Positions 1 to 63,920 are shown, numbered from the whole stretch's first letter. The stretch is DNA of 63,920 nucleotides, filler included, from Theionarchaea archaeon (GCA_018992565.1; 5 parts of 5 records of this genome joined end to end with filler, not necessarily neighbours in it); one strand, 5' to 3'. Notes: generated from the sequence alone by a model not told the origin. Numbers and translations: made by a program.

Positions 1-262
1 GTCCCTTCTTAGCGAGGACGTGCTTGATACATGAGAGCACGAGCAAGTGAAGGGATACAGCCCGCCACAGGGAGTTATCTGGAGAAGAGAAAAGGATTCC
101 CGTCGCGGTGAAGGATGGACGTCATGCACCCATGCGGACCGTGTAACCAATGATCTCCAGTGTTAGTGTTGCGGGCGACATTTCCTTCCTTATTCTACAG
201 ATGGTATGCAGTGATCATCTCATAGAAGGGGAGTATTTATATACTAGAAAAAGGGGTACACT

Positions 263-1483
263 ATGCTTCAGGTCATCAGGGACTTTGCCTTCCTCTTTAA
301 GTACAAGAATTTCCTGGAACTGTGTTTTGCAGTTCTCGTAAGCATGATAGGCTTCGGCTTGATTATCCCCTTACTTCCCATATATGGCAGGGAAATGGGA
401 GCCAGCGGTGTGTATCTGGGGTTACTGACCAGTCTCTTTGGAATTACTCGTACAATAACCTCGTTTCCAGGAGGGGTCCTGGCTGATAGAGTGGGAAGAA
501 AGAAGCTCATTGTGTCAGGACTACTCGTTTACACTGCAGTCATGTTTCTGTTCGGCCTGTCCACAGAACTGTGGCATCTTCTGGTCTTGAGAGCCTGTCA
601 GGGAGCAGCCTCGGGCATTGTCTGGCCTGTTGCAGCTACCATGGTTGCAGATATTGTCCCTTCAAAGGACAGGGGAAAGGCCATGGGTGTTTTCTCCATG
701 ATGTGGGACTCTGGAATTGCTATCGGTCCCGTGCTGGGTGGGCTGCTTTCTGCAGCATTCACCATTGCTGTTCCGTTTTTTGTATGTTCTGTTCTGTCCC
801 TTGTCAGTGCATTCCTCATTTTGAACCGCGTGAAAGAAACACATGTCACACAGCAGAAATCGAAGTCTCCTTCTGAGCAGGGGCTTTCACTGCATGCTTT
901 GTCTTTGATTGGTGTCTGCATTACAGGGTTTGTGGTGTCCTTCGCCATGGGGCTGGTCCAGCCTATTCTCCCTCTGTTTGGCAATGAGGTTTTAGGATTG
1001 AATGAGGCTTCCGTTGGACTCATATTTGGTGCAATGGGCGTTGCTCGATTCATTATTAAGCCCCCTTCTGGTGCCCTTGCAGACAATATAGGGAGAAAAA
1101 GAGTAATAGCCATGGGACTGGCTCTCAATGGCATATTCACAGTGGCCATATCTGCTTCGAGGGATTTCTTGGAAATCATGGGGCTTTCTGTAGCGCGATC
1201 CCTGGGAATGGGTATGACCATGCCCTCCATGAATGCACTGGTTACCAGTCTTACTACTGCTGAAAAGCGAGGGAAGGTGATGGGCATCTTCAGCACGTCC
1301 AGAAACCTCGGACTCGTGGTGGGACCTCTCCTGGGAGGGTTCACCTTTGACGCAATTTCCGTACAGACACCATTCTACATTTGCGGGATAGTGGCCTTCC
1401 TGGGGATAGTAGCTCTGACTCTCCTGGTCACAGAGGAGTCACCCTGTGACGGGCACCCTCTCGAAGATGATTCTGAGAAATGA
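263..1483 (+). CDS. MFS transporter (DHA1-like)
   Basis: 406 aa, about 12 hydrophobic segments, MFS motif A twice (GVLADRVGRK, GALADNIGRK). Confidence 0.92.
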   Translation: MLQVIRDFAFLFKYKNFLELCFAVLVSMIGFGLIIPLLPIYGREMGASGVYLGLLTSLFGITRTITSFPGGVLADRVGRKKLIVSGLLVYTAVMFLFGLSTELWHLLVLRACQGAASGIVWPVAATMVADIVPSKDRGKAMGVFSMMWDSGIAIGPVLGGLLSAAFTIAVPFFVCSVLSLVSAFLILNRVKETHVTQQKSKSPSEQGLSLHALSLIGVCITGFVVSFAMGLVQPILPLFGNEVLGLNEASVGLIFGAMGVARFIIKPPSGALADNIGRKRVIAMGLALNGIFTVAISASRDFLEIMGLSVARSLGMGMTMPSMNALVTSLTTAEKRGKVMGIFSTSRNLGLVVGPLLGGFTFDAISVQTPFYICGIVAFLGIVALTLLVTEESPCDGHPLEDDSEK

Positions 1484-1699
1484 GAAAAGCACTATCATTC
1501 TATTCCAGTCGATCACTGAGATCCTGTACATATACAATACATAACCATGAAAACCTTCTTAAACCTGGAAGTCACTGACAGTGTGAACTCGAACCTGCCC
1601 TCTTGGCGGTTCAGTGCGGGTCAGTACTTGTGCTGCCCACTCAGAGTATTTCCTGTGTACGGGGGTTCGAGATTACAAAACATGTGAAGGGGTATTGAA

Positions 1700-2086
1700 A
1701 TGACGCGGAAGTCAAGAGAAGGAGAAGTTTTTGGTCTTTTTGGAGCCAAGGGATTGTTATCATCGAGGACCATGATAACCCGGACACCGCAGGAGATCCT
1801 GTATCTCTACTGTACCTCATCCTTTGACGGACTTGATCTGGTATCTTCCACTACTGAACTTCGAGAAGGTAAGGACTGCTTTTTCCTTATTGAGAAGGAT
1901 TGGGTAGAGAGCGAAGGCAAGTCTTCGGAGACGCCAGTGTGTGTTCTGACTGCTGGTATAATCCAGCAAGTCCTAGAATGGATTACTGGGTGTGAGTACG
2001 CAGTGGAGGAGGTTGAGTGCAGGGCCATGGGGTGCCCTGCAGATGTGTTCAAAATATCGGAAGTCCCTAGAGCCAAAGAGAGTTGA
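1700..2086 (+). CDS. V4R (4-vinyl reductase) domain protein, N-terminus possibly degenerate
   Basis: C-terminal PVCVLTAGIIQQVLEWITG..VEEVECRAMGCPADVF matches the V4R signature. The N-terminal part does not look family-like. Confidence 0.6.
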   Translation: MTRKSREGEVFGLFGAKGLLSSRTMITRTPQEILYLYCTSSFDGLDLVSSTTELREGKDCFFLIEKDWVESEGKSSETPVCVLTAGIIQQVLEWITGCEYAVEEVECRAMGCPADVFKISEVPRAKES

Positions 2087-2362
2087 CCTACGAGAGGGAA
2101 ATTGAGAAGACTTCACAATGAAAAATACATAGAGGCTAAAGGATAGTTGACCTCAGCAATCTAGTAATTGCACTGGTATCTGTGGATATATAAGAACCTC
2201 GGATACACTTCCTGACTCATTTACAGTGTTACGTAATCTTATTCGATGATTCCTTAATGAAGTGAAGTAGATAATCACATAGTGGGAACTAGGAAATAGC
2301 AATACAGAGAGAAAGGATTGAAACCAAAAGAAGGTTTATAAGGACCGAATTCACTAATTGTC

Positions 2363-3387
2363 ATGTCAAACCAGAATGCAAATGAAAGTAGAGCAATGTG
2401 CAGACACCCTGTTTTTTCTTCAAAACTGAAAAAAAGCTGCCGCAATTTCGTTCCAGTCGAGAGCATCCATTCTCGTATCGCCATTGCTGCTGTCGCATTC
2501 CTGGGACTTCTGGGTTCCCTGGGGACTCCACTCTACATGGTCACTGCAGAGCCGGGAGTCCATGTCAACATCCCGCAATCACCGCTTTCCCCGAACCAGC
2601 CAGTNNNNNNNNNNNNNNNNNNNNNNNNNNNNNNNNNNNNNNNNNNNNNNNNNNNNNNNNNNNNNNNNNNNNNNNNNNNNNNNNNNNNNNNNNNNNNNNN
2701 NNNNTGGAAATCTCTCCTCCTGAAGCTGAAGTGGAAAGAGGAGACACAGCACATTTCCAGATACATGTGGTGTACAGCACCCCTTCATTTAGTGGAACAC
2801 TCATTAACCTGGACGTGAATGGTCTTGGCCCGGGGATGCAGTGGCATTCTACTCCCGGAGGTCAGCTTTCCATCACAACGTCACATGAGACACCTCCCGG
2901 AGACTATCATATTGAAGTCACTGGAGAAGCCCAGGGTGTGGTCAGGCAGGCCATGATAATACTCTTTGTGAGGGAGGAACCTCAAGAGGAGCTGCCGCCA
3001 GAAGAGCATCCTCCTGAGGAACGACCACCTGAAGAACATCCTCAAGAGGAGCTGCCGCCAGAAGAGCATCCTCCTGAGGAACGACCACCTGAAGAACATC
3101 CACCGGATAACTACCAGCCAGAAGCACAACCTGAAGGATATCCTCAGCAGCCAATATCCCAGGAACCTGCACCCGGACAGTACGGCAATTCTCTCCTGTC
3201 AAATCCGTTGTATCTGGCAATTATCGGTCTGGTAATTGTGGTGATAGTACTGGTATTACTTCTTGTATCCAGAAAATCTCAGCCCCCACCGAACCAGCCT
3301 TCACAGAACTACTGCCCAAAATGCGGAGCACCCCTCAGAGCTGATGATTCTTTCTGCAGCTCTTGTGGAGCACGCGTGAGAGACTAG
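2363..3387 (+). CDS. Membrane-anchored protein with Pro/Glu-rich linker, TM helix and C-terminal zinc ribbon (spans a 100-N gap)
   Basis: Hydrophobic IAIAAVAFLGLLGSLG before the gap. After the gap: a beta-rich domain, PPEE repeats, TM LAIIGLVIVVIVLVLLLV and CPKCG..FCSSCG. The frame across the gap is unknown. Confidence 0.7.
2980..3101 (+). repeat. Exact 60-bp tandem repeat (2 copies) encoding PQEELPPEEHPPEERPPEEH
   Basis: 2980-3039 is identical to 3040-3099. Confidence 0.95.
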
Positions 3388-3555
3388 TCATTTCCATTTT
3401 TACTTCACTCCCCCTTGAGGGAGAGCTCTTGTGACCTTTGTTCCTGGCAGATTCTCCTAATCAGTCTATCCTCTCTCTTGCGATTTTCTCTTTCTGTCTT
3501 TTAACATACAGGTCCTGCTGAAAAAGTATATAACATGCCTGCTCGAGGATGGTGC

Positions 3556-4992
3556 ATGCCCAAGATCATAGTAGTAGGGTTTGATGGTGCTACCTGGGAC
3601 ATTATCAACCCATTGATTGCCCACGGTGCTCTCCCCGCTTTTGAAACACTCATGAATGAAAGCACCTGGGGGTCAATGGAGAGTACAATGCCTCCAATGA
3701 CTATACCCGCCTGGATATCTATGTTTTCAGGATTGACTCCTGAACAACTGGGTCTTTTTGACTTTAACAAGGTTATCGTAGGAAAGAAGGCTGTCGAAAC
3801 CCGACTGGTTAACTCAAGTGACTGCAGTGGCAGCCTCCTGTGGGACATTTTGTCCCGAAGAACCATGAAAAGCCTGGTCCTGAATATCCCCGGGACCTAT
3901 CCACCGTACCCCATAGAAGGGCACCTGATAGGCCTGGATTTCACTCCTCTCGAGAGGTGCACGTATCCATTTGAACTGGAACAGCTGCTGACAGAAAAGC
4001 ACAACCTTGTTCTCATACGAGAGAATCAACACCAGTTCCTGAAGGGGGGGAAAGCTGCTCTTGACATGATAAGAAAGGAAGAAACAATGGTCCTGGATGT
4101 TGCCATGTCTTTTTGCCGCGCCTATGAATATGATATTGCAGTTGTACGGTTCGGAATACCTGACCATGTATCTCACCATTCACTGGATGAAAATGTAATG
4201 AGAGAGTGCCACTTCTTCATGGATAACCTGCTACAACACATACGTGAAATCCCCTGTGAATACCTGATACTGGTAAGCGACCATGGCATAAAAAAGGGGG
4301 AAAAACTCTTTCACATCAACACGTACTTGGAAGACATGGGATTTTTCAGCATGGGCACGAGAGAGCGACTGAGAGAGTTCGGAGACAAAGCAATTATTAC
4401 TCTAGGAAAGAGGGTTGTGGGTGAAACAAAGAGACTGGGCACTGAACACCGTGATTTCACTTCAATGGAGACTATTCAGAGAAAAAAGAGTGCAGCTTTT
4501 GCCTATTCAGCAATCCCTACTCAATTCTGTCCCCTGTATATAACAGACAACAGCGCAAGGGAAGCCATTGTCCAGAGGCTTAAGCAGTGCGAATACGTTA
4601 AGAATATTCATGACGTGAAGTGTCAGGATGGACCTGCAGCCCTGGTAGAATCATCCTGTCAAATTGCGGCCAGGCCTGGAAAAGCCCACATAGGGTATCA
4701 GCCTCGATGGTATCATGATATGAAAGGAATATTCCTCATCCAGGGAAAAGATGTGAGAAAGGGACACCATATAGACTGCTCTATCTATGATATTGCCCCG
4801 ACACTCCTCCATATGCTGGGAGTTGCTATACCCGATGGCCTTACTGGAAGAATTCTGGAAGAGGCATTTGAGGAAAGCTCTGAAATCAGAAAGAGAATTC
4901 CCCAGTATGCGAAGGCTTCAGCCCACGAGAGGAATGAGGAAGAAAGGGTTAAGGACTCCATCCGCATCCTTGGGAAGCTGGGGAGGCTCTGA
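3556..4992 (+). CDS. Alkaline phosphatase superfamily / nucleotide pyrophosphatase-phosphodiesterase-like protein
   Basis: Motifs IIVVGFDGATW, STMPPMTIPAWISMFSG, LVSDHG, YHDMKGIF and IYDIAPTLLHMLG. Confidence 0.85.
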   Translation: MPKIIVVGFDGATWDIINPLIAHGALPAFETLMNESTWGSMESTMPPMTIPAWISMFSGLTPEQLGLFDFNKVIVGKKAVETRLVNSSDCSGSLLWDILSRRTMKSLVLNIPGTYPPYPIEGHLIGLDFTPLERCTYPFELEQLLTEKHNLVLIRENQHQFLKGGKAALDMIRKEETMVLDVAMSFCRAYEYDIAVVRFGIPDHVSHHSLDENVMRECHFFMDNLLQHIREIPCEYLILVSDHGIKKGEKLFHINTYLEDMGFFSMGTRERLREFGDKAIITLGKRVVGETKRLGTEHRDFTSMETIQRKKSAAFAYSAIPTQFCPLYITDNSAREAIVQRLKQCEYVKNIHDVKCQDGPAALVESSCQIAARPGKAHIGYQPRWYHDMKGIFLIQGKDVRKGHHIDCSIYDIAPTLLHMLGVAIPDGLTGRILEEAFEESSEIRKRIPQYAKASAHERNEEERVKDSIRILGKLGRL

Positions 4993-5064
4993 ACTCCTCG
5001 CCCTTTCTCTCGCTGCTGAACGAAGGGAACTGTGAGGTTTACAGGTTGCTGAGGGAGGTGAAAG

Positions 5065-5157
5065 ATGAAAATAAACTCTTGTAGCAACCTTCAATTTCCC
5101 CGTTCCCCCATTCGTGCCATTCCTGCCGGGGTGACCTGTCCCCACCTCTTAATCTAA
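5065..5157 (+). CDS. Putative 30-aa small ORF MKINSCSNLQFPRSPIRAIPAGVTCPHLLI
   Basis: GGAGGTGA at 5054-5061 just before the ATG at 5065. No family recognised. Confidence 0.3.
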   Translation: MKINSCSNLQFPRSPIRAIPAGVTCPHLLI

Positions 5158-5442
5158 CCCTCAACCCAAAGCGAGTTCTTTCATCCCCTTCACCTTCTTC
5201 TGGTATTTCTCCACGTCAGCACGTGCCTTTCTCTGTCCGTAACAGCGAATCTCCTGACAGTCGATATCCTTCTACCCAAAAGACTATATGCAGGTTTATC
5301 AATTTTCATCATGGGAAAACTTGAAAACCTGCAAACGTACTANNNNNNNNNNNNNNNNNNNNNNNNNNNNNNNNNNNNNNNNNNNNNNNNNNNNNNNNNN
5401 NNNNNNNNNNNNNNNNNNNNNNNNNNNNNNNNNNNNNNNNNN

Positions 5443-5652
5443 CTGATAGTGCTCAAATCGAAGTATGAGAAGGACTTCGTGAGAATCCTCAGCAAGCTGC
5501 CCTGCACCACCTATGTCTTCCCATTACAGGAGGAGATTGTTCTCAACATTTTCCATGAAGGAGCAGTTGACATGATGTTTGCTGTAAAAAAATTAGAGGA
5601 AAAAGGATATATTGACGATTACTTTCTCCTGATTCCTCTCTATTGGGATTAA
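5443..5652 (+). CDS. C-terminal fragment of a divergent Lrp/AsnC-like family protein (5' end lost in the N gap)
   Basis: KYEKDFVRILSKLPCTTYVF..KKLEEKGYI aligns by eye with DYEDFVIELFSHLPTTTWFY..RELLKRGII of the 26011-26532 protein. Confidence 0.6.
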   Translation: MIVLKSKYEKDFVRILSKLPCTTYVFPLQEEIVLNIFHEGAVDMMFAVKKLEEKGYIDDYFLLIPLYWD

Positions 5653-5738
5653 GTTGGATTTCCAGGACCAGCACCAGGACCACCATTCGTGGTCAGTATC
5701 GCATCAAAGGGTTCAAATAGCCATCCTTTTGAAATCAT
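5649..5738 (-). CDS. Unannotated 29-aa peptide MISKGWLFEPFDAILTTNGGPGAGPGNPT
   Basis: GAGGTGA SD (5744-5750) and an AT-rich TATA-like ATTTATATTTAAA at about 5768-5780 on the minus strand. Its stop overlaps the convergent gene's stop (TTAA 5649-5652). Confidence 0.65.
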   Translation of the reverse strand: MISKGWLFEPFDAILTTNGGPGAGPGNPT

Positions 5739-5985
5739 GTTGATCACCTCGTAAGCTTTTGGGCATCTTTAAATATAAATTTCATTATGCGTTGAGATTC
5801 TTTCTTTTAAAGCTAAAAAATGAGGCAATTATGGCGATAAATGCTATAATGGTTAGAATTGGATAATTAATGACTGGAATCACACGTTGTGAGAAGAAAT
5901 GAACCCTGTGCACTAATCCTGAAATGGATTTCATGACTCTATGTTGGAGAGTATTCAATAAGACTGGAAAAAAGTTTCTTGAAGA

Positions 5986-7839
5986 CTATTCTGGAAGGTT
6001 GCTGTTCAGGTCTATTACTTCATCGCCCCATTCTGCATAAAAGGGATCATGGGCAAAGAGAATGATCTGGTTCGTTCTTTTCAGTCGAGAGAGAATATAG
6101 GCAATATTCTCCAGCCGCCTGTAATCATAACTGACAAAGGAATCATCCAGCAGGAAAGGAAGGTTCACGTTCTGGGAAAGGAGATATGCCATGGAGAGAC
6201 GCATGGCAAAATACAGTTGTTCCACAGCTCCAATGCTCAAGCTCTCTTTATGTATGGAGAAATGTGTCCTGGTTGACACCAGGGGTTCCAGCGTGTCTTT
6301 CTCTAGAGATACTGATGTATACTTTCCATCGGTGATCTTTCCAAAAGCACCTGATATGAGCTTTTTTAATTCTTCAACGTATTCCCCCTGATAATCTGCA
6401 ATACAGTCCTGGAGGGTGGAGATAGCCACAATGAGCGCCTTCCTCTTCCGGCTCAGATGGGTATAGGTTTCCTCCAGTATCTCCTTCTCTTCTTCCCAGG
6501 AATGAAAATCAGTGACCTTCTGTTCACCACTGATCTGGGCAACCCGCAGGGTGGAGAGCTTCTCTTCCTTGGAGGAGATTTCTCTCTCCAGAATGCCCAG
6601 CTGCTGGTTCATATCTTCCTGCAGGTTCAGAAGAGCATCCACAGTTGACTGGGCAAACACAGGATAAAGCTCGCAGATAGACTGTTTCCGGAGGGTTAAA
6701 TTGAAATGGTCTTCCTGGAGCTGTGTCTTCTTCTCTGTCGCTGTCGTGTCATGCTCCGGGTGGATGTCAATGCTGACTTCTTCATGTGGGGTGCTCGTGG
6801 TAAGGACATAGTACATGGCAGCAGCAAGTGCTATCCCGGAACCCAGGGCAGCGATGCTCAACACGGTATTCTGCAATGTCAGCTGCAGCAATAATGAGAT
6901 GGTAATTCCCACGACAGCAATTACAACAGGAGCCACGGTTCCCAGGAGAGCCTTTCTTGATTCTAAATCGTCGATCTTCTTCCTGAAGTCCTGGATTGTA
7001 TGTGATTGACCGTCCAGTAGCCTGAGACTCATCTGAATACGAGAAATCTCCTGTTCCAGCATGACATAGTCCCGTAGAGCCTTCAACGTTGTCTTCCTGG
7101 CATTCAAGTCATTTTTCAGTTCTGATATATGACTCCTCAGAGCCTGGATCTCTCTGTCTGTTGAGAGCAGTTCGGCAGTCGCGTTCCGGGTCTTCTCAAT
7201 AGCCTCCTCAAGTCGTTCTATTTCTTTTTCGATTTCCTCTAACTGCCCCTCTTTTCTTTTTTTCCTCCAGGGGATATCCCTGGTTATCGTCTCCAGTTCC
7301 TGTTCCAGAGATTTGGCAATCTTTATGTAATCTGCTTTCTCAGTGCCAGAAATAAGCTGTCGTATCTTCTGAGAAATCTGGGTCTGGCTCCTCATCTGTT
7401 CTACAAGGGTGGTCAGTCTGAAAATGTCAGAGCTGATAAATCCCATATGTTCCCTGATGAAATCAAAGTACTGTTCCCTGTCAGCGCTACTTCCCCGGGG
7501 ATTTGCTGTTCCCTCAAAGAGCAGTGTGGAGTCCTGTCCTGATACATCCCACACGCTGACCCTATCAGTTTCAAAATCCCGTTCAATGCAGAATAGGCCT
7601 CCTTTTGAGGAGAATGTGACAGCTGCTGAGTATTCTGATGGTGTATCCCACGGTCTGTACTTTTTCTTCTCATCAGTAGTCTGAAATCCAAAGAGTGTAG
7701 CACAAATCGCATCTTTAATAGTTGTTTTTCCTTTTTCGTTGTCGCCCACTATAACGGTGACGCCGTCTGGACTGAAATCAAAACGGGTCGGAGTGTAAAA
7801 CCTACCAAATCCCTGTATGGTGAGGGTGTGTATCTTCAT
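5986..7839 (-). CDS. Rad50/SbcC-like (YhaN-type) ABC ATPase with coiled coil and internal TM hairpin
   Basis: Walker A GDNEKGKTT, signature LSIGA, Walker B FLLDDSF, H-loop LFAH, long coiled coil. Confidence 0.88.
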   Translation of the reverse strand: MKIHTLTIQGFGRFYTPTRFDFSPDGVTVIVGDNEKGKTTIKDAICATLFGFQTTDEKKKYRPWDTPSEYSAAVTFSSKGGLFCIERDFETDRVSVWDVSGQDSTLLFEGTANPRGSSADREQYFDFIREHMGFISSDIFRLTTLVEQMRSQTQISQKIRQLISGTEKADYIKIAKSLEQELETITRDIPWRKKRKEGQLEEIEKEIERLEEAIEKTRNATAELLSTDREIQALRSHISELKNDLNARKTTLKALRDYVMLEQEISRIQMSLRLLDGQSHTIQDFRKKIDDLESRKALLGTVAPVVIAVVGITISLLLQLTLQNTVLSIAALGSGIALAAAMYYVLTTSTPHEEVSIDIHPEHDTTATEKKTQLQEDHFNLTLRKQSICELYPVFAQSTVDALLNLQEDMNQQLGILEREISSKEEKLSTLRVAQISGEQKVTDFHSWEEEKEILEETYTHLSRKRKALIVAISTLQDCIADYQGEYVEELKKLISGAFGKITDGKYTSVSLEKDTLEPLVSTRTHFSIHKESLSIGAVEQLYFAMRLSMAYLLSQNVNLPFLLDDSFVSYDYRRLENIAYILSRLKRTNQIILFAHDPFYAEWGDEVIDLNSNLPE

Positions 7840-8963
7840 GGGGATGCCTCCATGAAGCTGGCCACCCCGATTTTGAGAGCTTCTTCCAGTATAGCTTTTT
7901 CTTCACCCTGAGCCTGGGCGATCTTTCGGAGGAGCGTTGTGACATACATCCCCCTGATGGTACGTTCTTCTTTCCAGGAAGACACGATAGTGCTGTCCAC
8001 TATGGTGGTGGAGTCTTTCAATTGGAGATAGAAGAATGAATCACCAAGCGCCTGACGTACATATTCCAGGTCCAGTGGGAATTGGCAGCGCCCCTGCAGA
8101 TTGAGGCTGACAATGGAGGCGGGATCTCTGTAGTTGCGAGCGATGTGGTCAATGACATCACTCACAGATTCCAGTGGCTGGTTCTCAAGGTTGATATCAA
8201 TGGCCTTGACAGTACGGGTGTTGACTGCTATGGGGGTGATATGGGGAGTCTTCCCCCTGAAATCCACTACCACCATGTACCGCTCACCACTTTCAGAGAA
8301 GTCTCTGCCCTCAAGGCTCCCCGGGTAGACTGCCAGGGTTGTGCCGCACTGGATCTGTTTGAAATTGTGGAAATGTCCGAGTGCTACATAGTCCAGGTGA
8401 GAACGGGCAATATCATGTTCTTCAAGCTGGAAGTCCTGGCCTCTCCGTTCCCAGTGCGCAGGCAGTCCCACTGACCCATGGATAATCCCTATGTGAATTC
8501 CTTCTTCCTGGAAAGGAGAAAAAGACTCAAAGAGGGTTTCATTGCCACCAGGAATGTATGCTGCTCCATAGAAGAACACTTTTTCCCCTGATACTTCTCT
8601 GATGAGAGGTTCGTTGAACGAGGTCAGAATGTGCATTCCCTCAAGCTGCCCTTTTCTGTAAACGCAGGACTTGTATCCATATGCATCATGCGTACCAGGA
8701 ACAGCCACCACCAGGATTCCGTGCTGCCTCAATGAGGAAAGAGTCCTCTGCACGAATCCCACCAGGGAAGAGGGGGGATCGGCCATATCAAAAAGATCAC
8801 CCGCTATGACAAGAGCATCGACATGGTTTGCGGGATCACAACAATAGTCTACAACATGCTGAAAAGAATGTAAAAAATCCTGTTCTCTGCCGGTGGACTT
8901 GTCGCCCACATTCTTGCATTGATATCCCAGATGAACATCTGCTATATGAACAATTCTTACCAT
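7836..8963 (-). CDS. Mre11/SbcD-like (YhaO-type) metallophosphoesterase nuclease
   Basis: Motifs ADVHLG, AGDLFD, PGTHD, HGS, ALGHFH and YPGSLE. ATGA overlap with the ATPase gene. Confidence 0.9.
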   Translation of the reverse strand: MVRIVHIADVHLGYQCKNVGDKSTGREQDFLHSFQHVVDYCCDPANHVDALVIAGDLFDMADPPSSLVGFVQRTLSSLRQHGILVVAVPGTHDAYGYKSCVYRKGQLEGMHILTSFNEPLIREVSGEKVFFYGAAYIPGGNETLFESFSPFQEEGIHIGIIHGSVGLPAHWERRGQDFQLEEHDIARSHLDYVALGHFHNFKQIQCGTTLAVYPGSLEGRDFSESGERYMVVVDFRGKTPHITPIAVNTRTVKAIDINLENQPLESVSDVIDHIARNYRDPASIVSLNLQGRCQFPLDLEYVRQALGDSFFYLQLKDSTTIVDSTIVSSWKEERTIRGMYVTTLLRKIAQAQGEEKAILEEALKIGVASFMEASP

Positions 8964-9268
8964 AGAGTCTCTCTCCGTTATTCCCCTTGGACAAAATCCT
9001 TCAAAGTTCCCATATGAAGAAGCGCCTCTTCCCTTTCTGAGGGGTTATACGTGAGGAAGCCAGTATGCACGTTACAATCCCCACATACCTGGCATCACTT
9101 GTTTGCGATATGAGACTGTGTTTGCATCACTACCTTTTCAGAAGTTTATAAATGTTGCTTCTCTTGAAGGTCTGCACATCTGGAGGGATTCTGCATGCAC
9201 ATTGAAATGGAGGAGAGAACCACAAACCTTTTAACTAAAGACATCAACAGGGCTATGGAGGTGAACCA

Positions 9269-9421
9269 ATGAAAGCACTGAGAGTGAATAAGAAATTATG
9301 GACGGAAATTCTCATAGAAGACATTAGCGAGTCTCCTTCCATATGTAATCCGATTATCACTCCCTATGGTGTCTGTGGTGGCTGCTGCTGTCCATTCCTG
9401 TGCAGACCTTTGATATGTTAA
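9269..9421 (+). CDS. Putative RiPP precursor, 50 aa: MKALRVNKKLWTEILIEDISESPSICNPIITPYGVCGGCCCPFLCRPLIC
   Basis: GGAGGTGA SD at 9257-9264 and TATA-like TTTTAACT at about 9229. Cys-free 25-aa leader, then a core with 7 Cys. Lies directly upstream of two rSAM/SPASM genes. Below the ORF-track size cutoff. Confidence 0.85.
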   Translation: MKALRVNKKLWTEILIEDISESPSICNPIITPYGVCGGCCCPFLCRPLIC

Positions 9422-9584
9422 GCTTTTCTGAGTAATAACCCTGAATTAAGTGGTAGATATTCCCTGTCGGCAAATGGGCTCGTATTAGAGTGATACAGGT
9501 ATGTTAATGGGAAATAAGACCATATTTCTCTGAGAGAATGCATACCGTGAGGTTAATGTTGAGCAACATAAGTGAGGTGACTTC

Positions 9585-10970
9585 TTGAGGATCAGCAGAT
9601 ACAGTATCTCTCTCAAAATAGATGAGGACCAGTACCTCCTGATTAATTCTCGTACTGGAGCAGTTGATCTTGTGGACAGAGATGTAGTTGACCTCATAGA
9701 GAATGGCTTTTCTCAAGGAGATTCTTCCATAGGTGAATTTCTCAAAGAGAGGGGGCACCTGACGGATTTGTCGCCTGAGGAAGAACTGGAATACATGGAG
9801 GAGTTCTGTGGTCGTCTCCACAAGCGCTTCTCACAGACCAGGACACACATTATCATTCCCACCTACACGTGCAACCTGAGGTGTACCTACTGCTGGGAAC
9901 AGCTCCTGCATTCCAGAGGGAAGGAGTGGATAAACAGGACCCTGTCTCTTGAAGAAACTGATCTCTTTTTTGCTGCACTGGATGAACTTGATGAAAAAAG
10001 CACCAGGAAGAAACCACTGATTTATTTCGGGGGAGAACCTCTGCTCCCTGAGAATGAAGAGCTCATTAGCTACATCATGAAAGAAGGGTCGAAAAGAGGA
10101 TATACTCACTATTTTGTCACCAACGGGACAAATATACCACATTATCTCCCGCTCTTCCGTAAAAACGCTGTTCATGGTGTCCAGATTACACTGGATGGAA
10201 CGCAGGAGGTGCATGATGCACGCAGGAAAGGACCGGGGAATGAAGGTTCTTTCCAGAGGATTGTAGAGGGAATTGCATTATTAAGTTCGCATAGGATCAT
10301 GACTCATATCAGGGTGAATATTGATTACTCAAATGTTGACTGTCTAGAGAGTCTGGCATCCTTTTTGAAAATGAAAGGGTGGCATATAAATCGCTACACT
10401 GTACCGTACCTGGCCTCTGTGTTCAATTACGGGTGTGGTGCATATGCGAAAGCATACAGGAGAGAAGAGTCCATGTCACATCTCCTCTCCCTGTGGAAGA
10501 ATGAGAGTATATGGGAGGTTTTCAAGAGAGGTGTTTCAGGGTTTCATTCACTGGAATCTGTATTGAGAGATGAAGTGTGGTCTCCTCAATTCTATAACTG
10601 CAGGGCCCACTCAAACCAGCTCTTTTTCGACCCTCATGGAAATATCTACCCCTGTTGGGAATCTGTGGGGGAAGAAGACCATTGCGTGGGACAGTTTATT
10701 CCCTCTCTTGAGTTCAACAGAACGTATGAAATGTGGAGGAAGAGAACTGTGATGAACATGAAAGAATGCAGAGAGTGCTCCTATGCTTTTGTATGTGGGG
10801 GAGGGTGTGCCTATCACGCACATGCGTCAAAAGGTTCCATTTTTGCCCCAGTTTGTCAGCCCACCAGACAAGTGCTGGAAGAATACATTCCTTTTTGTTA
10901 TCGTAAATTCCTCAGTGAAGGCTGGGTGCCTCCAGCGGTGGAACAGAATACGGCACAGGGCAGGTACTAG
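9585..10970 (+). CDS. Radical SAM/SPASM peptide maturase 1 with N-terminal RRE-like domain
   Basis: CNLRCTYC, FGGEPLL, SPASM C-x12-G-x4-C...CRECSYAFVCGGGC-x15-C. GAGGTGA precedes the TTG start. Confidence 0.92.
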   Translation: MRISRYSISLKIDEDQYLLINSRTGAVDLVDRDVVDLIENGFSQGDSSIGEFLKERGHLTDLSPEEELEYMEEFCGRLHKRFSQTRTHIIIPTYTCNLRCTYCWEQLLHSRGKEWINRTLSLEETDLFFAALDELDEKSTRKKPLIYFGGEPLLPENEELISYIMKEGSKRGYTHYFVTNGTNIPHYLPLFRKNAVHGVQITLDGTQEVHDARRKGPGNEGSFQRIVEGIALLSSHRIMTHIRVNIDYSNVDCLESLASFLKMKGWHINRYTVPYLASVFNYGCGAYAKAYRREESMSHLLSLWKNESIWEVFKRGVSGFHSLESVLRDEVWSPQFYNCRAHSNQLFFDPHGNIYPCWESVGEEDHCVGQFIPSLEFNRTYEMWRKRTVMNMKECRECSYAFVCGGGCAYHAHASKGSIFAPVCQPTRQVLEEYIPFCYRKFLSEGWVPPAVEQNTAQGRY

Positions 10971-10990
10971 AATATATGTGATAAGATAGA

Positions 10991-12379
10991 ATGATATGTG
11001 ATAGTATGAATGAATCCACAGCCCGGAAGAGCAGCTACAATGTTGTGATCCCTCTTTCAACATCAGCATCGGGAGCTTCAGAAACAGAGAGCTCATACAT
11101 TATTGCTAACCCTCTCTATGGAAATGCATCACTTGTGAGTGCAGACGAGCTGGAAATACTTGCCACATTTCCCCGCTCGCGTGATGATGTTGTTGTATTT
11201 CACTTGAAGGATGAAGGGTATATCACAACTCTCACAGAGGGAGAAGAAAAGGAACTGATGAAAAAGAGATATGAAGAACAGAAGAAGCCCCGAACCCCTC
11301 GAACTGCCATCATTGTAACCTATCAATGTAACTTGCGCTGTACGTACTGCTGGACAGACCACCTGTTTACATCTGATACCATGGGGAGAGTCATTGATGA
11401 AAGAACAGTGGATAGAGCCTTTGACACCATACCGCAGATACCCGCTCTAGAATCTGTGAAGAGCATGTCATTCTACGGTGGAGAACCGTTTCTACCCTCA
11501 ACACGTTCGATAGTGGAATGTATTCTGGAAAAAGGGTCTGAGAGAGGTTTTACCTTCCATGCCAATACAAATGGGTACTACCTCACAGAGTTTGTCCCCC
11601 TCTTTTCACAATATGCTATGGAAGGACTGGGAGTTACTCTGGATGGGTGTCAGCCGGTGCATGATGCGCGACGCAGGAGAAGTGATAGAGGTGGTACCTT
11701 TTATAAGATCGTGGATGGCATAGATAGTGCTCTGGATAACGGGATACCCATAGGAGTAAGGATCAATGTAGATTCACAGAATATTGAGGGACTACCCGCC
11801 TTTAAGGACTGGATTACGGAACACGGCTGGGCCAATAGGAAGGATATTTCTTTTGCCTTCACTCCCGTCCTGCCCGGGAAAGGGAATACTCCTCCTGGCC
11901 TTCTGACCTATTCTGAAATGGCAGAGAAGATTATAGTCATGGGGAAGGAATCACCCTCCCTCTTTAAGATGATGCATTACACCTGGGAGTACTTTGTGGA
12001 AGGATATTTATCCCGTACCATACTGCAGGGGACGGAGTTACAACCCCGGCCGTTTTACTGTTCTGCTCATTTCCAGACTTTTTCTTTTGATCTGTTTGGT
12101 GATATATATTGCTGCCCCCGGGCCGTGGGAGACAAGACCTTTTCTGTTGGACAGTTTGTCCCTGAACTGAGATTCAACAGGAATTTTGAGGAGTGGATGA
12201 ACAGAGATGTGCTGTCTATTCCGCGGTGTAGGAAATGTGATGTTGCGCTGCTGTGTGGAGGAGGATGTGCATATGAAGCATACCTCCAGTCAGGGACACT
12301 CTTTGAAGGATACTGCCAGCAGTACAGAGCTTTCCTGGAGTATGGGGTTCCTCTCTTTGCGCGACAGAGAATGCAATAG
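10991..12379 (+). CDS. Radical SAM/SPASM peptide maturase 2 with N-terminal RRE-like domain
   Basis: CNLRCTYC, YGGEPFL, SPASM C-x12-G-x4-C...CRKCDVALLCGGGC-x15-C. Paralog of the upstream gene. Confidence 0.92.
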   Translation: MICDSMNESTARKSSYNVVIPLSTSASGASETESSYIIANPLYGNASLVSADELEILATFPRSRDDVVVFHLKDEGYITTLTEGEEKELMKKRYEEQKKPRTPRTAIIVTYQCNLRCTYCWTDHLFTSDTMGRVIDERTVDRAFDTIPQIPALESVKSMSFYGGEPFLPSTRSIVECILEKGSERGFTFHANTNGYYLTEFVPLFSQYAMEGLGVTLDGCQPVHDARRRRSDRGGTFYKIVDGIDSALDNGIPIGVRINVDSQNIEGLPAFKDWITEHGWANRKDISFAFTPVLPGKGNTPPGLLTYSEMAEKIIVMGKESPSLFKMMHYTWEYFVEGYLSRTILQGTELQPRPFYCSAHFQTFSFDLFGDIYCCPRAVGDKTFSVGQFVPELRFNRNFEEWMNRDVLSIPRCRKCDVALLCGGGCAYEAYLQSGTLFEGYCQQYRAFLEYGVPLFARQRMQ

Positions 12380-12455
12380 GGAATTGAGTTGGACCATGAA
12401 CGAAATGGAAACAGCCGAATGTAATCTCATATTACATACTGAGTTTAGAATTCTT

Positions 12456-13250
12456 TTACGGAGATATACCCACTTCTGCCTGCTTGCCTTCGAATTTCTC
12501 TATGATCTTCACGAAAAGCTTCTCAAAGTTGTCCATAGTGTCTTGCATCAGTTCTTCATGTATCTTTTCCTCGGTAAGGAGTTCCTTGATTTTTTGAGCA
12601 ACTTTGAGCTTGTCAAATCCACCCAAATTTCTGTCTTTGAAAAGCCTCGAATATCTTTCTATTGTTAGCCCATGCTTCGGAAATTCCCCAATTTCAATTT
12701 TAGAACAGTCTAACTTGCTCCGAAAAATGTCTTGGTATGCATCATTGACTGCTTCAAGAAAGAATTCTTCACCAAAAAGATCCTCTATTTCCAACTGCGT
12801 TCCCTCTAGACTCTCGTCGATTTCATTAAGCTTCAAGATATCGTTATTCACATCTACATTTTGAAATTTTCTTTCGATTGCCGAAATAACATTATGCGCT
12901 TTTCTGTCGCTATCAAGTACTCCTATCGTATTGTACTTCTCAGCCTTGTGCCATGCCATGAGGGAGGGAATCTTATCAGCTCCTCCAGCTCCAATAATCA
13001 TCAACTTGTCAAGGTCTATCGTCTTCCTTTTCCTGTTCTTCAGGTAATTTGCTAGTGTCTCAAGGTATACCTTATCGCAATACCCCTCTACAACTATGTT
13101 ATTCTTATGTCCAAACAAAGAATCTGAGATTTCTGCCCCAATCGCAGCCCTTATTACTTGAAAGCAATCAAACATGGAATCCCAAAACTTCTCATAAACT
13201 TTCGTTCCAACATCTTTCTTTCTTTCAACAATTCTGATTCTTTCCAACTT
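12456..13250 (-). CDS. C-terminal TOPRIM part of an OLD-family-like ATP-dependent nuclease (5' truncated at scaffold end)
   Basis: Motifs IVVEGYCDKVYL, IGAGGADKI, VLDSD and EIEDLF. Visibly AT-richer than its neighbours. Confidence 0.7.
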   Translation of the reverse strand, partial: KLERIRIVERKKDVGTKVYEKFWDSMFDCFQVIRAAIGAEISDSLFGHKNNIVVEGYCDKVYLETLANYLKNRKRKTIDLDKLMIIGAGGADKIPSLMAWHKAEKYNTIGVLDSDRKAHNVISAIERKFQNVDVNNDILKLNEIDESLEGTQLEIEDLFGEEFFLEAVNDAYQDIFRSKLDCSKIEIGEFPKHGLTIERYSRLFKDRNLGGFDKLKVAQKIKELLTEEKIHEELMQDTMDNFEKLFVKIIEKFEGKQAEVGISP

Positions 13251-13350
13251 NNNNNNNNNNNNNNNNNNNNNNNNNNNNNNNNNNNNNNNNNNNNTTAATT
13301 AATTAANNNNNNNNNNNNNNNNNNNNNNNNNNNNNNNNNNNNNNNNNNNN
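13251..13350. other. Artificial scaffold linker
   Basis: N44-TTAATTAATTAA-N44 (stops in all six frames). Confidence 0.98.
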
Positions 13351-13731
13351 AATAGCCACTATCCCCAGGCCAGTGGTAACCCTGCTGATGGGCACACCTA
13401 TTCTGGAACGACCATAGTTCAGGGCCAGCCATATTATTCCCACACCAATAGGAACTGCCCCTTCCAGGTTCACGTGGTATACGTTCTGCACTGTCCACAC
13501 CAGGCCAACGACTATGAAGAACGCAGCCCATGCCATGCCCTCGAGGTTTTTGCCTTGAGAACGGTCTACATCAACTCTGCCATCGGAGATATTCAGGGGT
13601 CCAATCCGCACTTTCTCTTCTCCTTTTTTGCCTTTCACTTCAATTGGCCCTACCTCGACATATGAGCCTTCTTCATCTTCCTTCACTTTGAGGAAAGGAA
13701 GATCAATGTCAGCTTTTTTCTTCTCTGCCAC
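13351..13731 (-). CDS. Hypothetical membrane protein (3' truncated)
   Basis: Beta-rich repeats (LPFLKVKE/VGPIEVK/IGPLNIS) followed by TM helices. Confidence 0.65.
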
Positions 13732-14005
13732 ATTCTCACCTGCCAGAACATTGATCCAATATATAAAAGCTTTTCACTTTCAGCTTTCCACCCGGTAGAA
13801 CCCTGAACCCACATTCATTGGTTCAGGTTCTGACAGACTGCTGAACTCCAAATCGAGTTCCAAGGATGATATACCCAATCGGCAGCACATGCCATACTGA
13901 AAACCTTTTAAGTCTCCATTGAATTGACACACATGGAGAACTACCTCGTCCTCCTTGTATCATATGTTGTTGGTACTCTGATTCTTTTTCTGTTCATAGT
14001 ATGGG

Positions 14006-15382
14006 ATGAATATGGTGGATCTCATGAATGAATTCACAGCAGCCCTGGGAGTGTATTTGCTGGTTATGGTCTTACTGGGGGCGATTGCCTCAAGGAATTT
14101 GAAAAAGGTGGAAGATTTCCTGGTTGCGGGGAGGAATTTGAACCTTCCACTCACTGCAGCCTCTCTCATGGCCACCTGGACGGGAGCCGCTGCCATCACG
14201 GGATATACTGCCTGGATCTATGAAGCCGGGTACTCGATGATGTGGATAGCTGTCTTTACTACTACGTCACTCCTGTTGATTGCTCTTGTTCTTTCAAAGA
14301 ACCTGCGGAACCTGGGTCTTCTCACTGTGTGTGACATATTGAAAGATCACTATGACGAAAGAACAAAGATGGTAGGAGCAGTCCTCATTACAATATATTG
14401 TATCGGTGTCGTATCAGGAGAATTTCTGGGTGGGGCCTACATCCTGCGTACTGGACTGGGGTATGACTTCTCTCTGGCTCTCCTTCTGACTGCGGGTATT
14501 GTCCTGAGTTACTGCCTTCTGGGAGGTCTGTGGGCTGTGGCCATGACTGATCTTGTGCAATTTGGCCTGGTGGCTGTGGGACTGGTGGTAGCTGTTCCCA
14601 TGGTGCTCAGGGGGGCAGGAGGGTGGAGTGCTCTGCATCATGCAGTGGTTGAGATTGATCCCCTGCACCTGGATGTCTTTGGATATGCGCCATACCACAT
14701 GATTCTGGCCTGGGCAGTGATAATCTTTGCGTCGAACTTTATTGCTCCGGATATCTACCAGAGAATGTATGCAGCCAGGTCTGGCAGGACAGCACGAATG
14801 GCCATGGGTATAACTGGGCTATGGGATTGTTTCCTGACAGTGGCTGCCGTAGTCCTGGGGCTGTCAGCATTCGTCCATTTTCAGGGGGAACAGCTGGGAG
14901 ACATGGTCCTCCCCCTGCTCATCAATGATGTCTTCCCTCAAGGATTCACCTGTTTTTTCATGGTGACACTCATTGCTGTCATAATGTCCACAGCTGACTC
15001 CCTCCTGGTGGTAGCAGGGGGGACACTGTACCATGATGTCCTGGGGAAGGAAGGATCGTCTGTAACCTGGCTCAGAGCGTTGACTCTGGGATCTGGGGTC
15101 ATTTCTCTGGGGTTGTGTTTCTACTTCGAGTCCATCATGGACTCCATTCTCTTTTCTTCTTCTGTCTATGCTGCAGGATTATTCATCCCAGTTGTCAGTG
15201 CACTTATATGGAAAAGGGGAACAAAAGATGCAGCATTTTATGGATGTATCTGTGGTGGAGGAGTAACCATAGTGTGGAGGATACTCAATCTATGGCCAGA
15301 CCCTGTCCTCCCCGGTATTGCAGTATGCTTTGTCCTCTTTGTGACGCTTTCATATCATGGTGGCTCCTGTGTGAAGAAATGA
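14006..15382 (+). CDS. Sodium:solute symporter family protein
   Basis: Motifs DFLVAGRNL, GGLWAVAMTDLVQ, YQRMYAARS and AVIMSTADS. About 13 TM segments. Confidence 0.92.
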   Translation: MNMVDLMNEFTAALGVYLLVMVLLGAIASRNLKKVEDFLVAGRNLNLPLTAASLMATWTGAAAITGYTAWIYEAGYSMMWIAVFTTTSLLLIALVLSKNLRNLGLLTVCDILKDHYDERTKMVGAVLITIYCIGVVSGEFLGGAYILRTGLGYDFSLALLLTAGIVLSYCLLGGLWAVAMTDLVQFGLVAVGLVVAVPMVLRGAGGWSALHHAVVEIDPLHLDVFGYAPYHMILAWAVIIFASNFIAPDIYQRMYAARSGRTARMAMGITGLWDCFLTVAAVVLGLSAFVHFQGEQLGDMVLPLLINDVFPQGFTCFFMVTLIAVIMSTADSLLVVAGGTLYHDVLGKEGSSVTWLRALTLGSGVISLGLCFYFESIMDSILFSSSVYAAGLFIPVVSALIWKRGTKDAAFYGCICGGGVTIVWRILNLWPDPVLPGIAVCFVLFVTLSYHGGSCVKK

Positions 15383-15417
15383 GAAAGAATATAAAGTCTC
15401 ACACGTTAGTGTAAAGG

Positions 15418-16032
15418 ATGGCCAGTATCCCCTTAAGACTATTCGGTATTTGCGGGAGCCCACGTCTTCAATCTACTGATTCTGCAGTTCGGAAGGCGCT
15501 GGAATACGCTGAGGAGACGTATTCTGTTGAAACCAGGTATTTTTCATGTCACAAGAAGGAGCTCAACTTCTGCATTCATTGTGACTACTGCGTAAGGAAA
15601 AAAGAAGGCTGTGTATTCAAAGACGATATGGAGGAGGTATATTCATCGCTGGAATGGGCAGATGCACTTATCATGGGTACTCCTGTATATCAGGGGACGG
15701 TCTCTGGTCAGATGAAGGTAGTCATGGATCGATGCAGGGCATTGCTAGCCAAGAATCCTCACGTTCTCTCTCAGAAGGTGGGGGCTGCACTTGCAGTCGG
15801 TGGTGATCGCATGGGAGGACAGGAAGTGGCACTCCAGACTATTCTGGAATTCTATGTCATCAATGAAGTCCTTCCAGTGGGAGGTGGCTCTTTCGGAGCA
15901 AACCTGGGGATGACGTTCTGGTCAAAGGACATGGGCGCATCAGGTGTAGAACGTGACAGAGAGGGACTGAGGACACTGCACAAGACAGTAGACAGGCTGG
16001 TATCAGTTGCTCAGGCCATCAGGAGGATGTAG
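15418..16032 (+). CDS. Iron-sulfur flavoprotein (Isf-like flavodoxin family)
   Basis: GICGSPR, CIHCDYC-x6-C, GTPVYQG, DRCRA. Confidence 0.88.
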   Translation: MASIPLRLFGICGSPRLQSTDSAVRKALEYAEETYSVETRYFSCHKKELNFCIHCDYCVRKKEGCVFKDDMEEVYSSLEWADALIMGTPVYQGTVSGQMKVVMDRCRALLAKNPHVLSQKVGAALAVGGDRMGGQEVALQTILEFYVINEVLPVGGGSFGANLGMTFWSKDMGASGVERDREGLRTLHKTVDRLVSVAQAIRRM

Positions 16033-16033
16033 C

Positions 16034-16582
16034 ATGGAAAAAGTTGCATGGGGTATCACGGGCTCTGGGGATTATATGAGAGAGTCTCTGGACCTGATGA
16101 AAGAGATACATGAAGCATTTGCAGTACGAATAGATGTATTTCTCTCACGAGAAGGTGAGGTTGTCCTGAAGCATTATGGGTACATGCAGGAGATTGAAAC
16201 GTCCTTCGAAAACGTTCACACAGAAAAGGGGCCCAATATACCGTTCCTTTCTGGAAAACTACAGATGGGCAAGTACAAAGTCTTCATGATCTGTCCGGCC
16301 ACTGCTAATACGGTAGCCAAGCTGGCTCACGGGATTGCAGATTCTCTCATTACGAATTCTGCAGCTCAAGCAATGAAAGTGGATTGTCCTGTGTACATTT
16401 TTCCCGTGGACCAGAAGCTGGGAACAGTGGTCACCAGGCTGCCCGATGGCAGTGATCTAACCCTGCACGTGCGGGAAGTAGATGTGGAGAATGTGGAAAT
16501 TCTCAGAAAGATGAGAGGAATTACTGTTATGGGTCAGGTGGAAGACGCAAAGGACATCATCAAGAAGTGCTGCAGCTGGTAG
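16034..16582 (+). CDS. afpA: Archaeoflavoprotein AfpA (HFCD flavoprotein family)
   Basis: Motifs VAWGITGSGD, PATANTVAKLAHGIADSLITN and IFPVDQ. Confidence 0.8.
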   Translation: MEKVAWGITGSGDYMRESLDLMKEIHEAFAVRIDVFLSREGEVVLKHYGYMQEIETSFENVHTEKGPNIPFLSGKLQMGKYKVFMICPATANTVAKLAHGIADSLITNSAAQAMKVDCPVYIFPVDQKLGTVVTRLPDGSDLTLHVREVDVENVEILRKMRGITVMGQVEDAKDIIKKCCSW

Positions 16583-16719
16583 CCTCATTGACTGCAATCT
16601 GAGTCTTCTCCTGTGGACAGTGACCGGGACATTCTCCATCATGCTTGCCATTCATTCACACCTGCCCCACCCCGGAGACTCCCACAAACTATAAATGCTG
16701 TTAGACCAAATAAAAGCCA

Positions 16720-17709
16720 ATGAAAGAAGCTCGCTTTTATGAAACCCTCCCGAATGAAGCCGTTCAGTGTCATTTGTGTCCCCACGAGTGCGTTATTAGG
16801 GACGGAAAGCGAGGAGTATGTGGAATTCGCGAAAACCAGAAGGGAATCCTCTATTCAACCATATATGAGGAGATCACGTCCCGGGGAGTTGACCCTGTAG
16901 AGAAGAAGCCACTGTACCATTTTTACCCTGGTAGTGAGGCATACTCTGTGGGGACGTTAGGCTGCAATTTATCATGTTCTTTCTGTCAGAACTGGGAGAT
17001 TTCCCAGGGGAGTGTTCCCACGTATCGGATGACCTCCCATGAGATCGTAGAAGCCACAGAGTACAGGAAGTGCATGAGTATTGCCTACACGTATAACGAA
17101 CCCTCAGTGTGGTATGAATTCGTCTATGATACTGCTGCCCTGGCCAGGGAGCATGGTATCAATAATGTGCTGGTAACCAACGGATACATTAATGAAGAAC
17201 CCTTGAAAGAGCTGCTGCCTTTCATTGATGCCATGAATATTGATGTGAAGGCTTTCACTGATTCATTTTACAAAGAATTATGTCACGGAAAGCTGGATCC
17301 TGTGCTGAAAACGGCAGAGATGGCCAAAAAATCCACCTGGGTGGAAATAACTACATTAATAATCCCGGGTAAGAACGACAGCGATAGGGAAATTGAAGAA
17401 CTGGTCAGCTGGGTGGCATCGTCTCTGGGAGAAGATACTCCCCTCCACTTCTCCCGGTACTATCCCAGTTACCACCTCCACATTCCTCCAACAGACATTG
17501 AAACGCTGGAGAGAGCCCGTTCTCTTGCTCTGAAGGAATTACGCTATTGCTACATTGGCAATGTGTGGAACCATGAGGGAGACAACACCTATTGCTACAA
17601 CTGCGGGAATACCCTCATTACCAGACGGGGGTTCTCTGCGTCAATTGTAGGAATAACAGAAGAGAGGACCTGCTGCAACTGTGGTGCCAGAATAGACATT
17701 GTGTTGTGA
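16720..17709 (+). CDS. amrS: AmmeMemoRadiSam system radical SAM enzyme (PflA-like)
   Basis: Motifs CHLCPHEC, DPVEKKPLYHFYPG, GCNLSCSFCQNWEISQ, AYTYNEP and PLHFSRYYP. Confidence 0.9.
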   Translation: MKEARFYETLPNEAVQCHLCPHECVIRDGKRGVCGIRENQKGILYSTIYEEITSRGVDPVEKKPLYHFYPGSEAYSVGTLGCNLSCSFCQNWEISQGSVPTYRMTSHEIVEATEYRKCMSIAYTYNEPSVWYEFVYDTAALAREHGINNVLVTNGYINEEPLKELLPFIDAMNIDVKAFTDSFYKELCHGKLDPVLKTAEMAKKSTWVEITTLIIPGKNDSDREIEELVSWVASSLGEDTPLHFSRYYPSYHLHIPPTDIETLERARSLALKELRYCYIGNVWNHEGDNTYCYNCGNTLITRRGFSASIVGITEERTCCNCGARIDIVL

Positions 17710-17713
17710 TACT

Positions 17714-18352
17714 ATGGATAGGAAGACAGTCACCGACATGCTGAAAAAATACGGGTACATAACCTCCCCCGAGGTGGAAAAGGCCTTTTTGACAGTGCCC
17801 CGGGAATCATTCGTCCTCCCCGGATATAGAGACCGTGCATATGCTGACACCCCTCTGCCCATCTTATGTGGACAGACCATATCAGCCCCCTCTATGATCG
17901 CCATCATGCTGGAAGTCTCCCAGTTGGCCCGGGGGATTTCCGTGCTGGAGGTTGGATGTGGCTCCGGGTATAATGTAGCATTAATTGCTGAAATTGTAGG
18001 GGAAGACAATGTCTTATCTATAGAACGAATTCCAGAGCTGGCTGAGTGGGGAAAGGAGAACCTGAAATCAGCAGGATACAGTGTTACAGTAGTCATTGGT
18101 GATGGAACGCTGGGATATCCTGAAAAAGCCCCTTACCACAGGATTATCTCCACTGCCGCAGCCCCCAGAATTCCTTCACCCTGGGTGAACCAACTGGAGC
18201 CAGATGGTCTCATTGTATGTCCTGTGGGTTCAAAGCACTGGTACCAGGAACTGGAGGTGGCGCAGAAGACTGAAAAGGGCGATCTCGTCATAACCCATCA
18301 TGGTGGATGTGCCTTTGTTCCTCTCATTGGAGAGGAAGGGTTCAGGCAGTAA
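17714..18352 (+). CDS. pcm: Protein-L-isoaspartate O-methyltransferase
   Basis: Motifs VPRESF, AYADTPLPI, GQTISAP, VLEVGCGSGY, GDGTLG and FVPLIG. Confidence 0.93.
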   Translation: MDRKTVTDMLKKYGYITSPEVEKAFLTVPRESFVLPGYRDRAYADTPLPILCGQTISAPSMIAIMLEVSQLARGISVLEVGCGSGYNVALIAEIVGEDNVLSIERIPELAEWGKENLKSAGYSVTVVIGDGTLGYPEKAPYHRIISTAAAPRIPSPWVNQLEPDGLIVCPVGSKHWYQELEVAQKTEKGDLVITHHGGCAFVPLIGEEGFRQ

Positions 18353-19661
18353 TCCTCAGCGAATCTACAAGAATATATCCTGTATCTGTATAGGTGGGAT
18401 AGACAAAGGACCTGTGAAGCTCCCTTTCTGTGCTGATTAAGCTCACTCTGGGAAGTAAATCCTCGAATGCCAGCCCAGAGATCATGCATCCTCTAACAGG
18501 AGTCGTTAACTCACCATTTTTGATGATAAATCCTGAGGTCACCCCGATGGAGAACAGGCCCGACTGTGACTTGGAGGCGTGAGAATTCGTTTCCTCCATC
18601 ACAAAGATACCATCCTGGACTTCAGTGATGAGCTCCTCCAGTGGTGCAGTCTCCCCTTTGACATCTAGTGATGTGGCACAGGGCTTGGGAGGATCCCTGA
18701 GATTCCGACCGCGATAGCGGCTGTATCTGACGCCCCCTGCTGTTGTTTCTCCATAGTAGGTGTCAAAAATAAAGGATTTAACACAGGCATCAGCCATGAG
18801 GTCCACTGACTGGGAGGGTATTCCTTCATCATCAAACTGACGTCCCTGAGGTCCTTCCACCAACGGATTCTCTCTGATGGTGAGGTGTTCTGCCGCAACT
18901 CTCTGTCCTATCTTCAGCGAAGAACGTCCCTCCTCCACATTATGCCCCAGGAAGGAAGGGACTGCTGCACACACCAGGAGGTTCGCAAATACCCGGGGAG
19001 CAAGCAATACTTTTTTCTCTCCCGATTCTGGTTTTACTTTTCCCAGCTGCCTCACAGCCTGCTGTTCTGCACGTTTCCCCATATCGTAAAAATCGAAATC
19101 ATATCCTAGTGAGTATCCGTACGTATAGCCCATGCCAGAATCACCATCTGCCGCTCTGCACATGACCCTGAGGGCAGCCAGTGAATCAGCACTCTTTTTT
19201 GAAATCCCCGATGTATTGGCAATTTCTATCTGAGAATATCCAAGCTGGCAGTCTATATTGGAGGCCACAATTCTCTGATCGTCTATAGCATCACAGACAC
19301 CCTTCATATCCTGAATAACCTGGTCTATTGATGTGTCTGCAACTGAGGTTCTATACAGGTTCAATGAGGGTGCGGGTCTTTCAGGGGGAAAAGATTTCCA
19401 TTTCTCATTCTCCTCTCGCTTCCTGGCCAGCGAGAGTGCTTCCTCCACTGCTTCTTTCCAGGATTGGGTGAAGTAAGAGAACCCCACCCTCCGGTCAACA
19501 ACAACTCTCAGTGCATACTCAGTAATCCTGGCCTGAAACACCTGCCTGGGCTCCCCCAGTTCAAACCTGGCATACGCATAGTCAGATTCTTCGCGCACCA
19601 CCTCTGCTTCATTGGCTCCTTTCTTCTCAGCATACGCCAGTATCTTATCGACCTCGGCCAC
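18342..19661 (-). CDS. TldD/PmbA family protein, PmbA/TldE-type subunit
   Basis: FDDEGIP, GFIIKNGEL, no HExxxH motif. Downstream of tldD. Confidence 0.85.
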   Translation of the reverse strand: MAEVDKILAYAEKKGANEAEVVREESDYAYARFELGEPRQVFQARITEYALRVVVDRRVGFSYFTQSWKEAVEEALSLARKREENEKWKSFPPERPAPSLNLYRTSVADTSIDQVIQDMKGVCDAIDDQRIVASNIDCQLGYSQIEIANTSGISKKSADSLAALRVMCRAADGDSGMGYTYGYSLGYDFDFYDMGKRAEQQAVRQLGKVKPESGEKKVLLAPRVFANLLVCAAVPSFLGHNVEEGRSSLKIGQRVAAEHLTIRENPLVEGPQGRQFDDEGIPSQSVDLMADACVKSFIFDTYYGETTAGGVRYSRYRGRNLRDPPKPCATSLDVKGETAPLEELITEVQDGIFVMEETNSHASKSQSGLFSIGVTSGFIIKNGELTTPVRGCMISGLAFEDLLPRVSLISTERELHRSFVYPTYTDTGYILVDSLRITA

Positions 19662-21015
19662 CTATCATCACCTCCCGCAGTCTGATCTTGGGTACCAACC
19701 TCCCCTGGTAGTCCATCTGTCCTTTACCGCATCCCCCAGATGCCACATCCACCTCTTTTCCCACTGCATCCACCTTTTTCATGGTCTCCAGGATGTTGCC
19801 TGAAAGGGAACATCCCCGTAAATACTTGCCCAATTCACCATGAGCAATCTCCCGCGTGTACTGTGTTCCGAATGAGAAGGTACCCTCGCCCACATTGACC
19901 TGTCCGCCTGCAGAATCTCCCAGGAAGAGACCATCTCTCACATCCAGGAGCTCTGAAAGGGCATACTCACCCGGATCAAGAAGAGTATTCCCCTGGCGCA
20001 CAATGGGAGTCCTTGAGAAGTATTCTGCCTTGCAGTGGCCTGTCAGGGGGGCATCAAGAAGAGCAGCAGTCTCCCTGGAATGCAAGTAGGACTTAAGGAT
20101 TCCTTCCCTGATTACCGTGGTAGGCCGGGCAGCAACCCCCTCGTGGTCATATGGGCTGAACCCCATCAATTCCTGCGTGGGGTCGTCCCTCATGGTGATA
20201 CAATCTGCTGCAACTCTTTCCCCAATCCTCCCTGCCAGTATAGACTCATTGGAGACTACCAGATCAGCCTCCACTGCGTGACCACATGCTTCATGCAATA
20301 AGGTGCCAGTCAGCGTGTTGCTCAGGACGCAGTCCATGACTGATGAAGGAGAATGTTCTGCCTCAACCAGGATATCTGCCTCCCGGGCCAGCTGCGCTGT
20401 GGTTTCCATAATGTGGTTTTCATTGGCCAGCAGATACTCCATTCCTCCCACACCTCCCCAGGTTTGTGCCCGTGACTCAATACTTGCTCCTTCCTTGCAC
20501 GTCATGCTGGCCCTGAGATAGATGCGATCTATCCTGGTGGTAACCCTTCTTCCTTCTGACGTTGAAATATGTATGAACCGCTCAAAGGCAATGAGACTGA
20601 TACTGAGAGAGGAAATTCTCCTGCTCTGTTCATAAGCTCTATCCTCCATGGAAGCCAAGAATTCTGTAACATCTTCATCAACAACCCTCTTCCTGGCCTT
20701 TTTCTCCACAGTGACTGTTCCAGCCTCTGTCTCTTTGACAGTAACCTCGTTCTTCCGGGTTTGAGCCCTCGCCGACTTCATTACCCTGTCCAGAAGAGAA
20801 GGAAGATCAGATTCAGATGTTACCATGCCAGTCCCCCAGGACCCATTGACCAGGCATCTCAGGCAGAACCCTTCATTTATCTGTACCTCAGTGCTGTTGG
20901 TCTTTCCATTTTCCCGAATCACTGTATAGACTCTCTTATTATCGTGACGAAGATCAGCATAGGTTGCACCCCGTGCTGAAGCTTGATCAACAATACTCAT
21001 TGCTGCCGTTTTCAT
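19645..21015 (-). CDS. tldD: TldD-type metalloprotease subunit
   Basis: LLHEACGHAVEAD (HExxxH), YDHEG, GGQV, C-terminal GCGKGQ. Confidence 0.88.
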   Translation of the reverse strand: MKTAAMSIVDQASARGATYADLRHDNKRVYTVIRENGKTNSTEVQINEGFCLRCLVNGSWGTGMVTSESDLPSLLDRVMKSARAQTRKNEVTVKETEAGTVTVEKKARKRVVDEDVTEFLASMEDRAYEQSRRISSLSISLIAFERFIHISTSEGRRVTTRIDRIYLRASMTCKEGASIESRAQTWGGVGGMEYLLANENHIMETTAQLAREADILVEAEHSPSSVMDCVLSNTLTGTLLHEACGHAVEADLVVSNESILAGRIGERVAADCITMRDDPTQELMGFSPYDHEGVAARPTTVIREGILKSYLHSRETAALLDAPLTGHCKAEYFSRTPIVRQGNTLLDPGEYALSELLDVRDGLFLGDSAGGQVNVGEGTFSFGTQYTREIAHGELGKYLRGCSLSGNILETMKKVDAVGKEVDVASGGCGKGQMDYQGRLVPKIRLREVMIGGRGR

Positions 21016-21220
21016 TGCAGCATTAAAAGGGTTTGCTCATTCCTGGACAGTTCCTGTGCAGGCTGATTCTCAGGCACTTCAACTATTACGAAAATCAGAA
21101 GAAAGCTCACTCACCATATAAATAAGTTACTTTGAGAAGATATCAGAGAGTAGACTAATCTGTCAGCAGTGGACACCATAACAGAAGGAACCAGTAACCG
21201 TACCACTGTCAGAAGACTGG

Positions 21221-22000
21221 TCACTGTTCAGGGAGCCTCAACTGTCTTGAAGCCGGGATTTCGCCTTCCACCTCACATGCAGATGTCCCTATCCCCTTTT
21301 TCTCAGCCAGCACCAGGTGCGAAATCGTCTCTGGATCAATTCCCACTGCTCTGCAGGCACAAGAATCAACAGCTACCGGGTCTTTCCCTGCCAGCACCAG
21401 ATCCAGTTCCACCATATTCCCTTCAAGAGGGCCCTGCCCTTCCATAGCATAAAACCCATCCAGCAGGTAATAGTGGCAGGGGAATATACTATTTGCATCT
21501 ACAATTATTCTGTCCAGGAACTTGTGAAAAATTCTCTTATCAGGGAAAGGTATCAACCCATACTGGTTCTTCACCGCTCCTGTATAGACGGTAAGAACAT
21601 GGGTTTTTAGTTTCGCAAAAGAAATCAGTACGCTCTCTTTGAGAATGTCAGGATATGCAAACGACTTGAAAAAGGTGGTATTCTCCGGATAGATAGTGGT
21701 ACAGTGGGTCTCAGATGTATTGATGAGTTCTACGTCCAGGGAGTGGTACCCAAAAGCATCATATGTGTCCCAGATACGTCGCATGTCTGTGTCTGATTCT
21801 ACAATCATAATCTTTCCCGGAGAGAACTCAGCAATGTAGTCAACAAGCCATGTCATAAACTGGAAATCTGTACAAGCTTCCTCCTTCTGGATGCCCAGGT
21901 TAGGTTTTATCGCCACTGTCGATCCTTTTTCAATATACAAGTCTGCAACAGCCTCTGTGAAAGCTTTTCTTTTGTCCTTTTCCTGGACAACGGTGACCAT
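21221..22000 (-). CDS. DUF362 domain protein
   Basis: Motifs VAIKPNL, AKLKTH, TGAVKNQYG, AMEGQGP and DPVAVD. Confidence 0.88.
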   Translation of the reverse strand: MVTVVQEKDKRKAFTEAVADLYIEKGSTVAIKPNLGIQKEEACTDFQFMTWLVDYIAEFSPGKIMIVESDTDMRRIWDTYDAFGYHSLDVELINTSETHCTTIYPENTTFFKSFAYPDILKESVLISFAKLKTHVLTVYTGAVKNQYGLIPFPDKRIFHKFLDRIIVDANSIFPCHYYLLDGFYAMEGQGPLEGNMVELDLVLAGKDPVAVDSCACRAVGIDPETISHLVLAEKKGIGTSACEVEGEIPASRQLRLPEQ

Positions 22001-22138
22001 CAGGTAGTACTCTGATAGTGATATAAAAAGGTTAGGTGTGTGGGTATAGCCTGGCCTGTCTCCATCGAATGGGTACAGTGCTAAGATTATGGGCAGAGCT
22101 GAGAAAACCTTTTTAAAACTCCAATTGCGAGATGAATC

Positions 22139-22585
22139 ATGGAAAATGAAGCGCAGATTCTGGGGACTGCTTTAGAATTGGAAGAAAAGGGATTCAAATT
22201 TTACTCTGAAGCAGCGAAAAAAACAGAAAATGAAACTGGCAAGAAAATATTTGCTCGATTAGCCAAAGAAGAACAGGAACATATTGAAAGCCTCCGGGAG
22301 AAGTTTTCTACGTTGTATCCAGAAAAAAAGCACAGAGATATACCTGTCTTTGAGGTTAAAGTTTCCATGTATTCAGGAGAAGTAGAAGCCCTCAAGACAG
22401 GGAGAGATATGGAAAAAGAATCCATCGCATTCTATTCTGAATGGGCCAGAGGAACCTTACAGCCGCTGTTCGCCTCATTGATTGAATTCGAGAAGAACCA
22501 CCTTGAGCTCTTAGAGGCAGAGCTGGATTATGTATTGAAGACTGGATACTGGTTCGACTATTTCGAATCTTCACTTGAAGACTAG
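22139..22585 (+). CDS. Ferritin-like/rubrerythrin family protein
   Basis: ALELEEKGFKFY, LAKEEQEH, MEKESIAFY, FEKNH (di-iron ExxH pattern). Confidence 0.85.
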   Translation: MENEAQILGTALELEEKGFKFYSEAAKKTENETGKKIFARLAKEEQEHIESLREKFSTLYPEKKHRDIPVFEVKVSMYSGEVEALKTGRDMEKESIAFYSEWARGTLQPLFASLIEFEKNHLELLEAELDYVLKTGYWFDYFESSLED

Positions 22586-22610
22586 AACCCGAAATGAAAC
22601 GTGAGAGAGT

Positions 22611-23690
22611 ATGAGCTCTGTTCTTGTCCTTGATGCGGAATATCCTGTCACCAGAAGCACAATGGAAGCTGTTTTTTCTCATTTTACACCTCCTGTGAGC
22701 AGGACATTGGTAAAGCCCAACCTGCTGGGAGGATTTGAATCCCACCGACATGTCACCACGCACCCATCGCTCATTCAGGCATTAGTTGAGTATTTCGAAC
22801 AGCATGCCATTCCTTTTACAGTGGGTGATAACCCTGCAGGCAAGAGAAACCTTATAGAACGGGCAAAAAAAGCAGGTATCTACCAGGCCAGTAAAGGCCA
22901 TTTTGAGGACATTTCAGAAGGTAAGAGAATCACTATTGAGTCAGATTTCTTTTCTGAACTAGTCGTGTCAAGAAAAGTGCTGGAATCCCCTTATATTGTG
23001 AATGTCCCAAAATTCAAGACCCATATACAGACTATCATTACCGGTGCAGTCAAGAACATGTTTGGTATCCTCCCCGGGGAAGAGAAATCAATGGTACATT
23101 GTGCTGCGCGTTCTCTGACTCACTTTTCCCGGGCACTGGTGGACATTTATGCTCTGCGTCCTCCCGACCTGAGCATCATGGACGCAGTCATGGTCATGGA
23201 AGGAAACGGGCCTTCTTCAGGGAATCCCCGGCACCTGGGAAAGATACTGGCTTCAGACAATGCAGTAGAACTCGATGCTGTCATGGCCTGGATGATGGGC
23301 CTCAGCCCTCATGATGTTCCCATGCTTGAATACGCACACCACCGGGGATTGGGCGCCATCGATGTTGACAAGATAGATGTAAGAGGAGACATTCAGAAAA
23401 TACCTCATTTCAAAGTGCCCTCCAGGAAGCTGGTCACGTTCATTACCCCGGTGAGTTCCCGGTACTACGACTTGCTGGCAGTGAAACCCGCGCTCAACAG
23501 GACAAAATGCACGCAATGCTATGAATGTGTTGAGAAATGTCCGGTATCAGCCCTGCAGCGAAATGAATATCCTCATATTAACAGGAAAAAGTGTGTGTCC
23601 TGCTTCTGTTGTGTAGAAGGCTGCGAAAATCAGGCCATGGAGGTGCCTTCCAGGGCAAGAGACCTATTTAACAGACTTCTCAAAATGTAA
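22611..23690 (+). CDS. DUF362 protein with C-terminal 2x[4Fe-4S] ferredoxin domain
   Basis: LVKPNLL, PKFKTH, MEGNGP, then CTQCYECVEKCP and CVSCFCCVEGC. Confidence 0.9.
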   Translation: MSSVLVLDAEYPVTRSTMEAVFSHFTPPVSRTLVKPNLLGGFESHRHVTTHPSLIQALVEYFEQHAIPFTVGDNPAGKRNLIERAKKAGIYQASKGHFEDISEGKRITIESDFFSELVVSRKVLESPYIVNVPKFKTHIQTIITGAVKNMFGILPGEEKSMVHCAARSLTHFSRALVDIYALRPPDLSIMDAVMVMEGNGPSSGNPRHLGKILASDNAVELDAVMAWMMGLSPHDVPMLEYAHHRGLGAIDVDKIDVRGDIQKIPHFKVPSRKLVTFITPVSSRYYDLLAVKPALNRTKCTQCYECVEKCPVSALQRNEYPHINRKKCVSCFCCVEGCENQAMEVPSRARDLFNRLLKM

Positions 23691-24104
23691 TGTACACACT
23701 GGATCTCCCTGACACATGGAGGTCTCAAAGGTTATCGTATAGGGAGCCTTGTACTCTTTTGCCCATTCATTGTACAGCATGGGACAGATGGCAGCCCCCA
23801 CTCTTCCAGCCGTGTTTTCTCTCCCTGAGCTTTTCATAATCTCCCACCAGGGACAGAGTTCAATGATCACGCTGTATTTTTCCAGCCGGTACGTGTATTC
23901 CTCAGAATCCCACTTGAGTCTCAGGCTTTCAAAAAAGTCTTTTCCCAGTTTCATTGCAGTCCTGGCCTGGATCTTGGCCATGATCTTCCATACTCTCTTG
24001 TCAAGTTCCAGAGCGTACTCAAAGGAACTCTCCTCTTCAACCATTATGAACCATAGACCATCTAATGCGAAATAGGATTTCTTGAAATAGTCGAGACTGT
24101 CCAT
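23664..24104 (-). CDS. DUF6125-like / V4R-related protein
   Basis: ALDGLWF, CPWWEIMKSSGR, ICP, SMCQGDPVC. Confidence 0.65.
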   Translation of the reverse strand: MDSLDYFKKSYFALDGLWFIMVEEESSFEYALELDKRVWKIMAKIQARTAMKLGKDFFESLRLKWDSEEYTYRLEKYSVIIELCPWWEIMKSSGRENTAGRVGAAICPMLYNEWAKEYKAPYTITFETSMCQGDPVCTLHFEKSVK

Positions 24105-24358
24105 GGTGTGGGTTGACGTTTGCTCTTTTAATTGTTTGGGTTGGTCCCAGAATAAGATAACCCCGCGCGCAGAGTGTGGGGGTAAGTGTCACTACTTCAC
24201 CGCTTCTTGCAGTCCAGCTGCCAGGATCAGAATCAATACATTCTTATGAATCAACGCTTTAGTCAGACAGAGTGAGTGACTTCACCTGTCGACCTCAGAG
24301 AACCTGGGTGATACAACACATGAAACGTGGCCCAGGAGAAGACTGGAGGATGATGACA

Positions 24359-24796
24359 ATGAGTTATGAGAGAATGTTGGATGGAGAAACTGAGCCCACT
24401 CAGGATGACATGCTCAATACTGTTGGAGAATGTGCAGGACTGTGGCTGGATCTCCTGGAGTACCTTGAGACTCATTATGATCATGTCCCGGAACTTGATT
24501 TCGGAGGAAAGAAGTATGGTTGGGGAATACGATATCGCAAGAGTGGAAAAACACTTATCACGCTTTTGCCTGAGACAGGAGCATTCACAGCCTTGGTTGT
24601 CCTCGGTGGAAAGGAAATGGAAAAAGTGCAGGCTCTGCTGGATGAATTGAGTCCAGAAGTGCGCACACTGATAGAGAATACACAGCAGCTTCACGATGGC
24701 CGCTGGCTGTGGATCAGACCACGTTGTGAAGCAGATATTACATCAATAAAGGCCTTGCTAGGTACGAAACGTCGACCAAGAGAAGGAAAACACTGA
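24359..24796 (+). CDS. DUF3788 family protein
   Basis: GGKKYGWGIRYRKSGKTLITL and HDGRWLWI. GGAGGA SD upstream. Confidence 0.8.
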   Translation: MSYERMLDGETEPTQDDMLNTVGECAGLWLDLLEYLETHYDHVPELDFGGKKYGWGIRYRKSGKTLITLLPETGAFTALVVLGGKEMEKVQALLDELSPEVRTLIENTQQLHDGRWLWIRPRCEADITSIKALLGTKRRPREGKH

Positions 24797-25121
24797 AAAG
24801 GATTGTTGGCTGTGCTGTCACCTTTTCTTTTCAATGCAACAAAGAGAAAAGAAACCTTCATGGGGGATGGGAAATCCGTCCACTGCGGAGATCATAGACC
24901 GGCAAAGTCACATCCAGATTCCAGCAAATGAAATGATGATGCCGACCTGTGGAAGCAGAAGGCATTTCTGGAGAACTCATCAAGGACATCCAAGAGTCTA
25001 TAGGTGGCATGCATCTGGCGACTGCTGGAAAGCAGACCACGCCTTTCCTTTCTATCCCCAGCCATAAAGACTTTAAATGCAACTCCTCTCGATACAGCAA
25101 CAAGAAACAGGAAGTGAAATT

Positions 25122-25265
25122 ATGACGCTAGAAGCAGGAGAAAAACCTGGAAAAGGAAAATACAAATGCACGAATTGTGCCGAAGTCATTACGTTAGAGA
25201 ACGCATCAGATGCCTTGCCTGAGTGCCCGGCGTGCACCCAAACAGAATGGAAGAGGCAGGAGTAA
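25122..25265 (+). CDS. 47-aa zinc-ribbon protein
   Basis: GEKPGKGKYKCTNC...LPECPAC, followed by a T-rich tract. Confidence 0.8.
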   Translation: MTLEAGEKPGKGKYKCTNCAEVITLENASDALPECPACTQTEWKRQE

Positions 25266-25689
25266 TTCTATTCATTTCCTCTTTTTTTCTTTCAGCATGA
25301 TCTCAAAGGCCATTGGGTTGGACTTTCAACTTCTTCATTCTTGCAATCCGCGCAGTTCACTCATGTCAGCCCCTCTGTGAAGGAGCTGGACATCAGCCCA
25401 GCTCCCAGGTGATATCGCCTTCCGCAAAATCTGTGCATCGCTCTGCATACAGACGTCACAAGGTGACAGTCTTTCAGGTCAGCCCCAGCAAAAGAGGGCG
25501 ACATCTATCTTCCATAACACTGAATATCAATATGATGGGAATTTATGTGCGCATTTCCCCACTGAGAGTGATTTGTGCCAAGAGCTTGGCGAATGATTAT
25601 AGACCCCTGTCTTTCTGAATCAAGAAATGTGTGAACATTTATAAACCCAGCCAGCAAAGAAGGCAAAACAATAAAATGAGGTTGATAAA

Positions 25690-25935
25690 ATGGATGTACT
25701 AACCCTTGTGAATCTGGTCCTCTGTATCATCATCGCAGCTCTGGGATACTGGGCTTTCAAGAAAAGCAGCGATTCAGTACCCCTCTACATTGGGATTGCC
25801 TTTGGGCTCTTTGGTATATCACACCTGTCATTTCTTTTGGGGCTGAGGGATACCCTCGAAACCCCGCTAATTGTTGTCAGGTTGCTGGCATACTTGGTCG
25901 TGATTTTTGCCCTGTACAAGGTAGTCAAGAAATAG
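25690..25935 (+). CDS. Small 3-TM membrane protein
   Basis: 81 aa, hydrophobic. GAGGTTGA SD, TTTATAAA upstream, T-rich tract downstream. Confidence 0.8.
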   Translation: MDVLTLVNLVLCIIIAALGYWAFKKSSDSVPLYIGIAFGLFGISHLSFLLGLRDTLETPLIVVRLLAYLVVIFALYKVVKK

Positions 25936-26010
25936 ATATTCTCTTTTTCTCTCTTTTCTCTTTTTTTTAGGTGAACCTCTGGAAATGGTATTATTCTGTT
26001 CTGAAATGCC

Positions 26011-26532
26011 TTAGGGAATCCCTTGTAACCCCGTATTTGCCAGGTCTTTCCTCCAGTAGCATTGAACCAGAGCATGTGCTTCGCTCTTAATGATTCCTCT
26101 CTTGAGAAGCTCTCTAACAAGGAGCGGGATGTGTAACCTGTTGATGTCCTGCATTGCGTAGTCATCACTTTTCATGGAACCTCTGTCCAGCCAGACATCC
26201 AGAAAGAGATATTTTGAGACCCTGTAGAACCAGGTAGTGGTAGGCAGGTGAGAGAATAACTCAATGACGAAATCTTCGTAGTCAGTCTCCACCATGAAAA
26301 CATAAGGATCATACGCTGCGACGGTCTCCGGGAAGTAGGACGTGAAAATGGTGCAGCATTCAGGGAGACGTTCCAGCCACTGGTAGGCATTTCCGCTCCA
26401 AATGTTATGTTTTTCCTTGACTACGGGCTCTAACGGTTTCCTGAGATCGTACTTCAGTTCTCTGAACAGGATTTCATCTGTCTCACTCCATTCTGCAGAT
26501 TCTGACCAGTGAGTATTGATGAATCCGCGGGG
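26011..26532 (-). CDS. Divergent Lrp/AsnC-like protein, C-terminal part (5' truncated at scaffold end)
   Basis: The frame is open from the scaffold edge. WSETDEILFRELKYDLRKPLEPVVKEKHNIWSGNAYQWLERL resembles an AsnC-type HTH. Paralog of 5443-5652. Confidence 0.6.
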   Translation of the reverse strand, partial: PRGFINTHWSESAEWSETDEILFRELKYDLRKPLEPVVKEKHNIWSGNAYQWLERLPECCTIFTSYFPETVAAYDPYVFMVETDYEDFVIELFSHLPTTTWFYRVSKYLFLDVWLDRGSMKSDDYAMQDINRLHIPLLVRELLKRGIIKSEAHALVQCYWRKDLANTGLQGIP

Positions 26533-26632
26533 NNNNNNNNNNNNNNNNNNNNNNNNNNNNNNNNNNNNNNNNNNNNTTAATTAATTAANNNNNNNNNNNN
26601 NNNNNNNNNNNNNNNNNNNNNNNNNNNNNNNN
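26533..26632. other. Artificial scaffold linker
   Basis: N44-TTAATTAATTAA-N44. Confidence 0.98.
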
Positions 26633-26661
26633 GTATGTACTACACCTTAGCAAGTATCTGA

Positions 26662-27354
26662 TTAATGAATGCTTGTCATAATCCGCATCTCACCAGTCTC
26701 TTTTCTCAACTGTTCAAAGAAATTCTCCATAAAGTCTATCCTCTCTTTGGCAATCTTTCTTGCCTTTGCCGTGTAGAGGACATCAGGGATATGCTTGAAC
26801 TTTGTCTCAAATTCAATGTTGGGAGCATGCTTTCGAAAATCCTTGATTCTCCCAAGGCGTGTTCCGCCTACTGCATTTTCCCTGAGATATGCATCAAGAG
26901 GTGTATCCACGTACACACGTTCGTTATATTTTCCAGCCACCATGAAAGACCGCCCAACTCCTACTGCTCCCAGAACATCCAGTTTGTCTGCATCAAAGAG
27001 AATTTGAGCTTCTCTTGTCTGAGGTGTACAGCTGCTTCTGAACCGATGCGCAGCTATACAGTGTTTTATCCTCTCTCGTTTCTCTTCAGGGTAACACAGC
27101 TCTTTGAGGATCTCTTCCGCCATTTTTGCCCCCAGGAGAGCATGATCTGTCTCCCTGAATTTATCTTCATCCTCTTTGACCCGGGCAATATCATGCAGTA
27201 ATGCAGCCGATTTCAAGACATCCAGATCCACGGACTCACCCTGTGCAAGGTACAGACACATGTCAGTAACCCTCAGGACGTGTTCCATGTCGTGTGCTGA
27301 GCAGGACAGCTCTGCTTCAACCCGCTGTTTCATTTTTTCATACTTCTGCTCCAT
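26662..27354 (-). CDS. HD domain phosphohydrolase
   Basis: Motifs AHDMEHVLRV, ALLHDIAR, AHRF and DADKLDVLGAVG. Confidence 0.92.
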   Translation of the reverse strand: MEQKYEKMKQRVEAELSCSAHDMEHVLRVTDMCLYLAQGESVDLDVLKSAALLHDIARVKEDEDKFRETDHALLGAKMAEEILKELCYPEEKRERIKHCIAAHRFRSSCTPQTREAQILFDADKLDVLGAVGVGRSFMVAGKYNERVYVDTPLDAYLRENAVGGTRLGRIKDFRKHAPNIEFETKFKHIPDVLYTAKARKIAKERIDFMENFFEQLRKETGEMRIMTSIH

Positions 27355-27617
27355 ATTGAACTGAATACTCTTCCTCTTTTAAGTGTGAGGTACTCTTGTT
27401 TTCAGTGGGACTGAGATTACGGAAACTCACGCATATTGCAAGTACCCCTCCACGGGAAATGAAACATCCTCTTTGTTACCATTGATGGAACATTGATAGA
27501 GAACAGCACAAAAGGAATTCCTTGATTCAGAGTCCCCCCCAAATCAGATGGCACAATTTCACACTCTTTCACAAAAAGGTTTATTAAGGATGACTCAAAG
27601 ACACTACATACTGAGAG

Positions 27618-29777
27618 GTGATTGAATTGAGGAGAATTGGATGTAGGCTAGTGGTTTGTGTCCTTACTTTTGTGATATTGACCAGTAGTTTTCAGAGCTA
27701 TTTCTTAACGCATACAGAAGCTTCTCCAACCAACGCTGCACAGAGCACTACAGTCTATATTTACAGCAATGTCTGTGGTTTTCAAGTATGGTTTGATGGG
27801 AAGCATATATTTACTACTCCTTCAGACAAGGATTGGTGTTGGTTCTATTGTGTGACTCCAGGGAGGCATACGATAACTCTGAAAAAGTCTGGATGTGCTG
27901 ACGCCACAAGAGTAGTTGATGTTGTTGCGGGAGTCACGAATGAATTCACCATTGATATGAAATGTGGGGGAAACGGGAATAAGGATCTTGAACTGGATAT
28001 CTGGGTAGATAAGGGCTGTGGCTCCACATATGAAGATGGAGAACGTTTGACTGTTTATTTTCGATCCAACGAGGATTGTTATGCCCATGTATATGAAATA
28101 ATGCCTGACGGAAAGACCCAGACGCTTGTTCAGGGCAAAATAAATGGAGATCAAACTTATTCCCGGTCGGGAACATTAGAAGGACCTGGAAAACGCGTTT
28201 TTGTCATATCTGCAGAAGATGAAGAGAGCAGGTGTACTGCATATGTAGAGAGCAAAGCTCCAGAAACTGGACAAATCAAGGTGTATGTGAAAGATGATTC
28301 TGGGAACTATGTGTCTGGTGCAAGTGTGTATCTGGATGGGAGCTATGAAGGAAAGACCAGCAGCAGCGGCTNNNNNNNNNNNNNNNNNNNNNNNNNNNNN
28401 NNNNNNNNNNNNNNNNNNNNNNNNNNNNNNNNNNNNNNNNNNNNNNNNNNNNNNNNNNNNNNNNNNNNNNNCACAGTGAAAGCGAGCAAAACAGGATTCG
28501 GAGAAGACAGTGAGAAGGTGTATGTAGAGAGTGGAGAAACTGAGACAGTGTACTTGACCCTGGAAGAAGAAGAGAAATCAGGGGAAATCAAGGTGTATGT
28601 GAAAGATGATTCTGGGAACTATGTGTCTGGTGCAAGTGTGTATCTGGATGGGAGCTATGAAGGAAAGACCAGCAGCAGCGGCTATATGCATATTGATGAT
28701 GTTCCAGAAGGGTCTCACACAGTGAAAGCGAGCAAAACAGGATTCGGAGAAGACAGTGAGAAGGTGTATGTAGAGAGTGGAGAAACTGAGACAGTGTACT
28801 TGACCCTGGAAGAAGACAAGAATTTGTCTGCGACAATCTCCATAGCAAGTCTCAGAGGATCATACAATGTTGGGCAGACAGTCCAGGTGAAAACGTATGT
28901 GAAAAACACAGGAAATGTGTCTCACGAATTTATCGTGGGATGTACATTCATTGATCCAGACGGGGCTGAAACCGATCTTGATTGTAAGACAGTGTATCTT
29001 AGCCCTGGAAAACAAAGCGCTGTCACATTCTCCTGGCAGATACCTAAGGATTCACCAGAGGGAGAATTCCATTTGATAGTATCAGTCTGGGAAAGGGAAG
29101 GAGAAAAAATACGTAGTGGAAGAAAAGAACTGGTGAATAGACTGGATCGAGATGACCAGTACTTCATTGTGGAAAAGACAGATTTGACAGGCTATTCCTG
29201 GTATGAGTTCACATTTGTCGGTGACGATATTTGCATCTATAATTCTGGAATCATGAAAAAAGACATTTGTGCACTTACGATACTTATAAAGCGCAAAGAA
29301 AACAAGCAATGGGAAAACGTAGCAGTCATCAGAATTGACATCTACGCACCCGAATATTTCGGTGACAATATTCGCATTGTAGCAAGAGAACTTCCTCCTG
29401 GGGGAAAGGAGCGACTCATTATTGACACAGAGTTCCTTGATGATATCAACGATTTTCTCGATGCTTGCGAGATGATTGGTGAAGTGCTCAAGACAATAAT
29501 CCTGTACAATTTGCCACCTCAGTATGAGGAGATAGCAAAAGGTCTGATGGAATCAATAGAAGACCCCTTTCTGGAGATTTCTGGACTTATTTCTTCTGAA
29601 GCGCAGACTACTGCTCAGAACCTGATCAGTGCAACCCTGAGAGGTAGTATATCGGCAGCGAATGCATTCCTCCATGATCTCTTTCCACTAGTCACGGAAT
29701 GTGGAACTCAGTTCTATGGGTTTTTGGCTTTCCTGATGACCAGCGGAGCAGCGATATATTTGATATCTCTTGCCTGA
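27618..29777 (+). CDS. Secreted/surface protein with PEGA repeats, DUF4384-like and CARDB/Ig-like domains (spans a gap)
   Basis: Signal peptide, GASVYLDGSYEGKT PEGA repeats, WVDKGCGSTY, VKNTGNVSHEF, hydrophobic C-terminus. Confidence 0.8.
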   Translation: MIELRRIGCRLVVCVLTFVILTSSFQSYFLTHTEASPTNAAQSTTVYIYSNVCGFQVWFDGKHIFTTPSDKDWCWFYCVTPGRHTITLKKSGCADATRVVDVVAGVTNEFTIDMKCGGNGNKDLELDIWVDKGCGSTYEDGERLTVYFRSNEDCYAHVYEIMPDGKTQTLVQGKINGDQTYSRSGTLEGPGKRVFVISAEDEESRCTAYVESKAPETGQIKVYVKDDSGNYVSGASVYLDGSYEGKTSSSGXXXXXXXXXXXXXXXXXXXXXXXXXXXXXXXXXXTVKASKTGFGEDSEKVYVESGETETVYLTLEEEEKSGEIKVYVKDDSGNYVSGASVYLDGSYEGKTSSSGYMHIDDVPEGSHTVKASKTGFGEDSEKVYVESGETETVYLTLEEDKNLSATISIASLRGSYNVGQTVQVKTYVKNTGNVSHEFIVGCTFIDPDGAETDLDCKTVYLSPGKQSAVTFSWQIPKDSPEGEFHLIVSVWEREGEKIRSGRKELVNRLDRDDQYFIVEKTDLTGYSWYEFTFVGDDICIYNSGIMKKDICALTILIKRKENKQWENVAVIRIDIYAPEYFGDNIRIVARELPPGGKERLIIDTEFLDDINDFLDACEMIGEVLKTIILYNLPPQYEEIAKGLMESIEDPFLEISGLISSEAQTTAQNLISATLRGSISAANAFLHDLFPLVTECGTQFYGFLAFLMTSGAAIYLISLA
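28274..28817 (+). repeat. Near-identical 246-bp (82-aa) PEGA-domain tandem repeat flanking the N gap
   Basis: Sequence from 28472 recurs at 28718. The pre-gap sequence recurs at about 28586-28683. Confidence 0.9.
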
Positions 29778-29990
29778 GATTTCAATCAAGAGAATCCTGT
29801 CCTCTCTGAGAATCAAGACCGGAGATATCCTCATAGCGGCAATGATGGATCTCATCAATTGGAGTAACAAGAGAGACTCTCGAATGAGAATTATCCGGAA
29901 AATCTGTCTCTCGCAATTCAGGAATCATATTCAGGTTTGCACTATTTTTGAAAACCAAATCCTTATATCTAGCGATTCACAAAACATAGT

Positions 29991-32330
29991 ATGGGAGTGA
30001 TATATATGAAAAAAAATATACTCAAGAAGCTGGCCAAGAAGACAGGTACCAACGGATTTTTGATTTTCTTACTTCTATTTACGGTGGGTACACTCCAGAC
30101 GAGGCCAGCACCTGACGCAGAGCTGTCCATAGAAACTGATAGAGGTTGTCTCGGTCAATTCACCTTGAGCGAGAAAACTGTGCTATCCTTCTGGATGACA
30201 GGAGCAGCTCCAGACTCAGAATACCTGTATTGGGTAAAAATGTATACCGAATCTGGTGAGACACTATGTGGGTGGAAGGGGATAGTTGTCACCGATTCTA
30301 CTGGCAGCACATCCAGAACTAATATTGAACATATAATCTCTCTTCCGGTGGGTCAACAGCATGCAGAAGTCTCAATACCTGAGCTCGGCCTGGTAGCTAC
30401 CTGTTTGCTGTTTGTGGGAGGAACCACTGAGATACCTCCACTTGAGTCTAGATGTTATTGCGAAGAGGTGACTCTTATTGGCGCCCTTGACAAGGAGATA
30501 GTCGCTCCAGGAGATACCCTCACTCTTACTGTGAGGGCCAGAAATGATACAAACTGTGGGATACTCATTGCAACACAACCTCCTTCTACCACCAGGCCCT
30601 GTTATGAAATACAGCCTCTAGTAGTGGATCTGGGGGCATTGGGTGGAAAGGTCTGCCCATTGGCAGAAGAAAGAAAGGTAGATTCCCACACAACATCAGA
30701 TATAGCAACATATACCATATCTGTGCCCTATCTTGAAGCCGGAACCTATCCCATAAACCTTGAATATGCAGTATCATACTGCACCTGGGCTGCCTACCTG
30801 GAAGTGGACATAACACCTTCGGGCACGCTCTCTGTCATATCGTCACCTCCTGTATCAGAGAATGAAGAAGGCTCAGTCCTCCTGGAAGTAGCAAATCCGG
30901 CTGCAGAATCTGCAACCTACACCATCCTGGTGACTCCTCCTGACGGGATTACTCTCCTGAGTGATCCTGCCATCAACCTTACCCTTGCAGGTCAATCCAC
31001 ACAACAGCTGTCAGTACCCTTTACAGCAGAAAAAGAAGGAGAATACGTCCTGAATTTCACCCTGCTCGCGGAGGATGCTGCTCTTGACAGGGTATCCACC
31101 ACAGTACAGGTGACTGCATTCCAAGGGATACTGGAGCTGGTGTCCCCGCCCTCCAAAGTCAGCCCTCATGAACCTGTGACCCTCGAGTTCCGGGTGATAA
31201 ATACCTCTCTCCTGGATTCAACGTACACCCTGTCAGCTAATGTCACTGAAGAGTTCACTGTAGAGGGTTCACTGTCCGTTTCTGTCCCTGCTGGTAAGAC
31301 TGCAGACCTTTCTTTTCCCGTGACTCCTGTTGAAGAAGGTTCTTTCTTACTAACATTCGACCTTTTCTGTGAAGGTGACCTCGTGGATTCAGCTGAATGG
31401 ATAGTGACGGTAGCAGGGGGTCCTGATATTATTCTATTGGCTGCCGTTGCTGTGACAGGTGTAGGAATAGCTTTCGCTGCCAAATCAGCTTTCGGAAAGC
31501 ATGGACTGGCAAGAGAAGGAGAATCAGTAGCAGAAATCAAGAGCGGGGAAGAAAGGGCCAGAGCACTTCAGAAAATATCTGAAATGACAGAAGAAGATGG
31601 AAACTTGAAAGAATCAGCCAGATTCTATGAAAGAACAGCAGAAGCATGGGAACAAATCAACAGAATAGAACAGGCAGCAGAAATCTATAAGAAAGGCGCA
31701 GACATCCATGAGAAGCTCAAGAACATAAAGGAAGCACTGAAAGACAGGGAAAAGGCAGCTCTCCTCTATGAGAAGGCGGCCGCTATTGCAGAAGAAGGAG
31801 GATCATATGAAAAGGCCGCACTGCTGCGGGAGAAAGCTGCACTGGAATGGCAGAAAATAAAGAGGGCAGATAAGGCAGGGGAGGGCTTCGAGAAGACTGC
31901 ACATCTCCTGACCAGAGCCGGGAATGTCACCCACGCACGAGACGTCCAGGAAATGGCAGCGCACGCCTATGAAGAAGCTGCGGCCCTGGGAACGCAAATC
32001 AACGAATTTCGGGCAGCAGGTACCTTCTATGAGAAGGCAGGGACGCTGTACAGGGGGACGGGTAGAATGACTGAGGCCTGCAAAGTCTACAACAAAGCAG
32101 AAGATCTGTGGAACCGTGTGAAAGATCCCGCCAAAAAGCAGAAGATCGTGGAAAGCCTGGGTTTAACGTACGAGGAAGAAGCCCAAAAGGCGGCAGAAGA
32201 GGGTGACTACGAGAAAGCAGCCCTCTCGTATGAGAAGGCAGCAGACACCTGGAAAAAGGTGGGAGACCAGGCCAGGGCTGCCAGGGATACAGAAAAAGCT
32301 CTTGCGCTGTATGGCAAGATGAACAGATAG
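29991..32330 (+). CDS. Single-pass membrane protein: Ig-like ectodomains, TM, cytoplasmic TPR/SNAP-like repeats
   Basis: Signal peptide, beta-sandwich repeats, TM IILLAAVAVTGVGIAFAA, many A-x-x-Y-E-K-A-A helices. Confidence 0.8.
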   Translation: MGVIYMKKNILKKLAKKTGTNGFLIFLLLFTVGTLQTRPAPDAELSIETDRGCLGQFTLSEKTVLSFWMTGAAPDSEYLYWVKMYTESGETLCGWKGIVVTDSTGSTSRTNIEHIISLPVGQQHAEVSIPELGLVATCLLFVGGTTEIPPLESRCYCEEVTLIGALDKEIVAPGDTLTLTVRARNDTNCGILIATQPPSTTRPCYEIQPLVVDLGALGGKVCPLAEERKVDSHTTSDIATYTISVPYLEAGTYPINLEYAVSYCTWAAYLEVDITPSGTLSVISSPPVSENEEGSVLLEVANPAAESATYTILVTPPDGITLLSDPAINLTLAGQSTQQLSVPFTAEKEGEYVLNFTLLAEDAALDRVSTTVQVTAFQGILELVSPPSKVSPHEPVTLEFRVINTSLLDSTYTLSANVTEEFTVEGSLSVSVPAGKTADLSFPVTPVEEGSFLLTFDLFCEGDLVDSAEWIVTVAGGPDIILLAAVAVTGVGIAFAAKSAFGKHGLAREGESVAEIKSGEERARALQKISEMTEEDGNLKESARFYERTAEAWEQINRIEQAAEIYKKGADIHEKLKNIKEALKDREKAALLYEKAAAIAEEGGSYEKAALLREKAALEWQKIKRADKAGEGFEKTAHLLTRAGNVTHARDVQEMAAHAYEEAAALGTQINEFRAAGTFYEKAGTLYRGTGRMTEACKVYNKAEDLWNRVKDPAKKQKIVESLGLTYEEEAQKAAEEGDYEKAALSYEKAADTWKKVGDQARAARDTEKALALYGKMNR

Positions 32331-32342
32331 GACTATAATCTG

Positions 32343-33149
32343 TTAAGCAGGCCATACAGGTATCTTTTTTTCTTTTGATTCGATTCGCGGTGTTATGCTA
32401 CACCAGCTTGGCTTCAATTTGTATATGCATTTAGCATGAGCTGACACAATCTCTATTCCCTTCTTGGCCCTGACAACCATACATGGATTGAATCCCTGGA
32501 CGGTATCTGTCTCATAAACCTTCCAGTAGACCTGACAGTCCTTTTCTCCGCACGTGTCGATCATGCATTTGGTAGTACCCCATTTGAATTCCCACGGATT
32601 GATATCAATATTCAGAAGATCAGGAAGTATTTCACCCAGTGGAGAGGGCACGAACTTCAGTAACGTGCTAATGCCCAGAGTTATCTTGACGCTGCCAGAA
32701 ATCAGTTCTGTGTACTTCTTTTCGTCTTTAGGAGCAATATCATAGGCCACCACATCCGTTTCTCTGGTCCCTCCTTTCAATGTCACTTGGAAGAGGAGTT
32801 CAGGGATCTGGGCCGTTCGCCCCACCAGGACGTTCAATCCCAGTTCCACTACATAGTAGTTGTAAATGGGTAACGTTCTCTTGATGAAGTCTGCCAGGTC
32901 TTCCTGGTCAGGAGAAATCATGTACACATTGGCGGCGGGAGCAATGCCCACCACAGGCCGTGATAGTTCCTCCTGCAGCTCTTTCATTTCAGATTGGCCT
33001 CTGGCCAGAGTCTTGAACAGAAATTTGTCTACGGACTGAGGTCGATCCTCTGAATCAAGAATAGAACCTACTTCCAGGGGTTCGTATGCATCAAATTCTT
33101 TTCCAAATTCCTTCATTACAGGCCTCCTTCTTATTGGTTGTTGATACAT
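32343..33149 (-). CDS. Hypothetical protein
   Basis: 268-aa open frame with protein-like composition. No family recognised. Confidence 0.7.
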   Translation of the reverse strand: MYQQPIRRRPVMKEFGKEFDAYEPLEVGSILDSEDRPQSVDKFLFKTLARGQSEMKELQEELSRPVVGIAPAANVYMISPDQEDLADFIKRTLPIYNYYVVELGLNVLVGRTAQIPELLFQVTLKGGTRETDVVAYDIAPKDEKKYTELISGSVKITLGISTLLKFVPSPLGEILPDLLNIDINPWEFKWGTTKCMIDTCGEKDCQVYWKVYETDTVQGFNPCMVVRAKKGIEIVSAHAKCIYKLKPSWCSITPRIESKEKKIPVWPA

Positions 33150-33617
33150 AGTGTACTTGTAACGTATAGGAAGTCAATAGTTAAGAAATTTTCGCTCCAC
33201 GTTCTTGTCCTGATAGACAATCCATAAAATGTAGAGGCTTTGATGTTACAGTCTGTCTGCTTTCATGAGGTTCCATATCTTTTCATTGCTAGGAGACACC
33301 ACGGACAGGGACCTCTCTATCTAGTACTGCACTCTGAGAGGTTGCTCTGCCTTTCTCGGTGCATCTGAACCCAGAAAAGCATGCGAGACGAATGCGAGAA
33401 ATTACCAGCCGCAAACCTGACAGCACAGAGGTCACAGCCAAGTCCGGAAAATGTGGAAGGCCTTGACATGGCAAATTCATTTAAAGAAAGAAAAAACGTA
33501 AATGCAGATGAAATTCATTGCTACAAATCGAATGGAAAGTTCTGGTGATTTAGTGCATATACAGTGAAGAGGTAAGATCGAAGCCTTTTCACCCCCTTCG
33601 CCCTACACGAGACCGGC

Positions 33618-33660
33618 AGGAGGGCCTCCAGGGTCCATATCCCTGGAGCCCTCCTTTTTT
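33618..33660 (+). terminator. GC-rich hairpin followed by a T-run
   Basis: AGGAGGGC(C)TCCAGGG / CCCTGGAGCCCTCCT 15-bp stem with one bulge, 7-nt loop, then TTTTT. Confidence 0.55.
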
Positions 33661-33710
33661 AGGAGGATACATGATGTGAATTCTGGAAAAAATGTATAAG
33701 GTGAGTTTCT

Positions 33711-34163
33711 CTACAGGGGACCCAAGACCTCATAAAGTGCATCTCTTTTCTGCTCCTGCAACTCGTCAAGGAAGTGAGCATATCGAGGAAACAGCAAGGT
33801 TCCCACATTTAGCCGCTGAATAATCTTCTTGTCGTATACCAGCACATTATAGATTTCTCCGACAGCGCTGTGGGAATATCCCCTGTTCCTGCAGTGCCTG
33901 AAGATGGCATTGCGGCTCCTGCCGGGGTTCTCCTGCACGTACGTGAGAAGTTCCTGTTCAAGTGCGAATTCCTCATCTCTTTCATCATCCCATAGAGACT
34001 CCATTCCGAGAGACGAGCTATCATCTCTCCATTCTTCCTGTTCTTGAAGGGTCTGAAACCCATCAAGTATCTCCCGCAGCGTTACTGCAGATTGATATGT
34101 CTCCAATTCCTCAAGGGGTCTGGTTTTTTCTGCTATCTGTATTCTAGACACCTCCGGGTACAT
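33711..34163 (-). CDS. Hypothetical protein with possible winged-helix domain
   Basis: LLTYVQENPGRSRNAIFRHCRNRGYSHSAVGEIYNVL looks wHTH-like. Confidence 0.55.
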   Translation of the reverse strand: MYPEVSRIQIAEKTRPLEELETYQSAVTLREILDGFQTLQEQEEWRDDSSSLGMESLWDDERDEEFALEQELLTYVQENPGRSRNAIFRHCRNRGYSHSAVGEIYNVLVYDKKIIQRLNVGTLLFPRYAHFLDELQEQKRDALYEVLGPL

Positions 34164-34316
34164 TCCAGAACGCTAGCTGATCACTATTCCCCCCTCATGA
34201 TCAACCTCATTCTACCCCACCTACCTCTCACAACCAAATAAAAGTATTTGTGAGATGAGAACATAATATGTGATGGTTTCACATTTTTTGTGAAGGGATA
34301 ATCCATAATTCAATCC

Positions 34317-35151
34317 CTAAATATATCCATTCTCCCTATACCATTCTAAAGTGATTTCAGCCCCCTTTTCAAAGCTGTATTCTGGTTTGTACCCAAAATC
34401 AGAATAGGCCTTCTTCCAGGAGTATGCTCTGTCATTCTGAGTGGCCTCAACCGTCGATACATGAGCCATGAAGTCTTCTTTGCCCAAAAGGCCATACAAC
34501 AGCTCAAGAGGGGCTATGACCGCTTTTGCCAGAGCTACAGGTACATGCAGAGTAGGGGGATTTCTCCCCAGCAGCCGGCCCAGAGTCTCGTACACCTCAG
34601 TATAGGTTAACGCTCTTTCACTGGATATGAAGTACGTTCCCCCAATAGCTCTCTGTGTTCTCGCCTTCAGAAATCCCTGGACCACATCTTTTATGTAGAC
34701 AAAATCAACGAGGCTCTCGCCAGATCCCGCCACAAACCTGGTAAANNNNNNNNNNNNNNNNNNNNNNNNNNNNNNNNNNNNNNNNNNNNNNNNNNNNNNN
34801 NNNNNNNNNNNNNNNNNNNNNNNNNNNNNNNNNNNNNNNNNNNNNAAACTGGTCAACATTCTCACAAGCGTCAAGAAGCAGGTGAGTTCCCTGGACATTC
34901 ACTTTATAGTACTGGTCCCATGCTCCATGGAAGGTATAGTACGCTCCCAGGTGGTACACGCAATCTACATCCCGTGCTGCCCTCTTCAATGAATCAGAAT
35001 CTGTCAAATCCCCATACACTACCTCTACGCCCAGATCCTCCAGGTGGGATATAGTAGAGCTCTTTCTCACCAGGCAGACCACGTCACCAGGTAGAGCCTC
35101 CACCAAATGTCCACCAATGAACCCTGTCCCACCAGTAACCAGCGTTTTCAT
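34317..35151 (-). CDS. NAD-dependent epimerase/dehydratase (spans a gap)
   Basis: LVTGGTGFIGGHLV, GDLTD, VNVQGT, then DFVYIKDVVQG and GYKPEYSFEKG. Confidence 0.9.
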
Positions 35152-35158
35152 GGGTCAC

Positions 35159-35947
35159 CTACGTCAAGAAGAAGATGCGCAGCACATCACGTAACCCGGG
35201 AGCAGCTCCAAGGATGAGGATAATTAACCTGATGAAATTCTTGTATCCTTCATCTTCAATATCCTCTATGAAAGATAAGGCAGCGCCAACTACAACGATT
35301 TTCAGAGGAAACATCACAAAGGGTGTATCAAACCACCTGATGAGCATCCCGGGGAGCATATGTTGTTCGAAGTACCCAAACATGGCTAACCCAAAACTGG
35401 TGGCACTGGCATCCAGCATGTGGCCCCCCATGATCTCAATATTTCTGGTAATAAACTGCAGGTTCATGTATTTCGAGATATAGTAAACGGGAACTGTCAC
35501 TGAGACTGCTGTAGCCACTATATACAGCAATCCCTTCCAGTTATAGGCTTCCGCATTGTACGCCAGGACTCCCAGAATGACACAAAACAGTACGACAGCC
35601 TCTGCAGCCAGGTACGTGTAGTATTTCTCCCCCTTCCATTTCACCAGAACTACCAATGATATGAAGGTGATGGCAAAAATCAGAAAGAATATTAATGGTG
35701 TCACCAGAATATAGCTTTCAGAGACACCCATATCCTTCACAACCCGGGCAGAGCCACCTACCAGGACGAATAGCCCAACTGAATAATAGAAATGCCTGTC
35801 CATCGTAATTTTATTCCGCAAATATGTGTAAACTGCATATGAGGCTATGACCAGAATGATACCGTAGGTCAGGGTGTTGATCCAATTGTACCCTTCACCA
35901 TATTTTATGGGATCTACAAAGTATTCTTGAATGAATTCAGGGATCAT
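35159..35947 (-). CDS. DUF63 family membrane protein
   Basis: Motifs GYNWINTLTYG, HMLDASATS, YFEQH and LGAAPGLRDVLR. Confidence 0.88.
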   Translation of the reverse strand: MIPEFIQEYFVDPIKYGEGYNWINTLTYGIILVIASYAVYTYLRNKITMDRHFYYSVGLFVLVGGSARVVKDMGVSESYILVTPLIFFLIFAITFISLVVLVKWKGEKYYTYLAAEAVVLFCVILGVLAYNAEAYNWKGLLYIVATAVSVTVPVYYISKYMNLQFITRNIEIMGGHMLDASATSFGLAMFGYFEQHMLPGMLIRWFDTPFVMFPLKIVVVGAALSFIEDIEDEGYKNFIRLIILILGAAPGLRDVLRIFFLT

Positions 35948-35977
35948 ACAGGGTTTTTTTCATGGTGATTTATTAAC

Positions 35978-37351
35978 CTATTGGTGATAAAAGGCAGTTT
36001 CACCTGCAGCGTAGACTCTGTTGAAAGGAGGTTCAGAGTAGAGGACATGTTCTTCAGTTCCGTACAAGATGAAAGAAGTGTTGTATAGTTGCAGTATGGA
36101 GATATCATAGTCAGTATAAAATGCTGTCGTGTCTGCTGTCCTTTTCACAAGATCTGGAGCACCAAACTGGTAAGCACCTTTAACAGGAGGAGTGTGAGAG
36201 AAATAGGCTATGACAGGTGCTGTCCTCCATTCACAGATGACGGTAGAGCCTGAAATGGATGAGGAAGAGAGCCAGGTGTAACTCTGTGCCTGTTCATCAG
36301 TCACTACAGGGTGGTAGGGTTCTATGACCCAGTAGCTCTGGGCAAAGGCCAGCAAGAAGAGGGGGATAACCAGCCGGTACCGGGAGATCCTGGATAGAAA
36401 GACACCTGCCAATATTGCCACAGGAAAGAGGAGAAATTCTACAAAGCGGTAGGGAAGGGAAAATGCAGCCTGGGACAGCAAGAACAGGGAACCCACGCCA
36501 CTGAGGATGAATACCGTCTCTTTCTTTCGGGCTAGAAAAGTTGCTCCCAGAAAGGCCAGTAACAAGGTGATAACACCCAGTTTCTCGGGATAAAGCTCCA
36601 GGGGGTAGGCAAATCCCTTGGGGAAGAAGGCAGGAGGCTGCAAGAGAACCCAAGGAGCAGCTATGAATGTTATAATGAGAACAGTGGCTATGAAGTGCTT
36701 GAGGTGATTCTTCTTGAGTATTGCAAGTGCCAAAGGAGTGTACATGAAAATGACTGCCAGAAAGGCTGCCCCAGACAGCCCATGGGTCAGTATTAGTAAC
36801 CCGCCAATGAGACCTGAGAAAATCCATTTCTCCTTGTAAAAGGCATATAATCCCAGGTTGAACAATGTGAAGGCCAAAAGCTCAGGAGTGTACGAGACTG
36901 CCCTGTCCAGGAATAATGGGCATACTGCGGCCAGCAGACAGGAGGATAAGGCTATCTTCTCAGAGAAAAGTGTCCTTGCCAGGAGATAAACTGTTACAAT
37001 GGTGAGTGCAGCCAGGAAGGGGGGCATAACCCGGGCCAGTGTTTCCAAAGGTAGTCCCGTCCCCCGGTATACGAGAGCTGTGAATAGATGGAAAACAGGT
37101 GGGTACGTGTGAGCTCTGCCCTGGGGCCCGAAGGACCCCGAATCCCAGGTGATGTGACCTTCACTGAATTGCCGCGAAATTCGCAGATGGTACCACACAT
37201 CCCAGGAGAGAGGGTACTCGTTGGTTACAGTGAAAGCTGAAACAGTGGAGAAGGATAAGAGCACAATGAAAACCAGGGCAATGCGGCTGGGATGCATGGG
37301 CTCGATGATTTTGGAGGAAGATAAAGGTTTACCTGGATAGAGTCTGACCAT
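35978..37351 (-). CDS. Multi-TM GT-C-fold glycosyltransferase-like membrane protein
   Basis: WDVWYHLR, YPPVFHL, many TM segments, C-terminal soluble domain. Confidence 0.7.
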   Translation of the reverse strand: MVRLYPGKPLSSSKIIEPMHPSRIALVFIVLLSFSTVSAFTVTNEYPLSWDVWYHLRISRQFSEGHITWDSGSFGPQGRAHTYPPVFHLFTALVYRGTGLPLETLARVMPPFLAALTIVTVYLLARTLFSEKIALSSCLLAAVCPLFLDRAVSYTPELLAFTLFNLGLYAFYKEKWIFSGLIGGLLILTHGLSGAAFLAVIFMYTPLALAILKKNHLKHFIATVLIITFIAAPWVLLQPPAFFPKGFAYPLELYPEKLGVITLLLAFLGATFLARKKETVFILSGVGSLFLLSQAAFSLPYRFVEFLLFPVAILAGVFLSRISRYRLVIPLFLLAFAQSYWVIEPYHPVVTDEQAQSYTWLSSSSISGSTVICEWRTAPVIAYFSHTPPVKGAYQFGAPDLVKRTADTTAFYTDYDISILQLYNTSFILYGTEEHVLYSEPPFNRVYAAGETAFYHQ

Positions 37352-37401
37352 GAACCCTACAACACAGAAAAGTATTTCAGAAGGATTAACTCATTTTCTC
37401 T

Positions 37402-37629
37402 ATGAAGTCTGAACACAAAATGTCCATTGGCGCTGTCCTCACCACCTTTGGAGCTCTGGGAATAGTCCTCTCTTTATTACTTCCCATAGACCTCGGAAGA
37501 CCTCTTGATTTCCTGTTGGGATGTGGAGTGGGCGTATTATCGGGACTTGGTGCAGTACTCTCTCTTGACGGGTTACTGGAAAGACGCAAAAAGCAGGCAG
37601 CTGCAAACGTGCAGTCTGCTGACAGGTGA
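37402..37629 (+). CDS. Small 2-TM membrane protein
   Basis: 75 aa with two hydrophobic helices. Confidence 0.65.
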   Translation: MKSEHKMSIGAVLTTFGALGIVLSLLLPIDLGRPLDFLLGCGVGVLSGLGAVLSLDGLLERRKKQAAANVQSADR

Positions 37630-37665
37630 TCAGCCAACTCTTTTCTTGATATCATGGGAATAACA

Positions 37666-39376
37666 TCATTCTTCTCCTAAGACCAGAAATTCCTTCTCTA
37701 TCATCCTGTATTCCTTATCTGAGATTGCCCCTACATGGAGAGGTAGAATCAATCTCGAATGATTCACCACCACAATGTCCTTGAGGTCATGCAGGAATTT
37801 CAGCACTGGTATGAACCCTATCTGGGTTGTAAGGTATTCCACTCCGTCCAGCAAGACCACAGATTCTTCACATTTTCGGGTAAAATCCTGTATAATGTAG
37901 CTTAATTTGGAAAGATCATCAGGATTTAATGTCTTTTCCATTTCGGATCGAGAAAGCCACAGCATTGGAGTTTTCACCAGGTTATATTTTGTCCGTATCT
38001 TCTCCGGGTATTCCCGGGAAATTACAAATCCAGGTATCCCATGGGTGACCATATCACTGAATATGTCAAAAGAGCGATCTGGTCTCTTTTCTTTGACAAT
38101 GTATCCCTCTGAAGGGTCCAGCCAGTGTTTTATCTCTGTGGTCAAGACCTTCTCTGCCACGGGTTCAACAAGCAGCCTCGTCCTGTCAATGAAGGCGGCA
38201 CACATGCTTGCCAGAATTTCTAGGTCTTTGAGATCTTCCTCAGTGATTACGTTGTCATCCCCCAGGATACCCACTGCCAGTGCAGCAAAGGCTTCATCCT
38301 GGACCACAATGGGGACCCATGCAAAGGAGGTAGTCTCAGACTCGAATTCCTTGTTTTTTGCCTGGTTAGCATCCTTATAGTGTATAGATGTCTTTTCCAG
38401 AACGCATTTGACTCCGTAGTACTCCTCTTCTTTCAGTGACAGTGAGGTACCAACCTCGGGGAGGCTCGGTCCCCTCCCTGAATGGAAAACCAGTCTCTTA
38501 CGTGATGGATCAACAAGAAATATACCCACTTTGTCGAATCCAAGCTGAGTCATGCTTTCAACGATCTGCTGTAAGCCCACTTCCCAGCTCTTTTCTCCCT
38601 GGAGCTCATCTCGTGTTTGAAGGAAGATTTCGGTGCGCCGCGATCTCTCTTCAATTCTCCTTTCCAGTTCCTGGTTGAACTCCCGTATCTGTTCTTCTGC
38701 TGTTTTCCGTTCTGTAATATCTATGATGCTGGTCTGCACTGCAGGCTTGCCGTCAAACTCAGTGCGAACGGCAAACTGCTCTATCCACCTGACTGCGCCA
38801 TCTTTCCGGATGACACGCAGCTCGTAACGGGGAGGCACAGGTCCTCCTTTCAGCCTCTCCTGATGTCGTTCCCAGACCATGGCCTGATCACCAGGATGAA
38901 TAGTGGCTTTCACCTGTTCCGGGCTCATTGAGAGTAATTCTTCAGGTTTGTAGCCAACGATTTCTGCAAAAGCAGGATTGACAAAGACATAACGATACCC
39001 CTGAGTGACAATGATTCCCTGCAGGGAGTGATCAACCAGGAAGCGATAATTTGCTTCTGATTCTTTCAACTTCTTCTCAGCCTCCTTGCGCTCAGTAATG
39101 TCCCGGGCGACTCCCCGAAATCCTGTGGGTTCTCCTGTAGGGCCTTTCATGAGAGATACAGAAGCTTCTACAGCCCGTGTAGAACCATCTTTCCTTGTAA
39201 TCTCCCAGTCAAAAGCACGAGTTGGAATCCCAGTTTTATAGACTTTGTTGAATGTCTCGTATACCGTGCGTGCAGTCTCACTATCCATGTACTCCCTGTT
39301 GTTCATCCCCATGAGCTCATCTCTTTCATATCCCAGCATCCTGCACAGTGAATCATTGAAAAACGTGAAGTTGCCC
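37666..39376 (-). CDS. PAS-PAS-GAF-DUF835 sensory protein (5' truncated)
   Basis: RDITERK/DITERK PAC ends, a GAF segment, and DUF835 motifs ISREYPEK, LWLS, VVLLDGVEYL. Confidence 0.9.
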
Positions 39377-39476
39377 NNNNNNNNNNNNNNNNNNNNNNNN
39401 NNNNNNNNNNNNNNNNNNNNTTAATTAATTAANNNNNNNNNNNNNNNNNNNNNNNNNNNNNNNNNNNNNNNNNNNN
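39377..39476. other. Artificial scaffold linker
   Basis: N44-TTAATTAATTAA-N44. Confidence 0.98.
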
Positions 39477-39599
39477 GACATTTTTGCCCGAGAAAAGGCA
39501 GTGGAATCCCGGCTAAAGCGGCTTGAAAATTATGTTAAACTGGAGAAATTGGACCGGTTGCTTGAGAGAATAAAGAAAGAGGAGAAGAAAATAAGGTGA
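39477..39599 (+). CDS. 3' end of a coiled-coil protein (DIFAREKAVESRLKRLENYVKLEKLDRLLERIKKEEKKIR)
   Basis: Open frame from the scaffold edge to a TGA 4 nt before the next ATG. Confidence 0.6.
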   Translation, partial: DIFAREKAVESRLKRLENYVKLEKLDRLLERIKKEEKKIR

Positions 39600-39603
39600 A
39601 TCC

Positions 39604-39912
39604 ATGTATCCTACCACCACGAGAACAAGGCTGGGAGATTCTCCCTATGTGAGGAAAGTATACGAATTGCCTTCATCACTGGAAAATAGAATTCCCACCT
39701 TCGAAAAGACGCTGGATGTGTACTTCGATGCTCATTTTGAGGAGATCATCAGCGAGTGGCAGTTGCTGACGGATCATGACCTGCATGACCTGGAATCACG
39801 ACTTGACACTGTCACAAGAGAGATAACAGCATTGTACACACAGAAATCTGATCTGGAAAAGAGAGCTGAAGCCTTGAAAAAGGAACTTGAGAAGTTGGAG
39901 GGGTCACCATGA
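39604..39912 (+). CDS. Small coiled-coil protein, paralog 1
   Basis: LDVYFDAHFEEIISEWQL plus heptad tail. Confidence 0.8.
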   Translation: MYPTTTRTRLGDSPYVRKVYELPSSLENRIPTFEKTLDVYFDAHFEEIISEWQLLTDHDLHDLESRLDTVTREITALYTQKSDLEKRAEALKKELEKLEGSP

Positions 39913-40133
39913 GGCTGGTTGATGATTATATTGACGAATACATTGATCGCAACATGGAATACCTCATTAAGGAATGGAACCTGGCGTCTGCGAGAGATAT
40001 CAGGGGGTTTTCTCATCGGATACAGGAATTGGAAGGTAGTGTCGATCCTGTAAAGGATTTTTGTACCCAGGCATCCCAGAGACTCAGTGAGCTTGAAGCG
40101 CGCCTCAAAACACTGAAGGAGGGTTCCCCATGA
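39909..40133 (+). CDS. Small coiled-coil protein, paralog 2
   Basis: IDEYIDRNMEYLIKEWNL. ATGA overlaps on both sides. Confidence 0.8.
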   Translation: MRLVDDYIDEYIDRNMEYLIKEWNLASARDIRGFSHRIQELEGSVDPVKDFCTQASQRLSELEARLKTLKEGSP

Positions 40134-40492
40134 CAGCAGCTGAAGTCCTGCTCTTCCTCATCATCCTGGGTATTGTCTTCGTTATTGTGTACTACTTCCT
40201 GAGAGGTTCCTCAGGAAGAGTGGAACTTACCCGGCCCATTGAGAGTCGCATTGACGAATACCTTGATCAGAGATTCGAAACCCTCATGGCAGAATGGAGA
40301 CTGGTCAGCAGATCCAGAGTCAGGCGGTTTGAAAGTGAGAACACCCCTCAACTTCAGGAAGATGAATCTCGCGTAGCTGAGCTCAAGGCCTTTGAATCGC
40401 AGATGAAGGCCACCCTCGATAGCCTGGAGGAAAGACTTGATGTCCTTGAAAAGGAAATGGCCAAACCGGGAAAAGGAAAATCCAAAAAGTGA
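40130..40492 (+). CDS. Membrane-anchored coiled-coil protein, paralog 3
   Basis: N-terminal TM, then IDEYLDQRFETLMAEWRL. Confidence 0.8.
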   Translation: MTAAEVLLFLIILGIVFVIVYYFLRGSSGRVELTRPIESRIDEYLDQRFETLMAEWRLVSRSRVRRFESENTPQLQEDESRVAELKAFESQMKATLDSLEERLDVLEKEMAKPGKGKSKK

Positions 40493-40739
40493 GTCTGATC
40501 TTTACACTCAGTTGAAAAGTGAGATTCAGATGGTCAGGGGGCAGGGCGAACCTCCTCAGAAGAACCCTTTGACCTTTTCCCAGTATCTATGTGATCTGTG
40601 CAGCACATCTCACACTATTTCAGCCCTCAAGCAGTGTGCGGTATGTGGCAGATGGGCATGTCCAGACTGCTGGACTGACGCATACTACGTATGCGACTCC
40701 TGCGGTGGGATTATTGCTCTGAAGAGCATAAAGCTTTAA
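40440..40739 (+). CDS. Zinc-finger protein with four CxxC pairs (start uncertain)
   Basis: CDLC, CAVC, CPDC, CDSC. Confidence 0.75.
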   Translation: MSLKRKWPNREKENPKSESDLYTQLKSEIQMVRGQGEPPQKNPLTFSQYLCDLCSTSHTISALKQCAVCGRWACPDCWTDAYYVCDSCGGIIALKSIKL

Positions 40740-40762
40740 ATAGTCTGAAGGAAGCGGTATTC

Positions 40763-41242
40763 ATGGAAGAATCTTTTGAACTGGCCGACCGATGGGAACG
40801 GATTGCCAAACGGTATGAAGAAGATAACTTCCTGCTGGAAAAACAGCTGGTAGAAACGAAAATTGAACGCGACCAGTGGAAGAAACAGTATGAAAGTGAA
40901 AAGAAGAAGAGCTGGGGTTGGGCTCTGGCTCTGCTTTCTGTGCTACTTATTCTCTCCACAGCCGGGCTTGCTTACTTTGCCACTGAATATGATCGACTGA
41001 CCAAGGAGAACCGGAGCCTGCAGTCTCAATTGGACGCAGAACAGCAGGCTCGCATATCACTTGAAACAGATTTGTACGCCAAGATTGACCAGCTTGAGGC
41101 CGAAGTTGCAACACTGGAGTCAGAAAACGCAGTGTATGAGTCTCAAGTAACGCAGCTTCAACAAGAAGTTGATGATAAGAAAAAGCTCGTTGAAGAGCTA
41201 CAAAAAATCATTAAAAATCTGCGGGAGGAGGAGCCTTCGTGA
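40763..41242 (+). CDS. Coiled-coil protein with central TM helix
   Basis: WGWALALLSVLLILSTAGLAYF flanked by heptad repeats. Confidence 0.75.
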   Translation: MEESFELADRWERIAKRYEEDNFLLEKQLVETKIERDQWKKQYESEKKKSWGWALALLSVLLILSTAGLAYFATEYDRLTKENRSLQSQLDAEQQARISLETDLYAKIDQLEAEVATLESENAVYESQVTQLQQEVDDKKKLVEELQKIIKNLREEEPS

Positions 41243-42635
41243 GGAACTGGTGTCTCTTCCTCAGAATCTGGTAGGCAAAAGCAAGATCCTCTGGTTTGTC
41301 AAAATTGAGTACGAATACTTTTTGGAACTTATCTCTGATAATTCTTGCCAGCTCGCCTCCTACGCTGGCTATTATCACGGGTTTCCCATATTCCACCATG
41401 AGGCGGGCTGTATCCTTCACTAGTTCTTCTCGCAGCGATGCCGGCTCAAAAGAAGGAATACTCAGAATGCAGTCTACATTGTTTTCTGAAAGAAGGGTTT
41501 CCATGACTTTGCAGTAGGTTTCTGAAGAAGCGTCTCCCACAATATCCAGAGGGTTAGTGACGGTTACATTGGGGGGGAGAATTTTCTCCAGCTCAGATAC
41601 CACACCAGGTGACAGTACACTGAGAGTCGATTCAGGCACCTGATACTGACGCAGTGATTCAGCCAGGAGCACCTTGAACCCACCTGCGTTGGTGATGCCC
41701 ACGCAGAAAAAGTGATCTCTGTTGAGGAAGCGATCCGAAACCATAGAATGCGTCATTATGGCAGCACAAAACTCCCCGTAGTTACGAGCTCTGTTCACGT
41801 GAACCTGCTTCAGAGCACCATCCAGGATAGCATCATTGGTTGCCACACTGCCGGTGTGAGTGAGAGCAGCTTTGGACGCAAGTTCGCTTCCGGGTTTGAG
41901 GATGACTACGGGTTTCTTCTCGTTGAGGCTCCGAGCAGCTTCCATAAACCGTCTGCCGTTTCTGATACCTTCAACATAGACCCCAACAACATCGCATTCC
42001 ATGTCTTTCTGGAAGTACTCCATAAAATCAGTAGCCACCAGATCAATGCCATTTCCATAATTAACCAACTTATTCAATCCCAATCCCTGTTCTTCCAACC
42101 AGGCTGTGAGTAATCCTGAAACTGAGCCTGATTCACTGATAATGTTAATGTTACCCCTGGGGGGGATGGGCATGCCTTCAAGGGAAAAGGGACTGTACTC
42201 TGGAAGAAAAGTACTGTTAATAAAAGGGATATTCAATACACCAATGCAGTTAGGTCCTACGATTCTCATCCCACTCTTTCTTGCTGCCTCCGCGATTTTC
42301 TGCTCCAAGAGCTTACCTTCTTTGAAGCGGGCTGCTTCACCAAAGCGCGATGTCACAATAATGAGGAACTTGACTTTTGCTTCTGCACACTCTCGTGTGA
42401 TCTGCAGCGTGTTGTCAGGACCTACCACAGAGATCGCCACATCAACACTCTCTGGTATGTCGCGGACTGAACGGTACACTCTACAACCCATGACATCATC
42501 ATAAACAGGGTGGACTGGATATAATTCAGCTTTGAGATGAATGTTGTTTTGCATGACATGATATCCCAGGCTTCCTTCTTTGAGGGAAGCTCCAATCACA
42601 GCCACTGTCCTCGGATAAAACAGATCATTCAACAT
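41211..42635 (-). CDS. ADP-forming acyl-CoA synthetase alpha subunit (AcdA-like)
   Basis: Motifs VAVIGAS, RIVGPNCIG, SESGS, YVEG, ALTHTGS (phospho-His), TNAGG and NPLDIVGD. Confidence 0.88.
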   Translation of the reverse strand: MLNDLFYPRTVAVIGASLKEGSLGYHVMQNNIHLKAELYPVHPVYDDVMGCRVYRSVRDIPESVDVAISVVGPDNTLQITRECAEAKVKFLIIVTSRFGEAARFKEGKLLEQKIAEAARKSGMRIVGPNCIGVLNIPFINSTFLPEYSPFSLEGMPIPPRGNINIISESGSVSGLLTAWLEEQGLGLNKLVNYGNGIDLVATDFMEYFQKDMECDVVGVYVEGIRNGRRFMEAARSLNEKKPVVILKPGSELASKAALTHTGSVATNDAILDGALKQVHVNRARNYGEFCAAIMTHSMVSDRFLNRDHFFCVGITNAGGFKVLLAESLRQYQVPESTLSVLSPGVVSELEKILPPNVTVTNPLDIVGDASSETYCKVMETLLSENNVDCILSIPSFEPASLREELVKDTARLMVEYGKPVIIASVGGELARIIRDKFQKVFVLNFDKPEDLAFAYQILRKRHQFLTKAPPPADF

Positions 42636-43038
42636 GAAGTAATAAGGAGAGCAGGCTTTATAAGAATAAGGAGCTTTCTGTGGCGTACACGACTTTTCCT
42701 ATCAAATATTGATAAATCTCAGACGGGATTACAGTATGATCTAAAAAAACAAAAAAGGAAAGAAAGTCCCTCTTTCCGGGGGACATCTTTCACCTCCCTT
42801 CGAGACCAGCTTCCATGTGTGTATCTCCTGTCCTCCTCTTGTTTGAAGGAGTATATAAATCTTTCGGTTACAGAGTTATTGAATGTTGTAAATATTACTG
42901 TAACCCTGCTACTTTTTTCGAAACTCGGTGGATAAAATAGTGTTCTCACTGAAGAAAAGCTTATTGAGTCTGATGAGATATTACCTAAAAAATTAGAAAA
43001 AATCAGTACTTTAGATAGCAGAAAAGAAGACTTCTATG

Positions 43039-44322
43039 CTAACCGAGCAGAACATCCACAATGCTGGCCGTTGATTGGTCCACATATTTGACCACCACAG
43101 TCACAGGCTGTATTGTCTGTTCCTGTCCCATGAAGATCCAGAGGAGAAGTTTATCCAGCTCAGTGAGCAGCTCCTGTCCCTCAGCTCCTTCCTTGAGGAT
43201 CTGCTTCAGCTTCAGCCCTGCCGCATACGTTCCTTCCCGCGCATTTCCTGCAATAACCAGCATACACAGCCTCTTATCCCCTCCCGTAATGGTGTGGATG
43301 GCGGAATCATCCAGCCTGCTGAACATGGGGATAAGGGCAATTATGCCGTACTCTGAATCCTTGTAGGAGAATCCGCTTGGTTCCTGAATGAACCATTTGT
43401 TGGCCAGGTTTCTGTCTTCTATGAACTTGGTGGACAAGCTGGAATTGTAGCGCAGCATAGATGCGTTGACTTCCGGTCCTCCCACAATAACAGTAATAAA
43501 CCCTGATTTCTCCAGGTTCGCATTGTCATTGGCAATCTCCACAGTCTGCAGTTGATCCAGTGTGGTAGCACTGATGGAGGTATACCGGTCTTGAAAATCG
43601 GGAACTTTCTCTGTAATCCGGGGATCTGCCTCTTTGATCCAGGTGAGGAGGGCACTGCGTACCTGGAGGGCAGTGACTCCGTCCATCTGGTTAGCCTCAA
43701 CTCCCACCACAATGACTGAGCCTGGATCGAATTTCACCCCACTCTGCAGGAGAATGGATGCTTTTGGCCTTTCTGTGGTCTTTACTATGATTTCCAAATC
43801 GTCACCAGGCACAGCCTCAAATCGCTGCTCCGGATAGTCTGTGACGATAAGAAAACATGTTCTGTCCATACTCACTTCAAAGTCAAACCGAGAATTGTCA
43901 TCTGTTACTGAAAATCCAATACTCTCATTGCGAAGAGCATCAAAGAACTCAATCACATATCCTGCTCCGGCAGGAGTATCAGTGGAGTTAAAATACAGGA
44001 TGCCCGAGATGTACCCTGTTTCTGATGAGTACAGCACGACCTCATAGCTGGTTGGATAGGGAGGGTTCAGAATTGCCCCATAGCTTTCATATCCATCCTT
44101 ACTGACCACCAGGCTGATGGGCACAGTGTACTGCTGAGGAATATCCATAACAGCTATTCCCTCCGCGTTCGTTTTCTTTTCATCATAAGCCACTTTCACG
44201 TTGGCCCCCTCAATGGGATTTCCATAAATATCGAATACTCGTATAGTAAGAGCGTAGGCTGTAACCGAGTACATACAGGCTATGAGTAGGACTGCAATGA
44301 GTAGCACCTTGAACATTCTCAT
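43039..44322 (-). CDS. Secreted protein with carboxypeptidase-regulatory-like Ig domain and S-layer-like C-terminal domain
   Basis: Signal peptide, GNPIEGANV, VIVGGPEVN, LVIAGNAREGT. Confidence 0.7.
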   Translation of the reverse strand: MRMFKVLLIAVLLIACMYSVTAYALTIRVFDIYGNPIEGANVKVAYDEKKTNAEGIAVMDIPQQYTVPISLVVSKDGYESYGAILNPPYPTSYEVVLYSSETGYISGILYFNSTDTPAGAGYVIEFFDALRNESIGFSVTDDNSRFDFEVSMDRTCFLIVTDYPEQRFEAVPGDDLEIIVKTTERPKASILLQSGVKFDPGSVIVVGVEANQMDGVTALQVRSALLTWIKEADPRITEKVPDFQDRYTSISATTLDQLQTVEIANDNANLEKSGFITVIVGGPEVNASMLRYNSSLSTKFIEDRNLANKWFIQEPSGFSYKDSEYGIIALIPMFSRLDDSAIHTITGGDKRLCMLVIAGNAREGTYAAGLKLKQILKEGAEGQELLTELDKLLLWIFMGQEQTIQPVTVVVKYVDQSTASIVDVLLG

Positions 44323-44506
44323 ACTCTATTCATTGAGAAGACCTTTTTAAACATTACCATGAAACAGGTTACACTGGGGTGGGATTTTTGGTTTTATGGA
44401 GAAGAAATGGGATTATTGGGGAGAAAGGTCTCTCTCTACTGCCAGATGTAATTATGGGCAGAAGGTAGGGCACATCTTTTTATATTGAAAGTCCCTAGTG
44501 AGAATA

Positions 44507-44810
44507 GTGGGCGGTCTGCGGCTTCGGACATATGTCTGAGGAAGTTCTGTCCATGGGGCTGGGACCGTAGCTCCTCTGGAGCCTGGCGAAAGTCAGGGTA
44601 AAGCACAGAAACAACACGGCCACTACCCGATGAGAATGAGACAGCCCATCTGTCGATGAGCGTGGTGGAAGCGGTGAAAAGCTCCCTTACGGTCATGCAA
44701 GACCAAATGTTGCCAATGAATCCCCAGCCAGAGGCAGAGGTAGGTCGCTCAGTGGAATGCCGCAGGTGATCTCCAGATCACATACAGAAGACAGGCTATA
44801 GACCGCCCAC
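44507..44810 (+). ncRNA. rnpB: Archaeal RNase P RNA (type A-like)
   Basis: P1 GTGGGCGGTCT/AGACCGCCCAC. CR-I GAGGAAGTTC, CR-II GCACAGAAA, CR-III GGTGAAA, CR-IV GAATG, CR-V ACAGAA..GGCTAT. TTTATA box about 25 nt upstream. Confidence 0.93.
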
Positions 44811-44931
44811 CACCCATCAGGTTTTTGCGATTCTCGCTATAACGAATCAACAGTCGCACATCTAGCTGTCTGAGGTCACAAATTTTCACAATTTATATAA
44901 ACATGGAAGAACCTAGGAATATGGTGATATC

Positions 44932-45096
44932 ATGGCGTTAACGCCACCCAAGAAAACCACATGGTATCTGTGCATCCTGCTGTGGATCATCGGGGTAATT
45001 GTGGCCTTCGGAATGTCTGAACAGCTATATGGCTCTCTCGTTCTGGCACTTTCAGGGATTATTTCTATTCTAGCAGTGTACTTCAAGAATATGTGA
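44932..45096 (+). CDS. Unannotated 54-aa 2-TM protein MALTPPKKTTWYLCILLWIIG...
   Basis: GGTGA SD, TTTATATAAA at 44892, T-rich tract after the stop. Confidence 0.75.
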   Translation: MALTPPKKTTWYLCILLWIIGVIVAFGMSEQLYGSLVLALSGIISILAVYFKNM

Positions 45097-45239
45097 ATAT
45101 ATATCTTTTTTTAATTTTTTTAGAACTATGCAGACATTCCCTTAGAATACTTGCCTTCAAGATCTGACGACAGTAGCTCACTGCTGCCGGAGTGGAAGTC
45201 GACCAAAGAGTTATAAGGGTTGATCTCTTACCACTGGAC

Positions 45240-46913
45240 ATGAATATTGACCAGATCTTCTCGCAACTTGAGGGGAAGATTGCCAGAGAGGAATTGAATC
45301 AGAAAATACGAGAGAAAATTGATGAATTTAGTGGTTTATTATCCGAGGAAGGGGCGATTTTGATAGTTGCAGCGGATTTAGGAGTGGATCTGAAGCTGGA
45401 ACATCCCCGCGAATTCATGGAAATTAGAAGCCTGAATGTAGGTATGAGCGACGTCTGGCTATGTGCCAGGGTGACGTGCATATCAACTATCAGAGTCTTT
45501 CAGAGGGACAGTGGCATTGGAAAGGTGGCAAATGTGGAAGTCATGGATGAAACAGGGAGCACCCGGGTAGTACTGTGGGATGATCTGGCAGACCTTGCCG
45601 CAAACTTTGTGAAAGGAGAAATTGTTGAAGTGAAAGGCGGATATGTTAAGAAAGGATACAGAGAAGGAGTTGAAATACATCTCTCTCCCTCCAGAAGAGG
45701 CAGTATCGCCAAAATATCCGAGACAGATAAAAATTTACCTGAATGCAAAACTGATTATACCCCTATTGCAGAACTAGAAGAAGAAATGGCAGATGTTGAT
45801 GTCGCTGGAAGAGTATGCCAGTTATTTGGAGTCAGAGAATTTCAGAAGAACGGGGGAACAGGGAAGGTGGCCTCGCTGTCATTGATGGATGACACCGGCG
45901 AAATCAGGCTATGCCTGTGGAATGATAAGGCAGATGTTGCCCAGCGGCTAAAGCGGGGAGATTTGATTGCTGTGGAAGATGGGTATACCAAGATGGGATT
46001 GAATGAGCTTGAACTCCATTCAGGATGGAGAGGACGCATTGTGTTAACCCCTGCTATTACAGTCTCGGAACTGCCTGAAGTGGAGCGAGTCGATCTCATT
46101 GATCTCGAACCTGGTCAGTCGTACAATGTGTCAGGTACGGTCGCTGACCTGGGAGAGAGGCGTTCCTTTGTCAAGAGCGATGGTTCTCCCGGCCAGTTGG
46201 CCAGCTTCACTCTCCAGGACAAGAGTGCAGAGATCCGAGTGGTATTGTGGAATGAGCAGGCAGACATGGTTGATGGACTGGTCCAGGGAATACGCCTCAG
46301 TATTGATAATGGATTTGCCAAAGAGGGAATGCAGGGACTGGAACTTCATGTTTCATCCCTGGGAAGGGTTAAAGTCGAAGAAGAATTTACACCTGAACAG
46401 AAGATCTTCAATGTGAAGAAAGGACCCATTGTCCTGATAGGAAGATATTGTAAAGGAGAGCTCATTGATGAATCTGGAAGAATATGCGCTGACCTTGATA
46501 CTGCTGTGGAAGATGGTCAGCTCATAAAAGTCCAGGGTACCTATGATAGAGAGCTTGCAGTTGAAAGCGTGGAGAAAATCGCTGATGAGTTTCCCTCGCT
46601 CGAATCATTGTTACACCCTTCCCGAAAACGCCTGGCAGACCTTGAGGAAGGAGACTTTGTTGAGGTCTATGCCCTGGTGAAGAGAGTTCTGGAATTCGAC
46701 ACATATACCAGGATCACCATGGATGATGGTTCAGGTGAGGCAACAGGCATCGTTGTTGGAGATGTTAAGGAAGGTGAAGAATATTGCTTCTACACAAGAG
46801 TATATAAACGGGAAGCAGGAGTAGAATGCGTGTGTTATCAATTCCATGCGGTGGAAGCGGAAAAGGAAGCTTTCGATATGATAAAGGAACTAGAAGGACT
46901 AGTGGAGGTTTAG
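45240..46913 (+). CDS. rpa: Replication protein A (multi-OB-fold ssDNA-binding protein)
   Basis: N-terminal [15 protein letters not shown] and repeated OB folds ([36 protein letters not shown]). Confidence 0.88.
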
Positions 46914-46914
46914 A

Positions 46915-47853
46915 ATGCCAGACATTGAAGATTTACCAGGAATTGGTCCCAAGACAGCAGAGAAACTGCGAGAAGCGGGATATGCAACAGTGGAAAAGAT
47001 TGCAGTGAGTTCACCAAAGGATCTCAGCGAATTGGCTGATCTGGGAGAGACTATTGCCACAAAGGTCATCGAGGCCGCCAAGGAAATGGCTGACGTGGGT
47101 GGATTCATAACTGCAGAAGAACTGCAGGAAAAGAGAAAGAGCATCGGACATATCACAACGGGAAGCACAGATTTAAATGACCTCCTGGGAGGCGGCGTGG
47201 AGACACAGGCTATTACTGAGGTATTTGGTGAATTTGGCTCGGGAAAATCCCAGCTAGCCCATCAGTTATGTGTAAATGTCCAGCTTCCCGAGGAAAAGGG
47301 AGGACTGGACGCAGGAGCTATCTTCATTGATACTGAAAATACCTTCAGGCCTCAGCGTATTATCCAGATGGCTGAGGGGCTCCAGCTGGATACTGCTGCT
47401 GTCATGAAGAAAATCAGGGTTGCCCGGGCATTCAATTCCTCACATCAGATTCTTCTGGCGGAAAAATCTGAAGAGCTCCTTCGTCAGGGGGGAATTAGGT
47501 TGCTGGTAGTGGACTCGCTCACTGCTTCTTTCAGGGCAGAATATATCGGAAGAGGTACTCTGGCTGAGAGGCAGCAGTTGCTGAACAAGCACTTGAGGAC
47601 CCTGCATGAGATGGCAGACCTGTATGATGTGGCAGTATTTGTCACCAACCAAGTTTCTGCCAAGCCAGATGCATTCTTTGGAGATCCCAACAAACCCATT
47701 GGGGGACACGTTTTGGGACACTCTGCCACCATGCGCGTTTACCTGAGAAAATCAAAGAAAGGGCAGCGAATCGCCCGTCTGGTAGATTCACCAAATCTGC
47801 CAGAAGGTGAGGCCATCTTTGTGGTGACTGAACAGGGAATAATCGACAAATAG
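46915..47853 (+). CDS. radA: DNA repair/recombination protein RadA
   Basis: Hh[44 protein letters not shown]. Confidence 0.97.
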
Positions 47854-47924
47854 TCTCAGTGCAGGCTCGTATACAGGTTTCGTCCAAATATATTTGGAAC
47901 AACACTTATCCCTTCACCTCTTAA

Positions 47925-49217
<1,293 letters not shown>

Positions 49218-49293
49218 CCTGCAGAATGCAGTCTCATCCCCTGCCCAATAAATCAGGGGATACCTTTTTAACACCATAGAGTACATCCATACT

Positions 49294-49914
49294 ATGGAAA
49301 TCGGGCCTATAGACATGCTGATGTCATTGGTCTTTGCCCGTGAAGTAGACCCTTGGAATATTGATATTGTAGAGCTGACGGAGAAATATCTGGAACAGAT
49401 ACAAAGGGCAGAAGAGTTGGATTTACGATTATCGGGAAAAACCTACCTAGTTGCCACCATTCTCCTCAGAATGCAATCTGAGTCCTTTTTCATTGAAGAA
49501 AAGGAAGATGAAGAGGAAGAGGAAGAGGAACTCGACTTTGAACCTTCCCCCATTCTACCCCCCTTGAGACGAAGAAGTGGGAAGATCACTCTTCCGGAAT
49601 TACTGAATGCCCTGCTCACGGTACTGGAAGAACGAGAGAAACGAAAAGACAAGCCCAAGAAACTCCCTGAACGTCATGTGGTCCGTGTAGATATATACAG
49701 GGTAGATATCAAAAAATATGTAGATGAGTTGTTTCTACGAATCAAAATGATAGCGAGTGGTGAGATCATTACCTTCTCCCAATTGCTCATAGACAAATCG
49801 CCCTTATTTATAGCACGAACATTTTTATACCTGTTGTTCTTAGAGATGAACCAAAGAGTAGAAATCTGGCAAGAAGCAGAATTCGGTGAAATCTATATCA
49901 AGGTGATAACGTGA
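49294..49914 (+). CDS. scpA: Segregation/condensation protein A (kleisin)
   Basis: DPWNIDIVELTEKY, ATILLRMQS, TFLYLLFL, QEAEFGEIYI. Confidence 0.88.
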   Translation: MEIGPIDMLMSLVFAREVDPWNIDIVELTEKYLEQIQRAEELDLRLSGKTYLVATILLRMQSESFFIEEKEDEEEEEEELDFEPSPILPPLRRRSGKITLPELLNALLTVLEEREKRKDKPKKLPERHVVRVDIYRVDIKKYVDELFLRIKMIASGEIITFSQLLIDKSPLFIARTFLYLLFLEMNQRVEIWQEAEFGEIYIKVIT

Positions 49915-50321
49915 AAGACCCTTATATTCTGGTCAGAGCCGACAATTCGCAGAAAGCAATGACAGCCTTGGCAGATCTGGAACGATACGCCAACATCCGA
50001 ATCCATGAGCCCCGGTTAATGCCTAAACACATGGCGGAAGATCTTATATCGGAATTCCTCAATTTGAAAAGCGAGAAGAGGGTAAATTTCGTGGTTCAAG
50101 TCCATATGAATCCAGGTGAGGTCATCAAGAGGGTGCGAAAGATCAGACCCCCTGCCCATATTGTGGTAGTGACTGATAGGTACCGAACTTATGAAATTAT
50201 GGAAGCCAATTATCATGAATTTCCCAAGATTGAAGGATTCGTCCCGCCGAAGCCAGTGCCTCCGGGTAGAAAACAAAGTAGAGGGAGAAGCCCTGGGAGA
50301 CCGTACAGAAAAAGGTACTAA
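49911..50321 (+). CDS. DUF356 family protein
   Basis: ILVRADN..ALADLERYA and KIRPPAHIVVV. Confidence 0.8.
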   Translation: MKDPYILVRADNSQKAMTALADLERYANIRIHEPRLMPKHMAEDLISEFLNLKSEKRVNFVVQVHMNPGEVIKRVRKIRPPAHIVVVTDRYRTYEIMEANYHEFPKIEGFVPPKPVPPGRKQSRGRSPGRPYRKRY

Positions 50322-50374
50322 CTCATAAAATGGTGAACAATCCGGCTAGGTGGATAGTGCCATTGGTAGTATTT

Positions 50375-51283
50375 CTACCTTTCTTTCATTTTCTTGATCG
50401 TGTTCAGCATACTGCATGTTTTACAGATAGTGTCTATCGTAGGTTCCCCACACTGGCTGCACAGAGATATAGTGCTGGTGAACTGCTCCTGGAGGTAAGG
50501 TGCCAACCTGTCATAGCTTCTGAGAAGGCTGTATTTGGTGGTTGGTCTCTTGGACTCCATACGGTCCAGGAAATCCCTGATATCTCCTCTGAACGCTTCC
50601 GAAGCATAGGGGCACACCGAATGGTCTACATGAATCTTAGATAGTATGGCGTAGAGCATCACTTCCTTTTCCAGAATGTCCCTGAGAGGCTTGATTCGTG
50701 GAACGAAATAGGGGGATTCAGTATATGAAGGACCCGTTCTGCCGAACCTGAACAGATCCCCTCGCAGGAAGTTCATGAGTACTGACTGCACCTCGTCATC
50801 CAGGTTCAAGCCCACTGCGAGCTTTTTTGCCCCGAGCTCCCGCGCTTTTTGATTCAAAAGGTTCCTCCTCAAGACTCCGCAGAAAGAACAATGAGAACAG
50901 ACACGTGAATCACATGCATCAATGGTGACTCCAAATTCCTTCTCAAAAGAGTAAATGTGGTACTCCACTCCCAGGATCTCACAATTCTTGATAGCTACTT
51001 CGATAGTTTTCTCTCTGTAGGTGGAGATCCCTTCATCTATGATGATAGCCTCCATCTCGAAGGGACGGTCCTTCTTCAAGTCCGATAGCAAATGCAACAA
51101 GACAGTGCTGTCTTTTCCGCCTGACAGTCCTACTGCAATGGTATCTCCCTTTTCAACGTAATTATGAGCACGTATGGTCTTTCTGAATTTAGAATGAATG
51201 CTCTTTGAAAAACATATCGCACACAATTGCTGTCCTGACTGTCTTCTGTGGTATACTGCTTTTCTTCCACACCTGCATCTCAT
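50375..51283 (-). CDS. tRNA 2-thiolation protein (TtuA/NcsA/Ctu1, TIGR00269-like)
   Basis: N- and C-terminal Zn-fingers, PP-loop SGGKDS, CSFCGVLRR, PRIKPL, CPYA. Confidence 0.9.
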   Translation of the reverse strand: MRCRCGRKAVYHRRQSGQQLCAICFSKSIHSKFRKTIRAHNYVEKGDTIAVGLSGGKDSTVLLHLLSDLKKDRPFEMEAIIIDEGISTYREKTIEVAIKNCEILGVEYHIYSFEKEFGVTIDACDSRVCSHCSFCGVLRRNLLNQKARELGAKKLAVGLNLDDEVQSVLMNFLRGDLFRFGRTGPSYTESPYFVPRIKPLRDILEKEVMLYAILSKIHVDHSVCPYASEAFRGDIRDFLDRMESKRPTTKYSLLRSYDRLAPYLQEQFTSTISLCSQCGEPTIDTICKTCSMLNTIKKMKER

Positions 51284-51472
51284 CTAACCACCAGAAGCCA
51301 CGGGCAAAAGTTCAATTGCATCATTGTCAGAAACATCATCTTCAGGTACGACAGAACCGTCCTTCAGAAGGATAACACTCTCAACAGGGTAACCGCATTG
51401 TTCCAGAATGTACTCAATTGACTGTCCTTCCATCCACGCTGTCGTGCCATTAACAGTGACCCTGACTTTCAT
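51284..51472 (-). CDS. ThiS/MoaD/SAMP-like sulfur carrier
   Basis: 62-aa beta-grasp protein ending PVASGG, directly upstream of the TtuA-like gene. Confidence 0.88.
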   Translation of the reverse strand: MKVRVTVNGTTAWMEGQSIEYILEQCGYPVESVILLKDGSVVPEDDVSDNDAIELLPVASGG

Positions 51473-52122
51473 GCGATCACATTACCCAATAAGTTGACCG
51501 CCAGGATTCCCAGCGCGATGACTCCAAACGCAGCAGACAATCTCCGGGAAGTGGTATCTGAGAAGTAGTGCCGCAATATCTCATCAGTGATCTTTCCCCC
51601 GTCAAGAATACTGGAAATGGGAAACAAGTTGAACAGGGCAACGCTGAGGTTTAACATAGAGATCCAGCTGAAAATATCGAGGATCATGAAATACTTGTAA
51701 TGCTGAATGGGGTACACCCCCATGTATCCCTGGCCTTCTTCATCCGGATGCTCTGTTAACGTGAGAGTTAGAATCCCTCTATTTGTATCCAGAGTCAGCT
51801 CATCTCCTGGGTTATATCTTTCGAGTTCCTGGGAAAATTGCTCATACGTATCAACTGCTGACCCATCCATCTGGTAGATGATGGCTCCTTCCAGCCCAAT
51901 CTGGTCGGCAGGAGTTCCGGGTATCGTTTCGTAGATCTGAACACCATCAGGAATACGAGGGATTGACAGTAACAGCACAAGAAAGAATGCTGCTACAAGG
52001 AAGTTGGCCATACTCCCTGCAGAGTATACCTTCACCCTGGATAAAACAGATTTCTGCTTCATTTCTTCTTCATCAGGTTCCACAAAAGCACCAGGTATGA
52101 CAACAAGAAGGAGAAGCCCCGT
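51469..52122 (-). CDS. Site-2 protease (M50) with PDZ domain (5' truncated)
   Basis: GAFVEPDE, AGSMAN, PDZ segment, NLFPISSILDGG. Confidence 0.88.
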   Translation of the reverse strand, partial: TGLLLLVVIPGAFVEPDEEEMKQKSVLSRVKVYSAGSMANFLVAAFFLVLLLSIPRIPDGVQIYETIPGTPADQIGLEGAIIYQMDGSAVDTYEQFSQELERYNPGDELTLDTNRGILTLTLTEHPDEEGQGYMGVYPIQHYKYFMILDIFSWISMLNLSVALFNLFPISSILDGGKITDEILRHYFSDTTSRRLSAAFGVIALGILAVNLLGNVIA

Positions 52123-52222
52123 NNNNNNNNNNNNNNNNNNNNNNNNNNNNNNNNNNNNNNNNNNNNTTAATTAATTAANNNNNNNNNNNNNNNNNNNNNN
52201 NNNNNNNNNNNNNNNNNNNNNN
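52123..52222. other. Artificial scaffold linker
   Basis: N44-TTAATTAATTAA-N44. Confidence 0.98.
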
Positions 52223-52895
52223 GGTTGTTGACAACCCACGCAAAATTCTCGCCGAAGTGCTTGATAGTCACTGCTCCTTCCACATCTGTTTCCAGCATGG
52301 TGGTGGTGTGCGTGCTACCAGGTTTTCCACTCTTGGTGTCTTTGGCAACTCTCTTGGTTCCCACACCCATAGTCCAGTAGGATGACCCAACAACAACAAA
52401 GTTGTTTATCATGAACCACATCAACAGCTCAGCAAGGGTTGCATTTGCTCCTGTCCTCCGGGTGGTGGCAATAGCTCCTCCCACCTTGTGGTAGAACAGT
52501 CCAGGAGGCTTTTCGTCATATGGCCAGCCCAGGTCTTTGACCGGACCATCCACATTACCCAGCTCTCTTCCTTCACTGACTGTTCCTGCTCTTTCCAGGA
52601 CTGCCTTCAACTTGGCAGTTGCACTTCCCCAGTACACAGGAGACCCTACAATAATACCATCTGCTTCATACATCTTATTCCAGATGGGCATGAAATCGTC
52701 CTTTATGCAACATTCTGCGCGGTTAGCTCTGCACCATATGCAGCCTGTACATCCACCCTTGATCTTCTTGTCAGCAAGGGTGATCAGCTCTGTCTCGATA
52801 CCGTAGTCTGAAATGACGTCCAGTGCGCGTTGAATGAATTGCTCCGTATTTCCTTTGAGTCTTTCACTTCCGGAAATTCCGATTACTTTTGGCAT
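52223..52895 (-). CDS. Isf-like flavodoxin family protein (3' truncated)
   Basis: GISGSER, CTGCIWC-x6-C, GSPVYWG, RRTGA. Confidence 0.88.
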
Positions 52896-52925
52896 GCGTA
52901 TCACCGGCTCCACTTCTCACTTCAA

Positions 52926-52977
52926 TTTATAAATATTTCGGTACTATAATATGACAAATCATCTGAATTGTCAATTT
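52926..52977 (-). promoter_or_regulatory. BRE-TATA promoter plus palindromic operator-like site (copy 1)
   Basis: Minus strand reads ACCGAAATATTTATAAA. 38/52 ungapped identity to 58213-58264. Confidence 0.65.
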
Positions 52978-53020
52978 AATGAGACTAATTATTATATTAT
53001 TTCTAAGTAGTCGGTAGAGG

Positions 53021-54175
53021 TCAATCGGAAGGTGTGGTGGTCTGAGGTACTGTCCTCACTTTGGCAATGTAGATGACCAGGGCAATCAACACCAGTACGA
53101 TGAAAAACTGAAGCAATTCAGAGTAGGTGTAGTGATCAAGAATCAGTCCCGCTACAGCTGAACCAAAGGCAGCGCCTACAAAAACCATGGTATTAGTGTA
53201 TCCAACCCAGAACCCCCGCGCCTTGGGTGGAGACATGTCAGCCACAAATGCCATTAAGGGAGGAACGTAGCCGTACAGGGCAGCCCCAGTTGGTATGACC
53301 AGACAAAAGAAAAACCGAGAAGGCACCAATAAGAACCCCATGAGCGACAGTGCAAGCATGGTGAACAACGCAGTCAGCACTTTGAATCGCCCAAGATGAT
53401 CTGATAGCTTCCCACAGGCAGGTACAGAAACGAGTCCTGATACTGCAAGCACTGAGAAGAGGAAGGCAGCTGTATCCGGTTCTAACCCTTTAGATAGGAG
53501 AAACTTGGGGAAAAAAGTCAAGAGCCCAAATACAGCAGCTCCCGTAAAAAGAGAGCATATGCCAAGAACAAATATGTGGGAAGACCACACCATCTGATCC
53601 CTCATGTGCGTGGGTTCCTTTTTCTCCTCAGTCAATACGTAGAATAAAATCGAAATTGCCATTCCTGCCAGAGAAATCAGGAGAAAACTCATTCTCCACC
53701 CCCACCGCTCAGAAATGGGCAGGGCAAGAAGAGGAGCCAGAGCGGTCCCCGCAGGCACTCCCATCATTAAGATCCCCTGGGCTACTCCGCGTTCCTTTTC
53801 ATTGAACCTCTGGGCTAGAACGGACGTGGCGGGAGTGTAGTAATTCCCGGAGAATCCACCGAATAGAACTCTGAGCAGGAGGACTTGAAGATAAGAATGC
53901 GAAAAGGCCACAAGAAGAGAGGTCACTGCTGAGCCTGCCATACCTGCAACCATGACGCGTCTTCTTCCACATTTCTCCCCCAGCAACCCTGAGGGAATCT
54001 GGGCCACAGCATATGCCCCCATGTATCCTGTCATGAGCAGTCCTGCCTGGAAGTTGGTAATGACGAACTCTTCTTGAAGAGTGGGGATCAGGGGTGGGAT
54101 CAGCATTTTTGCCACATAGCTGATCAGTCCACCCACTGTCACCAGGGCCAGGAATCGATATCGTGAAGAACGCAT
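53021..54175 (-). CDS. MFS transporter
   Basis: GLLGEKCGRR and GKLSDHLGR motif A variants, about 12 TM. Confidence 0.9.
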   Translation of the reverse strand: MRSSRYRFLALVTVGGLISYVAKMLIPPLIPTLQEEFVITNFQAGLLMTGYMGAYAVAQIPSGLLGEKCGRRRVMVAGMAGSAVTSLLVAFSHSYLQVLLLRVLFGGFSGNYYTPATSVLAQRFNEKERGVAQGILMMGVPAGTALAPLLALPISERWGWRMSFLLISLAGMAISILFYVLTEEKKEPTHMRDQMVWSSHIFVLGICSLFTGAAVFGLLTFFPKFLLSKGLEPDTAAFLFSVLAVSGLVSVPACGKLSDHLGRFKVLTALFTMLALSLMGFLLVPSRFFFCLVIPTGAALYGYVPPLMAFVADMSPPKARGFWVGYTNTMVFVGAAFGSAVAGLILDHYTYSELLQFFIVLVLIALVIYIAKVRTVPQTTTPSD

Positions 54176-54184
54176 GGGACTCAG

Positions 54185-54985
54185 CTAGACCGCAAACATG
54201 GAAGCCTTTCCCATCTTGCGGTATACTGCCAGGAAGACACCAAAGGCTACCACGATAAAGATAGTGGCAACCGCACACAGAGAGGGGTCTGCAAACTCCG
54301 AAAGATACCCCCACATCTTGATGGGCAAAGGAGTCAATCCGGGTACTGCCAAGAAGATAGACACCGTAACGTTCTCGAAGGACCAGATGAACGCAAATAG
54401 AGCCCCTGCAATCAGTCCAGATTTTGCCATTGGGAGTGTCACCTTAAAAAAGGTCTTGACAGGGGTAGCACCTAGTGTGATGGCTGCTTCTTCCACAGAA
54501 TCAGGGATTCCTTCAAAACTGACGATGAGAGAACGCAAGACATAAGGAATCACGATGATCAGGTGCCCGATGACCAGTCCAGCGAAAGTACCGTACAGTC
54601 CCAGGGTCTGGAGAGTAATGGCAATCCCTATCCCAAACACGATCATGGGGATGACAATGGGAGATAAGAACAGAGTACGCAAGGTGACTCCCACATCCCG
54701 TCCCATAAAGGTAACCCTGTGTTTTGCTAGTGCTTTGGCAGCGGGCAGCGAGACGAGAATGGCAATCCCCATGGAAACCAGGGCTATTACTCCACTCAGG
54801 AGGAAGGAGAACATCCAGCTAGAGGAGGTTAAGACTCGCACAAACCATTTCAGGGTAAATCCTTCCGGGGGGAAGGTAACGTACTGAGATGTTGTGAATG
54901 AGGTCCCCACGATGATGATCAAGGGGATGAGAATGAAAACGTACATCACGTAAACGTACACCTTGTACAGTCTGTCCAGAATCAT
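54185..54985 (-). CDS. ABC permease, PotC-like
   Basis: FPPEGFTLKWF and EAA loop EEAAITLGA. Confidence 0.92.
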   Translation of the reverse strand: MILDRLYKVYVYVMYVFILIPLIIIVGTSFTTSQYVTFPPEGFTLKWFVRVLTSSSWMFSFLLSGVIALVSMGIAILVSLPAAKALAKHRVTFMGRDVGVTLRTLFLSPIVIPMIVFGIGIAITLQTLGLYGTFAGLVIGHLIIVIPYVLRSLIVSFEGIPDSVEEAAITLGATPVKTFFKVTLPMAKSGLIAGALFAFIWSFENVTVSIFLAVPGLTPLPIKMWGYLSEFADPSLCAVATIFIVVAFGVFLAVYRKMGKASMFAV

Positions 54986-55894
54986 TTACTTCAACCTCCG
55001 TCTCTTGGTTAGGACAGCTAAGAGCCGTTCCTGGAAATACATCACCAAAACCACAATGAACACCAGGATAAAGGCCATGGCTGCGCCCACCGGCCAGTTG
55101 CTGATGAGCAAAATCCTGTTGTAGATAATGGTACCGAATACCTGGAACCCAGGTCCTCCCAGTAAGGCAGGCATCACAAAACTGGACATGGTTATGGCAA
55201 AGGTCATCACAGTCCCCGCTATAACCCCGGGAAGGCTTAGTGGAAAGATTACCTTGAAGAAGGTGTACAACTTCCCTGCTCCCAGAACATATGCACTTTC
55301 CTCTATGTGAGGGTTGATGCTCTCTACCCCACTGGAGATGGGCAGCACCATAAAGGGGAGCATGACATTGACCATTCCCACAACCACTGCTTTCATGGTG
55401 TTCAGCAGTCGTATAGGCTCATCAATTATACCTAGCCACATGAGTGCGTTGTTGATCACCCCATGGTCTGAGAGCATGATGGACCACGCATATCCTCTCA
55501 CCACGAGAGAGACAAACATGGGCGAGATGACCAGGATGGTCAACACTCCTTTGGCTCGTGAGCTGGCGCGCGCATGATGATAGGCCAGAGGGTATCCGAA
55601 GAGCAGGGTGAGACCTGTCGTATAGACACCCATAGCCAGCGTATTGAGAAGCACTTTTTGATAAAATGAATCAGTGAACACGTGAAGATAGTGTTCTGCA
55701 GTGAGGGACTCTCCAGGCTGATAGTACCCTCTCCCCACCACGAAACTCGTCAAGAACAGCAGGATGATGGGGGCAATAAAAGCCACTGCATAACATATAA
55801 GCAAGGGGCTGAGCAATAGAGGTCCTGTATGTCTAGTAGACAGAGCACCCATTTTTTCTTTTATCGCAAGAACGAACCCTGGCGCCACAGTCAC
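54986..55894 (-). CDS. ABC permease, PotB-like
   Basis: GYPLAY, LPFMVLPI, EESAYVLGA, NWPVGAA. Confidence 0.92.
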   Translation of the reverse strand: MTVAPGFVLAIKEKMGALSTRHTGPLLLSPLLICYAVAFIAPIILLFLTSFVVGRGYYQPGESLTAEHYLHVFTDSFYQKVLLNTLAMGVYTTGLTLLFGYPLAYHHARASSRAKGVLTILVISPMFVSLVVRGYAWSIMLSDHGVINNALMWLGIIDEPIRLLNTMKAVVVGMVNVMLPFMVLPISSGVESINPHIEESAYVLGAGKLYTFFKVIFPLSLPGVIAGTVMTFAITMSSFVMPALLGGPGFQVFGTIIYNRILLISNWPVGAAMAFILVFIVVLVMYFQERLLAVLTKRRRLK

Positions 55895-57009
55895 CCTCTC
55901 CCTACTGGAACCACTGCACCATAGTCAAAGGAAACATGGACGTCTCCCTCTCTCACATTGCACACGTATTCGCTCTCGCAGTCAGCAGTGACCCTGATGC
56001 CTTCTACATCAAGGAGACACCGGGTAGACTCCCCAAGAAAGACCTTGTATAGACATTTCCCGGGCAGGACGTTCAACTGACTCCCTTCTGGCCTGGTCGT
56101 AGTCATTCTGATCCTCTGTGTTCTGATCATTACCAGAAGGTGATCTCCCTGTGAGACTTCAGAAGCCTTTCCCGCTGCAAATCCTGTAATGGTATGACCA
56201 TTCTTGAGAGCCAGCGTGCACATTCCCTGGTTAACCGACTGCACCGTTGTCTCCAGGATATTCGATGTTCCAATGAAATCTGCTGCAAATGCTGTCTTTG
56301 GACTGGCGTAAATTTCTTCAGGGGTTCCGAATTGCTCGATTTTTCCCTTGTTCATTAGCATGATCTTATCCGCAATGGCAAATGCTTCAATTTGATCATG
56401 GGTAACGTATATTGACGTTATGCCCAGCTTTCTCTGCAGGTTATGAAGTTCCAGCCTTGTGGATTCCCGCAGTTTTGCGTCCAGGTTACTCAAGGGCTCA
56501 TCAAACAGGAGAACGCGCGGCTGGGTGACCAGCGTTCTTGCCACAGCTACTCTCTGCTGCTCTCCTCCGCTGAGCTGCAGGGGATATCTGTCTTCTTTCC
56601 CTACCAGGTTAACTTGAGTCAGGGATTTTCCCAGTCTCTCCTGTATTTCCTGTTGACTCAATCCCTTGATTTTCAGGCCAAACTCAATATTCTGCCTTAC
56701 TGTCTTATGAGGAAATAATGCATAATCTTGAAATACGAGTCCAATGTCCCTCTTGTGAGCCGGGACATTGTTGACCTGTTCCCCATCAATATACACACTC
56801 CCGCTGGTGGGACTTTCCAACCCCGCAATAATCCTGAGAGTAGTGGTCTTTCCGCATCCGCTGGGGCCCAGGAATGCTGTTATCTCCCCTGGGATTGTCT
56901 GAAAGGAAATCTCGTCTACAGCAGTATGGTTCCCAAAAACTTTCGTCAAAGACTCTACAGTCAGAGTCGAGCTCTTTCTTCTCTCAGTTGACATGACCAT
57001 TTCTATCAC
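55891..57009 (-). CDS. ABC ATPase, PotA-like with TOBE domain
   Basis: GPSGCGKTT, LSGGEQQR, LLFDEPLSNLD, YVTHDQ. Confidence 0.95.
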   Translation of the reverse strand: MIEMVMSTERRKSSTLTVESLTKVFGNHTAVDEISFQTIPGEITAFLGPSGCGKTTTLRIIAGLESPTSGSVYIDGEQVNNVPAHKRDIGLVFQDYALFPHKTVRQNIEFGLKIKGLSQQEIQERLGKSLTQVNLVGKEDRYPLQLSGGEQQRVAVARTLVTQPRVLLFDEPLSNLDAKLRESTRLELHNLQRKLGITSIYVTHDQIEAFAIADKIMLMNKGKIEQFGTPEEIYASPKTAFAADFIGTSNILETTVQSVNQGMCTLALKNGHTITGFAAGKASEVSQGDHLLVMIRTQRIRMTTTRPEGSQLNVLPGKCLYKVFLGESTRCLLDVEGIRVTADCESEYVCNVREGDVHVSFDYGAVVPVGRG

Positions 57010-57057
57010 CTATGTTTAGCGAATTTCAAAAAAGGAAAAAAATAAAAGTAATTTTCT

Positions 57058-58158
57058 TCATCCTCCAAGAATTTCTCGTTCCCATATCTCCTGAATCTCA
57101 TCATAGTGCTGTGCCATGTACCAGTAGTATTCCATTCCTATGAGAGAATTGATTTCCTGTTCTCCATCTACTACCATGGCCTGCAGTTCAGGAGTCAGCT
57201 GGGTGAGCTTGTTGGGAGACCCGTAGTGAATCAGATCCACAAAGGTCAGTTGAGGACCAGGGCTGACAATATAGTCAATGAGCTTCTCAGCCAATTCCTG
57301 GTTAGGAACACCCTTGGGTATGGCAAGAAGTCCAATCCAGGCCACTGCACCTTCCTGTGGAATGACCCATCCTACATCAACACCCGCTTTCTCGAAGGTG
57401 TAGGCTCTTCCATCCCAGCACCCTGCCATGTTGATATCTCCCATTTGAAGCATGGTCTGCATCTTGGAATATGATTCAGCCAGCCTAAATCCGCCGGTGC
57501 CCTGCAATTCTTTTATCTTTGCGATAATTTCTTCATACTGCTCCGGCGCATAGCCCCAGGTTACTCCTGTGGCAGCATAGAACTGATCGAACCAGGTCTC
57601 ACTTCCTACATTACCAAATTTCTCGACATTCCAGAGATCTTTCCAGGATGTGGGAGGCTCTGACACTCGCTCTTTCTGGTAGATTAAGCCCCAGGCCGCA
57701 AAGTCATAAGGTATTCCATACTGTACTCCGTCGGTACCTTTTCCTGCATCCAGCCCGACCTGATACAGGTTCTCCGCCTGAGGTATGTTGTCCAGGTCCA
57801 AAGGTGCCCACAATCCATCAAGGGCTCCTCGAATGAATCGAGGTAATCCAAGATACATGACGTGGACTTCAGGCTCATCTCCCCACAGTTTAATCTTAGA
57901 AATCCATTCATTGTCACTGTTCACTGCAACGACTTCCACTTGAATGCCAGTTTCAGCTTCGAATCCTGCAGCGATTTCTTTAACATAGTCCTCGTAGGGG
58001 CCTGCAAATGTTCCAAGAACAACCTTCTGTTTTTCGGGGGGCGTTGTTTCAGTGGGTGCCTTTTCTTCTTCCTGTGAAATACATCCACTTACCACAAGAG
58101 CTGCCATCGCCAAGCACACGACTAGGGTGATGGAAACTTTTCTCTTTTTTCTCATCAT
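57058..58158 (-). CDS. ABC substrate-binding lipoprotein, PotD/PotF-like
   Basis: Lipobox VSGC, PPTSWKDLW, WDGR, IPQEGA. Confidence 0.9.
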   Translation of the reverse strand: MMRKKRKVSITLVVCLAMAALVVSGCISQEEEKAPTETTPPEKQKVVLGTFAGPYEDYVKEIAAGFEAETGIQVEVVAVNSDNEWISKIKLWGDEPEVHVMYLGLPRFIRGALDGLWAPLDLDNIPQAENLYQVGLDAGKGTDGVQYGIPYDFAAWGLIYQKERVSEPPTSWKDLWNVEKFGNVGSETWFDQFYAATGVTWGYAPEQYEEIIAKIKELQGTGGFRLAESYSKMQTMLQMGDINMAGCWDGRAYTFEKAGVDVGWVIPQEGAVAWIGLLAIPKGVPNQELAEKLIDYIVSPGPQLTFVDLIHYGSPNKLTQLTPELQAMVVDGEQEINSLIGMEYYWYMAQHYDEIQEIWEREILGG

Positions 58159-58212
58159 ATTTGTTCCTCCGTTCTCATGGTTAGCTACTATCTCTGTGCA
58201 ATCTTGAAGATA

Positions 58213-58273
58213 TTTATAAGTTTTTCGGTAATGTAATGCTGCAAATTGTCAGAACTGATAATTTTTGCAGCAT
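58213..58273 (-). promoter_or_regulatory. BRE-TATA promoter plus palindromic operator-like site (copy 2)
   Basis: Minus strand reads ACCGAAAAACTTATAAA. Palindrome ATGCTGCAAATTGTCAG-AA-CTGATAATTTTTGCAGCAT at 58236-58273. Confidence 0.7.
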
Positions 58274-58483
58274 CGTTATTCCATTATGTCTAGTCTTCGT
58301 CAGGCACCATGTTTCTGGTACATCTACGCTGAACCGAATTTCTCTGATTACTGGGACTTTCGCTGAGTGTCGAATTGCCAACANNNNNNNNNNNNNNNNN
58401 NNNNNNNNNNNNNNNNNNNNNNNNNNNNNNNNNNNNNNNNNNNNNNNNNNNNNNNNNNNNNNNNNNNNNNNNNNNNNNNNNNN

Positions 58484-59072
58484 CCACGAGAAGTACTGTG
58501 ATGTGGGTGTACATGGGCACCCGGTGAATGACTGTTTCTATCCGACAGATGCGGTTTGGCGAACTACAGTCCTGACAGATACCTGTTCGTGCACAGGGAA
58601 GAGAATAACCCATTCCTGCAGCATGGCGAGGTGCAATGACTGTCTTGAGTCTTTCCATAGCTTCATCGACGTTCTTGACTATCTTGTTCTGTCCTGCAAC
58701 CACCAAGACGTTGGGTGGACCAAAAATAGTGCCTGCAATGCGGTTTCCTGCACCGTCAATATCTACCAGGCTGCCATCTCCAGTCACAGCATTGATTCCC
58801 GTGAGAAAGATGTCTGCCAGGAGACTGGCCACTGCGGTTTCACGACGAAATTTCCCCCTAAAGGGGTTAATAATGCTAGTTCCTCGCGAATGTAGAGCTT
58901 CTATCACCCCAATCTGACGCACCGTTGCAGAATCTCCAATACTCACAAGGGAATTCACTGGAATATTGTCCAGAATTGCAGCACGGGCTTCCTCCTTGGT
59001 AGAAACGACAAGCGGGCTGAACCCATGCTGCTTCAGAGCATGTGCAGTCTCCTGGAGAGATTGCTCAGTCAT
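58484..59072 (-). CDS. LUD (lactate utilization) domain protein (3' end in the gap)
   Basis: FLTGINAVT, DGAGNRIAG, AGQNKIV, PCARTGICQDCSSPNRIC. Confidence 0.85.
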
Positions 59073-59086
59073 AATATCCCTCTGTG

Positions 59087-59815
59087 TTACCCCCGCAACC
59101 TAGATAAGACCTCAATGTAGTTTTCCGCAAAGTCTACAAGGTCTTCTCTGCCTTCCTCATCCTGTTCAAGAGTGTCTTTTGACAGATCGGAGGTAAAGTA
59201 TTCCTTTCCTTCTTTCTTGAATTTGACGGCATCGGGCACTCTCTTTCCTCCTATGAGCACTGTCCAGTAGGAAGAACTGACCACTGTAAAATTGCAGATC
59301 ATGAACCACATCAGCAATTCAGCCAGAGCAGCATTGGCCCCTGTCCTCCGGGTTGTAACGATGGCGCCGCCCACCTTTCCCCTGTAGAGGCCTCCTCCTT
59401 TTGTTTTCTTGTCTGATTTAATTCCAGAACGTGCTCCAGGCCACTTCTTGTCGTCAACTGGAGTTTCAATGCTGATTCTTCCTTCACTAAGCATTCCTGC
59501 CCTTTCCAGGAGCCCTTTCAGCTTGGCAGGTATACTGCCAAAGTACACAGGGGCGCCCAATATGATGCCATCTGCTCTAACCATTTTCTCGAAGATCTCA
59601 GGGTAGAAATCGTCTTTTATACTGCACGCCACCGCTGGCATTGCCCTGCAGTATCTACAGGACGTACATCCTCTTATGTCCTTATTGTAAAGCTGCACAA
59701 GCTCAGTTTCTATACCATGACCTCCCAGGGTTGATAATACCATATCCAGAGCTTTCTCTGTGTTTCCCCCTTTCCTCTGACTTCCGCATATTCCTAACAC
59801 GTACAATTCTTTCAT
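59087..59815 (-). CDS. Isf-like flavodoxin family protein
   Basis: GICGSQR, CTSCRYC-x7-C, GAPVYFG, RRTGA. Paralog of 52223-52895. Confidence 0.88.
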   Translation of the reverse strand: MKELYVLGICGSQRKGGNTEKALDMVLSTLGGHGIETELVQLYNKDIRGCTSCRYCRAMPAVACSIKDDFYPEIFEKMVRADGIILGAPVYFGSIPAKLKGLLERAGMLSEGRISIETPVDDKKWPGARSGIKSDKKTKGGGLYRGKVGGAIVTTRRTGANAALAELLMWFMICNFTVVSSSYWTVLIGGKRVPDAVKFKKEGKEYFTSDLSKDTLEQDEEGREDLVDFAENYIEVLSRLRG

Positions 59816-59857
59816 GATATCACCTCTTCATGCAGCAAATGCACAGCCACATGTGGA

Positions 59858-60151
59858 TCATCCTCCGCTGTAAGGGAACAGGACAGTGACCACATCTCCT
59901 GACTTTAGCACTGTTTTCTCACGGTTCAAGTATAATATACTTGTCTCATTAACAAGGATGTTAAGCACTGAATTCCAGGTTCCCTTTTCATCAAAGAAGT
60001 ATCGTCTCATCTTGCTCCCGAATTGAGAAGAAAGTTCCCTGAAGAAATCTTCCACAGTCTCTCCTTTCATATCCATGACTGTTCGTGCAGGGAGGTCTAC
60101 TCCCACCACCGAAAAAGGAAAGTCCAAAGAAATGGAGTTGGACTTACTCAT
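59858..60151 (-). CDS. MoaD/SAMP-like ubiquitin-fold protein
   Basis: NILVNE..LKSGDVV, ends PYSGG, overlaps the AOR stop. Confidence 0.88.
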   Translation of the reverse strand: MSKSNSISLDFPFSVVGVDLPARTVMDMKGETVEDFFRELSSQFGSKMRRYFFDEKGTWNSVLNILVNETSILYLNREKTVLKSGDVVTVLFPYSGG

Positions 60152-62066
60152 GTGCCAACTCCTTGAGATCTCTTGCCACATCGTTGAGACCGAGTTCCTT
60201 CAACTTCTTCTCGGTGGGGATGGCTGTTTCCAGGTCCCATCCTCTCAATGTGTAGTAGTTGTCCTTCATCTTCTCGAAGGTAGCTCTGTCTACTGTCTTG
60301 ATCTTTGCATTCTGGGATGTAGGAGTGGATTTATCAAAGAACCGCTCGGGAATGGAATCGTCCTTTCTGCGCAGTCCACACCGCACATTGTACGCCTGTT
60401 CCAGATTGTAGATTCTCTCTCCCACCAGCTTCAGATCTTCTGCTGAATATTCATGCCCGGTCAGGGCAGAAAACATCTCTGCCATTTCGTTGTGACCAGG
60501 GTATTCAAAAGACGTGGAACTGTCCTGGCCTGCACAGAATCCCAGTGAGTCAATTATACCTTTAGACTCCTGGTACCATTTCACAGTGTACTCCTTCCCC
60601 TCAGGTGTGGCTGCATCAACAGCTTTAGGATGCCCAAACAGCTTCTGTCCCAGGTTTTCATCCTTGATTGCTGCAAAGTCCCAGAACTCTATCCAGGGAG
60701 TCCCCTTGAGGTGGTCTGCCCCTCGTGAGGCCACAGCATGAGCCAGCATCAATCCCCATCCAATACGTGGATCCAGATGTAATCGAGCTCCTTTGATGGT
60801 CATAGCATACTTTTCAGCACCTTTCCCTATCTTCTTGGCAGCCAGGTTAGTACCTTCTGCCAGAACATCACCAATACCCTGTCGAAACACGATTTTGTGC
60901 AGAATAGCTAAGGTAGCTTCCTCATTTCCGAAGGTCAGTTCGACTCCGTCTGTATCCTTGTCTGTGATGAGACCATTCTCATAACATTCCATAGCAAAGG
61001 CAATCACATTTTGGGTCCCTGTGGTATCCAGCCCCCACTTGTTCACCTCATACACCCATGTGGCGAGAAATTCGGGGTTGTAGATACCCAGAGCCTTCAC
61101 ATCACCCGCAGGGGCATACTCTATCTTGCTAGCATGAATGTGTTTGCCATTGACTTTGACTTTGAAACTGTGGCCGCATCCTATAGGACAGTTGAAACAC
61201 CCTTCCCGATGCGTGTAGATGGTCTGCCTGATGTTCTCCGAATTGAAGGTCTGGAACCCCTCTTCAGGCATATCAGGGATACGGTAGTTCTCTACACCGT
61301 CTCCGCCCCGGTGGCGAAGAGATTCAATGTTGGACAATCGACCATACCTCTTGTAGAGGGGTGTCCGGGGTCCGTTGATCATCATCTGCCTGGCTTTCTT
61401 GCAGGCTGCTTCAAACCGTTTGGGCTGGGCAGCAGTCAATGAATGGGTGCCTCTCACTGTAATTGCTTTCAGGTTCTTGGAACCCATGAGAGCTCCTGTT
61501 CCTGCCCATCCTGCAGCTCTCCAGTAGTCCACCATGACACAGGAGGTCCGCACCAGGTTTTCCCCTGCAGGTCCAATAACCATGGTATGAACTTCCCTGT
61601 CTCCAATCTCTTCTTCAATCTCCCTGAAAGCTGTGAGTGTATCCAGTCCCCAGAGGGATGTAGCCTTCCGGAGTTCTACATGACCATCATCTATCCATAG
61701 ATATACCGGCTGTTCAGACTTGCCCTCAACTATGATGTGATCGTAGCCAGCATATTTCATTTCAGGCGTGAAGAACCCACCGAAGTTGCTGTCACAAAAA
61801 GCAAAGGTAAAAGGACCTTTGTGAGTAATGGTTCCCCTGCATGCTGTGGGAACTAAAGTGCCCACAAAAGGACCAGCACCTACAATCATTTTTGCCCGGG
61901 GATCCAAAGGGTCTAGGTTAGGAGGGACTTCATCATACAGGATTTTTGTGTTGATCCCTCTTCCACCGATAACAAGGGCTCTCAGTTCCTTGGGAGTTTC
62001 CTGCTCAGTGATTTTTCCTTTTGTAAGGTTGATTCTCAGTATCTTACCTGCCCATCCGTGCATCAT
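60144..62066 (-). CDS. Tungsten aldehyde:ferredoxin oxidoreductase family protein
   Basis: ILRINL, IGGRG, AGYD, IGPAGEN, MGSKNLKAI, CFNCPIGC, RGADH, DSLGFC, YYTLRGWD. Confidence 0.93.
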   Translation of the reverse strand: MMHGWAGKILRINLTKGKITEQETPKELRALVIGGRGINTKILYDEVPPNLDPLDPRAKMIVGAGPFVGTLVPTACRGTITHKGPFTFAFCDSNFGGFFTPEMKYAGYDHIIVEGKSEQPVYLWIDDGHVELRKATSLWGLDTLTAFREIEEEIGDREVHTMVIGPAGENLVRTSCVMVDYWRAAGWAGTGALMGSKNLKAITVRGTHSLTAAQPKRFEAACKKARQMMINGPRTPLYKRYGRLSNIESLRHRGGDGVENYRIPDMPEEGFQTFNSENIRQTIYTHREGCFNCPIGCGHSFKVKVNGKHIHASKIEYAPAGDVKALGIYNPEFLATWVYEVNKWGLDTTGTQNVIAFAMECYENGLITDKDTDGVELTFGNEEATLAILHKIVFRQGIGDVLAEGTNLAAKKIGKGAEKYAMTIKGARLHLDPRIGWGLMLAHAVASRGADHLKGTPWIEFWDFAAIKDENLGQKLFGHPKAVDAATPEGKEYTVKWYQESKGIIDSLGFCAGQDSSTSFEYPGHNEMAEMFSALTGHEYSAEDLKLVGERIYNLEQAYNVRCGLRRKDDSIPERFFDKSTPTSQNAKIKTVDRATFEKMKDNYYTLRGWDLETAIPTEKKLKELGLNDVARDLKELAHE

Positions 62067-62596
62067 ACCACCTTCTTCCATTCGGTATAGGTTTCTCCTG
62101 AAAAATCAGGTCCGGAGTCTTCATCCTGAGACTGCATAATCTTCTGAAGCATCTCAGCTATGTGCCAGTTCTTGTCCCTGTTCTCACGGGCCTCTTCCAC
62201 AAAAGTAAGTGCATCTTCTTCGCACGCTTCCACGCACTGTGGGGTACCATCACAGAGGTTACATTTGAAAGAATGGCCCATGTCCTGGTAAACATCGATT
62301 GCTCCAAAGGGACAGGCCAGAACGCACTGCCTGCATCCAATACACTTGTTCTCATGGACTATCACGGCATGAGTTTCTGGATCTTCAGCCAGAGCCCCAG
62401 TGGGACAGGCTGCCTTACAGGGGGCATCTCTGCACTGCTGACAGATCAGGGGTAAATTGACGCCCCTGATCCTGTCTGAAATAATATGAATCCGAGCCCT
62501 GGATGGATTGCATTCACCCAGGTTATGGAAAGAACAGGCAATTTCACAGCTTCGACATCCTGTGCATCGCGAAGGGTTCACTTTGATTATTTTCAT
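62063..62596 (-). CDS. 4Fe-4S dicluster (DmsB/HycB-like) subunit
   Basis: CTGCRSCEIAC, CQQCRDAPCKAACP, CIGCRQCVLACP, CNLC..CVEAC. Confidence 0.93.
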   Translation of the reverse strand: MKIIKVNPSRCTGCRSCEIACSFHNLGECNPSRARIHIISDRIRGVNLPLICQQCRDAPCKAACPTGALAEDPETHAVIVHENKCIGCRQCVLACPFGAIDVYQDMGHSFKCNLCDGTPQCVEACEEDALTFVEEARENRDKNWHIAEMLQKIMQSQDEDSGPDFSGETYTEWKKVV

Positions 62597-62626
62597 AGTC
62601 CGTCTCCTCTTCAGGCCGTGCTCTGA

Positions 62627-63790
62627 CTACATGGTGCGAGAGGTTTCTATGGTCTCTTCAATACAGATGTCTCTCTTTGCAAGTTCCTGAGCAAACAAGG
62701 GGAACAACTCAGGAGTAATGGCAAGTTCAGGGAAGAGCACGCCCTTTTCAGTAATTTCCTTCCTGGCAATCATCTGAGCCACAATGGAGGCAGGGTATCC
62801 GGTTGTCCGCGCGACTGAAGTCACTTTTTGCTTTTCATCGTACCAGTCAATGACATCGTATGTGAGCTGAGTTTTCATCCCATCTTTCTCTCCAATTACT
62901 GTCACCCTGATGACAGTGACATCTTTCTCATCTCTTCCAAGTTCCATTATAGGGGACAGCAGAGAGCTCAAGAGTTTTCTGGGTGCCACTTTCTGGTCTC
63001 CAACAGCAATAGGTTCTCCGCTCAAAAGATTGCACTCTATGAATGTCTTGATCTTGTCATAGTGACCCGGCCAACGGGGACACTTGCATTCCATTTCTTT
63101 GACTCCCTTAATGGTGTAGGGCATGGAAGCCAGCGTGGGGGTTACAGCACATTCCAGGGGGCCAATGCCTGGAAAATCCACTGTCTCTGCCTCAGAGAGT
63201 GTCTTGAGTTCGACTCTCTTTCCGTTTCTTATTGCAAGAGAGGGTTCGATATATTCCATCCACAAGCTTTCCAGCCTGAACAGAATCTTGTGCTGAAGAG
63301 GCGGGAAAGGCTGTTGCGGAATTCCACCTGCAATGATGTGTACCTCATCTGCTCGATCCAGCTGGCTCACTCCATATCCTGTCAGGACATTGGTAATGCC
63401 AGGATCCATACCACATGCAGGAACCACACACACACCGGCTTTCCGTGCCTTATCATCAAGCTCTAGCTGGGGGGGCTCAAAAGCAAGATCTACAACATCT
63501 TTGCCTGCTTCTATACAGGTTTCAATACTGGGAACACTGAACTCATGAGGCAGAGAGTTGATCACGACATCGAATCCTTCTTTCTTCATGTACGTGATAA
63601 GACCATCGCGATTCCGAACATCTACTGTCTCCAATCGCAGTTTGTCACTCTTGGCTTCTTTCTTGAGGGCTTCCATCTTGTCTTTGACAATATCTCCCAC
63701 TACCAGCTCTTTTACATCTTTACTTCTGACCAAATCCTTGGCAATGGCTGGACCCATGAGGCCAGCCCCGCCAAGCAACAATATTTTCAT
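62627..63790 (-). CDS. Saccharopine dehydrogenase / lysine 6-dehydrogenase family protein
   Basis: LLGGAGLMG, CGMDPGITN, GGIPQ..PPL, RWPGH, ARTTGYPA. Confidence 0.88.
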   Translation of the reverse strand: MKILLLGGAGLMGPAIAKDLVRSKDVKELVVGDIVKDKMEALKKEAKSDKLRLETVDVRNRDGLITYMKKEGFDVVINSLPHEFSVPSIETCIEAGKDVVDLAFEPPQLELDDKARKAGVCVVPACGMDPGITNVLTGYGVSQLDRADEVHIIAGGIPQQPFPPLQHKILFRLESLWMEYIEPSLAIRNGKRVELKTLSEAETVDFPGIGPLECAVTPTLASMPYTIKGVKEMECKCPRWPGHYDKIKTFIECNLLSGEPIAVGDQKVAPRKLLSSLLSPIMELGRDEKDVTVIRVTVIGEKDGMKTQLTYDVIDWYDEKQKVTSVARTTGYPASIVAQMIARKEITEKGVLFPELAITPELFPLFAQELAKRDICIEETIETSRTM

Positions 63791-63807
63791 GTTAATCGCC
63801 TCAGGCT

Positions 63808-63920
63808 TCACTTACCGTGGAGGTTGTTGACAACCCACGCAAAATTCTCGCCGAAGTGCTTGATAGTCACTGCTCCTTCCACATCTGTTTCCAGCATGGT
63901 GGTGGTGTGCGTGCTACCAG
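63808..63920 (-). CDS. 3' end of an Isf-like gene matching the one at 52223 (ends ...FAWVVNNLHGK*)
   Basis: 63822-63920 is identical to 52223-52321. Confidence 0.85.
   Translation of the reverse strand, partial: GSTHTTTMLETDVEGAVTIKHFGENFAWVVNNLHGK

Follow-up and report, generated by a model that had tools for sequence, protein, structure and literature searches.

Upstream of two radical SAM genes of an uncultured Theionarchaeon from sediment lies a short open reading frame rich in cysteine codons. Does it encode the substrate of these two enzymes and, if so, what do they make of it? We analysed the surrounding stretch of 63,920 nucleotides (the window); the features discussed are collected in Table 1. 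The probable reading of the whole is a three-gene RiPP operon with leader-guided cross-linking of cysteines by radical SAM/SPASM enzymes. The two neighbouring enzymes most likely bind the front half of the conserved peptide and cross-link its tail.

Table 1. Features of the candidate RiPP operon (positions in the window; L001 is a second Theionarchaea locus, described in the text)
Feature	Position	Strand	Evidence
Promoter-like block AGAAGTTTATAAATGTTGCTT; its positions 9145-9153 are a TATA-like core, TTTATAAAT, with a purine-rich upstream flank	9140..9160	+	identity in L001
A/T-rich block TTTTAACTAAAGA, TATA-like box of the preliminary description	9229..9241	+	identical in L001
Ribosome-binding site of the peptide gene, GGAGGTGA	9257..9264	+	4 bases 5' of ATG; conserved in L001
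Precursor peptide gene, 50 aa	9269..9421	+	translation, homologues, codon comparison; leader-rSAM1 contact in complex model
Peptide subdivision: leader ~1-21, then a linker that varies (22-33) and the Cys/Gly core (34-50)	within 9269..9421	+	
Ribosome-binding site of rSAM1, GAGGTGA	9574..9580	+	4 bases 5' of TTG start
rSAM1 (461 aa, TTG start), putative peptide maturase of the radical SAM/SPASM type	9585..10970	+	motifs, profile scores, models
rSAM1 N-terminal domain, aa 1-88, predicted leader-binding element	9585..9848	+	model, CteB profile alignment, complex model
rSAM1 CxxxCxxC, CNLRCTYC, aa 96-103	9870..9893	+	motif scan
rSAM1 SPASM region, Cys 339, 357, 395, 398, 404, 408, 424	10599..10856	+	motif scan; TIGR04085
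rSAM2 (462 aa when read from the first ATG), second putative maturase of this type	10991..12379	+	motifs, profile scores, models
rSAM2 N-terminal domain, aa 15-100, RRE-like	11033..11290	+	model, CteB structural alignment
rSAM2 CxxxCxxC, CNLRCTYC, aa 113-120	11327..11350	+	motif scan
rSAM2 SPASM region, Cys 357, 375, 413, 416, 422, 426, 442	12059..12316	+	motif scan; TIGR04085

The preliminary description of the locus had claimed a hidden 50-residue reading frame with seven cysteines, four prolines and a cysteine-free first half, and translation reproduces it exactly. The cysteines are at positions 26, 36, 39, 40, 41, 45 and 50, all within the last 25 residues, and the prolines at 28, 32, 42 and 47, all in the second half; residues 1-25 contain no cysteine. 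No other of the window's 706 ORFs of 25-90 aa has six or more cysteines in the last 25 residues; the runners-up, four ORFs, have five. A search of 5.8 billion proteins returned no 100% match to the peptide, and its gene appears to have been left uncalled in the public record of the source genome. Both enzymes are found on that record at 100% identity ('MAG: radical SAM protein [Theionarchaea archaeon]'); rSAM1 (P0010) has the same 461-residue start, and rSAM2 begins at Met6 (11006), giving 457 residues.

The Shine-Dalgarno box claimed for the peptide gene, GGAGGTGA, is present, strong and conserved in L001, and the block GAGGTGACTTCTTGA at the ribosome-binding site of rSAM1 is identical there. 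The A/T-rich block TTTTAACTAAAGA, initially taken for a TATA-like box, is kept in L001 too, but it lies about 28 bases before the ATG, and thus a start driven from it would run into the ribosome-binding site. All 21 bases of the block AGAAGTTTATAAATGTTGCTT are the same in L001, despite a 74-base insertion in L001 between the block and the ORF. Judging by sequence, it is the better candidate for an archaeal TATA/BRE-like element and may act as the promoter.

The peptide belongs to a family. All six candidates from the search of 5.8 billion proteins are homologues (E 5e-26 to 1.7e-9), and of 1.84 billion representatives searched with a profile, 12 matched at E <= 0.001, nine of them peptides of 49-69 residues with the same leader. 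In total, the protein and profile searches yielded 14 related peptide clusters. In an alignment of 17 members the leader is near-invariant, MKA[LV]xxNKKLW, with absolutely conserved K2, N7, L10 and W11, and this motif is intact down to 31-35% identity. The tail follows the pattern (Cys-Gly)n-GCCCx[FY]LCxxLIC, where the number of Cys-Gly units varies. A conserved leader with a variable Cys/Gly core is, at the sequence level, the design of RiPP precursors. The division into leader and cysteine core proposed earlier is retained, but its boundary between residues 25 and 26 is not fixed, since the Cys26 column has no cysteine in 4 of the 17 members (two of these have one 1-2 residues earlier) and the conserved core starts only near Gly34.

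A Theionarchaea MAG locus (L001) contains the peptide, rSAM1 and rSAM2 genes in the same order and on the same strand, with enzymes 79-80% identical to those of the window; the preliminary description would have been undermined had no small cysteine-rich ORF adjoined such an orthologous pair. Of the 50 aligned codons of the two peptide genes, 26 are identical, 12 differ only synonymously and 12 non-synonymously. All six changed codons in residues 1-12 are synonymous, and all seven cysteines are retained. The peptide gene is real and under selection at the protein level.

At the DNA level, synteny of the peptide gene with the enzyme genes is seen in only these two genomes, which are fairly close to each other. 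When the 17 peptides were compared with 96 loci by tblastn, matches were found only in L001 and in a paralogue of this locus elsewhere in its genome, and in none of the 80 metagenome loci whose enzymes are at most 34% identical to rSAM1. For five of the 14 peptide clusters the longest contig is equal in size to that of an rSAM1-orthologue cluster (38643, 43932, 31312, 5611 and 5312), an indirect sign of linkage. The conserved gene set contains no protease, transporter or immunity gene. A relative (genome G001) has 10 paralogous maturases in tandem sets, including one locus with three enzymes, and each set adjoins its own small cysteine peptide, one of which is related to the present family (hhalign 92.6%, E 4.5e-7). 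The lineage is rich in such cassettes, and the one studied here has a precursor of a family not described before.

As had been claimed, the two genes that follow on the same strand encode radical SAM proteins, each with a CxxxCxxC motif and all seven SPASM cysteines; the pattern Cx12Gx4C ... CxxCx5Cx3C ... C is complete in both. The scores of rSAM1 and rSAM2 are 61.2 and 64.5 bits with Pfam Radical_SAM (PF04055, cut-off 29.5) and, in the comparison suggested by the preliminary description, 61.4 and 50.9 bits with the SPASM profile TIGR04085 (cut-off 27). Both are under the cut-off of every curated NCBIfam family. The best matches are all peptide maturases, mostly for cysteine-rich peptides: CefB, TIGR04463 (the CrpC family), PapB and Clo7bot. 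Neither the peptide nor the enzymes can be assigned to any curated family, the best NCBIfam match of the peptide having E 0.27, and the peptide family is undescribed, being absent from the databases and papers searched.

At 33% identity, rSAM1 and rSAM2 are paralogues of ancient origin. Six positions assigned to the pocket of CteB (PMC10288494, as excerpted) were located in both enzymes through phmmer alignments. They are W104, F148, V178, T202, W358 and E359 in rSAM1 and W121, Y162, N192, T216, P376 and R377 in rSAM2. The residues are invariant or nearly so within the orthologues of each enzyme, except E359, which is not listed among the conserved columns. As the pockets differ between the enzymes and each is kept among orthologues, two different reactions are plausible.

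The region before the radical SAM core, described earlier as an extension of some 80-90 residues resembling an RRE, is indeed about 89 residues long in rSAM1, but about 106 in rSAM2. In the rSAM2 model it consists of three strands followed by helices (E18-21, E35-40, E45-50, H51-59, H66-74, H83-97; pLDDT 75-93), and the rSAM1 model has the same order (E7-12, E15-21, E27-30, H32-39, H47-55, H64-84), although the latter is poor (mean pLDDT 63). Among solved proteins, CteB is the nearest to rSAM1 in sequence (E 2.3e-25, residues 18-429 with chain 17-440) and is also the top fold match of both models (Foldseek E 4.1e-14 and 3.7e-17). The alignment of the rSAM2 model (15-462) with CteB (chain 1-448) includes the N-terminal domain (Z 23.9, rmsd 4.1, 399 aligned residues). 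This model also aligns across the N-terminal domain of TigE (PDB 8VPO), another of the top fold matches, whereas AnSME structures, which have no such domain, align only from residue 84-85 of rSAM1 and 101-102 of rSAM2 onward. On the other hand, the N-terminal domain of the rSAM1 model did not align with CteB in a second structural comparison, and the tests from sequence failed: PF05402 (PqqD) had no match to these domains at E <= 1, hhalign with a genuine PqqD protein of G001 gave a probability of 1.3%, and a PDB profile search with the domain found nothing better than E 0.068. The models thus indicate that the enzymes share the radical SAM and SPASM architecture of CteB and, for rSAM2, its recognition domain by fold.

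The structure of a leader-RRE complex, whose prediction had been proposed, was modelled for rSAM1. The leader is placed on the N-terminal domain with ipSAE 0.76 (runs 0.77, 0.75 and 0.76), the best control having 0.07; the mark used is one that 58 of the 80 solved complexes attain, as do 2 of the 110 mismatched pairs. Contact agreement between runs is at least 39%, and the partner pLDDT at least 50. Peptide residues 3-11 form a strand paired with rSAM1 residues 24-31. Confident contacts involve residues 1-12, 14 and 16-23 of the peptide and 18-19, 24-31, 33-57, 74-82, 318-344 and 449-452 of the enzyme. The score may stem from the memory that the model has of solved RRE-leader complexes (CteB, SuiB, ChlB). 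Still, this controlled model supports a docking site for the leader in the N-terminal domain of the enzyme.

Overall, the preliminary interpretation is supported by computation, and nothing that would have refuted it at this level turned up. The peptide is very probably the substrate of rSAM1 and rSAM2. In the proposed mechanism the leader, MKALRVNKKLWTxxxIED, would dock as an additional beta strand on the recognition domain of the enzyme, and the core, (CG)n-GCCCx[FY]LCxxLIC, would then enter the radical SAM barrel, where an acceptor carbon would lose hydrogen to the 5'-deoxyadenosyl radical and a cysteine sulfur would close the thioether ring. The two enzymes would most likely work on different sites, or as a complex, and not redundantly. 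In sactipeptides the thioether is at C-alpha, in ranthipeptides at C-beta or C-gamma. The family alignment contains no conserved core Asp, Glu, Thr, Asn or Gln that could be an acceptor, as in characterised ranthipeptide enzymes. As the conserved non-cysteine residues of the core are only glycine and hydrophobic ones, we favour S-to-C-alpha (sactionine-type) links, partly onto glycine, over links to polar side chains. Modification of the peptide as such, like the acceptor carbons and the role of the product, is inferred. The chances that the links are thioethers appear about even; this reading follows from likeness to families whose cut-offs both enzymes miss by far.

The peptide could be the substrate while one or both enzymes perform other chemistry: C-C or C-O links onto a conserved aromatic residue, epimerisation, or cysteine oxidation, which is the reaction of anaerobic sulfatase maturases. 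SPASM maturases of the same architecture do form C-C bonds, as TigE makes cyclopropylglycine; DynA and YhhB are among the NCBIfam matches; AnSME is level with CteB for the catalytic part (Z 24.0 and 23.9); and the CteB-defined pocket positions (PMC10288494, as excerpted) are unlike in the two enzymes. We nevertheless consider this explanation unlikely. The conserved feature of the core is cysteine itself (6 to 12 per peptide), the only aromatic position, [FY]43, is replaced by Cys, His or Leu in several members, and the top curated families act on cysteine-rich peptides, the characterised ones forming thioethers (PMC13692751, as excerpted).

It is improbable that the peptide remains unmodified, binding metal or sulfide or serving as a chaperone or regulator of the enzymes, with the real substrate encoded elsewhere. 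Conservation covers the cysteine-free leader and not just the tail, the modelled contact with the N-terminal domain is made by this leader, the paralogous sets of G001 each have a small cysteine peptide of their own, and the window contains no larger cysteine-rich protein nearby. On the other hand, the cassette has no protease or exporter, Cys-Gly runs would presumably bind soft metals unaided, and the CrpC (TIGR04463) substrate is a protein of 28.8 kDa, the leader-bearing CrpB being perhaps a helper (excerpt of PMC13692751). Least credible is a chance ORF, or a leader peptide whose cysteine codons tune expression of the Fe-S enzymes to cysteine supply, even though a run of three cysteine codons, and seven in 25, just upstream of two cysteine-demanding Fe-S enzymes would suit such an attenuator. 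The 166-nt spacer (9419-9584) folds no better than its shuffled controls (z 0.53), the cysteine-free residues 1-12 show six synonymous and no non-synonymous changes, the family persists to 31-35% identity with its leader motif, and the ORF is a 1-in-706 outlier with a strong ribosome-binding site. To our knowledge, there is no archaeal precedent for this kind of regulation.

Leader-guided cross-linking remains the preferred reading, and several known systems resemble it in part. SCIFF with CteB/ScfB of Clostridia (TIGR03973/TIGR03974; PDB 5WGG, 5WHY) is likewise a minimal cassette of a short conserved cysteine-rich peptide and an RRE-radical SAM-SPASM enzyme, lacking a protease or exporter, and among solved structures none is closer to our two enzymes than CteB, by sequence or by fold. 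However, the enzyme profile, whose cut-off is 425 bits, gives 90.9 bits for rSAM1 and 77.2 for rSAM2, there is one enzyme there and two here, in an archaeal host, and the SCIFF core has its cysteines among Thr, Ser, Gln and Lys, rather than in Cys-Gly and CCC. The peptides are unrelated (hhalign probability 1.3%), in agreement with the early claim of an undescribed core unlike SCIFF; the likeness then seen to SCIFF leaders is unsupported.

Among curated families, rSAM1 scores best with the cysteine-rich peptide maturase CefB of the CefA/CefB 'Cys-every-fifth' system (NF038107), and the alignment covers the full length of both (2-437 with 2-429 of 444). The scores are 166.5 and 92.2 bits at a cut-off of 600, and the peptide has cysteine intervals of 10, 3, 1, 1, 4 and 5 instead of a cysteine at every fifth residue. 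The phrase 'Cys-every-fifth' had no match in the literature searched, and thus this family itself is apparently uncharacterised. PapB of the freyrasin type (NF047865) is the best curated match for rSAM2 and the third-best for rSAM1, with 112 and 128 bits, respectively, against a cut-off of 340; its profile, of 330 positions, has no N-terminal domain and matches only from residue 93 or 107 on. PapB/freyrasin-type ranthipeptides have repeated Cys-x3-Asp/Glu motifs, and the present peptide has no C-x3-D/E motif. A peptide with a six-fold CALEVQPTF repeat in another paralogous cassette of G001 recalls these repeats. With the profile of anaerobic sulfatase maturases (TIGR03942) the enzymes score 80 and 56.4 bits (cut-off 349).

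Ruminococcin C reportedly has a pair of paralogous radical SAM/SPASM maturases, RumMC1 and RumMC2, encoded side by side. The same arrangement is described for thuricin CD, where two radical SAM enzymes, TrnC and TrnD, cooperate (PMC12093266, in part). Unlike the present cassette, with one precursor and two enzymes, both are, as far as the excerpt goes, bacterial systems with 2-5 precursors and export or immunity genes. StsA and BlaA contain Cys-to-Gly sactionines, that is, thioethers onto the C-alpha of glycine, the type of acceptor favoured above, and StsA has an alternating Cys and Gly core, CxCxCx4GxGxG, instead of (CG)n-GCCC...C...C (PMC10288494, as excerpted). StsB (NF045574) matches rSAM1 only in the radical SAM core (59.6 bits, cut-off 625) and, in the same excerpt, depends on StsC, a stand-alone RRE protein; in the present enzymes the putative recognition domain is part of the same chain.

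In the archaeon Methanococcus voltae, ranthionine thioethers of the CrpA/CrpB/CrpC system were demonstrated by experiment (PMC13692751, 2026, as excerpted). The archaeal enzyme CrpC combines RRE, radical SAM and SPASM domains and has a cysteine-rich substrate with a leader-like N-terminus. Its family (TIGR04463, cut-off 525 bits) is the second-best for both of our enzymes, rSAM1 scoring 131.8 and rSAM2 106.4 bits. According to the same excerpt, the Crp substrate is a large protein in which a 17-residue repeat with C-x-x-Q/D motifs occurs ten times, whereas our candidate is a 50-residue peptide with no such motif. Three features of the broad sacti-/ranthipeptide class are present: the radical SAM core, SPASM, and an adjoining co-directional precursor with a leader and a cysteine core. 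We conclude that the three genes most likely form a RiPP cassette in which radical SAM enzymes, guided by the leader, cross-link cysteines.

The preliminary description had proposed an archaeal peptide with cysteine thioethers, and its observed details, a hidden ORF with a cysteine-free leader and a core of seven cysteines next to two SPASM enzymes, are all confirmed here. Residues 1-25 of the precursor are free of cysteine, and the last 25 carry cysteines at positions 26, 36, 39, 40, 41, 45 and 50. No other ORF among the 706 of 25-90 aa in the window has at least six cysteines in its last 25 residues. The gene appears to be uncalled in the public record of the source genome; the key gene of the cassette escapes gene callers.

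A search of 5.8 billion proteins yielded six candidates, and all six are homologues of the peptide (50-57 aa, E 5e-26 to 1.7e-9). The peptide profile produced 12 matches at E <= 0.001 among 1.84 billion representatives. Nine of these, 49-69 aa in length, are peptides that begin in the same way, and one of the three others, P0155, is an unrelated 168-aa repeat protein. The long members of peptide clusters P0161 and P0164, considered as possible peptide-enzyme fusions, are likewise unrelated proteins. Alignment of 17 members shows a near-invariant leader, MKA[LV]xxNKKLWTxxxxE[DE], followed by a variable linker. The tail has a variable number of Cys-Gly units and then GCCCx[FY]LCxxLIC at the extreme C-terminus. 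Fifty codons were aligned between the window and L001, an orthologous locus in a Theionarchaea MAG, G001 (contig JACVGT010000027.1): 26 are identical, 12 synonymous and 12 residue-changing. Within residues 1-12 six codons differ, all of them silently. All seven cysteines are retained in L001, which has one additional Cys-Gly unit. This pattern of codons and homologues marks selection on the peptide, strongest on the leader, and the small ORF is a real gene. Comparison of the peptide with Pfam and NCBIfam gave nothing better than E 0.27, and the family is modelled in neither; the top score in the ESM Atlas search (0.83) was under the meaningful level. The T run directly after the precursor stop codon may act as a weak archaeal terminator and so yield surplus precursor transcript. 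The spacer between the precursor ORF and rSAM1 is 163 bases long, and RNA folding of 9419-9584 is no stronger than in shuffled controls (z 0.53).

Features of the cassette, its surroundings and related loci (positions in the window unless a locus is named)
Feature	Position	Strand	Remarks
Mre11-like phosphoesterase (375 aa) and short Rad50/SMC-like ATPase (617 aa)	5986-8963	-	divergent from the cassette
TATA-like block	9140-9160		conserved; putative promoter
GGAGGTGA	four bases 5' of precursor ATG	+	read in the window
Precursor ORF	9269-9421, 153 bases	+	product MKALRVNKKLWTEILIEDISESPSICNPIITPYGVCGGCCCPFLCRPLIC
T run AGCTTTTCTGAG	9419-9432		
rSAM1	9585-10970	+	461 aa; TTG start behind GAGGTGA; start identical in the public record
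rSAM2	10991-12379	+	462 aa; twenty bases past rSAM1; public record begins at Met6
263-aa protein with OLD-like TOPRIM domain (27.4 bits) and 142-aa familyless ORF	12456-13731	-	convergent with the cassette
FMN reductase (PF03358), 191-aa PF02441 flavoprotein (UbiX/EpiD-type fold family), 329-aa radical SAM protein, then PCMT methyltransferase	15418-17709	+	
TldD/PmbA-type metallopeptidase pair (439 and 456 aa)	18342-21015	-	PF19289, 140 and 188 bits; 6 kb downstream of the cassette
Mre11-like gene of G001	L001 2155-3282	-	
Cassette-orthologous enzyme pair of G001	L001		
67-aa family relative ending ...PTGKCGGCACGCFVVNCMGLSAC, then three tandem maturases	L083 1429-1632, L091/L088 (G001)	+	hhalign 92.6%, E 4.5e-7
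75-aa peptide with six exact CALEVQPTF repeats	L094 2853-3080 (G001)	-	immediately precedes a tandem pair of radical SAM/SPASM paralogues
Two short EIDQCMCCA peptides	L096 2934-3425 (G001)	-	upstream of a single maturase
One short peptide	L087 2822-2941 (G054)	-	upstream of a single maturase
216-aa double-PqqD protein (PF05402, 66.6 bits)	L089 802-1452 (G001)	+	just upstream of a maturase pair
Further small Cys-rich ORFs, closely followed by SPASM enzymes	L027 3462-3668; L055 3306-3461; L033 3433-3567; L070 498-641	+	distant metagenome loci

A small Cys-rich ORF was expected beside orthologous enzyme pairs, and L001 contains one in the same order. Both order and spacing match the window: the Mre11-like gene in divergent orientation, then the peptide, rSAM1 (79% identity) and rSAM2 (80%). 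The downstream genes differ, a DUF6531 protein in L001 versus the OLD-like TOPRIM gene in the window, and thus the conserved unit is the peptide and the two enzymes. Five of the 14 further peptide clusters have a longest contig of exactly the same size as that of a cluster of rSAM1 orthologues, which indirectly ties these peptide clusters to the enzymes. A metagenome scan with the rSAM1 alignment selected generic Fe-S motifs; none of its 80 loci, which have distant rSAM1 relatives (identity at most 34%), encodes the cassette peptide. A scan with the peptide alignment gave 35 pattern matches, none of them confirmed.

The Mre11-like gene keeps its position in L001. For the Mre11/Rad50-like flank PADLOC yields generic ATPase matches only (LmuB, PbeC and DndD heads); over the flanks and the enzymes together it finds nothing beyond generic ATPase and viperin-core likeness. 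Both the OLD-like TOPRIM gene and the 142-aa ORF are missing from L001 at the equivalent place, and hence this spot may be variable or of a defence type. The genes from the FMN reductase to the methyltransferase were kept out of the cassette, because L001 carries a different gene directly downstream. Nothing connects the TldD/PmbA-type pair to the cassette. In bacteria, pairs of this type process some modified peptides.

Both enzymes contain CNLRCTYC and the complete SPASM cysteine pattern, and both reach the cut-offs of Pfam Radical_SAM and of TIGR04085 (SPASM), in agreement with the proposed assignment. The public entries matching them at 100% are named 'MAG: radical SAM protein [Theionarchaea archaeon]'. 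They are 33% identical to each other over the entire length. Neither reaches a curated equivalog cut-off in NCBIfam, and the best matches are all peptide maturases: CefB (166.5 bits for rSAM1 and 92.2 for rSAM2, cut-off 600), TIGR04463 (131.8 and 106.4, cut-off 525), PapB (128 and 112, cut-off 340) and the SCIFF maturase (90.9 and 77.2, cut-off 425). In a tree of 13 maturases rSAM1 and rSAM2 lie on separate deep branches, rSAM2 weakly (83/83) with three enzymes of the sister locus, and first and second genes do not form clades.

Among proteins of solved structure the nearest is CteB, the enzyme that forms the thioethers in the SCIFF peptide. Profile alignment places residues 18-429 of rSAM1 on chain positions 17-440 of CteB (E 2.3e-25), and CteB is the first-ranked fold match for the models of both enzymes. 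The rSAM2 model (mean pLDDT 77.6) spans residues 15-462 on CteB (Z 23.9, rmsd 4.1, 399 residues) and 7-462 on TigE, whereas an anaerobic sulfatase maturase, which is without a recognition domain, matches it only from residue 101. From these alignments, the N-terminal 100 residues of rSAM2 are predicted to occupy the place of the CteB RiPP recognition element (RRE), with the same order of three strands and three helices. The rSAM1 model is weak (mean pLDDT 63, N-terminal confidence 49-69). Its N-terminus, strand-strand-strand-helix as in rSAM2, lies outside the repeat structural alignment. Sequence-only PqqD/RRE tests of the N-terminal domains were all negative or insignificant. Since these tests failed, the recognition element proposed for both N-termini is supported by the modelled fold (rSAM2) and by the complex model (rSAM1), but not by sequence.

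The complex of rSAM1 with the peptide, each supplied as an alignment, was predicted in three runs with three controls. The ipSAE values are 0.77, 0.75 and 0.76 versus 0.07, 0.00 and 0.02 in the controls, and thus the suggested leader-RRE complex passes in all three runs a mark attained by 58 of 80 solved complexes and by 2 of 110 mismatched pairs. The runs have 39% or more of their contacts in common, and partner pLDDT is at least 50. On the peptide side the conserved leader supplies the confident contacts (residues 1-12, 14 and 16-23), and the cysteine core contributes none. On the rSAM1 side they involve N-terminal residues 18-19, 24-31, 33-57 and 74-82, as well as 318-344 and 449-452. The tightest modelled pairs are antiparallel, with peptide residues 11-3 against rSAM1 24-31, which in the model corresponds to the strand addition known for recognition elements. 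Residues 24-31 sit in the best-conserved N-terminal stretch of the enzyme group (xSGAVDLVD). The model supports binding of the leader to rSAM1. However, the leader complexes of CteB, SuiB and ChlB have already been solved, so the passing score may partly echo the predictor's memory of this binding mode.

G001 encodes ten paralogues of these maturases, arranged in tandem sets and accompanying at least four different small Cys peptides. The CALEVQPTF peptide is a candidate separate RiPP with a repeated Cys-x-x-Glu unit. The peptides of L096 and L087 (28-39 aa) have ...E[IV][ED]IDQCMCCA in common, and in both genomes the associated maturase belongs to the same enzyme group. At the double-PqqD maturase locus L089, a small Cys-rich ORF was not seen. 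Among the distant metagenome loci, the L027 small ORF ends in ...NCACGTCGCGYTICAY and is likewise Cys-Gly rich, and that of L070 is a typical SCIFF peptide. The radiation of the maturases appears patchy, since rSAM2 matches at E <= 1e-40 occur in only two of the 33 genomes of the order. G001 is the sole true match of the peptide profile among these 33 genomes and a 100-genome sample of the class; the match in G045 (E 0.008) is a false positive inside a large unrelated ORF. Theionarchaea are placed as a class in Methanobacteriota in the NCBI taxonomy. Near-identical DNA was found in 19 sequencing runs from six studies, labelled marine sediment, estuary, mangrove, soil or 'metagenome'; three of the runs carry a coded organism name, and six may be the window's own source. 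A 248-nt RNA-library contig (X20) is 100% identical to 9631-9878 within rSAM1, which alone is no proof of transcription, and the RNA-library contigs matched to the window leave the peptide gene uncovered.

The following mechanism may be suggested. The operon would be transcribed from the TATA-like block, and the leader would dock on the recognition domain of the enzyme, as modelled. By analogy with CteB, the Cys/Gly core would then enter the catalytic site, located between the radical SAM cluster and the first auxiliary cluster, where hydrogen abstraction followed by attack of the cysteine sulfur would give a thioether. Besides cysteine, the core conserves only glycine, one aromatic residue, leucine and isoleucine in the 17-member alignment. 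PapB-type ranthipeptides have Asp/Glu acceptor motifs. The links in CrpA use polar side chains in C-x-x-Q/D motifs (available parts of PMC13692751). Thioethers from cysteine to the alpha-carbon of glycine are demonstrated for StsA (three) and BlaA (two) in the available parts of PMC10288494. As the core has no conserved polar acceptor and StsA and BlaA link cysteine to glycine, these analogies favour alpha-carbon links in the cassette peptide.

Six pocket positions, defined on CteB in the available text of PMC10288494, were transferred via alignments. They are W104, F148, V178, T202, W358 and E359 in rSAM1, and W121, Y162, N192, T216, P376 and R377 in rSAM2. All are invariant or near-invariant within the respective orthologue sets, except E359, which is not listed among the conserved columns. 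Since the pocket residues differ between the enzymes yet stay conserved within each, rSAM1 and rSAM2 do not seem to be redundant. They may act at different sites, catalyse different reactions, or form a joint complex like TrnC and TrnD, which work together in this way (available parts of PMC12093266). As Crp genes are upregulated on pyrite (available parts of PMC13692751), one guess is that the product is a thiol-rich, ring-constrained peptide binding metal or sulfide. A more specific reading, which we consider rather unlikely, is that two cooperating maturases (three in the sister locus) convert (Cys-Gly)n-GCCC into a kind of product not seen so far, e.g. stacked short rings closed by Cys-to-Gly C-alpha thioethers, sparing a cluster of thiols for metal or sulfide, with the cassette being one of several precursor families in a lineage-specific radiation. 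If true, Theionarchaea would be an unrecognised, prolific source of radical SAM peptides that serve the cell itself instead of acting as antibiotics.

To our knowledge, archaeal modified peptides are almost unexplored, and hardly any systems of this type have been characterised. Our literature search, covering a part of the candidate papers, found no paper that connects modified peptides or gene clusters to Theionarchaea, and a search for 'Cys-every-fifth' found nothing. 'Theionarchaea' is absent from those supplementary files of PMC10288494 and PMC13692751 that were examined, and the compendium of about 15,000 enzymes in the former may hold relatives under other names. In the available parts of PMC12144867, surveys state only that radical SAM RiPP clusters are widely predicted in archaea, and just two characterised haloarchaeal lanthipeptides are named before 2025. 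According to the available parts of PMC13692751, characterisation of archaeal SPASM thioether enzymes began in 2026 with one whose substrate is a protein, not a peptide. The cassette is a compact, directly testable three-gene system. Because its leader, modelled docking strand and two distinct maturases are defined, it suits two questions: how paired radical SAM enzymes share a substrate, and whether cross-linking of Gly-rich, acceptor-poor cores takes place at C-alpha.

The architecture of the cassette, a Cys-rich RiPP matured by RRE-radical SAM-SPASM enzymes, is of a known kind. Membership in the SCIFF, CefAB, Crp, PapB, StsB and sulfatase maturase systems fails in each case on both score and substrate motif, and thus the cassette falls outside all of them. 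The conserved unit of the window and L001 includes no protease, exporter or immunity gene, and in this respect the cassette is similar to SCIFF systems rather than to bacteriocin clusters.
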